DNA of 38,853 nt, taken from IMG/VR virus record IMGVR_UViG_3300002171_000004, positions 1 to 38,853 of that record, one strand, 5' to 3'. This DNA is from a virus. Lineage: Duplodnaviria; Caudoviricetes. The translations under genes and the position numbers were made by a program. A model generated the notes under the pieces. It was not told the DNA's origin and did not search any database. It was given only the letters and a program-made list of their open reading frames with translations. Positions 1-38,853 of this stretch are shown in pieces; position 1 is the first letter of the stretch, and each line of letters begins with the position of its first letter.

Positions 1-84
1 CAGACGAAGAACTCCATTCTTGGTTTGATGAACCAAAATATAATGCCATTGGCTTGGCTACTGGAAAAATATCAGGTGTAGTGG
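1..84. repeat. Terminal direct repeat, copy 1 (circular assembly overlap)
   Basis: Bases 1-84 are identical to 38770-38853, and an ORF reads in frame across the join. Confidence 0.97.
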
Positions 85-1544
85 TTGTTGATCTAGACAC
101 AGACCAAATCCCTGAAGGTTATGATTTATCTTCCCCATTAGTTGCCAAAACTATTTCTGGAGGCAGACATTTTTATTACCGTTGGGATGAAGAGATGAGA
201 AACGATGCCAAGATTGAAGGATTGCCTATTGATTTTAGAGGTGATGGTGGCTTTGTAGTTTTACCACCTTCATCCATTGGTAACATGACCTATGAGTGGG
301 CTGATAGTTCTTGGCCATGTCCTGAATTTATGTTGGATGTGTTACCTCAATCAATTAAAGAAATTTTAAAAGGCAGAAAATCAGAACCTCAAAAAATAAT
401 TAATTATCAAGGCGGATCAGCTCTTCCAGAATTTTTTAAAGCACAAAAGGCTGAGTATGGAGAGGGAACTGATTTAGTTTTTGAGCAAGCAGGAAAAGGA
501 GAACGCAATGTAAGGGCCTCAGAAGTCGCTGGATTAATCTGCCGAGAGTTAACACCAGACAAGTGGAAAAACTACGGCTGGCCTCGTCTGGTAGCGTGGA
601 ATGAGGGTAATCAACCGCCTCTTGGGGAGTCAGAATTAAGAACTACATGGCAATCCATCTGTAATGCTGAATTGAGAAAAAATCCTGCAGTGGTTGCAAC
701 TGAAGAAAATCAGCCCGAAAATCTTTGTAAAATATTTACTGGATCTGAAGCAACTAAAGAATTTAACAATCTCCAGTCTAAATACGGTGAGGGCTTAACT
801 ACTGGCTACGAAGAACTTGATTATTATTTTAAATTTTTACCAGAACAACTTTACATGATTTCAGCCCCCACACACGTTGGTAAATCAACTTTTGCTTTGA
901 ATATGTGTGGAAGGATAGCTTCTTTAGGTGATGATGTTTTATTCTGTTCTTTGGAGCAAGGAATCTTTATTGAGCCAAGAGTTAGATCAATGCTTGGGGG
1001 TGAGTTTCCAGAACATTTATCAATTTTAACTTCAGACAAAATGTTGACGATTGATCAACTGATTCAGGTGGTAGAGAAGTCTGAACATAAACCTAAATTA
1101 GTTTGTGTGGACCATATCCATTTTTTGAAAAAGGGAGGTAGAGGAGCAACAGAGGACATTGATGAGATAGTTATCAACTTACAAAACATGGCTAAAAAAT
1201 TAAGACTACCTGTGATTGTAATTTGTCATGTTAGAAAATTAAATACCGATAAGGCTCCAGAGATGGATGATTTGAAAGATTCATCTAGTTTGTCTCAGGT
1301 CCCTTCAGTGGTTATTTTCCTTTACCGAAAACAGAATGAGAATAAACAAGCTTTTGATTCTATTTTGTCAAATGAAGGCCAAATAATTATTGCCAAAAAT
1401 AGAATCCAAGGTAAAACTGGAAAGAGACATTTTGAATTATTGGCCTCTGGATCAATGGTAATTAAAAATAAGGAACAGTCAATTTATTCCAGAACTGCAG
1501 ATCAAATGTCACATGGAGAAGTTGAGGATATTTTTAAATCTTAA
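3..1544 (+). CDS. PrimPol primase/polymerase-PriCT-DnaB-like (SF4) helicase fusion, 3' part. True start is at 38628; 561 aa when circularised
   Basis: Prim-pol motifs GLATGKISGVVVVDLD, TISGGRHFYY and IDFRGDGGFVVLPPS; PriCT-like GERN...WN...PPL...EL; Walker A SAPTHVGKST, Walker B LVCVDH and C-terminal IIAKNR. Confidence 0.92.
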   Translation, partial: DEELHSWFDEPKYNAIGLATGKISGVVVVDLDTDQIPEGYDLSSPLVAKTISGGRHFYYRWDEEMRNDAKIEGLPIDFRGDGGFVVLPPSSIGNMTYEWADSSWPCPEFMLDVLPQSIKEILKGRKSEPQKIINYQGGSALPEFFKAQKAEYGEGTDLVFEQAGKGERNVRASEVAGLICRELTPDKWKNYGWPRLVAWNEGNQPPLGESELRTTWQSICNAELRKNPAVVATEENQPENLCKIFTGSEATKEFNNLQSKYGEGLTTGYEELDYYFKFLPEQLYMISAPTHVGKSTFALNMCGRIASLGDDVLFCSLEQGIFIEPRVRSMLGGEFPEHLSILTSDKMLTIDQLIQVVEKSEHKPKLVCVDHIHFLKKGGRGATEDIDEIVINLQNMAKKLRLPVIVICHVRKLNTDKAPEMDDLKDSSSLSQVPSVVIFLYRKQNENKQAFDSILSNEGQIIIAKNRIQGKTGKRHFELLASGSMVIKNKEQSIYSRTADQMSHGEVEDIFKS

Positions 1545-1557
1545 ATCTACTTGCCTA

Positions 1558-1586
1558 TTGACATTATTATATTTTTAGTATAAGAT
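1558..1586 (+). promoter_or_regulatory. Sigma70-type promoter, predicted leaderless transcript
   Basis: TTGACA-17 bp-TAAGAT-6 nt-ATG(1593). Confidence 0.75.
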
Positions 1587-1592
1587 AAAAAC

Positions 1593-1838
1593 ATGAAAAT
1601 AAAAGCAAACCCTTGGAGACAAAAAATAGCCAAATTAAAGCAGGATGTTAAGGCTAGTCTTAAAGCAGATTATTTGAGGGGTTTCAGTCTATCTGAGTTA
1701 AAAAAGATTTATGGATTGACCGATAGAATGATGTACAAATGGATTAATCCAACTGTACAAGAAAAAGAAATTCATAATAGCTTTATTGCTGCTCGTAAAA
1801 TTTATGGCAGACCAAAACAAGCTATTGACCAATCATAA
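1593..1838 (+). CDS. Small basic HTH-like DNA-binding protein
   Basis: GFSLSELKKIYGLTDRMMYKWI fits a helix-turn-helix pattern. Confidence 0.6.
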   Translation: MKIKANPWRQKIAKLKQDVKASLKADYLRGFSLSELKKIYGLTDRMMYKWINPTVQEKEIHNSFIAARKIYGRPKQAIDQS

Positions 1839-1877
1839 TCACTAGTATTATTATAATTTTAATTATTCTAATACTAG
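1825..1877 (+). promoter_or_regulatory. Promoter overlapped by an inverted repeat (possible operator)
   Basis: TTGACC(1825)-18 bp-TATTAT; inverted repeat CTAGTATTA(1842-1850)/TAATACTAG(1869-1877). Confidence 0.5.
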
Positions 1878-1932
1878 AGCCATACATATGGCGACAGGCA
1901 CAAATTATTAATTAAAAACAAAAAAAAACAAA

Positions 1933-2361
1933 ATGGCAGAATCAATTGACTACGGTTACAATCCACCTTCTAAGAGTGTTTATCTTAGACTTAAAGCTAA
2001 TGGAGATTCTTGTAAAATCAGAATTGTTAGCGATCCAGTTAAATTTCAATCAGAGTATCAAGGTAAAGTTAGTGAAAAGTATGCTTGGTTAGTTTTGGAT
2101 AGAGCTGATAATCAAATCAAAGTTTTTCAATGTGGAAAAGATATTTGGAAGAAAGTTTCTGCTTTTGCTAAAAATCCTGATTGGGGTGATCCAACCAAAT
2201 ATGATTTAACTATTTTAAGAACTGGGTTATCTCCATCAAACTTTTATGATGTAGCCCCATCACCAAACAACAAAGGTGATTTAACTGATGATGAAATGGC
2301 ATTAGTGATGAACTGTGAAGTTGATTTAGCTAAAGCAGTTGAAAAGAAAGTTGAACAATAA
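1933..2361 (+). CDS. Single-stranded DNA-binding protein (gp32-like)
   Basis: YLRLK..GDS.KIRI, IKVFQCG..IW and WGDPTKYDLTI.RTG...YDV.P pattern typical of phage gp32-like SSBs; replication-arm context. Confidence 0.65.
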   Translation: MAESIDYGYNPPSKSVYLRLKANGDSCKIRIVSDPVKFQSEYQGKVSEKYAWLVLDRADNQIKVFQCGKDIWKKVSAFAKNPDWGDPTKYDLTILRTGLSPSNFYDVAPSPNNKGDLTDDEMALVMNCEVDLAKAVEKKVEQ

Positions 2362-2390
2362 TTAAAATATTTATTAAAAAAGAGACTAAT

Positions 2391-3011
2391 ATGAAACAAA
2401 AAAAAACAAAGCAAGCGGTTGTCTTAAGAAAACCAACCAAGAGAGAGGTAATTATTTATGCCTCAGTATTTAGTTTTCTGTTACTAGTTTTTGGTTTCTA
2501 CATGGCCATCACTGCAGTTGCCAGATGGTTTGACACTCACACTATTGTCAGAAATCAAATGGTAAAGATAGAGTTTAAAAAACCTCTAGAATTTATCAGT
2601 AAAACTGAATATGAAAAAAGACAAGAAGATGAAAGAATTACTACTGAATTGGCTGAAAAGTGTGTGGCTGATTGGTTAAATCCAAAGGATATTTCCTTAA
2701 CTGATAACAAAATTAGCCCAGAAATATTCTTTGACAGAATCTGGAAACAGGAAAGTTCTCGTGGAACTGATCAAACTCAAAACTCACTTCATATGTATTG
2801 CCGAGCTAAGGGTATGTGGAATGAAATTGGTTACAACCCCCAAGACAAATACTGTTTTAAAGACGAAGAAGAAGCTCGTTTAGTTGTTCCACTTTATCTT
2901 AAAAGATATTGTTCTGGAGCTACTTTAGATCAATGCCTTTGTTATTGGAATAAAGGTTCTAAAGATGATTCCTGTGCTTATTCAAAAGGTAATTTATCGG
3001 AGGCTAACTAA
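2391..3011 (+). CDS. Membrane-anchored protein with a lysozyme/transglycosylase-like C-terminal domain
   Basis: Basic N-terminus then one hydrophobic helix; IWKQESSRG resembles the catalytic E-S motif; 7 Cys. Confidence 0.5.
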   Translation: MKQKKTKQAVVLRKPTKREVIIYASVFSFLLLVFGFYMAITAVARWFDTHTIVRNQMVKIEFKKPLEFISKTEYEKRQEDERITTELAEKCVADWLNPKDISLTDNKISPEIFFDRIWKQESSRGTDQTQNSLHMYCRAKGMWNEIGYNPQDKYCFKDEEEARLVVPLYLKRYCSGATLDQCLCYWNKGSKDDSCAYSKGNLSEAN

Positions 3012-3214
3012 TGAAAGATTTATTAATATTACTCTTATCAATTGCTCTTATAATTAGTGTTTGTGTTAGCAATGAACGACAAAAAGTTCAAGAGCAAATT
3101 TGGAATAAAAGAGTAGAAACCAAAGTTTATCAAGTTAATGATTTAATTCATGCATTGGAAGATTGTCAAAATGGGAATCTTTGCCAAATGCCTGTCTTAA
3201 TAAAGGAGAACTAA
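3011..3214 (+). CDS. Small membrane-anchored hypothetical protein
   Basis: Hydrophobic N-terminus; TAATG coupling to the upstream gene. Confidence 0.7.
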   Translation: MKDLLILLLSIALIISVCVSNERQKVQEQIWNKRVETKVYQVNDLIHALEDCQNGNLCQMPVLIKEN

Positions 3215-3556
3215 ATGAGAGAACTAACAATAATTTGGTCCACAACTTTAATTCTAATGTTTTTATTAGGATGGTTAGTTGATAGTATTGTGGCTGAGAG
3301 AAAAAGACAAAAAACTATTGATAATATGAGAGCTGAGTTTGATAAAAATTATGAGGCTTTTACTACTGATGCCGCCAATAGATTTGCAGCTCAAAGAGAA
3401 ACAATTAGACTTCAAAGTGAAATGCTAAAGAAAAATGTTTTAAGAAATATTGCTTTGACTGGAGTGAATAAAAAACTTAGTTTGATTGTCAAAGTTTCTG
3501 GAGAGGCAATAAGGGGTCTTAAAAAAGAAATTAAAGATTTAAAAAAAAGGAAGTAA
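3215..3556 (+). CDS. Membrane-anchored coiled-coil hypothetical protein
   Basis: N-terminal TM helix followed by a charged helical region; AAGGAG upstream. Confidence 0.7.
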   Translation: MRELTIIWSTTLILMFLLGWLVDSIVAERKRQKTIDNMRAEFDKNYEAFTTDAANRFAAQRETIRLQSEMLKKNVLRNIALTGVNKKLSLIVKVSGEAIRGLKKEIKDLKKRK

Positions 3557-3560
3557 AAAA

Positions 3561-3905
3561 ATGTTAACTCTAAAGAAATTAAAAAAGATGGCACCAGATA
3601 CTATTTTTGCTTCTGGAATAGGTTTTATTGAACATCCTTGGTTTAATCAAGCGACTAAAACAATTGAGGCAGATGGAAAATCAACTAAAGTAAAATGGGT
3701 AGCAATTAGAGGTTATATTCATGACTGGGCTATTTATCACTCACTTGATGCAAATTTAGAACCTGCTAATAATTTAGATGGCACAAGTCATTTGAATGCA
3801 GATTTTCAAACAATAGCCGATCATGGAGCAAAATTACATAATAGGGAAATAGTTAAAAAATTAGTACCTTGTTCAAAATTAGCATTAAAATTTTATAGAG
3901 ATTAA
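3561..3905 (+). CDS. Hypothetical protein
   Basis: ORF in a tightly packed operon. Confidence 0.7.
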   Translation: MLTLKKLKKMAPDTIFASGIGFIEHPWFNQATKTIEADGKSTKVKWVAIRGYIHDWAIYHSLDANLEPANNLDGTSHLNADFQTIADHGAKLHNREIVKKLVPCSKLALKFYRD

Positions 3906-3906
3906 T

Positions 3907-4209
3907 ATGACCAAAATAAACGAACTTAACATAGTTATTAATAAAGCTTTAATTACTCATGTGGGGATTGATTTGACTGAAAAAGGAGTGCAGTTAGATG
4001 TCAGAGGAGAACTTTATACTAAGGCTGGTAAATCTATTTCTAATTTTAGTTTTAGTACTACCTCATGGAATGATGAAAATAAGTTTGATATTCCAGCATA
4101 TATTAATGCTCCCATTAGACAAATTTTTGAAGATTTAACCCCTATTATTTATGAAAAAATTAATGGCAAAGCGGTTGCCATAAAGGATAAAAATGTTAAA
4201 AGCAGATAA
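3907..4209 (+). CDS. Hypothetical protein
   Basis: ORF in a tightly packed operon. Confidence 0.7.
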   Translation: MTKINELNIVINKALITHVGIDLTEKGVQLDVRGELYTKAGKSISNFSFSTTSWNDENKFDIPAYINAPIRQIFEDLTPIIYEKINGKAVAIKDKNVKSR

Positions 4210-4456
4210 CGCCATCTCAATTGGTAAAACAGAACAGAAGATCCTTTGGACCAAAATGATTAAACTAAAAGACAACCCTCCAGAGCGAAGAGGAACGGTC
4301 TTTGATTTGGCTGACTTGAAAAAGAAATTAGGAGCTGAAGTTAAAGCCATCTATATTGAAAAGATTTTTGGAGAGAATAATTTTAGAGCAGGTTTTGTTA
4401 TTGATTTAGTTCATGCCATAGAGGAGCCACATGAAGTCAAAACCACAGGAAGGTGA
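4193..4456 (+). CDS. Hypothetical protein
   Basis: ORF overlapping its neighbours; AAGGA upstream. Confidence 0.65.
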   Translation: MLKADNAISIGKTEQKILWTKMIKLKDNPPERRGTVFDLADLKKKLGAEVKAIYIEKIFGENNFRAGFVIDLVHAIEEPHEVKTTGR

Positions 4457-4568
4457 TTATGTTCCATGTCAATTATGCGGACATGATTTCCAATTAGAAA
4501 AAAATAAATTACAAGCAAAGTATTGTAACGAATGCAAATATAAGCCTGAGAGGAGAAAAAGAAAATGA
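4431..4568 (+). CDS. 45-aa zinc-ribbon protein (not in the ORF track)
   Basis: MKSKPQEGDYVPCQLCGHDFQLEKNKLQAKYCNECKYKPERRKRK; GAGGAG RBS, two CxxC pairs, ATGA overlap with the next gene. Confidence 0.75.
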   Translation: MKSKPQEGDYVPCQLCGHDFQLEKNKLQAKYCNECKYKPERRKRK

Positions 4569-4783
4569 AATTAATTAATGAAGTTTTAAATGAAATTAAA
4601 AGAGCATTTTTGATTCCACCAGTAATTGTTCCAAAACATTTAGCTAAACTAATTCAAAAAGAAGATTTGTTTATTAAAAACGGTCAATATGCTGGTGAAC
4701 ATTTAAAGGAAATGATAAAAGGAGAAATAGGAATATTTAATGGAAAAAGAATTGTTATTAATTTACCTTGTCCTAAAAAATAA
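4565..4783 (+). CDS. 72-aa protein resembling a fragment of a major capsid protein
   Basis: F....YAG....MIKGEIGIFNGKRIVI resembles the GEIG motif region of N4-gp56-like capsid proteins. Confidence 0.5.
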   Translation: MKLINEVLNEIKRAFLIPPVIVPKHLAKLIQKEDLFIKNGQYAGEHLKEMIKGEIGIFNGKRIVINLPCPKK

Positions 4784-4785
4784 TT

Positions 4786-5112
4786 ATGTTCAATGAAAAT
4801 TGGGAAATAAAAGTAGTTGAAAATATTCCAACTCTAAATGTTTATGTCTATCTTTTTCAAAAGTCAGACAGGATTAGATTGGCACATTTTGTAAAAGGAC
4901 AATTGGAAGTTGAAGAAATTGCTGAAGGAAGTGTTGTTGATCCAGAACCAACAATGAAGATGCCTCTTGATGTCTGGAACACTCTTAAAAGAACCATGAT
5001 TGATGATAAAGTCAGAGATAAAAGTGAAGTGGAGGCTGAATTAAAATCAACCAATAGACATCTTGAAGATATGAGAAAAATAGTGTTTAAAAAATTGGGG
5101 ATAAAATTATGA
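4786..5112 (+). CDS. Hypothetical protein
   Basis: ORF in operon. Confidence 0.7.
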   Translation: MFNENWEIKVVENIPTLNVYVYLFQKSDRIRLAHFVKGQLEVEEIAEGSVVDPEPTMKMPLDVWNTLKRTMIDDKVRDKSEVEAELKSTNRHLEDMRKIVFKKLGIKL

Positions 5113-5354
5113 AAAATTATCCAACAACCTCTAAATTATTTGGTTACAATATCGGTTTAAATAATGACAATCTTTACATTGCTGTGCCTAAAAAATATAT
5201 TGGGGAAAAACCAATTGAAGTTACTTGTGATGGTGAATCTAAAATCTTTACGAATGAAGATGTGGCTCAAGAGGTCACATTAAAAGATAAATTTGATCAG
5301 GAGAAAAATTATACTTTGTGTTATTTTTTGTGGAAAATATTTGATAATGATTAA
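5109..5354 (+). CDS. Hypothetical protein
   Basis: ATGA overlap with the upstream gene. Confidence 0.7.
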   Translation: MKNYPTTSKLFGYNIGLNNDNLYIAVPKKYIGEKPIEVTCDGESKIFTNEDVAQEVTLKDKFDQEKNYTLCYFLWKIFDND

Positions 5355-5386
5355 TAAATTTATTAGTTTACAAAAGGAAAAGTAAG

Positions 5387-5722
5387 ATGAACACTAAACC
5401 ATTTGGAACACCATACATTAAACCAACTAGAAATAAACACGAATCAGGATTTAGATGTTTTGAAGTTGGGTATATTGACGAAATTGATGATAAAAATAAA
5501 GTTACTAAAAAAAGAGTATTGGGAACAGGTAGCGACCATATTTTCCAAGATTATATGATGTTGATTGGAGAAACTAAGCCTTTTAGCCTAAATATGGATT
5601 TAACTATGGACGGATATATTAGATTTTTTATCCATGATGATAAAAGAATATTAGTTTGGGATTGTGATAGTTATGGACATGCTTTTTCAAGTGTTGGATT
5701 AAAAGTTATAGATAAAAAATAA
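5387..5722 (+). CDS. Hypothetical protein
   Basis: ORF with AAAGGA upstream. Confidence 0.7.
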   Translation: MNTKPFGTPYIKPTRNKHESGFRCFEVGYIDEIDDKNKVTKKRVLGTGSDHIFQDYMMLIGETKPFSLNMDLTMDGYIRFFIHDDKRILVWDCDSYGHAFSSVGLKVIDKK

Positions 5723-5724
5723 CT

Positions 5725-6027
5725 ATGCCAAAAACCATTAAACCAACTATGAAACAAAAAATAAAATTATCTAAAATTCAAAAAGAAATGTTAAAGGAAA
5801 TGTTGAACTGGACTGAATATTCTTATGGTTATAATGAATTTGAAGATACTGTAAATGCTGATAAAAAAACTCTAATTAAGGAAATGAAAAAGTTAAGAGA
5901 ATTAGAATTAGTAAAATTGGTTAGGGGTGGAATAGATGATGATACTGGAATGGTTGTTGGTGGAACTGGTTTTTACATTAAATATGAAAAAAGAGATGAA
6001 GTTAAAAATTTAATTAACCAACTATGA
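5725..6027 (+). CDS. Winged-helix-like protein
   Basis: LSKIQKEML...KTLIKEMKKLRELELVK followed by a beta-hairpin wing-like segment. Confidence 0.5.
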   Translation: MPKTIKPTMKQKIKLSKIQKEMLKEMLNWTEYSYGYNEFEDTVNADKKTLIKEMKKLRELELVKLVRGGIDDDTGMVVGGTGFYIKYEKRDEVKNLINQL

Positions 6028-6470
6028 ATATAAAAGACTTAGATAAAGACCCAATTAAAAAAATGCTTAAAATAACTAAATTAAACCATAAAAGGTCTTG
6101 TAAAAAACAATCAAAAATAATGGAAATTCTAATTAAATTTGATAATGAGAGAAGTGAAGATATGGGTTTCAATGATGATGGTTATCCAACTTTTAAAAAA
6201 GCAGAAAAATCAATTCAAAAACTCCTCTCCCAATCCAACCAAGAGATAGTAAAAGAAATAGAGGAAAAAGAAAGGATAAATAAATGTAAATTATTAGCTA
6301 ATTTATTAAAAGAAACAATGAGTTTAGAATCACCTGAAAATTATGAATTTTGCGAGGGATTTGAATATTGTAAAGGAAAAATACAACAACTTTTATTAAA
6401 AGAATCATTAAAGTTTGTAAAACTAACCAAACTTAGACAATCTAATAATTTAAAAGGAGAAAAGGAATGA
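6024..6470 (+). CDS. Hypothetical Lys-rich protein
   Basis: ATGA overlaps at both ends. Confidence 0.6.
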   Translation: MNIKDLDKDPIKKMLKITKLNHKRSCKKQSKIMEILIKFDNERSEDMGFNDDGYPTFKKAEKSIQKLLSQSNQEIVKEIEEKERINKCKLLANLLKETMSLESPENYEFCEGFEYCKGKIQQLLLKESLKFVKLTKLRQSNNLKGEKE

Positions 6471-6844
6471 GAATAGCTTTTGATATTGACGATACAATTT
6501 TAATTCCATCAGTAGCGACTGATAGTGATATGGATACTCCAGACTATGAAGTTATTGCTATTTATAAATGGTTTCAAAATCAAGGTCATACTATGATTTT
6601 ATGGAGTGGAAGTGGTATTGATTGGGCTAAAACTTGGGGAGAAAAATTAGGACTAAAACCTGATGCTGTAATACCTAAAGACAAAAAAGGTGCAGTAGAT
6701 ATTTGCTTTGATGATTGTGATGTTGATTTAGCTAATGTTAATGTAAAAGTTAAAAGACTTAACAGTTCAATTAGTCGTAAAGACTGGAATAAAACTAAAT
6801 CTATTAGTTTATCCCCTCCAAAAGGGAAAGGAGAAAAGAAATGA
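6467..6844 (+). CDS. Minimal HAD-superfamily phosphatase
   Basis: Motif I IAFDIDDT, motif II ILWSG, motif IV ICFDD. Confidence 0.8.
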   Translation: MRIAFDIDDTILIPSVATDSDMDTPDYEVIAIYKWFQNQGHTMILWSGSGIDWAKTWGEKLGLKPDAVIPKDKKGAVDICFDDCDVDLANVNVKVKRLNSSISRKDWNKTKSISLSPPKGKGEKK

Positions 6845-6942
6845 AACTAATTAAATTTTTATTAGTAATGATTTTTTCACCTTTCATTCTTTTTGGAATA
6901 GTTTTATTATTGGTAATTAATAATTATAATGAAACAAAATGA
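6841..6942 (+). CDS. 33-aa single-TM peptide (not in the ORF track)
   Basis: MKLIKFLLVMIFSPFILFGIVLLLVINNYNETK; AGGAG RBS and ATGA overlaps with both neighbours. Confidence 0.65.
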   Translation: MKLIKFLLVMIFSPFILFGIVLLLVINNYNETK

Positions 6943-7862
6943 TAAATACTGCAGAATCAATAAGTAATTGGCATCCAGATAAAATCTGTGATTTAATTGC
7001 TGACAATATAGTTAGAGAATGTTTAAAACAAGATCCAAAATCTAGATGTGCAGTAGAAGTATTTGGTGGTCATGGATTAATTATTGTCGGAGGAGAAATA
7101 ACAACCAAGGCAATTGTTGATTATGGAAAAATTACTAGAGAATTTTATTTAAAACATTGTGAAAAAGAAATTGGAGTAATAGTAAATATAGTGACTCAAT
7201 CTCCAGACATTGCTATGGGAGTTGATAAAGGTGGAGCAGGAGACCAAGGGATTATGTTTGGATATGCTTGTGATGAAAATGAAGAATTTATTCCTCAAGA
7301 AAAATATTTAGCAGATTGTTTATTAAGAGGAATTTGTGTTGATGCTAAATCTCAAATTACTATAAAGGATGGAATAGTTACTGATATTGTTTTATCAGTT
7401 CAAGGTAAAACTCAAGAAGAATTAAATAGTTATGTTAAAGAATTTTGCGAGTTCTTCAAACTTGGAAATCCAAATGTTTATTGTAATTGGACTGGAAAAT
7501 TTGAAATAGGTGGATTTGATGCTGATTGTGGAGTTACTGGGAGAAAAATAGTTTGTGATCAATATGGACCAAGAGTTCCTGTGGGTGGTGGAGCTTTTAG
7601 TGGTAAAGATTTTACCAAAGTTGATAGGAGTGGGGCTTTAATGGCTCGTTATATTGCTCTGGATTTACTCAAAAAGAAAAAAGCTCATTCAGTATTGGTT
7701 AAAATAGCTTATTGTATAGGAAAGGCTGAACCACTAATGGTAATGGCTAGCATTGATGGAATAGCAAAAGATGTTTCTAAAGAATACGATTGTCGTCCAA
7801 GAGAGATCATTAAAAAATTAAAATTAGGGTATAAAACCCTTAACCAATCTATTGACCAATAA
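6939..7862 (+). CDS. metK: S-adenosylmethionine synthetase, short form (307 aa)
   Basis: TAES...HPDKICD, GAGDQGIMFGYA, DAKSQ, DCGVTGRKI and GGGAFSGKD.TKVDRSG signatures. Confidence 0.95.
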   Translation: MINTAESISNWHPDKICDLIADNIVRECLKQDPKSRCAVEVFGGHGLIIVGGEITTKAIVDYGKITREFYLKHCEKEIGVIVNIVTQSPDIAMGVDKGGAGDQGIMFGYACDENEEFIPQEKYLADCLLRGICVDAKSQITIKDGIVTDIVLSVQGKTQEELNSYVKEFCEFFKLGNPNVYCNWTGKFEIGGFDADCGVTGRKIVCDQYGPRVPVGGGAFSGKDFTKVDRSGALMARYIALDLLKKKKAHSVLVKIAYCIGKAEPLMVMASIDGIAKDVSKEYDCRPREIIKKLKLGYKTLNQSIDQ

Positions 7863-7880
7863 ACAATTAATAGCCATACT
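7852..7880 (+). promoter_or_regulatory. Sigma70-type promoter, predicted leaderless transcript
   Basis: TTGACC-17 bp-CATACT-6 nt-ATG(7887). Confidence 0.7.
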
Positions 7881-7886
7881 GATTGT

Positions 7887-8300
7887 ATGAAGGAATCCAA
7901 CTTTCAAACGATCTGGCACAATTATTTAGTTCACAATCCATTACCTCAACCAGAGGTCCATGAATTGAAATTGGTTAAAAGAAATGTCTTTGTTTTTGAC
8001 GCAGTAAAAGACCACCAAATTCTTGGTCTTAAGTGTGCAGAAACAGGATTATTCCATAAAATCAGTGACAGTCCAATCTATGCTGGAATGAAAAGCAGAT
8101 TCACAGCACAAAAACCATTTGATTGTCTTTGGTTAACAGGAATTAAAGGATTCGTAATTATTTGTTTTTACGAACCTAGAAAATACAAAAAAGTATTTAA
8201 AATAGGGATTGACCAATTCCTTAAAATAAAGGAAAATCATCCTAGAAAGTCAATTAGACTTAGTGAGTTAGAATTATTAATTAAACCAATAAACTTATGA
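7887..8300 (+). CDS. RecU-like / PD-(D/E)XK Holliday junction resolvase-like nuclease
   Basis: E..FQ, VHELK, VKDHQI..L and KPFDC motifs. Confidence 0.55.
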   Translation: MKESNFQTIWHNYLVHNPLPQPEVHELKLVKRNVFVFDAVKDHQILGLKCAETGLFHKISDSPIYAGMKSRFTAQKPFDCLWLTGIKGFVIICFYEPRKYKKVFKIGIDQFLKIKENHPRKSIRLSELELLIKPINL

Positions 8301-8575
8301 GTGAAAATGAACAAAAAAAACCTGAAATTCAGGAACCAGTTATAGAACCAATTGTTAATGAATGCAAACATGATACTGGATGGGGAAGGCTTGGAAGCCA
8401 TCCTTTAAACAGTAGTGATGGAAATGTATTCATAATTGGAATAGTTTTCTGTAAAAAATGTGGAATAAATAAAATTCAAGTCCACAGAATTGCTCCAGAA
8501 AAACCTGCTGAAGAAGCTAAGCAAGAAGTTGCTATACCTCCAGTGGATATTCCATCAAACACAGAAGCCAATTAA
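8297..8575 (+). CDS. Small zinc-ribbon protein with acidic, Pro-rich tails
   Basis: CKH...CKKC. Confidence 0.55.
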   Translation: MSENEQKKPEIQEPVIEPIVNECKHDTGWGRLGSHPLNSSDGNVFIIGIVFCKKCGINKIQVHRIAPEKPAEEAKQEVAIPPVDIPSNTEAN

Positions 8576-8924
8576 TGGCTTCTTGTAGGGTGTGAGATAT
8601 GGTTCTTAGATTAGTCTCTTCCCACCTCATACCCTACCAAAAGTTATTAATTCTTTAACAATTTAGTTCTGCCAACTGGATCGTAGAGTTGCTCCTACCG
8701 TTCTAGTCAACGTGCAGGTCGCACCTCAGTCAACCAAGGCCTTTAGTTGATTGAGATATACTAGACAAAACTGTGGACCTGTCAGGACCATTGGTAGAAC
8801 TAAGTTTTTAAAACTTAAAATTTAGGTCAGGAAAGCAAACGGAGCATGGGAAGGCTCAATGATAAGAGACTAAGTGAAGCGATTCACTGAAGGACTCACC
8901 TGATACCGCACCCGCCTAAATTTT
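8572..8924 (+). ncRNA. Cluster of three structured RNA domains, family unassigned
   Basis: Three consecutive long closing stems (8572-8650, 8663-8803, 8817-8924); G-U wobbles indicate the + strand; GCGA tetraloop and loop-loop complementarity. Confidence 0.7.
8651..8661 (+). promoter_or_regulatory. boxA-like antitermination motif
   Basis: TTCTTTAACAA between RNA domains 1 and 2, versus the boxA consensus CTCTTTAACAA. Confidence 0.5.
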
Positions 8925-8932
8925 TTTAAATT

Positions 8933-9754
8933 ATGGAAGAGATTAAAAATAGATATCATTTTGATGAAAAGATACACGTCCACTACTTGGATGATAAGCC
9001 TTTGTGTGGCACATCTACAGTGGAGAGTGTTTTAGCAAAACCGCTCTCGTGGTGGGCCTCTGGTAAAGCAATGGAATTATTAGGTTGGGTAAATAGAAAT
9101 TTAGAACCTAATGAAGCACTCAGATTAGAATCTTCAACCAAAGTTTTAGAAGAAATTAAAAAGATGGGTCCTAAAACTTATTTGGCACTATTGGATAAAG
9201 CTTATAAAAATCACTCAGTTACCTTAAAAGATTCGGCCACAGCAGGAACCGACCTCCATGCTCTACTTGAAAAGTGGGTTAAATCTAAAATGCAAAATCA
9301 GATTCAAGGCACACCAGTTTGTGATCCTGAAGAACAGATTATGCCATTTGTTGATTGGTGTAATAAATTTGTTAAACGTTTTCTTTGGTCTGAACTTCAT
9401 ACCTATTCTGAGTCATTATGGATTGGAGGAATCACTGACTGTGGAGTAGAAATGATTGATGGAAAAGTTGGAATTATTGATTTTAAGTCAGCTAAGGAAG
9501 TTTATTTTGACCATTTTGTGCAGTGTGGAGGTTATGCTCTACAACTTGAAGAAAACGGGGGTTTTGATGCTAATGGATTTAAAGTTTTTCAATTAGAACA
9601 CAATATTGATTTTATGGCTATTGTTCCTTTTGGAGCCAAGAATATTGTTCCTACCTTAAATAAAAATGGTGAAGGGACCACTGTTGAAGATTTTAAAAAC
9701 TCTTTTAAAGCCTGCTTAACTATTTATAAAAATAAACAAAAATACAATGAGTAA
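8933..9754 (+). CDS. PD-(D/E)XK exonuclease-like protein
   Basis: GTDLH, SE, GGITD, IIDFKS and Q.GGY motifs of the lambda-exo/Cas4-like/RecB-type nuclease fold. Confidence 0.8.
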   Translation: MEEIKNRYHFDEKIHVHYLDDKPLCGTSTVESVLAKPLSWWASGKAMELLGWVNRNLEPNEALRLESSTKVLEEIKKMGPKTYLALLDKAYKNHSVTLKDSATAGTDLHALLEKWVKSKMQNQIQGTPVCDPEEQIMPFVDWCNKFVKRFLWSELHTYSESLWIGGITDCGVEMIDGKVGIIDFKSAKEVYFDHFVQCGGYALQLEENGGFDANGFKVFQLEHNIDFMAIVPFGAKNIVPTLNKNGEGTTVEDFKNSFKACLTIYKNKQKYNE

Positions 9755-12700
9755 TTATATTTGGGTATTAAATCCTAAGGGTAGAATGGTTGAAGTTGAT
9801 GAAACTCTACTGCCAGAGCTTCTTAAAAAAGGTTTTACCAAGGCAGATGGAACTGAAAATACAATTTCCTCCTCCACATTTATTCCTTCCGACCCGAATA
9901 ATGCTGATATAAATTTTATATCAACCTTTTGGGCCAACAATGGTATGGGTAGAGTAGGGGAGGAGATTCTTTTGGCCTTAGACAGATTGGGATTAAAAAT
10001 TAATGTCAAATCACTTTATACCCTAGAAGAGGGACTTCAAACTAGAACACTAGAATTACTTAAGAAAAATTACTCTCCTGCTAAAAAAACCTTAATGTTT
10101 TCCATCCCCCAACCTCTAGAACAATTTCATGATTCAGAAACTTATCTTCATGTTCCTTGGGATACCTCCAAGGCTCCAGATGAATGGGTTACTTTAATTA
10201 ATAAATATTGTAAAAAAGTTTATCCAACTTCACATTTCACAAGGGAAACATTTTTAAACTCAGGAATTAAAGTTCCAATGGAGACAATCAAACATGGAGT
10301 TAATACTAAAAGATTCCCTCTACTTCAAAGAAATTGGGATGGAACTTTTACATTCTTAACTTTTGGTGATATCTCAGTAAGAAAAGGAACTGATGTTTTA
10401 ATTGAAGCTTTTGAAAAAGCTTTTCCACCAAAAATAAGAAATGTAAAACTAATTATTAAAAGTAATAAAACAATGGACTGGGGAAGAATCAGAATCCCAA
10501 ATGATGACAGAATCCAGGTAATTGAAGAATCTTACACTCACCAACAACTTTTACAATTGATGAAGGAATCTCATTGTTTGGTATTTCCAAGTAGGGCTGA
10601 AGGTTTTGGTTTACCAGCTTTAGAAGCTATGTCAACAGGCATGGCCACTATTCTTCATAATTATGGTGGTCTATCCATGATGTGTAATGATAAATATAAT
10701 TTTCCTTGTAAATCAGATGGCACAATGACTCCTCCAGAATGGCATTATCCTGAATCTTATTCTTTAGGTGGAGGTATTGGAACTTGGACCAATCCAGACA
10801 TGAAACACTTGTCTCAGTTAATGAAATTTGTTTATGAACAACGAGACAAGGCTAAAAAGAAAGGAGAATTAGCTTCAGTTTGGGTAAAAAAGAATTGGGA
10901 TTGGGATTCTCAAATTAAAAGACTTTGGGAAGATATGAATCCTGAATTGAAACAAAAAACTTGGGGTGAATTTTATAATGGAGATATTATTACCAAAGGA
11001 AACTGTCAAAGTGCTATCAATTCTCATAAAGAATTTTTTTGGACAATTTTAGGATTTAAACCTAAAAAAATTATTGAGACTGGATGTGGAACTGGTGAAA
11101 TGGCTGCTTGGTTAACTTGGAAAAATAAAGCAATTGAAGGTAAAACTGCTGGAAAAGAAACGATTGAAGAAGTAATTGCTGTTGATGTTGATCCAAAAGT
11201 AATTAAGATTGCTAAGGCTAATATGGAGTCACTAGAAGGCACTGCTAAGATTGTTAAGGCTGATGCTTGGCATTATCAGGAAAAAGCTGATTTAATCTTC
11301 TCACAAGGGCTATTAGAACATTTTAATGACGATGAATTGAGAGATTTAATTAGTCACCAATTAGAACAAGCTCCAGTTTTGGTTCACTCAGTTCCTAACA
11401 GTTTTTACTCCAAAAGAGATTTCGGCAACGAAAGACTTTTAAATAATGAACAATGGTATAAAATTTTTGAAGGTTTTAATTTAACTATCTATAATTATTG
11501 GGAAGAAAATGAACACAAAATTCAAAGTATTTTAATTTTCCAAAGAGATTTTGCTAAAAAAGTTTCTATAATTATGCCTATTTGGAATCAAAAAGAGATT
11601 ACTATTAAGGCAATTGAGGCTTTAAGACAAAATACTCCACAAGATTATGAACTAATTTGTATTGATAATAATTCTAATGATGGGATTGAAAAATGGTTAG
11701 ATCAACAAAAAGACTTAAGAGTAGTTCATTGTTCCCAAAATCTTGGAGTTCCAAAAGCTAAGAATTTAGGAATGGCAATTTCTAGAGGTGAATATTTTTG
11801 CTTTTTAGATAATGATACTGAGGCTGGTAAAGATTGGTTAAAAACAATGTTGTCTGTTTTTGATGATCCTACTGTTGGTTTTACAGGCCATGAAGGTTAC
11901 ATGATTGATTATGAAAATAATAGTTTTTTAGGAACCAAATATAAGACTGAAGTAAATCCTGAATGGATTTCTGGTTCTATTTTTATGTTTCCCAAAAAAT
12001 TAATCAAAGAAGTTGGGATGTTGTTTGATGCTGATCTGTGGTGTGTGGAAGATGTTGATTTTTGTTGCAAGATTAGAAATGTCGGTTATGTTGGAAAATT
12101 ACCAATGGAGCCAGTAAAAATGAAACATTTAGTTAGTGCTACTGCCTCAAAATTAGATTTTAGTGTGGATAGATTTAATAAATGGGCTGGAAAAGTATGG
12201 ACTGAATGGAGAGAATTTTTAATAGCCAATAAGGATGGAGGGGTTAGAATTGATATCGGTGTTGGTGATGCTCCAGCTCCAGGTTATCTTCATGTTGATA
12301 TTCAGAAAAAATATCATGTGGAAGTGATTGCTGATTGTCGTAAACTTCCTTTTGAATCCAATACTTTGGCTGAGGTTAGAAATGCTCATGTGATTGAACA
12401 TTTTACTAGAGTTGAAATGGAAACTATTATTGAAGAATGGATTAGGGTATTAAAAGTTAATGGAATTTTAAGAATAATTTGTCCTGATTTTAGAATGATT
12501 TGTAAAAAGTTTATTAGTGGTGAAATTGATGTAGAAAGAGCCTTGTCTTGGACTTATGGAGGTCAAATTGATAAATATGATTTTCATTTTTGGATGTACA
12601 CTCCAGAAACCTTAACTCAATTATTTATGGCTCATGGACTTACTAATGTTGGCCATAAATATACTAATGAAGGGTGGTTAGAGGTGACAGGGATAAAATT

Positions 12701-13793
12701 AGAAAACAGTGAAAAAAAAACAGCTTCAGAAGTTAGTCAAGAAATTCCTGAAAGTCTTGAGGAGCATATTATTAAGGAAACATTTCCTATTGAAAAAGGA
12801 GAGTTAATTAATGAACCTAAAAATAAAGTCAAAATTGGAGTTTATATTACTCATGTTCATACTTTTGGTGGTGGAGAAAATGTTACTTTTCAAATTTTAA
12901 GTATTTTAGGTAAATTATATCCAGGGCAAGTAGAAGTCATTAGTTCAGAACCTTGGAGAATTAATCCTGAAGATTTTGGTATTGATTTAGGGGGAATTAA
13001 ACAAGTAAAAGAAAAAGGGCAAAATTATGATTTGTTTTTAAATATTTCCCACTTCAAGCTTCATGATCCTATTGGAAAAATAAATTTAGTTTGGATTTTT
13101 TATCCTCAATTTAATTGGCAACCACAACTTAATTGTTATGATGGCTTAATTACCCAATCTAATTTTATTCAAGATGAAATTCAAAAGAAGTGGGGAATGA
13201 AATCACTTTTAGCTTATCCACCAACTAATATTTCTAATTTTAAAATAGGTAAAAAAGAAAAAATAATTTTAACTGTGGGAAGATTTTTTAAGGTTGAAGG
13301 TGGTAATAATAAAAATCATGATGTCATGATTGAAGCTTTCAAAAAATTACCAAAAGATTGGAAAATGATAATGGTGGGGACTGTTCAAGATGAAAATTAT
13401 TTTAAAGAAATTAAAAAATTAGCTGAAGGATTAAATATTGAATTTAAACATGATATTAGTTTTGATGAATTGGTTGAATTATACGCAAAAGCTAAAGTTT
13501 ATTGGCACGCTGCAGGTTTTGGAACTGAGGAGGCCTCCTCTCAAGAACACTTTGGCATGGTAGCAGTTGAGGCTCTTGCCTCTGGATGTCAAACCCTAGT
13601 TTATAATGGTGGGGGAATTTGTCAAATTGATGGAGTTAAACCTTGGACTTCAGTTAATGATCTGGCATTAAAAACAATTAATGCCAATGAAGATTGTGAA
13701 TATTTAAGAAATCAATCTAGAAAATATTCAGTTGAAGCGGTTACTGATTTATGGAAAAAGATAATTGATGGACAACTTAAACAAATCAAATAA
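9747..13793 (+). CDS. Five-domain GT4-methyltransferase-GT2-methyltransferase-GT4 protein
   Basis: FPSRAEGFGLPALEAM (~10584); IETGCGTG (~11076); VSIIMP..N, FLDND and EDVD (from ~11562); IDIGVG, HVIEHF and RVLK.NG.L (from ~12246); EHFGMVAVEA (~13545). Confidence 0.9.
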   Translation: MSNYIWVLNPKGRMVEVDETLLPELLKKGFTKADGTENTISSSTFIPSDPNNADINFISTFWANNGMGRVGEEILLALDRLGLKINVKSLYTLEEGLQTRTLELLKKNYSPAKKTLMFSIPQPLEQFHDSETYLHVPWDTSKAPDEWVTLINKYCKKVYPTSHFTRETFLNSGIKVPMETIKHGVNTKRFPLLQRNWDGTFTFLTFGDISVRKGTDVLIEAFEKAFPPKIRNVKLIIKSNKTMDWGRIRIPNDDRIQVIEESYTHQQLLQLMKESHCLVFPSRAEGFGLPALEAMSTGMATILHNYGGLSMMCNDKYNFPCKSDGTMTPPEWHYPESYSLGGGIGTWTNPDMKHLSQLMKFVYEQRDKAKKKGELASVWVKKNWDWDSQIKRLWEDMNPELKQKTWGEFYNGDIITKGNCQSAINSHKEFFWTILGFKPKKIIETGCGTGEMAAWLTWKNKAIEGKTAGKETIEEVIAVDVDPKVIKIAKANMESLEGTAKIVKADAWHYQEKADLIFSQGLLEHFNDDELRDLISHQLEQAPVLVHSVPNSFYSKRDFGNERLLNNEQWYKIFEGFNLTIYNYWEENEHKIQSILIFQRDFAKKVSIIMPIWNQKEITIKAIEALRQNTPQDYELICIDNNSNDGIEKWLDQQKDLRVVHCSQNLGVPKAKNLGMAISRGEYFCFLDNDTEAGKDWLKTMLSVFDDPTVGFTGHEGYMIDYENNSFLGTKYKTEVNPEWISGSIFMFPKKLIKEVGMLFDADLWCVEDVDFCCKIRNVGYVGKLPMEPVKMKHLVSATASKLDFSVDRFNKWAGKVWTEWREFLIANKDGGVRIDIGVGDAPAPGYLHVDIQKKYHVEVIADCRKLPFESNTLAEVRNAHVIEHFTRVEMETIIEEWIRVLKVNGILRIICPDFRMICKKFISGEIDVERALSWTYGGQIDKYDFHFWMYTPETLTQLFMAHGLTNVGHKYTNEGWLEVTGIKLENSEKKTASEVSQEIPESLEEHIIKETFPIEKGELINEPKNKVKIGVYITHVHTFGGGENVTFQILSILGKLYPGQVEVISSEPWRINPEDFGIDLGGIKQVKEKGQNYDLFLNISHFKLHDPIGKINLVWIFYPQFNWQPQLNCYDGLITQSNFIQDEIQKKWGMKSLLAYPPTNISNFKIGKKEKIILTVGRFFKVEGGNNKNHDVMIEAFKKLPKDWKMIMVGTVQDENYFKEIKKLAEGLNIEFKHDISFDELVELYAKAKVYWHAAGFGTEEASSQEHFGMVAVEALASGCQTLVYNGGGICQIDGVKPWTSVNDLALKTINANEDCEYLRNQSRKYSVEAVTDLWKKIIDGQLKQIK

Positions 13794-14478
13794 TTTAAAA
13801 GTAGCTTATTGGAATACAAATAATAATTTTGGAGATTGTTTAACTCCAATTTTATTAGAAAGGTTATTTGGAATAAAATCTGAATGGGTTGAACCTGAAA
13901 AGGCTGAGTTTGTAGGGATTGGATCACTTCTAGAAACTTTTTCCAAAAATTATAAAGGAATTATTTGGGGAAGTGGAAAAATGTTTGAAGAGTCAGAAAT
14001 TGATTTATCTGAAGCCAAAGTATTAGCTTTAAGAGGAAAATTAACATTAAGCAAAACTAAATGTGAATGCTCTGTTTTTGGTGATCCTGGATTATTGGCC
14101 AAATTAATTGCTCCCACAGGAATTAAAAAAGAATATGAATTTGGAATTATCAATCACTGGAATGATAAGAGACAAAAATATGGAGAGCATAATAATATAA
14201 TTGATATTACTAGTGGAATTGATAATGTTATTTTGGAAACTTTAAAATGTAAAAAAATTGTTACTTCATCACTTCATGGATTGATATTGGCTGATTCTTT
14301 AGGAATACCAAGATTATGGTCTCCAAGTGAGTCAAGTCCTGGTGGTAGTTTCAAATTTGATGATTATCAATCTAATTTTGGAATTAAATTAACTCCATAT
14401 AAATGGTATAAAATTGACCCAAAAAAAGTGGATGAAATTAATAAAAAATTAATTAATAGTTTAAAATCAATTTTATGA
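13765..14478 (+). CDS. Polysaccharide pyruvyl transferase family protein (ExoV-like)
   Basis: NFGD.L, GIGS, IWGSG, ALRGKLT, GDPGLL and SSLHGLILADSLGIP. Confidence 0.85.
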   Translation: MMDNLNKSNNLKVAYWNTNNNFGDCLTPILLERLFGIKSEWVEPEKAEFVGIGSLLETFSKNYKGIIWGSGKMFEESEIDLSEAKVLALRGKLTLSKTKCECSVFGDPGLLAKLIAPTGIKKEYEFGIINHWNDKRQKYGEHNNIIDITSGIDNVILETLKCKKIVTSSLHGLILADSLGIPRLWSPSESSPGGSFKFDDYQSNFGIKLTPYKWYKIDPKKVDEINKKLINSLKSIL

Positions 14479-15113
14479 ATTCAATAGTCACTTTTTGTGC
14501 TGTATTTAGAAATGAAGCCAGTAGATGTAGATATGTACTTGATTTAGCTTCAAAACTTTTTGACAATATAATAATTGCAGTACAAGAATCAGATGATGAA
14601 ACTCTTCAAATCTGTAAAGAATATACCAAGAATATTATTGTGCGACCTTCAGAAGGTCCAGAAGAATCCAAAGATTTTATAATGGAACAAGTAAAAACTC
14701 CTTGGACTTTTTGGTTAGATGCTGATGAATTTCCCTCAATGGGAGTGATTAGAATGTTGGAGAGAGTTGATCCATCAATACTTTTTGGTTATGATTCTGT
14801 TTCTTTTATTAGAACCAATTATATTGATGGTTTAATAATTGAAGGTGGCCAAGGAATTGATCGCCAATACCGAATGATGAGAAATGATGTGAGATGGAAT
14901 CCTAAAGCTCAAGGTAAAGTGATTCACATCCATCCACTTATTAAAAAAACTCTAGAAAGTGATTTAATTATCTACCACCACAGAACTTTAGATAAAGTAA
15001 AAAAAATGACTGAAAGATGGAATAGCTTAGAAAAATCTAGTATTAATGATTGTAATTTATATGTTAAAAATGTGGAGAAAGAACTAAAGGAGAAAAAGAA
15101 TGGAAAAAATTAA
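14475..15113 (+). CDS. Glycosyltransferase family 2
   Basis: RNEA, SDDET and W.FWLDADE (DXD motif). Confidence 0.85.
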   Translation: MNSIVTFCAVFRNEASRCRYVLDLASKLFDNIIIAVQESDDETLQICKEYTKNIIVRPSEGPEESKDFIMEQVKTPWTFWLDADEFPSMGVIRMLERVDPSILFGYDSVSFIRTNYIDGLIIEGGQGIDRQYRMMRNDVRWNPKAQGKVIHIHPLIKKTLESDLIIYHHRTLDKVKKMTERWNSLEKSSINDCNLYVKNVEKELKEKKNGKN

Positions 15114-16113
15114 AGTAAATGCACAATTTTTATCACTAAATTACAAAAGTTTTGAAGGTTGGGGGAGACACCGAGAACTAATTGAATCTCAACTCCAATT
15201 TATGAATGAATCTCCTTATAAATTAGTTTTGGCCAATCCTTATAAAATTGATTTAAAACCTGGAGAAAAAGTAATTTATATGTCCACTTTTGAGGCGGAT
15301 AAATTACCTGATGAATTTATTGGTCCAGCTAATAAAGCAGTGGCAATTATAGTTCCAGATATTTGGGTAAAAAATGTATTCATTAATTCTGGAGTAACGG
15401 TTCCAATTTACATAATTCCCGAAGGAGTAACTGATAACACTGTTTGGCATCCAGAACCAAAGCCTTTTACTTTTTTACACTTTGATGCCACTTCTTATGC
15501 CAATAGAAAAGGTGGAGACATGGTTTTAGATGCTTTCATTAGTGTTTTTGGAAATATGCAAGATAAAGTGAAATTAATAATGAAAGGAAGAAATCATCAT
15601 GTAGCCTCTCCAAAAAAATACAACAATGTGGAATATATTTTTGAAGATTATAATCAAGCTCAAATGGATGATCTTTGGAAAAAGACTAATTGTTTTGTTT
15701 TTCCATCAAGAGGTGAAGGTTTCGGATTACCACCTCTAGAAGCAATGGCTCATGGAATTCCCACCATTGTTACCAGAGGAAGTGCTATGGAGACTTTTTC
15801 TTATTATGCTATTCCTTTAAATGTTATTGGCAAAATTACTGCCACTTATGATGGTTACACTAATTTTGGAAAATGGGATAAACCTGATTCTTTAAAACTG
15901 AGAGAATTAATGTTGATGGTTTATCAAAATTATGAAAAAGAAAAAAGAAATGCAGAATTTAATTCATCAATTATTTGGCAAGATTATAATTTTTCCAATA
16001 TTGCTCCAAAACTAGCCGAATTGATTAATGCTATTATATCTGAGGATAGTAAAAGTAGCATCTCAAGTGAAATCATTAATTCTACGACCTCTAGTGAGGT
16101 CATTATAAAATAA
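15100..16113 (+). CDS. Glycosyltransferase family 4 (GT-B), paralogous to the first domain of the 1348-aa protein
   Basis: FTFLHF...RKG.D..L.AF and FPSRGEGFGLPPLEAMAHG. Confidence 0.88.
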   Translation: MEKIKVNAQFLSLNYKSFEGWGRHRELIESQLQFMNESPYKLVLANPYKIDLKPGEKVIYMSTFEADKLPDEFIGPANKAVAIIVPDIWVKNVFINSGVTVPIYIIPEGVTDNTVWHPEPKPFTFLHFDATSYANRKGGDMVLDAFISVFGNMQDKVKLIMKGRNHHVASPKKYNNVEYIFEDYNQAQMDDLWKKTNCFVFPSRGEGFGLPPLEAMAHGIPTIVTRGSAMETFSYYAIPLNVIGKITATYDGYTNFGKWDKPDSLKLRELMLMVYQNYEKEKRNAEFNSSIIWQDYNFSNIAPKLAELINAIISEDSKSSISSEIINSTTSSEVIIK

Positions 16114-16123
16114 CACCTAATTT

Positions 16124-16516
16124 ATGGCACAAACTATTGATAATTTTGTATTAAAACTAAGAAACTCTAAAAATTCAGAAGAAATTTTAGATATTAGACT
16201 TGAATTGGTTAAATATTTATCTGATTTAAGTGAACAGTACTCATCAAGATTAAGAGAATTTAGCAGTTCAGTAATTAACAACAAAGAAGAATGGTTTAAA
16301 AAATCAATGACTGAATGTATTCACCAAGCAGGAAGAGAAGTGGGTTATGAACACGAAAGGGTGAGGGTGGAAATTGAAGCAGTCAAATCTTTAATTCAAA
16401 CTATTTGCGATATTGATAAGGTTGACCAACTATCACAGGGTGATCATCCTTCTGGTCCTGTGACCACTGTTCCTTCATCCACTTCGGAATTGGGCGATGA
16501 GCCAGGAGAAGAATAA
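16124..16516 (+). CDS. Helical hypothetical protein (weak resemblance to UvsY-like mediators)
   Basis: All-helical amphipathic pattern; last gene of the + arm. Confidence 0.55.
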   Translation: MAQTIDNFVLKLRNSKNSEEILDIRLELVKYLSDLSEQYSSRLREFSSSVINNKEEWFKKSMTECIHQAGREVGYEHERVRVEIEAVKSLIQTICDIDKVDQLSQGDHPSGPVTTVPSSTSELGDEPGEE

Positions 16517-16601
16517 ATATCCAAGTCTGGTAAAAAATGCGATAAGGCAATCTAACTAAATACCAAATAATAAGACCAATACTACCAATTATATTTTTCA
16601 T
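16401..16601 (-). CDS. Small membrane protein overlapping the convergent gene (likely start ATG 16601)
   Basis: MKNIIGSIGLIIWYLVRLPYRIFYQTWIFILLLAH hydrophobic segment; start overlaps the upstream ORF end. Confidence 0.45.
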   Translation of the reverse strand: MKNIIGSIGLIIWYLVRLPYRIFYQTWIFILLLAHRPIPKWMKEQWSQDQKDDHPVIVGQPYQYRK

Positions 16602-16683
16602 GTTGTTTTTGTTTTTTCTGCTTTTTAAATAACTTTTTTCTATGTTTAGCTTCACGTCTTAATCTATCAGCTTTGTTTTCCAT
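16582..16683 (-). CDS. 33-aa very basic peptide (not in the ORF track)
   Basis: MENKADRLRREAKHRKKLFKKQKKQKQHEKYNW; starts 1 nt after the upstream stop. Confidence 0.5.
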   Translation of the reverse strand: MENKADRLRREAKHRKKLFKKQKKQKQHEKYNW

Positions 16684-16684
16684 A

Positions 16685-16843
16685 TTATTTCTTTTTTCTA
16701 TCTCTTTTAAATTCAGCTTGAGTGTGGGTTTTACCAGTTTTCATGTTTTTAGCCTCAACTACTTGGCCTGCTTTGTTAAAGGCTAAACGGACCATACCTT
16801 TTTTTGTTTTTTTCATACCATAAGTGGCATTTTTTATTGGCAT
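16685..16843 (-). CDS. 52-aa basic protein (not in the ORF track)
   Basis: MPIKNATYGMKKTKKGMVRLAFNKAGQVVEAKNMKTGKTHTQAEFKRDRKKK; starts 2 nt after the upstream stop. Confidence 0.65.
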   Translation of the reverse strand: MPIKNATYGMKKTKKGMVRLAFNKAGQVVEAKNMKTGKTHTQAEFKRDRKKK

Positions 16844-16845
16844 AA

Positions 16846-17769
16846 TTATTTTGAATTAATATTATCTACTTTAGATTTTAGTTCTTTTATGGAGTTGATC
16901 AATAGGGGAATTATTTCATTGTAATTAATATATTTAATACCTTCAGAATCAGTGGAAACAATCTGAGGAATTATTTTTTCAACTTCCTGAGCAATTAAGC
17001 CTAAGTGAGTAATTCTATCTTTATCATTTTTATAAATAAAAGAAATTGGATTTAATAAGGTTATTTTATCTAAGCTAATTTCACACACTTTAATTTTATC
17101 TTTTAATCTAAAATCAGATCTATTACTAAAATTATAAGCCCACACAGTATTAGCTCCATCAATATTATGCTCCTCCATTTTTATATTTTGACCAAAATAA
17201 TGATCTTTAGCAGAATAAACTCTTTGATCAGAGACAGTAAATAAATTTTCATTATTAGCAGAGTTAGTAATAAAAAGTTTATTAGAATCAGTTAAAGTAA
17301 TTCTAGAATCTTTATTTGAATCAGACCATAATTGAAAATAATCACCTGAATTACCTTCAATATTAATAGCTTTTTGATTTCTGACGATAATACCGTTTTG
17401 ATTAATTTTAGCTACCTCAGTTCCACCAGAATCACGCACAGAAATAGTTCCATAACCATCACTACTTCCACCAACAATCAAATCACCAGTACTAGTAACG
17501 ATTGAAGCAAGAGTGGTAACACTTAATTTAGCAGCAGTAATTGAATTGGCAGCAATCCGATCAGCACTGATGGTCCCAGCAGTAATTTGAGTGGCATTTA
17601 TATTTCCAGCATAAACCCATTCTGCTTTAACTGTTTTAGCTTCAATATTAGTACAACTTATTTTGTCACCATCAATAGAACCATATCTTTCTGAGGCCCC
17701 CATTACAGCATAACCACCTACAAATTGAGTACTTTTTTCATTATTATTATCACCTGGAAATTGGATCAT
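16846..17769 (-). CDS. Tail spike/fibre with C-terminal intramolecular chaperone (peptidase S74) domain
   Basis: ITAGTISADRIAANSITAAKL repeats; SDFRLK, GLIAQEVEKIIP, INY..IIPLLI.SIKEL. Confidence 0.85.
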   Translation of the reverse strand: MIQFPGDNNNEKSTQFVGGYAVMGASERYGSIDGDKISCTNIEAKTVKAEWVYAGNINATQITAGTISADRIAANSITAAKLSVTTLASIVTSTGDLIVGGSSDGYGTISVRDSGGTEVAKINQNGIIVRNQKAINIEGNSGDYFQLWSDSNKDSRITLTDSNKLFITNSANNENLFTVSDQRVYSAKDHYFGQNIKMEEHNIDGANTVWAYNFSNRSDFRLKDKIKVCEISLDKITLLNPISFIYKNDKDRITHLGLIAQEVEKIIPQIVSTDSEGIKYINYNEIIPLLINSIKELKSKVDNINSK

Positions 17770-18848
17770 GTGCGAACTCCTTCTAAGATTGGGTGAGGTA
17801 TTTCCACTCCAGAATCAGTAACTACCACCTCCATGCCTATAACTCTAAAATAACTATCTAAAGCAACCCTACCCCGATTAATTCTGACTCTAATACTATC
17901 TCCCATTAAATAACCATCATAAGGAGCTTTTTTGGAAGTAAAACTTAAATACCAATTCTCAACAGGATCTTTATTTTGTTTTAAAAAGTCTTTAGTTTGT
18001 TCATCCAATTCTGATTGGCTAGAAATGGAATCAAATAAATAGGAAATTTCTCTTAAATAATGAGTTCCTCGGCTAGTAGAATCAGTTTCAGTTTTATTAA
18101 TTACTTGAGGACCAGAAATAATTCCCAATCCTTTGACATCATTCCTAATGTATCTTAAATCTTGGCTATAAAGAAAATCAGAAATTTCAGAATCAAGTTC
18201 AAAAATAGCCAAAGGTTTATCTGATCCCACATTTCTTAAAAAACTAAAGGTTGGAGCAGTTTCTGATAATGAAACTCCCATAACTGTATTTTGGACCCAA
18301 GCACCTGTTGGAGAATTGGATCTAGAAATATAAATCATTTGTTGGCAGAGAGTAAAAAAATCTTCATCAAAAACAGTTCTATTAATAGTCTTGGCATTAG
18401 TAGTTGAAGTGGTATAAGGATCTTCAATGTTTCCTTTTTTAATTATGTCACCCAAAATTGCTCCAGTTCTAGCATCAATAGCATCCCAAATTGGAGAAAT
18501 AATTTCTGTGCCTATTTTTTTACCAGTATAAGTTGTATTCCACCCTACCCGATACCATTTTAAACATTCTAGATATCCCAAACCATAAAAAGTGGTTTTA
18601 TGAATATCATCTGAAACAAAGGCCACAAAACCTTGCCAACACAAAATTCCATTTCTGTAGAGGTGAATTCTTAAAAATTTTGAAACATCTACAAGATTAT
18701 CTAACTTAGGATCAGTAACAGGTACAGAAAATTTAATACGACCAGGTTGATTTTCGTATTCGTCATATTCAAGTTCACTAAATTTTTCAAATTCATATCT
18801 TTCCCCCGTAGGGAGGATAATAACTGGAGAATATTTTATAAAGGCCAT
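17766..18848 (-). CDS. Baseplate hub / Tal-like protein (siphovirus Gp37-like); likely start MAFIKY at 18848
   Basis: G.I.FSVP, LYRNG.LCWQGFV and Y.MGD.IRV.I...FRVIGMEV; immediately follows the Dit-like gene. Confidence 0.65.
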   Translation of the reverse strand: MAFIKYSPVIILPTGERYEFEKFSELEYDEYENQPGRIKFSVPVTDPKLDNLVDVSKFLRIHLYRNGILCWQGFVAFVSDDIHKTTFYGLGYLECLKWYRVGWNTTYTGKKIGTEIISPIWDAIDARTGAILGDIIKKGNIEDPYTTSTTNAKTINRTVFDEDFFTLCQQMIYISRSNSPTGAWVQNTVMGVSLSETAPTFSFLRNVGSDKPLAIFELDSEISDFLYSQDLRYIRNDVKGLGIISGPQVINKTETDSTSRGTHYLREISYLFDSISSQSELDEQTKDFLKQNKDPVENWYLSFTSKKAPYDGYLMGDSIRVRINRGRVALDSYFRVIGMEVVVTDSGVEIPHPILEGVRT

Positions 18849-19672
18849 GCTGACCTCCATGAAGTGACAATGCCACAATTAGAATTGTTTGATAAGGCAA
18901 TTGTATTATTTCCTGGATTAATCATCAACCAATCGGAAGTTGGATCAATATAATCTCTTCTCTCAACTCCATCAAGTTTAACTGAGTGGAGTCGGGTATC
19001 AATAACTAAAACTTGACCAACAGTTAAAGCAGTGGTCACAACTATTGATTCTCCAGTAGTTGAATTAGTAATGGTTAAATTAGTAGCAGTGGTTCCAGAG
19101 GCAGTAATGGTAATAATACAAGGAGTTTTACAAGTACCAGCATTATTAGCGGTTCCAGCATTAGCCAAATTAGAAGCGATTTGTAAATATTTTCTAGGAT
19201 CTTGAGCTTTTAACTGTAAAATTGATGGTCTTATAAGTCCAGCAAGAACATCTTGAGTCACCTTTGGTGTTTCTACTGATTTTAAATAAATTTGAAAATT
19301 ACGAGAGGTAGAGCCTACTAATTCGGTCCATTTAAAAGGCATATAACCCATATTCCCAGCATCAATACCATAAGTGGAATCGGCTTCTAATAATTCAGGA
19401 TTAAAAGCTTCTTTTAAATCTTCAATCAATTGGCTCATATCAGCCAATGAAGAAGCGTATAGCATTATTGGGATTTGGACGATTCCTTTACCAGCTTGAG
19501 TACCATAATCAATAATCCCCATATCAGTAACTCTAGGTTCTTCAGTATTCTGAGAGACAGTATCCAAAACAGCAGAACTATCAACCAAAAGATATTTTGT
19601 TGGATCAGTAGTAATATCATTTAATTTAATCCTACTATTGAAATCATATATTGTTCTTGCAAATTCTGTCAT
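18836..19672 (-). CDS. Distal tail protein (Dit)-like
   Basis: LQLKAQDP.KY, N.GT..TP.IITIT, LVIDT...SV.LDG and W..INPGNNTI...WRSAW. Confidence 0.75.
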   Translation of the reverse strand: MTEFARTIYDFNSRIKLNDITTDPTKYLLVDSSAVLDTVSQNTEEPRVTDMGIIDYGTQAGKGIVQIPIMLYASSLADMSQLIEDLKEAFNPELLEADSTYGIDAGNMGYMPFKWTELVGSTSRNFQIYLKSVETPKVTQDVLAGLIRPSILQLKAQDPRKYLQIASNLANAGTANNAGTCKTPCIITITASGTTATNLTITNSTTGESIVVTTALTVGQVLVIDTRLHSVKLDGVERRDYIDPTSDWLMINPGNNTIALSNNSNCGIVTSWRSAWPL

Positions 19673-20553
19673 TATTGTAATGAGGCCAGAGAAGCATCTT
19701 TTAGTTGCTTTTTGAGATCATTGAATTTTCTCTCATATTCTCTAGCATGAACTCTTAAATTTTCAAATGATACTTTAGAACCCTGTTGGAGTTGTCCCCA
19801 CTTTAAAAATCTTGGGAAGTCACTGGCCAGTTTTAAATAAGCACTCATTTGCATGTGAAGAATTAAAAGAGAATCCAAATAAACTGGAACCTCACCAATG
19901 TCTAAATATTTTTTTTGAGCCACTAATCTAATTGTGTCTCCATCATTCCAAGTAGGTAGTTGATCAAACCTTAATTGATCTTTTTCAAACTTCCAATATT
20001 CAGTTTTTACTATTTTAAAATTTCTATTAAGAGAGGCAGTAGTATTGATATTTCCATAGCCAACCTCACTAATACTAAAAATACCAAATGGAACAGTATA
20101 AATGTAAGTCACATTTGGAGATAAATTGACAACACTTAAAGAAGTGTCAATCACATTTCTAAAAAAGTCAGGATAAAGAGCTTGAATTGCATCAACTTTG
20201 AATCTTTCTCTATCATTAGCAGTGAATACTTCTGAAGTAGTATCCTGCATTTCATCCATAAATCTTGAATCAAGCCTATCTTGGCCACCTAAAACATAAT
20301 CTGAAGGAGTTGATTCAGCTCCACTACTAGAATCATACCAAGTGGAAGCGTAATATTTAGTTAAATCTCCAGCCAAATCAGTATAGGAAGTAAATCCTGG
20401 ATGTAGTGGTGTAACAGTTGTTAAATCAATATCTACAGTAGCTACTAAAGTAGATCCAGTTCCTAAAACATCATTAGCCCGATAAAATCTTACCTTATCA
20501 AAAGTATTGATCCCATCAGTTGGATTGTCTGAATAGTGTTTTAATATAGCCAT
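19672..20553 (-). CDS. Putative head-tail adaptor with an N-terminal Ig/FN3-like domain
   Basis: Beta-rich N-terminus (YTD..G....YY..T.Y.S..G.ES..SD), then a helix/beta-insert/helix adaptor-like layout. Confidence 0.45.
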   Translation of the reverse strand: MAILKHYSDNPTDGINTFDKVRFYRANDVLGTGSTLVATVDIDLTTVTPLHPGFTSYTDLAGDLTKYYASTWYDSSSGAESTPSDYVLGGQDRLDSRFMDEMQDTTSEVFTANDRERFKVDAIQALYPDFFRNVIDTSLSVVNLSPNVTYIYTVPFGIFSISEVGYGNINTTASLNRNFKIVKTEYWKFEKDQLRFDQLPTWNDGDTIRLVAQKKYLDIGEVPVYLDSLLILHMQMSAYLKLASDFPRFLKWGQLQQGSKVSFENLRVHAREYERKFNDLKKQLKDASLASLQ

Positions 20554-20567
20554 AAATTAATTATAGA

Positions 20568-20777
20568 CTATTTCCCTTGATTAAGTTTTTTGAAATAGTC
20601 AGATAAATTAGTATAAAGAGTGAGTAAAGCAACTAAAGAAGCTGCTTTCCAATCAACTCCTAATGCTAATTGTCCAAAAAAAACTGCTAGTGATGGAGCA
20701 GTAAATCTAAGGGTATTTTTTAAATAACCTTTTAACTCTTCTTTATTTAATTTTCCACTAATTGATTTTTCTGCCAT
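20568..20777 (-). CDS. Putative holin
   Basis: 69 aa, two hydrophobic segments, basic termini, adjacent to the amidase. Confidence 0.6.
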   Translation of the reverse strand: MAEKSISGKLNKEELKGYLKNTLRFTAPSLAVFFGQLALGVDWKAASLVALLTLYTNLSDYFKKLNQGK

Positions 20778-20779
20778 AT

Positions 20780-21541
20780 TTATAATGAATTAATAAAATT
20801 AATAATTTTATTCTTATAGGATGTTTTTTCTCCTTGGCACTTGTCTTTAACATCTGCCAATGAATAAGGAAAATCTAATATACGCTTGCTTAACGCATTT
20901 TTTGTATCCTGTAATTCCTTTTTTAATTGAACATTTTCTGCCTTATAATCAGTAGTGTCTGATATAGTTGGTAAAATTATCTCATAAGATACATTTAATG
21001 CCTTACAAATTGACTTTACAATACCAGTGGCTATCAACTTAGTGTTGCCTAATAAAATAGAATCATGAGAATCTTTGGCTTGTCCCATTTCCAATAAAAC
21101 ACAGGGAGTTTTATTACTTAAATATTTCCACATATAATAAAATTTCATACCGTCGGTAACTATTTTTTTATTTACTATTTTTACTTCTGGAAAATAAACT
21201 TCATCAAAAACTTTTTTAATTCTTAAACTTTCTTGCCAAGATAAATCAACTGAAGGATCTCCACTTCCACACATTCCCCCACCCTGATCTCCCTTAACAT
21301 CCATATCGCAGTGAAGAGCTAGAGCAAGGTCAAAATCTACTGAAGTAATACTTTTATCGTCATTAGCATTTGCGTCTGTCTGAATCACGTTAATACCTCT
21401 CTCTCGGCACATAGAAGAAACTAAATTACCAACATCTAAATTTATTTTTTGCTCTCCCTCAGTTCCTGTATTTCCTCTCAAAGAAACTATTGAATTAAAT
21501 TTTATATTTTGATGACCGATTATAATTAATACTTTTTTCAT
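20780..21541 (-). CDS. Endolysin: N-acetylmuramoyl-L-alanine amidase (Amidase_3) with C-terminal coiled coil; likely start ATG 21541
   Basis: IIIGH, GE..IN, LALHCD and PCVLLEMG zinc-binding/catalytic motifs. Confidence 0.85.
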   Translation of the reverse strand: MKKVLIIIGHQNIKFNSIVSLRGNTGTEGEQKINLDVGNLVSSMCRERGINVIQTDANANDDKSITSVDFDLALALHCDMDVKGDQGGGMCGSGDPSVDLSWQESLRIKKVFDEVYFPEVKIVNKKIVTDGMKFYYMWKYLSNKTPCVLLEMGQAKDSHDSILLGNTKLIATGIVKSICKALNVSYEIILPTISDTTDYKAENVQLKKELQDTKNALSKRILDFPYSLADVKDKCQGEKTSYKNKIINFINSL

Positions 21542-21581
21542 ATTTTTATTTCTTTTTACCACTACATTTTTTATTCATAGG

Positions 21582-23006
21582 TTATAATTCATTATTAATA
21601 GCTAAATAAGTTGCTGCGTTATTATTAGCGCCTAGTTGGGCTGCTTGACCAGCAGTTAAACCAGAGGCGATAGAGCATATTATTAACGCCTGATAATTTG
21701 ATTTAATTGCTGCATTTAAGGCTGGTACAGCATCACAAGCCCCTAGAGAATCAGAACCATAAGCAATGGCATAATCTCCAGCTGTTCCAGTGGTTTCTAA
21801 GGTATAATTTGTATTTCTTTTTTCAACTTGAAAGTTCCAAACATAAGACAATTTAGTAGTAGAATAATTCCAACCTGTTCCAAAACGATTATAAGCAGTC
21901 CCAGCAGTTATTCTTTCATAGTATCTTTTACAATCTATTTTTTCTTGTGCTTCACTCTTAGGCATAAAAGGTAATGCTACATCACCAGCACAGAGTTGTA
22001 CTTGGGTAATTTCAAAGTAATTAGTTGTAGTTCCACTTCCAGCATGAGTAAAGGCAAAAGATACACCTATTTGAGTAATATCACTTGCGATTGCCGCAGT
22101 AGTAGTACAAGTGAATTTCTGCCACCCAGTAGTAAGAGTATTATTTTGTGATACTCCATTAGCAGAAGTAGTAAAAGCTAACACTTTTTGGTCAGTTCCT
22201 TTGCCTGTTACTATTTTAGAAACTAAGGTAGCATTATCAGCTACAAACTCAGCACCACCTCTAGCATAGAACGATAAAGTTAATTTTTGTCCTCTAAATT
22301 TGATACTATCTTGACTTTCTAAGGCTTGAGAAAAAGTTAAAAGTTCATCTACATCACTAACCATTTTTACTCTTGCACAATATTTTGAACCATTTACACC
22401 AGTTCCATCTTCTTGACTAACTGTTTTATCAGTACCAGCAGTGGCAGTTTCACAGTACCATCTATCTAAAGTATAATCATTAGCACTGGTCATAGCGATA
22501 GAAGTACCTCGTTGAGTTACATCCATATTTCCATTTATTATGGCTTGACGAAAGAGAGAGTTCATTGGGTCGTGCCATTGTATACCAGTAGTTTGATTTG
22601 AATCAGCCATTGGAACTTGACCATTAGTACCTACACTTAAAATAGCAGGAGTATCATTAGCACTAGCAGTAATTAAATCACCTTTAGCATCAACTAAAGA
22701 TTTAGCAATTTTAGTATCTGCATAAGTTTTAACAGCTTTTTGTGAAGGTAAAACAATATCAGAATTAGCAGCTAAAGCTCCGTCTGTGTCTAAAGAAATT
22801 GACCATTCGGTTGTTCCTGTTCCTGTTCCATATAAAAATTTTCCCAAAGTTGGAGTTGAGGAAGTTATACCTAATTTAGTTTCAATAGCCACAATAGCAT
22901 CCCGAGGATAGTTTTGATCTATGGCCAATATATCATCAACTGCATCCGTTACTGTTCGTAAGCTAGTAGAATCATCTAAACTTGTTGGAAAATTTGTTCC
23001 TGCCAT
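21582..23006 (-). CDS. Tail fibre / receptor-binding protein with carbohydrate-binding-like domain
   Basis: NFPTSLD...AIVAIETKLG anchor, AKGDLI..L.VGTNGQV shaft repeat, IINGNMDVTQRGTS...DRW, VQL..G..A.PF...C.RYY. Confidence 0.8.
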   Translation of the reverse strand: MAGTNFPTSLDDSTSLRTVTDAVDDILAIDQNYPRDAIVAIETKLGITSSTPTLGKFLYGTGTGTTEWSISLDTDGALAANSDIVLPSQKAVKTYADTKIAKSLVDAKGDLITASANDTPAILSVGTNGQVPMADSNQTTGIQWHDPMNSLFRQAIINGNMDVTQRGTSIAMTSANDYTLDRWYCETATAGTDKTVSQEDGTGVNGSKYCARVKMVSDVDELLTFSQALESQDSIKFRGQKLTLSFYARGGAEFVADNATLVSKIVTGKGTDQKVLAFTTSANGVSQNNTLTTGWQKFTCTTTAAIASDITQIGVSFAFTHAGSGTTTNYFEITQVQLCAGDVALPFMPKSEAQEKIDCKRYYERITAGTAYNRFGTGWNYSTTKLSYVWNFQVEKRNTNYTLETTGTAGDYAIAYGSDSLGACDAVPALNAAIKSNYQALIICSIASGLTAGQAAQLGANNNAATYLAINNEL

Positions 23007-23045
23007 AATTTTAAATTTTTTATATTAACTATAATAACTTTAACA

Positions 23046-23837
23046 CTATTTTTTAATAGTGACAATACTAGGGACCAAGTTCTTACTTCCATATTTTGGA
23101 ACCCCAGGACTAATTTTAGTAGAAATATTAGATTTTAATTCAATAATGGCTAATATTGTTGGTCTAACATAAATTGCTCGTAAAGTTGCATCTAAAGTAA
23201 AAGTAAAATCATGATGAAGATTTATTCTTGCATCTAGAGTAAAAGAATCAGAAAAATTCTTTATTAAATTGGCATAAAGAATAAAACAAAGAGGAGGTGG
23301 AGTTGGACCATAAGATCTTTGGCCATATTTTACTTGACCGTATTTACCTTCAGTTGTCCAATGTTTTAAAAGATCAGCATTAAGAGTAAACTGAGTTGTA
23401 ATATCATTTTTAATTAACCTTGAATCTAAGGTAAATTGACTTTCAAAATTTTTAACTAAAGCACAGTCAAGAGTAAAAGAAGAATCTATTATTTTAAATA
23501 AATCAGAATCTAAAGTAAAAGAATTTTCACTATTTTTTAATAAGTTAGAATCAATTAAAAAAGAGAATGAATTTTGTTTTAATAAAACAGCATCAAAAGT
23601 AAAATTAGAACTTTGATTTTTAGTTAGATTTGAATCTAAAGTGAATTGGTAAACAGTAGTTGCTTCCAAAAATGAATCCAGGGTAAAAGTAGAACTTTGA
23701 GTTTTAATTAAATTGGAATTTAAAGTAAAAGTTGAAGAGAAAATCTTATCAAGGTTTGCATTAAGATTAAAAACTACATTTAAAGGACCCCTACCATATT
23801 TTCTAGCACCGTATTTAAGTTGATTGTATAGTGGCAT
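23046..23837 (-). CDS. Putative virion fibre protein with thirteen ~14-aa FTLD-type repeats
   Basis: Periodic F-T-L-D/N-x-x-L repeats plus KYG/YG clusters. Confidence 0.6.
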   Translation of the reverse strand: MPLYNQLKYGARKYGRGPLNVVFNLNANLDKIFSSTFTLNSNLIKTQSSTFTLDSFLEATTVYQFTLDSNLTKNQSSNFTFDAVLLKQNSFSFLIDSNLLKNSENSFTLDSDLFKIIDSSFTLDCALVKNFESQFTLDSRLIKNDITTQFTLNADLLKHWTTEGKYGQVKYGQRSYGPTPPPLCFILYANLIKNFSDSFTLDARINLHHDFTFTLDATLRAIYVRPTILAIIELKSNISTKISPGVPKYGSKNLVPSIVTIKK

Positions 23838-24273
23838 TAGATTGTCCTTCTTTTATTGGATTGGATTCCCGCAATTGTTTTATTAAACTTTCATGATAAG
23901 CATGACTTAAAGTTGGCTCATCATTATTTAATTCTATACCACCACTTGGATAAATGTACATTATTGATTTAATTGCCACACCTTTTACATTTTCTTCCCA
24001 TCCAGCCAATATTAATGGCCATTCAAGTTTTAAATCATTTGAAAGATGATTCATTCTACGAATAAAATAAATCAATTTCCTTTTACCACCTAAAGTTATA
24101 ATTATTTTTCCATTAACATCTTTGTCGGAAGTTAACATAAAATATTTAACTTTTCCTTTTTTGTTAAATTCTATTACATCTTTAAAAGTATTACCGAAGT
24201 TTTCACTTAATTGAGTACCATCATCAAGCTGTGCTGTCCAAAAATATGTTTCTTTTATTTTTATTTCTCGCAT
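23815..24273 (-). CDS. Hypothetical protein in the structural module
   Basis: ORF overlapping the downstream gene. Confidence 0.65.
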   Translation of the reverse strand: MREIKIKETYFWTAQLDDGTQLSENFGNTFKDVIEFNKKGKVKYFMLTSDKDVNGKIIITLGGKRKLIYFIRRMNHLSNDLKLEWPLILAGWEENVKGVAIKSIMYIYPSGGIELNNDEPTLSHAYHESLIKQLRESNPIKEGQSNATIQST

Positions 24274-24298
24274 TGGATTGCTTCAATTTATATTTTTT

Positions 24299-24787
24299 TT
24301 AATTCTCGTCGTAAGAATAATTATGAGTTTGCTGAGTAATATCTCCAGGAGAAGCTGAATTAGCTACATCTAACTGAAGAACTAAGAAATCAGATTTATC
24401 ATTTACATTAACTAGTGTACCTGGAATTGTTAATTGGTGTGAAGTATCGTAATAATTTGTATCCTGTTGTGTTGTAGCCACTGAAGAATCAGAAGCAGTT
24501 GGAGTGGCTCCAGTGTCAGTTGTCCCAGCAAATAAAGTCAGACCTGTTCCTGGAGTTGTATTTGGACCCCAATATCTAAAATTAGTACATTGATTTGATG
24601 GAGCAACAGTACACTTAAATCTTAACCATTTTTCAAAAGAATGAGCAGCAGCACCAGAAGGAATAGTAATTGGATTGGTTTTAGTTAAAGCAACAGAATC
24701 ATTTGACCTCATCATCAAGCCAGTAATTGTCGCTTCAGTTGCGGCATTGGTTCCTGTACAACCTAAAAGAATTATTGTTGCTGCCAT
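24299..24787 (-). CDS. Thr/Ala-rich beta-rich virion structural protein
   Basis: Composition and position after the capsid gene; ends YSYDEN. Confidence 0.55.
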   Translation of the reverse strand: MAATIILLGCTGTNAATEATITGLMMRSNDSVALTKTNPITIPSGAAAHSFEKWLRFKCTVAPSNQCTNFRYWGPNTTPGTGLTLFAGTTDTGATPTASDSSVATTQQDTNYYDTSHQLTIPGTLVNVNDKSDFLVLQLDVANSASPGDITQQTHNYSYDEN

Positions 24788-24853
24788 AATATTTTTATTT
24801 TTTTATTAACTAATAAAATATTAACACTTTTATAAAGTCAATACAATTGATTA

Positions 24854-25255
24854 CTAACTTTGGAATAAATGATAAATCAATAATCCGATTAAAATAGTCA
24901 AAATTGAACCAGTTATTGTGATTAATGTGGCAATTTTAGTATTTTGTGTCTCTAAATTATTTATTCTAATTTCGTGATCACTAACTTTTTTACAAACTTC
25001 TTCATGTTGAACATTAGTTATAAAATTTTCACCCATTTTAGTTAAAGTTTCTTCTACTCTTGTTAGAGATTTTTTCATCCAAGAAGTGTCAGTAGCAACA
25101 ACAGCAATTGCAGTAGCAGATTCAGCTGCTGCCTTGGCAGCAATTTGAGCATTTTGGGAGGCAGCAAGGGCAGAATCAGAAGCATTTTTAGCAGCTAAAG
25201 CTGCGTTATTTGCCGCTATTGAAACATTGTCTAATATTACGTTTTTTTCTGTCAT
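24854..25255 (-). CDS. Coiled-coil protein with C-terminal TM anchor (XhlA/holin-like)
   Basis: Ala-rich helix, DHEIRINNLE, C-terminal hydrophobic helix. Confidence 0.55.
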   Translation of the reverse strand: MTEKNVILDNVSIAANNAALAAKNASDSALAASQNAQIAAKAAAESATAIAVVATDTSWMKKSLTRVEETLTKMGENFITNVQHEEVCKKVSDHEIRINNLETQNTKIATLITITGSILTILIGLLIYHLFQS

Positions 25256-25302
25256 TAATTAATTTTATAAATGTTTTAGATATTAAAACACTTAATAAAA
25301 TT

Positions 25303-25359
25303 GAGAATTTAACCCCCCATTCTCTAAGAACTTGCTGAGTAAGAGTCTCGCAAGTTAGA
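25303..25359 (-). terminator. Two hairpins downstream of the capsid gene (terminator or mRNA stabiliser)
   Basis: AACTTGC(25329-35)/GCAAGTT(25350-56) and GAGAAT(25303-08)/ATTCTC(25319-24). Confidence 0.35.
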
Positions 25360-25378
25360 CCCATATTTAGTATTCCGA

Positions 25379-26272
25379 CTAAGTTGTGATCTCAACCATG
25401 AAATCAGTCCTAAATGCACCAACACCGTAGAGAACGTCAGCAACAACTTCAGTAGCTAAGCTACGAATGTTGTAAGCAGCCTGAGTTCTAATTTCCTGTT
25501 GCATAGCAAGGGCGATAGCGTCCTTGTGGAACAAGATATTGTGGGTAGCAATTGGAGAAGATCCAGTGGTAGGAACATTAGTAGAAACGTATACATTCAC
25601 ACCGTAAATGACACCAAAGAAACCTTTGACTTTGGTAGGATCAAAAGATCCACCAGAAAGTTTTCCAGTAACAATTGGAGACATTGCAGCTAAGTAACCA
25701 ACAGCGTCCGCTCTCACGAACTTGTCAATACCGAGCAATGCATTCATTTGAGATGGCTTGATGACTAAGAAACGATCACCAGCTGGAACGTCAGCATCAT
25801 CAAGATACTGAATAGCTCTTCGCAAGTTAGCGTCAGTTATATCAACTCCAGCAGAACCAACAGAATTATCAGCAGAACTGTATAAAGCTAATAAATCAGT
25901 ATCCACTTGTTTAGCAAGTGCATAACCAACTTTTTCAGCATATTTAGCTCTGAGATCAACTATTGATTGAACTTTTACGATATCTTCAACTTTGAAAGCA
26001 GCGTAGTAATACTTATTGATTACTAAGTCAAATTTACCTTCAGTAACAGTTTCAAATGTTACATCAGTATCAGCGGCTTTTGCACGAGCGGTCAAGTCAG
26101 AGATATCACCAACGTGAACAGTGTCACCATAGGCAGAAATAGCACCTTCAAATTGGCGATTAACCAATTTAGCCATTACTAAATTTGCTTCAGTGGCAAC
26201 CCTACAGTCGGGAGACCATAACTCAGGAATGAAATTAGCAGCAGTAACGGTAGTTATATTACCAGTACTCAT
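25379..26272 (-). CDS. Major capsid protein (HK97 fold, P22-coat/N4-gp56-like)
   Basis: FIPELWS, GDTVH, GYALAKQVD, LDDADVP..DRFLVI.P, G.IYG.NVYVS, FHKDAIALA and D.LYGV. Confidence 0.9.
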   Translation of the reverse strand: MSTGNITTVTAANFIPELWSPDCRVATEANLVMAKLVNRQFEGAISAYGDTVHVGDISDLTARAKAADTDVTFETVTEGKFDLVINKYYYAAFKVEDIVKVQSIVDLRAKYAEKVGYALAKQVDTDLLALYSSADNSVGSAGVDITDANLRRAIQYLDDADVPAGDRFLVIKPSQMNALLGIDKFVRADAVGYLAAMSPIVTGKLSGGSFDPTKVKGFFGVIYGVNVYVSTNVPTTGSSPIATHNILFHKDAIALAMQQEIRTQAAYNIRSLATEVVADVLYGVGAFRTDFMVEITT

Positions 26273-26295
26273 AATTGTAATTTAAAATAACTCTT

Positions 26296-27024
26296 TTAAA
26301 TTACTCTACCCTCATTATATGCTAACGTGATTTCGTCTCTATGTTTCATCCATTCTTCATTGTTAGATTTTATTCTATCAATTTCCGCTTTGGTCCAAAT
26401 TTTAGTTGGAGAATTAGGAGTTAAAGTTGGATTATCCCTTTCAGGAGGCATAGGTGGATTATCAGGATTGTCAGCTGGAGGAGGAGTAATTATTGGAGTT
26501 ACATCCCCTGCAGGCACTACTAAAGTATCCAGATAACCAGGAAGATAAGTTTTCACTGCTTCAATTGTTTCATCCCAAGTAGGATTAGTACTTAAGTTTG
26601 ATCTGACTGCTTTGAGTAACCAAGGAGTCTCAATAATGTCCTCCGCAAGCGGATTATTCATTAAGTTTCGGTTGGTCAATTCAGTTTTTACAAATGAATT
26701 CAATTCTAAGCGAACACGTTTTGTGCGTTCCTCTTCTAATTGTGTTTGCAATTTCTCAGTTTCAGACATCTCAGCAAATTTGCGATCGTTCTCGGCTCTC
26801 TCATAAGCGGAAAGTCGTTCGTTCGCTGTGGTCAAAAGACCATTAAGTTCAGAGATTTTAGCGTCTTTTTTAGCAATGAGTCGTTGAAAACCAGCTTTTG
26901 TCTTTTCATCTAGTTGTCCTTCAATTTCAGTTGACAGTCCTTTATCGGAACCACCATTTTCAGGAGGGAGATTATCGTTTGGGATTTCTCCACCTGGTAA
27001 ATCGTTTTTGTTTATATCGGTCAT
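26296..27024 (-). CDS. Scaffolding protein
   Basis: Acidic N-terminus, coiled coil, Pro-rich linker, C-terminal EI..AY.EGRV; immediately upstream of the capsid gene. Confidence 0.8.
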   Translation of the reverse strand: MTDINKNDLPGGEIPNDNLPPENGGSDKGLSTEIEGQLDEKTKAGFQRLIAKKDAKISELNGLLTTANERLSAYERAENDRKFAEMSETEKLQTQLEEERTKRVRLELNSFVKTELTNRNLMNNPLAEDIIETPWLLKAVRSNLSTNPTWDETIEAVKTYLPGYLDTLVVPAGDVTPIITPPPADNPDNPPMPPERDNPTLTPNSPTKIWTKAEIDRIKSNNEEWMKHRDEITLAYNEGRVI

Positions 27025-27106
27025 ATAGGTTTGATAATGATTTGTCGGCCATACCCTATTTTTAATTAACCTCCTTCAAAATGGGTTTCAAATAATAACT
27101 AATATA

Positions 27107-27135
27107 AGTAAACAATAGTTTGATTATGGTGTCAA
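27107..27135 (-). promoter_or_regulatory. Possible promoter for scaffold/capsid
   Basis: TTGACA at 27135-27130 directly after the upstream stop; -10 is imperfect (TTTACT). Confidence 0.35.
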
Positions 27136-30100
27136 TCACTTAGGTTGAATAAAAGGCTCAGCTTTATTGAAATTTTTATCAAGTTCATTAGAAATTTTTT
27201 CTAATTTAACACCCTCAATATCTAGTTTCTTTTGTCTATCATCATCAGACAGCGAAGTGTCTTGAGAAATATTTTCAATTCTTTTTAAAATTTGATTTAT
27301 TTGAGATTTACCAGAAGTGGATAAACCTTTAATTTGATTAACATCTTGAAGTTGTTGATAAAGTTCATCATATTTAGCATTAGAAAACCCCATAGAATAA
27401 GGAGAAGCATAATCAGTAATATTTCTTTTTGAAGGATTACCTTCTGGATCTAAATAAGGTAATAATTGTTTGCTTAAAAATGGTAAGTCTTTTTTAATTG
27501 AACCCAAAAAACCTTCACCTTTAACACTTCTCATTACTGGATCAATTACAGTTGCAATATACCTTAATAGACCATTGTATGGGATTACTTGACCTGCAGA
27601 AAAACCTAGTGTTGATTCTGTAGTGTAGTCAGTTTCTCCAGCCAATAGTTTAGATAAATTATTTAAACCTTGTAGCATTGGTTGTTGAGCGAATCTTTGA
27701 AATTGATTCATCAAAACATTAGCCATTTTTTTATACTCAGAAGTTGTAAATTTATCAGGTGCTTGTTCATGTTGGTATTTCCAAGCCGCCACAGTACCAA
27801 TAGATAATGATAATGGTCCAAAAATATTAATTGGAACCCAAGCATCACCAATTTTTATTGAATAAGGTTTTCTTCCTGAAGCATAAAATATTTTCTTTTC
27901 TTCCTCATCCTTTGGAGCATCTAAAGTTACGTTGTTTGAAGCCACTAATAGAGTAGATAATAACGTAGCAGCGGTTCCCAATTCAACTTTAGCTAATTGA
28001 CTAGCCTTATTAGTGTTTTTGTACAAGGTAGCCAGTCCTAGAGGGCTAAATTCAATGGTTTGCTTAGCAACTTGAGTAGCCATATTAATAAATGGAATCA
28101 TCCATTTTACTGGAGCATTTTTTCTTCCAGATACCAACCAAGATTCAAAAGAGTCAATGGCACTTAATAAAGCTCCTTGTCCTGTTTTATTACTAGCATC
28201 TGGAGTAGATCTTCCCAAAAAGTATTCTGCCATTTTAGTAGCAGATTCTTTTGCAGTAGCATCATCAACTCCTTTTGATTTTTGAACAGCAAATTCACCA
28301 GAAGAGATTAAACTTGAGAAAAATTTATCATTCATTTCCATCATATTGGAAAAAATCTTAGCAGCACCTGGGATTCTGTCCATTCTAGTAGCCCTAACTA
28401 AATCAGTCATATCTTTAGTGGTAATATTGGCAATATCAGGATTTAATATTGAAGTTTTACCTCTTAAAATATCAATTGAAGCTTGAGCAGCCTGAGGAAT
28501 CTGATTAACAACATTTTTATAGTAATTTGGAATATCTTTTAAATATTTTGTTCTTTCTTTTCCAGTTAAAGTTGATAAAACTACGTCATTTAAAGTTTCA
28601 AAACCCATTTGTGCAGGTTTAGTCAAAAATGTTTGCATTAAATTGTACCAAGTATTTCTTCCTGTTGGTCCCCAAGTATTTGGATTAGACAACATATTGT
28701 TATAACGGTAAGCATCAATTAATTCAGTTGCTGTTGGTGGAATATTTTTACCAATTTCACCAAGAACTTCAGTTAATTTAGCATTTTTTTCCGCCCCTTC
28801 TGGAAGTTGTCTTACTTCAGTCATTAAAGAACTAATTTTATCTTGCAACTCTTTTGTAAAATCAACTTTTTTAACACCAAATAACTTATTAACAATTCCA
28901 GTTCTTTTTTCATTAGCCTGATCAATCACTTTTTTAGCAAAATCTTCCATTCCTTTAACTGTTTTAGTACTTAAAAGAGATAAGACTTGATTTGCCTGAC
29001 CAGCTCTTAAAGCTTTATCAGCAGCAGCATCAATAATAGCATCAGCTTCAGTGAATTTACCTTCTAAGTCTAATTTTTTTGCCATAACAATGGATTGAGC
29101 GGAAATATCAGCATCCCATTTGTCTGGACTCAAAACATCCTTATAAACTTGATCATAATTATCTAAAACTGATTTTTCAGCATTAGCATAAGTTTCAGCA
29201 TTATGAATTTGAGGATAAACTCCTTCAGCTAAGTTTTTAGTGGCACTAGATAATTGATCAGTATTTTTTACGGTAGTAATCAATCCTTTTTCTCTCATTC
29301 CAGGTTCTATAACTGGCCCAACACTTTTTGCAGTATATTCACCAGAATTAATAACATCTTTTGGTAAATTTTTTAATGTTCTAGTGTTTAAACCGATATT
29401 AAATTCTGGATTTTTTGCTGAAACAAGTCTATCTTCCATAAACTTAGAAACAGTATTCATCCATTCTTTTGGATCACGAATACTTAGTTGCTTCATTTCT
29501 TTAGAACCAACAACATCTGGAATTATTTTTTTAGAAACATCAATTGCTTCCTGAATAATTTGCATTTGAGTTTGTGGAGTGAAACTATCATAATTTCTTA
29601 TTCCACGAATTGCTCTTAAAATATCATCCTGACTATTCACAATTGTTTCCATTGCTTGTTTTTTCTTAGCAACAGTCAAACCACCAAAAACTAATAAAGG
29701 TAACTCAGCAATATTTCCAATTGTTTTTTGAGTATCAGTTTTTCCAAAAACATCTCCTAACCCTGCATTTTTTTGGCCTGTTAAATAAGGAACCGCATTT
29801 TTATAAGATTCAATGGTACTTTTACCTTCTTTTTGTTCTTTTGTCACACCTTTAAGACCGTTATACATTGCCATTACTAAATCATCAACTCCAGTAAATC
29901 CTGGAATTACTTGAGCAGCTCCAAAAGCAGCATTAACGCCAGATAGTACTCGTTCAGTCCCTGATTTTGTTTTATCAGCAGCTTGTTTAATGTTGTAAGG
30001 AACCTGAGCTAAAGGACCTAAGGTGTAATTTGTTGCTGCCTGTCTTAAAGGACCAACATTCTCAGTAAATTCTTTTTGAGTATTAGGATCTGAAATTAAT

Positions 30101-30399
30101 TTTAAATTTTGTTTATAGTTTTCAGCTCCTTGTTTTGCAATTTCTCCAGTTTTTTGAATAATTTGTCCTGGAAGTGAAGATTTTAATTGATCACCATAAG
30201 AACCGTCAGTTTTACCATATAAAGACTCTTGTTGTCTATTAAAAGTATCAAGTAAATTACCTCCAACTTTTTTTAAACCCTCCATAAATCTAGAACCAAA
30301 AGAGGGTTGAGTATTAACTGCAGTATTTTGAGTAACTGGAGTTGTTTTATTACCGCCTATTCCAATATTTTTTAAGAATGAGCCAAAGTCTAATGCCAT
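27136..30399 (-). CDS. Large putative internal virion / DNA ejection protein
   Basis: 1087 aa, helical; C-terminal PFI...Q..EFSPLG and PYSIKIGDAWVP pattern seen in podovirus-type ejection proteins. Confidence 0.55.
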   Translation of the reverse strand: MALDFGSFLKNIGIGGNKTTPVTQNTAVNTQPSFGSRFMEGLKKVGGNLLDTFNRQQESLYGKTDGSYGDQLKSSLPGQIIQKTGEIAKQGAENYKQNLKLISDPNTQKEFTENVGPLRQAATNYTLGPLAQVPYNIKQAADKTKSGTERVLSGVNAAFGAAQVIPGFTGVDDLVMAMYNGLKGVTKEQKEGKSTIESYKNAVPYLTGQKNAGLGDVFGKTDTQKTIGNIAELPLLVFGGLTVAKKKQAMETIVNSQDDILRAIRGIRNYDSFTPQTQMQIIQEAIDVSKKIIPDVVGSKEMKQLSIRDPKEWMNTVSKFMEDRLVSAKNPEFNIGLNTRTLKNLPKDVINSGEYTAKSVGPVIEPGMREKGLITTVKNTDQLSSATKNLAEGVYPQIHNAETYANAEKSVLDNYDQVYKDVLSPDKWDADISAQSIVMAKKLDLEGKFTEADAIIDAAADKALRAGQANQVLSLLSTKTVKGMEDFAKKVIDQANEKRTGIVNKLFGVKKVDFTKELQDKISSLMTEVRQLPEGAEKNAKLTEVLGEIGKNIPPTATELIDAYRYNNMLSNPNTWGPTGRNTWYNLMQTFLTKPAQMGFETLNDVVLSTLTGKERTKYLKDIPNYYKNVVNQIPQAAQASIDILRGKTSILNPDIANITTKDMTDLVRATRMDRIPGAAKIFSNMMEMNDKFFSSLISSGEFAVQKSKGVDDATAKESATKMAEYFLGRSTPDASNKTGQGALLSAIDSFESWLVSGRKNAPVKWMIPFINMATQVAKQTIEFSPLGLATLYKNTNKASQLAKVELGTAATLLSTLLVASNNVTLDAPKDEEEKKIFYASGRKPYSIKIGDAWVPINIFGPLSLSIGTVAAWKYQHEQAPDKFTTSEYKKMANVLMNQFQRFAQQPMLQGLNNLSKLLAGETDYTTESTLGFSAGQVIPYNGLLRYIATVIDPVMRSVKGEGFLGSIKKDLPFLSKQLLPYLDPEGNPSKRNITDYASPYSMGFSNAKYDELYQQLQDVNQIKGLSTSGKSQINQILKRIENISQDTSLSDDDRQKKLDIEGVKLEKISNELDKNFNKAEPFIQPK

Positions 30400-30401
30400 A
30401 T

Positions 30402-32138
30402 TTAGAATCCAAAGAATTTTTTAATATTTCCCAATGCAGTAGTTCCAAAGTTTTTAACTTTGTCTAATAATCCTGTATTGGTACTAGTAGATGGTCCCAT
30501 TGATGGACCTGAAGTTACTGAATTGTTTGAATTTACCGAAAGACTTGGCATTGTTGGAGAAACAAAAGAAGAGTTTGCTCCAACAGCTGTTGGTAAATTA
30601 AGATTTAATGATTTAAGATTTAAATTTGGACCAAAATTAGTACCTGATAAATCAATGTTTCCTTTTGCGACTGGAATATTGTCTTGAGGCGTAGTAACAG
30701 TTGGAGCAGGTTTGCCTTTTAAGAAATCAACCGCTTTAGAAAAGAAATTTTCTTTTTTTACAGTTGGTTCTGTGACCGTTGGTTCAGTTGTTGCAACTGT
30801 TGGTTGAGTGGCTCCAGCACTTAAAATTGTTGGTGACATAAATGGTCCAGTTTGAGTTTTATCAGTTGAACCAAATGAATTTTGAAGAGAATTTACATCA
30901 ACACTATTATCGGTTGGACTTAAAAATTGTTTTAATCTGGTTAAACCACCATTAATAAAATCAGTTAAAGTTTTTCCTGATTGAACCTGAAAACGGGATT
31001 CAAATCCAGTTGCAGCTGGAGTATAAAGTTTAAAGTTTGTATTATCAGATGGGCTAAATGATTGGTCTACTGGATTGTAATTAAATTGTTTAGTAGTAGT
31101 GATTCCGTTGGCATTTGTTTGAGGAACAACCAAAGAATAACCATTAGTTTCATCTAATTGTTTAATTGCCCGATTAGCGTCAGTAGTACTCACAAATGGA
31201 GTTTTAACAGCCTTTTGGCCAGTTGTTGAATCAACGACATAAAAAATACTTCCAGTTGGATTTGATTCAATCGTATATTTGCTTCTAATGTAATCTGGAG
31301 TTGATTTTAATTTGTCATTTTCTAATTCTTGGTGAGTGATTGATTGAACTTTTCCACTTCTATCTAAAACATCAAAAACTTGGCCGACTTCTCTTTGAGC
31401 CAATCTATTTTTAACATAATCAGTATTTTCAGCAACGTCAGTGTAATAAGTTTGGGGGATATCAATTCCTTTTGATTCAGCAGTACTTAGTGCAGTTTTC
31501 ATTTGAGTACCGTTTTGAAGTAATTGTTGATCTAACTGATATCCAGTTATTTTTCCATTTTGAAAATCTTGAATTAATTGTTTATTTTCAGTAGCAACAT
31601 AAGCAAAATATTTATCCAAATTATTTTTAATAGTCGTTTTTCCTGCAGCAGCACCCTCACTAATAACCTGATTTTTTAATTTTGCCTCTTCAGTTACCAA
31701 ATCAGCATAAGTACTGGTTCCCTTTGGAGCTAAATCCTTTAATTTACGCACAATATCAAGTTCATTTTGAGTAGTAACTTTTCCTTTAAATTGTTCAAGC
31801 ATATTTGCTCTTGCCTGTTCAACAGTAGTTTTTGCATTATTTTCAATTAAAGTTTTATTGTATTTTTCCGCCTCTACCATTAAAGACGTGTAAGTTGAAG
31901 CTTTGGTGCTACCAGCATCTAAACCTTTAATTTTATCCGATAAATAATTTTTAAAATCTTCATACTTTAAACTTCCCAACTTAAAAAGATTTAATTTGGT
32001 TTGTAAATCATTTTCCTCAGCAGTATCAATAGCTTTTTGAAAAGTAGAAGCATATCTAGAAGCGATATTTGAATAAGAAGAATCCCCAGTAGGAATTTTG
32101 CTTAATCTACGTCTTGGATTAGATGTGACTGTTGCCAT
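30402..32138 (-). CDS. Putative internal virion / ejection protein
   Basis: 578 aa, helical N-half, S/T/P-rich C-terminus; lies between the portal and the large protein. Confidence 0.45.
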   Translation of the reverse strand: MATVTSNPRRRLSKIPTGDSSYSNIASRYASTFQKAIDTAEENDLQTKLNLFKLGSLKYEDFKNYLSDKIKGLDAGSTKASTYTSLMVEAEKYNKTLIENNAKTTVEQARANMLEQFKGKVTTQNELDIVRKLKDLAPKGTSTYADLVTEEAKLKNQVISEGAAAGKTTIKNNLDKYFAYVATENKQLIQDFQNGKITGYQLDQQLLQNGTQMKTALSTAESKGIDIPQTYYTDVAENTDYVKNRLAQREVGQVFDVLDRSGKVQSITHQELENDKLKSTPDYIRSKYTIESNPTGSIFYVVDSTTGQKAVKTPFVSTTDANRAIKQLDETNGYSLVVPQTNANGITTTKQFNYNPVDQSFSPSDNTNFKLYTPAATGFESRFQVQSGKTLTDFINGGLTRLKQFLSPTDNSVDVNSLQNSFGSTDKTQTGPFMSPTILSAGATQPTVATTEPTVTEPTVKKENFFSKAVDFLKGKPAPTVTTPQDNIPVAKGNIDLSGTNFGPNLNLKSLNLNLPTAVGANSSFVSPTMPSLSVNSNNSVTSGPSMGPSTSTNTGLLDKVKNFGTTALGNIKKFFGF

Positions 32139-34048
32139 TATTGACCTCCTGGGCCTGGAGGAATAACCTGTCCACCAGTTGATTCAGGCACTACTGCTTC
32201 TTGAGCTGTAGGAGGGTAAGGTCTATTTTCATCAGGATTTTTATTTTGAAGAGCCATATTATTTGTGTTAGGGGCTTCTGGATTTAAATTTTCAGGAGCA
32301 TTATTATTTCCACCATTCATTTTGGCTCTATTAGCTTCAATTTCTGAATTCATAGCAGATAAACTTTGTAGAATCTGTTGAATTTGAGATCTGACTTGTT
32401 GAACCTTCAAAGCACGATCAGGAGAAAGTGCTGGATCATCAACTTCTTGTTTAAGATAATCAATAGTTTCATCAGAAGTTCCCATACCCATGAGAACATT
32501 ATATTTATCAATTGCTTGATGAAGTGAAGTCATATTAGTTTGGATACCAAGAACTAGATTTTGGATTTCTCTAGAAATATCTTGAGGTAAATTCTCTGGC
32601 CAAACAATTTTCATTTCGTGGTCATAAACAGTATCAACTTTTACTTCATTAGTATCAGTTTTTATAGTCAAAGCTTCTGGATCATTTTTCTCTACAATTT
32701 TGAATGCCATTTTTACCAATTGTTTTAAAGCCCATTCCCAATCAATTTTTCTATTATCAGTAGTAAGAGTGGCTGATTGCATAGAAATTTTTGCTTGGAA
32801 TCCTGAAGTAACATTAGCTGGGAATACTCCACCTGCAGCCTCTGGCATTAAAGCCACAAAATGTAAAAGTGAAATCAACATTTTTACCTGTTGAATCATT
32901 GGAGCAATTTGAGCTGGATTAGATAAAATTTCCACCGATTCACCCCGATCAGACTTTTTAGCTGGGACCAACATTCCACGCCACTTTTGAGGTTTGACTC
33001 CACCCAAAGCATTATTGTATTCCATAATGGTTGGATAAGCTAAATCACGAGCTACTTCAGAAATACCAGAAATAAGAGCATTAATTTCTTGAGCCAAATC
33101 AATCCAACGTTCAATTTCAGAATGACCATGAACATCATTTAATTGTTGAATATTATTTATTGGAATTAAAGGACAAAAACCTAAATCATGTCTAATTTCT
33201 TGAACACAACGACCATTAATTACAATTCTGACTGTTTTATCTCCATATCTTTTAAAGACAGTCACCATATTATCATCTTCTGCTGGAAAATTTTGTGGAA
33301 AATAAGGATCATTAAAGTCTGGAGACGCTTCAAAATTATATTTACTTAACACTGCAGCCAAAGACATTCTTGAGTAGGTAATAAAAGATTCGGGTTTTTC
33401 AAAATCATTTTCTTGCCACTTAACTCTAGTAACAAATGGATTCAAAACTGATAAATCAAAAGTTCCTTTTTTACCACCTAAAGGATTATTTTTATTCCAA
33501 AAAGGATAAAGATAAGTGTACCCAATTAAAAATGCATTTTTTGCTCCATCTCTAAATCTTTTTGGCCAATTACAATCTGATAATAATCTTTCAGTCATAG
33601 TTTCTTTAAAAGAAGCTTCAGCTTGAGCCATTGGATCTGGATCACCCACAAATTGAACCGCTGGAGCATTATTGGTTAAAAGATAGGTAAATAAATCAAT
33701 GAAAGTAGCACCAAGATTAACTTTTACTTTGATATTTCCTTCTAAATTAGAAACACCCTGTTCATAATCATTGCCTTGATAAAAATTTCTTGCTCGTTCA
33801 TTTTTAACCTGTAAATCGTTATAAAGCGTACTAGTTGAATTAAATTCAGCTAAAACTTCAGCTCCTAAAGTTAATTGAGCTTGAGCAATTTCATAAGCAT
33901 CACTTCTGGGAACTTTTTCAGGGTTTAAACCTATTTTCTCAATAGCAGTGGCAATAACATTAGCTGTTTCCTTAATGAGACCTTTACTGGCCTGCTCTTC
34001 TTTTAAAGCTATATCGGTTGTTCCTGACATAAGTGGTCCTGTTGTCAT
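32138..34048 (-). CDS. Portal protein (SPP1 gp6-like)
   Basis: Follows TerL; FYQG, HDLGFCPLIPI.N, GHSEIE..IDL..EIN and TSG..AK. Confidence 0.85.
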   Translation of the reverse strand: MTTGPLMSGTTDIALKEEQASKGLIKETANVIATAIEKIGLNPEKVPRSDAYEIAQAQLTLGAEVLAEFNSTSTLYNDLQVKNERARNFYQGNDYEQGVSNLEGNIKVKVNLGATFIDLFTYLLTNNAPAVQFVGDPDPMAQAEASFKETMTERLLSDCNWPKRFRDGAKNAFLIGYTYLYPFWNKNNPLGGKKGTFDLSVLNPFVTRVKWQENDFEKPESFITYSRMSLAAVLSKYNFEASPDFNDPYFPQNFPAEDDNMVTVFKRYGDKTVRIVINGRCVQEIRHDLGFCPLIPINNIQQLNDVHGHSEIERWIDLAQEINALISGISEVARDLAYPTIMEYNNALGGVKPQKWRGMLVPAKKSDRGESVEILSNPAQIAPMIQQVKMLISLLHFVALMPEAAGGVFPANVTSGFQAKISMQSATLTTDNRKIDWEWALKQLVKMAFKIVEKNDPEALTIKTDTNEVKVDTVYDHEMKIVWPENLPQDISREIQNLVLGIQTNMTSLHQAIDKYNVLMGMGTSDETIDYLKQEVDDPALSPDRALKVQQVRSQIQQILQSLSAMNSEIEANRAKMNGGNNNAPENLNPEAPNTNNMALQNKNPDENRPYPPTAQEAVVPESTGGQVIPPGPGGQ

Positions 34049-34049
34049 T

Positions 34050-35474
34050 TTATTTTTTGTATGGCTCTGGATAAGAGCTTATTTGGTATTCCTTAATACC
34101 ATGAACTGCTAATGCTAACGACATCACACAATCTGTCTCCATTCCCTTATCATTTAGGTCCCTAGGATACGAATGTAATTCGTTTCTTAGTTGATAAATA
34201 TAAGGTATTTTCAACATTTTCTGCGATATAAAGTATTGCAAATTGTTAATTAAAGATATTTTTTTACCTGGACTGCCACCAAAATTATAAGGGATAAAAG
34301 GTATCCCGACATCTGATAGCCACTCCTGCTGCATATCTCCAGCAGAAGCTGTGGAGTCAATGATCATATCACCCCCATACTGGCGGTAAATATTAAGCAA
34401 ATCACTTATGATTTTATCCCAAGTGACAAAGCCTCCACCTTCCCTGTAAAAGTTCACAACTGTGTACGGTTGGTCCGTAACATCAACTGTTATACAAACA
34501 GTATAGTCATCTTTTCTGCCAAAGTCCACACCATGTAAATACCTTCTTCCAGTCCTTCTATCAATATGTTCAGGCAAATTATCATCAATTATTTCTTCAA
34601 GTAAACTATCAGGGAAAGCCAGGGCAGAATTATCTGTAAATCTTCCCATAATTCTTTCTTCAATAATTGAATCATCTCTTGAATTTAAAAATCTTCCAAT
34701 TTTTTCTTGATTAGCATATTGATTGGTTCTAGAGTCAACATAACAAGAAAAAGTTCTTGGATTATAATTTGGATTTTCACCTCCATCCTCAAAAATTCTA
34801 ATCCCTGGCAGCCAAAGTTGATAATATTCACCTTTTCCTTTTGGAGTTCCAAATCCAGCAATTACCCCTCCACGCCTCCAGGTTCTTGGAGTTAAAACTT
34901 TTTCAACACAGTGAATTAAGTGTCGGACATCTGGAGGTTCATTAATTAAAATTAAATCATGAGCATCTCCTTCAACATGTTTTCCTTTTTCATGCAAACC
35001 AGTGGCCACAATTACTGTTCCATTTTTTAAAGTAATTGTAGGGTGGGGGTTTCTTTTGGTACCAGTAGTTATTGAAGCAACTTTATGTTTTAGAAATGGA
35101 GAATCTTTAAAAAATTTCTCCACCTTCTCCCAAAGTTCCACTGCACTTTTCTGTTCTGGACCAGTACATAGAATTGAATAAGGAGCTGAATTAAATTCCT
35201 CAATATTTTCCCAAATCTTATTTGGTTTAGTTTTATAACATCCCCATTTTACAGCCATAAAAGCAGCAGTCCATGTTTTTCCAGCAGAATTTCCTCCAGC
35301 CATCCATAACTCGTCAAATTTACCAGTTTCAGCTTGATCAATAATAAGTTGCTGATCTTTTGTAGGATGGAGGATGTTTGAAGGACCAGAAGAAACATAG
35401 AGACTGATAAATAAATCAGTGTCGTAAAAAGCTTCAGACCATTTCTGTTTATAAAGTTCTGGGAGTGTCGTCAT
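34050..35474 (-). CDS. terL: Terminase large subunit
   Basis: Walker A GGNSAGKT, variant Walker B LILINE, GTPKG coupling motif, nuclease GVDFG..DDYT and D.VMSLALA. Confidence 0.93.
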   Translation of the reverse strand: MTTLPELYKQKWSEAFYDTDLFISLYVSSGPSNILHPTKDQQLIIDQAETGKFDELWMAGGNSAGKTWTAAFMAVKWGCYKTKPNKIWENIEEFNSAPYSILCTGPEQKSAVELWEKVEKFFKDSPFLKHKVASITTGTKRNPHPTITLKNGTVIVATGLHEKGKHVEGDAHDLILINEPPDVRHLIHCVEKVLTPRTWRRGGVIAGFGTPKGKGEYYQLWLPGIRIFEDGGENPNYNPRTFSCYVDSRTNQYANQEKIGRFLNSRDDSIIEERIMGRFTDNSALAFPDSLLEEIIDDNLPEHIDRRTGRRYLHGVDFGRKDDYTVCITVDVTDQPYTVVNFYREGGGFVTWDKIISDLLNIYRQYGGDMIIDSTASAGDMQQEWLSDVGIPFIPYNFGGSPGKKISLINNLQYFISQKMLKIPYIYQLRNELHSYPRDLNDKGMETDCVMSLALAVHGIKEYQISSYPEPYKK

Positions 35475-36001
35475 ACATTTTTCCCCGCTTGAATAGTTTT
35501 AATAAAATCTTGGTCCATTGTCTCAAATTCAGTATCCAAAGAAGTTTTAACACCTCTACGCCCCTGTTCTTTTAAAGCCTCAATATATAATTTTTCAGTA
35601 ATTGGCATTTGACCGTCTTGAACCATAGAATCACCCATATCCACAATTCTTTGGAGAGCTTGGCTAACCTCGGTTCCAGTTTGTTTTATGTGAACAATCA
35701 TCTTTTGGATCTTTTTACTGCCCATTTTGTGAAATTCAGCCACATAAGGAGCGTGTCTAGATAAGTGAGTAAGAACTGATTTTTGAGAAATCATTAATCC
35801 CTCTACAACCAAATAATCAACAATCTCTTTTGAAGTGTGAGACAAAGCCATTTCATCAACTTTGTCTCTCAAAGATTCACCTTTTCTATTTTTTGCCATA
35901 CAAACTCGGCAACTAGCCGAATGTTTATAGCCCATTTTCTCTCCATCAGAATAATTTGTTGGCATTACACTGCCTTCAATAACTTTTTTCTTATTTTCCA
36001 T
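35471..36001 (-). CDS. Putative terminase small subunit
   Basis: Directly upstream of terL with ATGA overlap; CRVC...H...H and HTH-like N-terminus, then helices. Confidence 0.65.
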   Translation of the reverse strand: MENKKKVIEGSVMPTNYSDGEKMGYKHSASCRVCMAKNRKGESLRDKVDEMALSHTSKEIVDYLVVEGLMISQKSVLTHLSRHAPYVAEFHKMGSKKIQKMIVHIKQTGTEVSQALQRIVDMGDSMVQDGQMPITEKLYIEALKEQGRRGVKTSLDTEFETMDQDFIKTIQAGKNV

Positions 36002-36007
36002 TAATTA

Positions 36008-36036
36008 ATTATGCTGTTTATTTGCTCTCAGGTCAA
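36008..36036 (-). promoter_or_regulatory. Sigma70-type promoter, predicted leaderless transcript
   Basis: TTGACC-17 bp-CATAAT-6 nt-ATG(36001). Confidence 0.75.
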
Positions 36037-36347
36037 TGCTTTTTCTTAAAATGTTTTCTGTGTCCATTTGGTCTGGAATCATTAGCCAAAGATCTTTCAA
36101 GGTGGCCACCTTTATCACAATAATTGTTTTTCTCATTATGGACCCCTAATTTATCTTTAAAACAAACCCTTGGTTTTAATTCACAATGAGCTATGTCATT
36201 TGGAGTTAGACCACTATGGTATTCAATACCATCAAGATTAATTCTGTCAGTTATAGCTCCATTTTCTTTGGCAAATCTAAAGCGAGTGTTTTCTTGAAGT
36301 GTAGACTCGCAACTAAAATCTTTACAAAAACATTCTGATCTTGCCAT
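36033..36347 (-). CDS. Cys-rich hypothetical protein
   Basis: 104 aa, 6 Cys, own promoter. Confidence 0.6.
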   Translation of the reverse strand: MARSECFCKDFSCESTLQENTRFRFAKENGAITDRINLDGIEYHSGLTPNDIAHCELKPRVCFKDKLGVHNEKNNYCDKGGHLERSLANDSRPNGHRKHFKKKH

Positions 36348-36353
36348 ACACTA

Positions 36354-36382
36354 AGTTTATTTTTTTTAAAATTTTAAGTCAA
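36354..36382 (-). promoter_or_regulatory. Sigma70-type promoter, predicted leaderless transcript
   Basis: TTGACT-17 bp-TAAACT-6 nt-ATG(36347). Confidence 0.7.
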
Positions 36383-36606
36383 TGAATCAAATTAATGGGG
36401 AGGGTTTTTTAGGAATGGGGGGTGTAGTTGCTAAGGGGTGGAGGTGGATATTTGGTAATGTGGCTGGGGGTAATATGCATAGTTTCAGAAGGGCCTCTTC
36501 CCATGTCCCCCACCCCCCTCCAGACTATTTCTACACTGTTATAGGATTCTATTTTTAGAGTTATGGGTGTATAGCGTCCATGTTGTGCCTAGAAAGGGTA
36601 TAAAGC

Positions 36607-36634
36607 ACGTCGCACAATGTAGATTGTGCGACAC
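36607..36634. other. Palindromic dif-like (Xer-type) recombination site
   Basis: ACGTCGCACAA-TGTAGA-TTGTGCGACAC: 11-6-11 layout with a perfect 10-bp inverted repeat. Confidence 0.55.
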
Positions 36635-37112
36635 TATCATGTAAATATGAACCTAAAACACCAAATATTTATGATGGACTATATCGTTATACCCTCTCCA
36701 CTTTTTACAACTTTCTGACTCTCTCCAATCATTAGCACTCTATTACCTCCATGCTCAGTATCTTTCAGTATCTATTTTACTAAGTACTTATATATTATTA
36801 CCTTATAACCTTATTACCTTTAAACCTTTGACTCATATCAGCTAATTACTAATATACTTCGTTATTAAGTACTAATTGCTATGAACTGTAGTAATTCATA
36901 TTATAATATGCGGGATTGATATTTGTGCCTGAATAGTAGAAAGGCACATTATAGGTCTAAATAATGACATCATGAGAGGCTCTAGGACTCACGATAATAG
37001 GTGAAGTGGTATAAAGTATCCTCTAAAATATAGATTTATAGAAGTCATTTAGTGGCTAAGCTACCAACTAACTATAATATAATCTACTATCAACTATATA
37101 GTATTTGCCCCC

Positions 37113-37140
37113 TTGACAAGGTTTCTTTATATACTATACT
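37113..37140 (+). promoter_or_regulatory. Early promoter followed by an inverted repeat
   Basis: TTGACA-16 bp-TATACT; TATAAACAA(37150-58)/TTGTTTATA(37170-78) just downstream. Confidence 0.7.
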
Positions 37141-37190
37141 TTATATAGATATAAACAAAATATTAATAATTGTTTATACCAAAAGAGACT

Positions 37191-37337
37191 ATGAATAAAG
37201 AAACGCTATCACAATTCGCACTAGAAAAAGTGTGTCCAGTGATCATCACTGAGGAAGTAGAGGAAGAGATCGCTTCATTAATATTATCAGGTGAAGATAT
37301 ATCTGATGAATTAATTCAGGAGGTTTTAAATGCATAA
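37191..37337 (+). CDS. 48-aa acidic early protein (not in the ORF track)
   Basis: MNKETLSQFALEKVCPVIITEEVEEEIASLILSGEDISDELIQEVLNA. Confidence 0.7.
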   Translation: MNKETLSQFALEKVCPVIITEEVEEEIASLILSGEDISDELIQEVLNA

Positions 37338-37401
37338 AATAGCCGAGATTTTAACCCCATTTTTAATTATTGGGATTTTATTTATTTATCAATTTATTTA
37401 A
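37330..37401 (+). CDS. 23-aa hydrophobic peptide (not in the ORF track)
   Basis: MHKIAEILTPFLIIGILFIYQFI; AGGAGG RBS. Confidence 0.55.
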   Translation: MHKIAEILTPFLIIGILFIYQFI

Positions 37402-37404
37402 AAA

Positions 37405-37566
37405 ATGATTTTAAAATTAACAAAAAAAGAGATTGAGCTTTTATTAGGTTGTATCTCTGATACTCAATCAGAATTTGAAGGAACAGAGGTTTTTGAAAAA
37501 ATTAAATATCCACTTAGTAAACTTCAAGACAAGTTAGAAAAATTTATAAAAAAAATAAATGAATGA
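37405..37566 (+). CDS. 53-aa early protein (not in the ORF track)
   Basis: MILKLTKKEIELLLGCISDTQSEFEGTEVFEKIKYPLSKLQDKLEKFIKKINE. Confidence 0.65.
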   Translation: MILKLTKKEIELLLGCISDTQSEFEGTEVFEKIKYPLSKLQDKLEKFIKKINE

Positions 37567-37666
37567 CATTAGTTTTGGAGTAGCACATCTCTATTTTCTC
37601 TATAAAGAACAACATCCAAAAGGAACCAAAATAGGATTTTTAAAATGGATTAAAACTAGAAAATAA
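37559..37666 (+). CDS. 35-aa basic early protein (not in the ORF track)
   Basis: MNDISFGVAHLYFLYKEQHPKGTKIGFLKWIKTRK; start overlaps the upstream gene end. Confidence 0.55.
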   Translation: MNDISFGVAHLYFLYKEQHPKGTKIGFLKWIKTRK

Positions 37667-37694
37667 TTTATTATATTTAATTCTAAAAACAACT

Positions 37695-37724
37695 AAACTG
37701 ATCCAATATTTGGGTCAGTTTTTT
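37695..37724 (+). terminator. Rho-independent terminator
   Basis: AAACTGATCCA-loop-TGGGTCAGTTT followed by a T run. Confidence 0.75.
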
Positions 37725-37752
37725 ATTTTAAACAAGTGCTTAATTTGGGGTA

Positions 37753-37781
37753 TTGACCATCTATTCCAATGGTAGTAGATT
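37753..37781 (+). promoter_or_regulatory. Sigma70-type promoter, predicted leaderless transcript
   Basis: TTGACC-17 bp-TAGATT-6 nt-ATG(37788). Confidence 0.7.
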
Positions 37782-37787
37782 GGTTAT

Positions 37788-37910
37788 ATGCACACACAAA
37801 AAAAACAGAGACAAATTTTTTCCAGCATAGTAAAAAGCCGATTGGTGGTGTGTGCAAAACTCTGTCCAGTCGGCTTTTTTGTGTGTTGGAGAGGAGGCCA
37901 AAATGAGTGA
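37788..37910 (+). CDS. 40-aa leader ORF spanning an attenuator-like hairpin, stop overlapping the initiator start
   Basis: MHTQKKQRQIFSSIVKSRLVVCAKLCPVGFFVCWRGGQNE; ends within ATGAGTGA. Confidence 0.5.
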   Translation: MHTQKKQRQIFSSIVKSRLVVCAKLCPVGFFVCWRGGQNE

Positions 37911-38628
37911 AGGATGGGTTAAATTACACAGAAAATTAAAAGATAATCCAATTTATACCAATTCAGTTGCTGTTCATTGTTGGATTGAATGTTTATTGAG
38001 AGTAAATCATGATCAAAAAACATTTTTTTTAGGAAACCAAAAAATAACTTTAGAGGCAGGTCAATTTGTTACTGGAAGAATAGAATTTGGAAAGTCAATT
38101 AACAAATCACCAACAACAGCATGGTTTTGGTTAAAACAGTTTCAACTTGACAGCATGATTGACATCAAATCTACTAATAAATACTCGGTAATTACCATAT
38201 TAAAATGGAAAGACTATCAACAACTTGACATCAATATTGACAGCAAAAAGACAGCAAAAAGACAGCAAAAAGACACAAACAAGAATGATAAGAATGAAAA
38301 GAATATTATATGCGACAAAAATGAAATTGATTTTATTGCTCAAAAACTTTTAGAACACTTCAATAAAACAATGAACAAAAAAGTAAAATCTTATTTACCT
38401 TTTAAAAACAATCTTATCTATTGGCTTGGTATCTACTCCAAGGAAGAGATAGCCGCCGCCATTTCCCGAATGCCAAATCATAACTTCTTCAAACTCCTAG
38501 AAACTCCAGTCACTTTGTTTAGGAAGAAAAACCAAAATAAAGAGGATGTTGATTATATTGGCCAGCTATTAAATATGGCCCCGATCAAAAAAGAGGGTGG
38601 AGCAATTAATAATTTAATAAACGAATAA
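37903..38628 (+). CDS. Replication initiator (lambda O / replisome organiser-like); likely start ATG 37903
   Basis: GWVKLHRKL N-terminus, L..GQFVTG, S.ITI..W..YQ; GAGGAGG RBS; internal iterons. Confidence 0.85.
   Translation: MSEGWVKLHRKLKDNPIYTNSVAVHCWIECLLRVNHDQKTFFLGNQKITLEAGQFVTGRIEFGKSINKSPTTAWFWLKQFQLDSMIDIKSTNKYSVITILKWKDYQQLDINIDSKKTAKRQQKDTNKNDKNEKNIICDKNEIDFIAQKLLEHFNKTMNKKVKSYLPFKNNLIYWLGIYSKEEIAAAISRMPNHNFFKLLETPVTLFRKKNQNKEDVDYIGQLLNMAPIKKEGGAINNLINE
38143..38276 (+). repeat. Iterons / putative replication origin inside the initiator gene
   Basis: TTGACA(G/T)C x4 and GACAGCAAAAA x3 in tandem (38239-38271), followed by A-rich AAGAAT repeats. Confidence 0.75.
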
Positions 38629-38853
38629 TGATTTCTTATCAAGACATCCAAAACATTTTAAAAGATTTTCCTCAATGGTCCATCTTTCCAGTCACTTTGT
38701 TTAAGGGTGAATCAAAAATAGAAAAAAGACCTGCGGTCCCTTGGAAAACTTACATGGACCGACAACCTACAGACGAAGAACTCCATTCTTGGTTTGATGA
38801 ACCAAAATATAATGCCATTGGCTTGGCTACTGGAAAAATATCAGGTGTAGTGG
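38628..38853 (+). CDS. 5' part of the PrimPol-helicase gene (continues at the window start)
   Basis: TAATG coupling; MISYQDIQNILKDFPQWSIFPV...KRPAVPWK...W...NAIGLATG is a prim-pol N-terminus. Confidence 0.9.
   Translation, partial: MISYQDIQNILKDFPQWSIFPVTLFKGESKIEKRPAVPWKTYMDRQPTDEELHSWFDEPKYNAIGLATGKISGVV
38770..38853. repeat. Terminal direct repeat, copy 2 (circular assembly overlap)
   Basis: Identical to bases 1-84. Confidence 0.97.

Follow-up and report, generated by a model that had tools for sequence, protein, structure and literature searches.

Stable RNAs are a long-known feature of phage tRNA clusters. Antisense RNAs that present loops to their targets include phage P1 c4, P4 CI and plasmid CopA, and interdigitated T-loops bind the tRNA elbow in RNase P, the T-box and the L1 stalk. 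Here we describe an array of structured RNA modules, D1, D2 and D3, in a phage genome that we refer to as the window (the whole 38,853-nt stretch of DNA that was analysed). The array resembles rnaC and rnaD of T4 and RNAI, III, IV, 1, 2, 2H, 3 and X of T5 in the size of its units (70–170 nt), in their closed folds and, among the relatives of D3, in the presence of co-oriented tRNA genes. Unlike these stable RNAs, D3 has neither a T-arm nor a CCA end, and its copy in the window sits in an array without tRNAs; neither nhmmer nor the D3 model gave a significant match in the tRNA regions of T4 and T5. D1 and D2 recall the loop-presenting antisense RNAs in exposing loops complementary to possible targets, and neither matches C4 in Rfam. 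GOLLD (RF02032) and ROOL (RF03087) are described in the accessible text of PMC5737381 as phage RNAs that often lie near tRNAs and are probably co-transcribed with them, but the locus has no Rfam match to either, and D3, with a core of ~60 nt, occurs on its own.

The window is a complete phage genome with direct terminal repeats, and groundwater sequencing runs that contain it may be its source. Early genes, including a primase-helicase, a SAM synthetase, an exonuclease and glycosyltransferases, lie on the + strand, and virion genes lie on the − strand. A search for the phage host gave no assignment, and ARAGORN found no tRNA gene in the whole 38,853 nt. The SAM synthetase and a glycosyltransferase/methyltransferase block that includes a 1348-aa fusion occupy 6939–7862 and 9747–16113. 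The structured region falls between a short ORF without an assigned function, whose stop codon falls within the 5′ arm of D1, and the exonuclease gene (Table 1). A first-pass annotation made from the sequence had drawn three closed domains here, and every stem it listed is present, with all five non-Watson-Crick pairs being G-U as claimed. The GC enrichment that it reported was likewise borne out: GC is 41.6% here, 32.3% in the window as a whole, and 32.6% and 36.3% in the two 350-nt flanks. The region as a whole folds with z = −5.1, and none of 100 shuffles was as stable; taken singly, D1 gives z = −6.0 (0/200 shuffles), D2 z = −4.7 (0/200) and D3 z = −2.1 (4/200). Its tile is the most stable among the non-overlapping 355-nt tiles of the window. 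The next most stable are 37631–37985, which lies in the gap before a replication gene, and 30531–30885. Folding energy barely separates the two strands (−110.6 versus −106.4 kcal/mol), so the assignment to the + strand rests on the G-U bias and on the D3 relatives, which lie on the tRNA strand. A scan of the window against Rfam 15, the check by which novelty was to be judged, gave zero matches at the gathering score and only three at E ≤ 10 (E 1.8–5.4). The whole region, D1 and D2 returned only short matches (E ≥ 0.8) by blastn against 50,697 phage records. A boxA and AU-rich linkers lie between the domains, and the region is best read as three separately folded modules, not as one RNA.

Table 1 Features of the structured RNA array and its neighbouring genes
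Feature	Position	Strand	Description
92-aa ORF, function not assigned	8297..8575	+	Upstream neighbour; stop codon overlaps D1 5′ arm
D1 hairpin	8570..8652	+	12 bp, 3x3 loop, 12 bp; 29-nt loop 8597–8625
D1 loop complementary segment	8610..8622	+	Pairing potential with D3 insert and three early-gene start regions
rrn-type boxA	8652..8665	+	14/14 identical to E. coli rrnH leader; single copy in window
D2 multibranch module	8660..8806	+	147 nt, closed by 16-bp stem 8660–8675/8791–8806
D2 hairpin and loop segment	8711..8721	+	11-nt perfect complement of 23S rRNA 1958–1968 (E. coli rrlH count; E. coli may not be the host)
D2 second segment	8782..8792	+	9/11 complementary to 23S rRNA 1917–1927 (alignment; same count)
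D3	8817..8924	+	Belongs to an uncatalogued RNA family that is widespread in phages
D3 closing stem	8820–8827/8914–8921	+	Extends to 8817/8924
D3 purine-rich loop	8828–8840	+	13 nt
D3 core pairs	8841–8842/8911–8912, 8844–8845/8908–8909, 8848–8849/8906–8907	+	Three 2-bp helices
D3 variable insert	~8850–8902	+	9–68 nt across the family
PD-(D/E)XK exonuclease gene	8933..9754	+	Downstream neighbour, not a conserved D3 partner

D3 belongs to a well-supported, uncatalogued family of phage RNAs. An 18-letter pattern retrieved nine viral loci, three of them true D3, and the metagenome scan retrieved 24, made up of 21 true members, the contig of the window itself and two chance matches. Variable positions learnt from the isolated phages RSP15 and Vibrio 1.121.O gave a relaxed pattern from which the 3′ motif of D3 was absent; 77 of its 78 viral loci are true members, 73 with the exact 3′ motif and four with one change, and the remaining locus is a chance match. 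Together, the 107 loci reduce to 70 distinct members, window included, and Cobetia phage Carin-5 carries a further one (65.4 bits), which adds to RSP15 and Vibrio 1.121.O among the isolated phages with D3. Because the search patterns fixed the 5′ core, they exaggerate how invariant it is and passed over members that have diverged further. All three matches in a GTDB genome scan, which covered the 20-mer of the C-type D3, were due to chance; the A- and G-types are commoner variants. No Rfam match covers D3 in three sets of homologue loci (3, 12 and 20), and topic and motif-string searches at the level of abstracts, of PMC5737381 and of the supplement of PMC10690425 found no published description of the family. 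D3 may be among the 10,000 candidate viral RNAs of PMC10690425.

The fold of the family consists of a closing stem that varies freely in sequence, a purine-rich loop and three 2-bp helices, between which lie an A-A mismatch and an AU bulge; beyond the helices comes an insert of variable length. Approximately 30 nucleotides are near-invariant and form few Watson-Crick pairs. The proposed check by covariation supports this fold: 94.9% of 980 cells are paired, and the covariation score of 0.534 was reached by none of 500 shuffles and compares with 0.04–0.14 in slid controls. RNAalifold gives 13 of the 14 family pairs. One core pair is A-U in 32, C-G in 21 and G-C in 15 of the 70 members, and remains variable after removal of similar inserts (24, 14 and 12 of 52, respectively). 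Covariation gives no proof of five core G-C pairs, which are the same in every member. The predicted energy of the family fold in the window is −20.2 kcal/mol, 5.5 above the predicted minimum of −25.7. The fold originally drawn for D3 was not supported, as its listed stems exist in the sequence but GAGC/GCTC and TCAGG/CCTGA are kept in one member of 70, namely the window.

The genomic surroundings of D3 place it among tRNAs and other small structured modules. A tRNA gene lies in the flank (up to 1 kb, less on the shorter contigs) of 31 of the 70 members, on the same strand in 31/31, and within 300 nt in 30 members, many within 10 nt. The copy in the window stands in an array without tRNAs; other members sit in arrays of stem-closed modules. 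In seven loci (L044, L047, L071, L077, L113, L120 and L153), the same stems and linkers recur around the tRNAs, around D3 and around the other modules and close them, which suggests a shared processing signal. One module in these arrays, which we take to recall c4/IsrK-type RNAs, has no Rfam match. In Vibrio phage 1.121.O, ~1.2 kb around D3 (L109, 2150–3400) contains no annotated genes and no Rfam match, and this stretch likely holds more RNA modules. A permuted tmRNA (L127, 1773–2008) and a group I intron (L112, 572–769) were also seen near D3 members. No downstream gene is conserved across the 70 members, and D3 is absent from 37/37 exonuclease-related records, of which 20 are at least 90% complete, so the proposed tie between the RNA and the exonuclease-glycosylation operon is not supported. 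What stands of the first-pass reading is a set of non-coding RNAs that is indeed uncatalogued, with processed small RNAs as the best of its three options (ribozyme, processed small RNAs or riboregulator); the tie to the operon and the drawn D3 fold find no support. Neither D1 nor D2 was found beside D3 in other loci, which indicates that the modules travel separately. When the 269 ORFs of the window (≥30 aa) were compared with eight D3-bearing records, only a tail fibre (two records) and a capsid protein (one record) matched. No phage protein is common to these records, which points to a host partner, and we infer that D3 is a trans-acting RNA that would engage such a partner.

Several observations bear on what this partner may be. 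The 5′ strand of D3 agrees with E. coli RNase P RNA 133–153, which we take to be J11/12-P12, at 16 of 21 positions (one free), a level reached by 3/300 shuffles and the best among five host RNAs; 23S rRNA scores 15/21 by the same measure. When gaps are allowed, the alignment of this strand with RNase P does not rise above chance (468/1000), and E. coli RNase P gives no match to the D3 model at E ≤ 10. Among 52 non-redundant D3 inserts, 14 carry a YURAR word in the hairpin loop against 3.1 expected (0/200); the remaining 38, the window's included, lack it, so a second T-loop is not general. The likeness to the RNase P specificity domain (J11/12-P12) and to the interdigitated T-loop motif (accessible text of PMC4919913) lies in a purine-rich loop followed by an irregular helix and in the T-loop-like word of some inserts. 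By contrast, D3 has no catalytic domain (P4, conserved regions I, IV and V) and no equivalent of J12/13 on its 3′ side. By analogy, the purine-rich loop could form a T-loop-type platform that grips the tRNA elbow as J11/12 does in RNase P; this is our first choice among docking models, still tentative and one that we are inclined to doubt, and we give about equal weight to a role as decoy for a conserved RNA-binding protein of the host. The same review lists such viral T-loop RNAs among the things that a future search should look for (PMC4919913, accessible text). RNase P RNA (RF00010) was found in 0/50 D3-bearing records, with controls detected in 11/14. Other candidates were set aside. D3 is not RNase P, and no RNase P-like RNA was seen around it in the 70 contexts. 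Antisense pairing of the D3 3′ strand to RNase P (10 nt) is matched by 18/300 shuffles and covers a covarying position that differs in 49 of the 70 members. A likeness of D3 to L1, S8, SRP, cobalamin or ATP-aptamer RNAs was also dropped, since key positions vary or no model gave a match.

D1 is a long hairpin whose closing stem reaches 12 bp (8570–8581/8641–8652); an 8-bp hairpin at 8563–8583 competes with its basal stem. Its loop forms 10 Watson-Crick pairs with the D3 insert at 8864–8873 (10 bp are reached by 19/2000 shuffles) and 12 bp, one of them G-U, with the first codons of the exonuclease gene at 8935–8946; no helix of this kind on the + strand is longer. The loop is also complementary to start regions at 2380–2390 and 3897–3906, which belong to two further early genes, and weaker pairings of 8 bp each are available with D2 at 8784–8791 and D3 at 8847–8854, the latter clashing with the conserved D3 fold, which uses 8848–8849. 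Of six sense-strand matches to the loop, three fall in start regions (genes at 2391, 3907 and 8933), a count reached by 10 of 400 shuffles, and duplex energies at 43 start regions show no overall enrichment (3/43 versus a background of 5.8%). Judged from these complementarities, D1 may act as an antisense RNA on the start regions of early genes, a role that we suggest with considerable reserve. No homologue of D1 was found by blastn and nhmmer, including beside the D3 loci. By eye, loop positions 8601–8617 have ~14 nt in common, with one gap, with T5 RNA2H (L111, 4809–4980); this likeness is probably due to chance because nhmmer did not report the match.

D2 is a multibranch module with a loop-loop complementarity that reaches 7 bp (8714–8720/8776–8782). 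Part of it coincides with a segment complementary to 23S rRNA, and the loop of this segment can also pair internally with 8776–8782. Against a preselected 81-nt target in 23S rRNA, the 11-nt complement is matched by 2/2000 shuffles (5/1000 by alignment), and it is the only 11-nt match to that target on either strand of the window; a value of 0/1000 after removal of a hairpin is post hoc. Tested against all host RNAs considered, the rRNA complementarity of D2 is not significant (34/100 shuffles). Pairing of D2 with 23S rRNA in the neighbourhood of helices 69–71 is, in our view, possible rather than probable. Its only relative is a single 151-nt contig from a freshwater run (X3), which spans 8673–8813 with two differences in 141 positions and keeps the 11-nt complement; coding pieces from the same run are more diverged (10/102, 19/148 and 14/72 differences) and need not belong to one phage. 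Viral contigs scanned with D2 patterns yielded 1, 26 and 5 matches, all judged to be chance or coding, and revealed no diverged homologues. A single-sequence D2 model was found in 0/50 D3-bearing and 0/37 exonuclease-related records, with a best E of 0.025 in 15 loci. An unrelated phage (L134), one of the 69 other members, carries the 11-mer again in the module that immediately precedes its D3, against 0.007 expected. In this phage and in L143, the module is closed by a stem, lies ~95–15 nt upstream of the D3 core and contains the same 13-mer as the D2 hairpin; a close relative (L189) carries a different module in this slot, and modules are therefore interchangeable. Elsewhere, a tRNA-array module 3′ of D3 (L125, ~1227, and L161) is complementary at 14 of 15 nt to 23S rRNA ~1920–1934. 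D1 and D2 are both real folds, and the roles suggested for them are putative.

The boxA-like motif noted between D1 and D2 proved to be a genuine rrn-type boxA, with a chance expectation in the window of 0.004. It shares with the rrn leader both its sequence, 14/14 identical to a reference from E. coli, which may not be the host, and its placement in untranslated structured RNA, but it lies here in a phage small-RNA array. In the X3 relative, D2 is followed by another boxA-like word. In RNA that is not translated, boxA brings in NusB-NusE and prevents termination by Rho (PMC4807359, accessible text), and we infer that it has a function of this kind in the array. Sequence from X3 also preserves 8928–8973 with one difference in 46, and a tRNA-like T-arm precedes the exonuclease start there; a relative may therefore have a tRNA in the D3 slot.

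We propose that three independently folded modules are likely transcribed with the phage early genes. Host Nus factors would load at boxA and aid transcription and folding through the untranslated stretch, and host nucleases would free each module at its long closing stem, as in tRNA-array RNAs, to yield small RNAs. The near-invariant purine-rich loop of D3 would then serve, in trans, as a docking surface for a conserved component of host translation. The reading as an array is, taken alone, quite probable, and the whole explanation, with array, processing and docking of D3 on the host translation machinery, seems to us somewhat more likely than not. A bolder version, in which the phage deploys an RNA-only toolkit against host translation, with D3 as a free-standing RNA, common to phages of many hosts, that grips tRNA elbows like half an RNase P specificity domain, D2 pairing directly with the subunit-interface region of 23S rRNA and D1 silencing early phage genes, is quite unlikely.

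The exonuclease start next to D3 invites a different reading, in which the region is a cis-acting leader for the exonuclease and glycosyltransferase genes, the D1 loop covering the start and the D3 insert competing for the loop and so freeing it. The same D1 loop bases are indeed shared by the duplexes with the exonuclease start and with the D3 insert, at nearly equal energies (−18.2 and −18.3 kcal/mol), the start-proximal sequence is well kept in the X3 contig, and in several members D3 and a start codon are no more than 40 nt apart. Against this, ~2.6% of random 30-nt windows reach −15 kcal/mol or better, no + strand terminator was called, and the X3 contig has the tRNA-like arm in the place of D3. 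Since D3 also lacks a conserved downstream gene and is missing from all the exonuclease-related records, such a leader is improbable. The pairings of the D1 loop with D2 and with both D3 segments could alternatively tie the three domains into one ornate RNA of ~355 nt in the manner of GOLLD and ROOL, and the 10-bp helix is rarely reached in shuffles. The other 69 members, as far as searched, have D3 without D1 or D2, the conserved D3 fold blocks the pairing at 8847–8854, the boxA and AU-rich linkers separate the domains, and neither GOLLD nor ROOL is matched in Rfam, so that a single composite RNA is very improbable.

Catalysis or ligand binding would account in another way for the near-invariant nucleotides of D3, whose number and scarcity of Watson-Crick pairs would suit an active site or a binding pocket for a ligand. 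In this reading, a new ribozyme or metabolite-binding RNA, either D3 or the pseudoknotted D2, trims neighbouring RNAs or sequesters a nucleotide signal; members often lie 0–10 nt from a tRNA. The closing stem pairs both D3 ends, no covariation for a pseudoknot was seen, and no Rfam ribozyme or riboswitch was matched in the window or in 35 loci. The suggestion of a ribozyme or SAM-binding role found no positive evidence in the Rfam searches of the window and the homologue loci, and we give this class of function little credence. Lastly, D3 could be the only functional module, with D1 and D2 serving as hairpins for processing or termination, or being modules in decay, and with complementarities that arose by chance; no family was found for either, and the tests of their complementarity are post hoc. 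This is hard to reconcile with the folding scores of D1 and D2, with the two differences in 141 positions of D2 in X3 when set against the coding pieces (possibly from different phages), or with the recurrence of the D2 11-mer beside D3 in L134, and we judge it highly unlikely.

An array of separate modules, of which D3 likely acts in trans, remains the reading we prefer. The D3 family, with its strongly covarying core of ~60 nt, spans small groundwater phages to phages of 368 kb, and its occurrence in isolated phages of marine, non-pathogenic hosts (Carin-5 and Vibrio 1.121.O) makes its function directly testable. If D3 binds tRNA or the ribosome, it would represent a viral RNA that acts on host translation without a viral protein.
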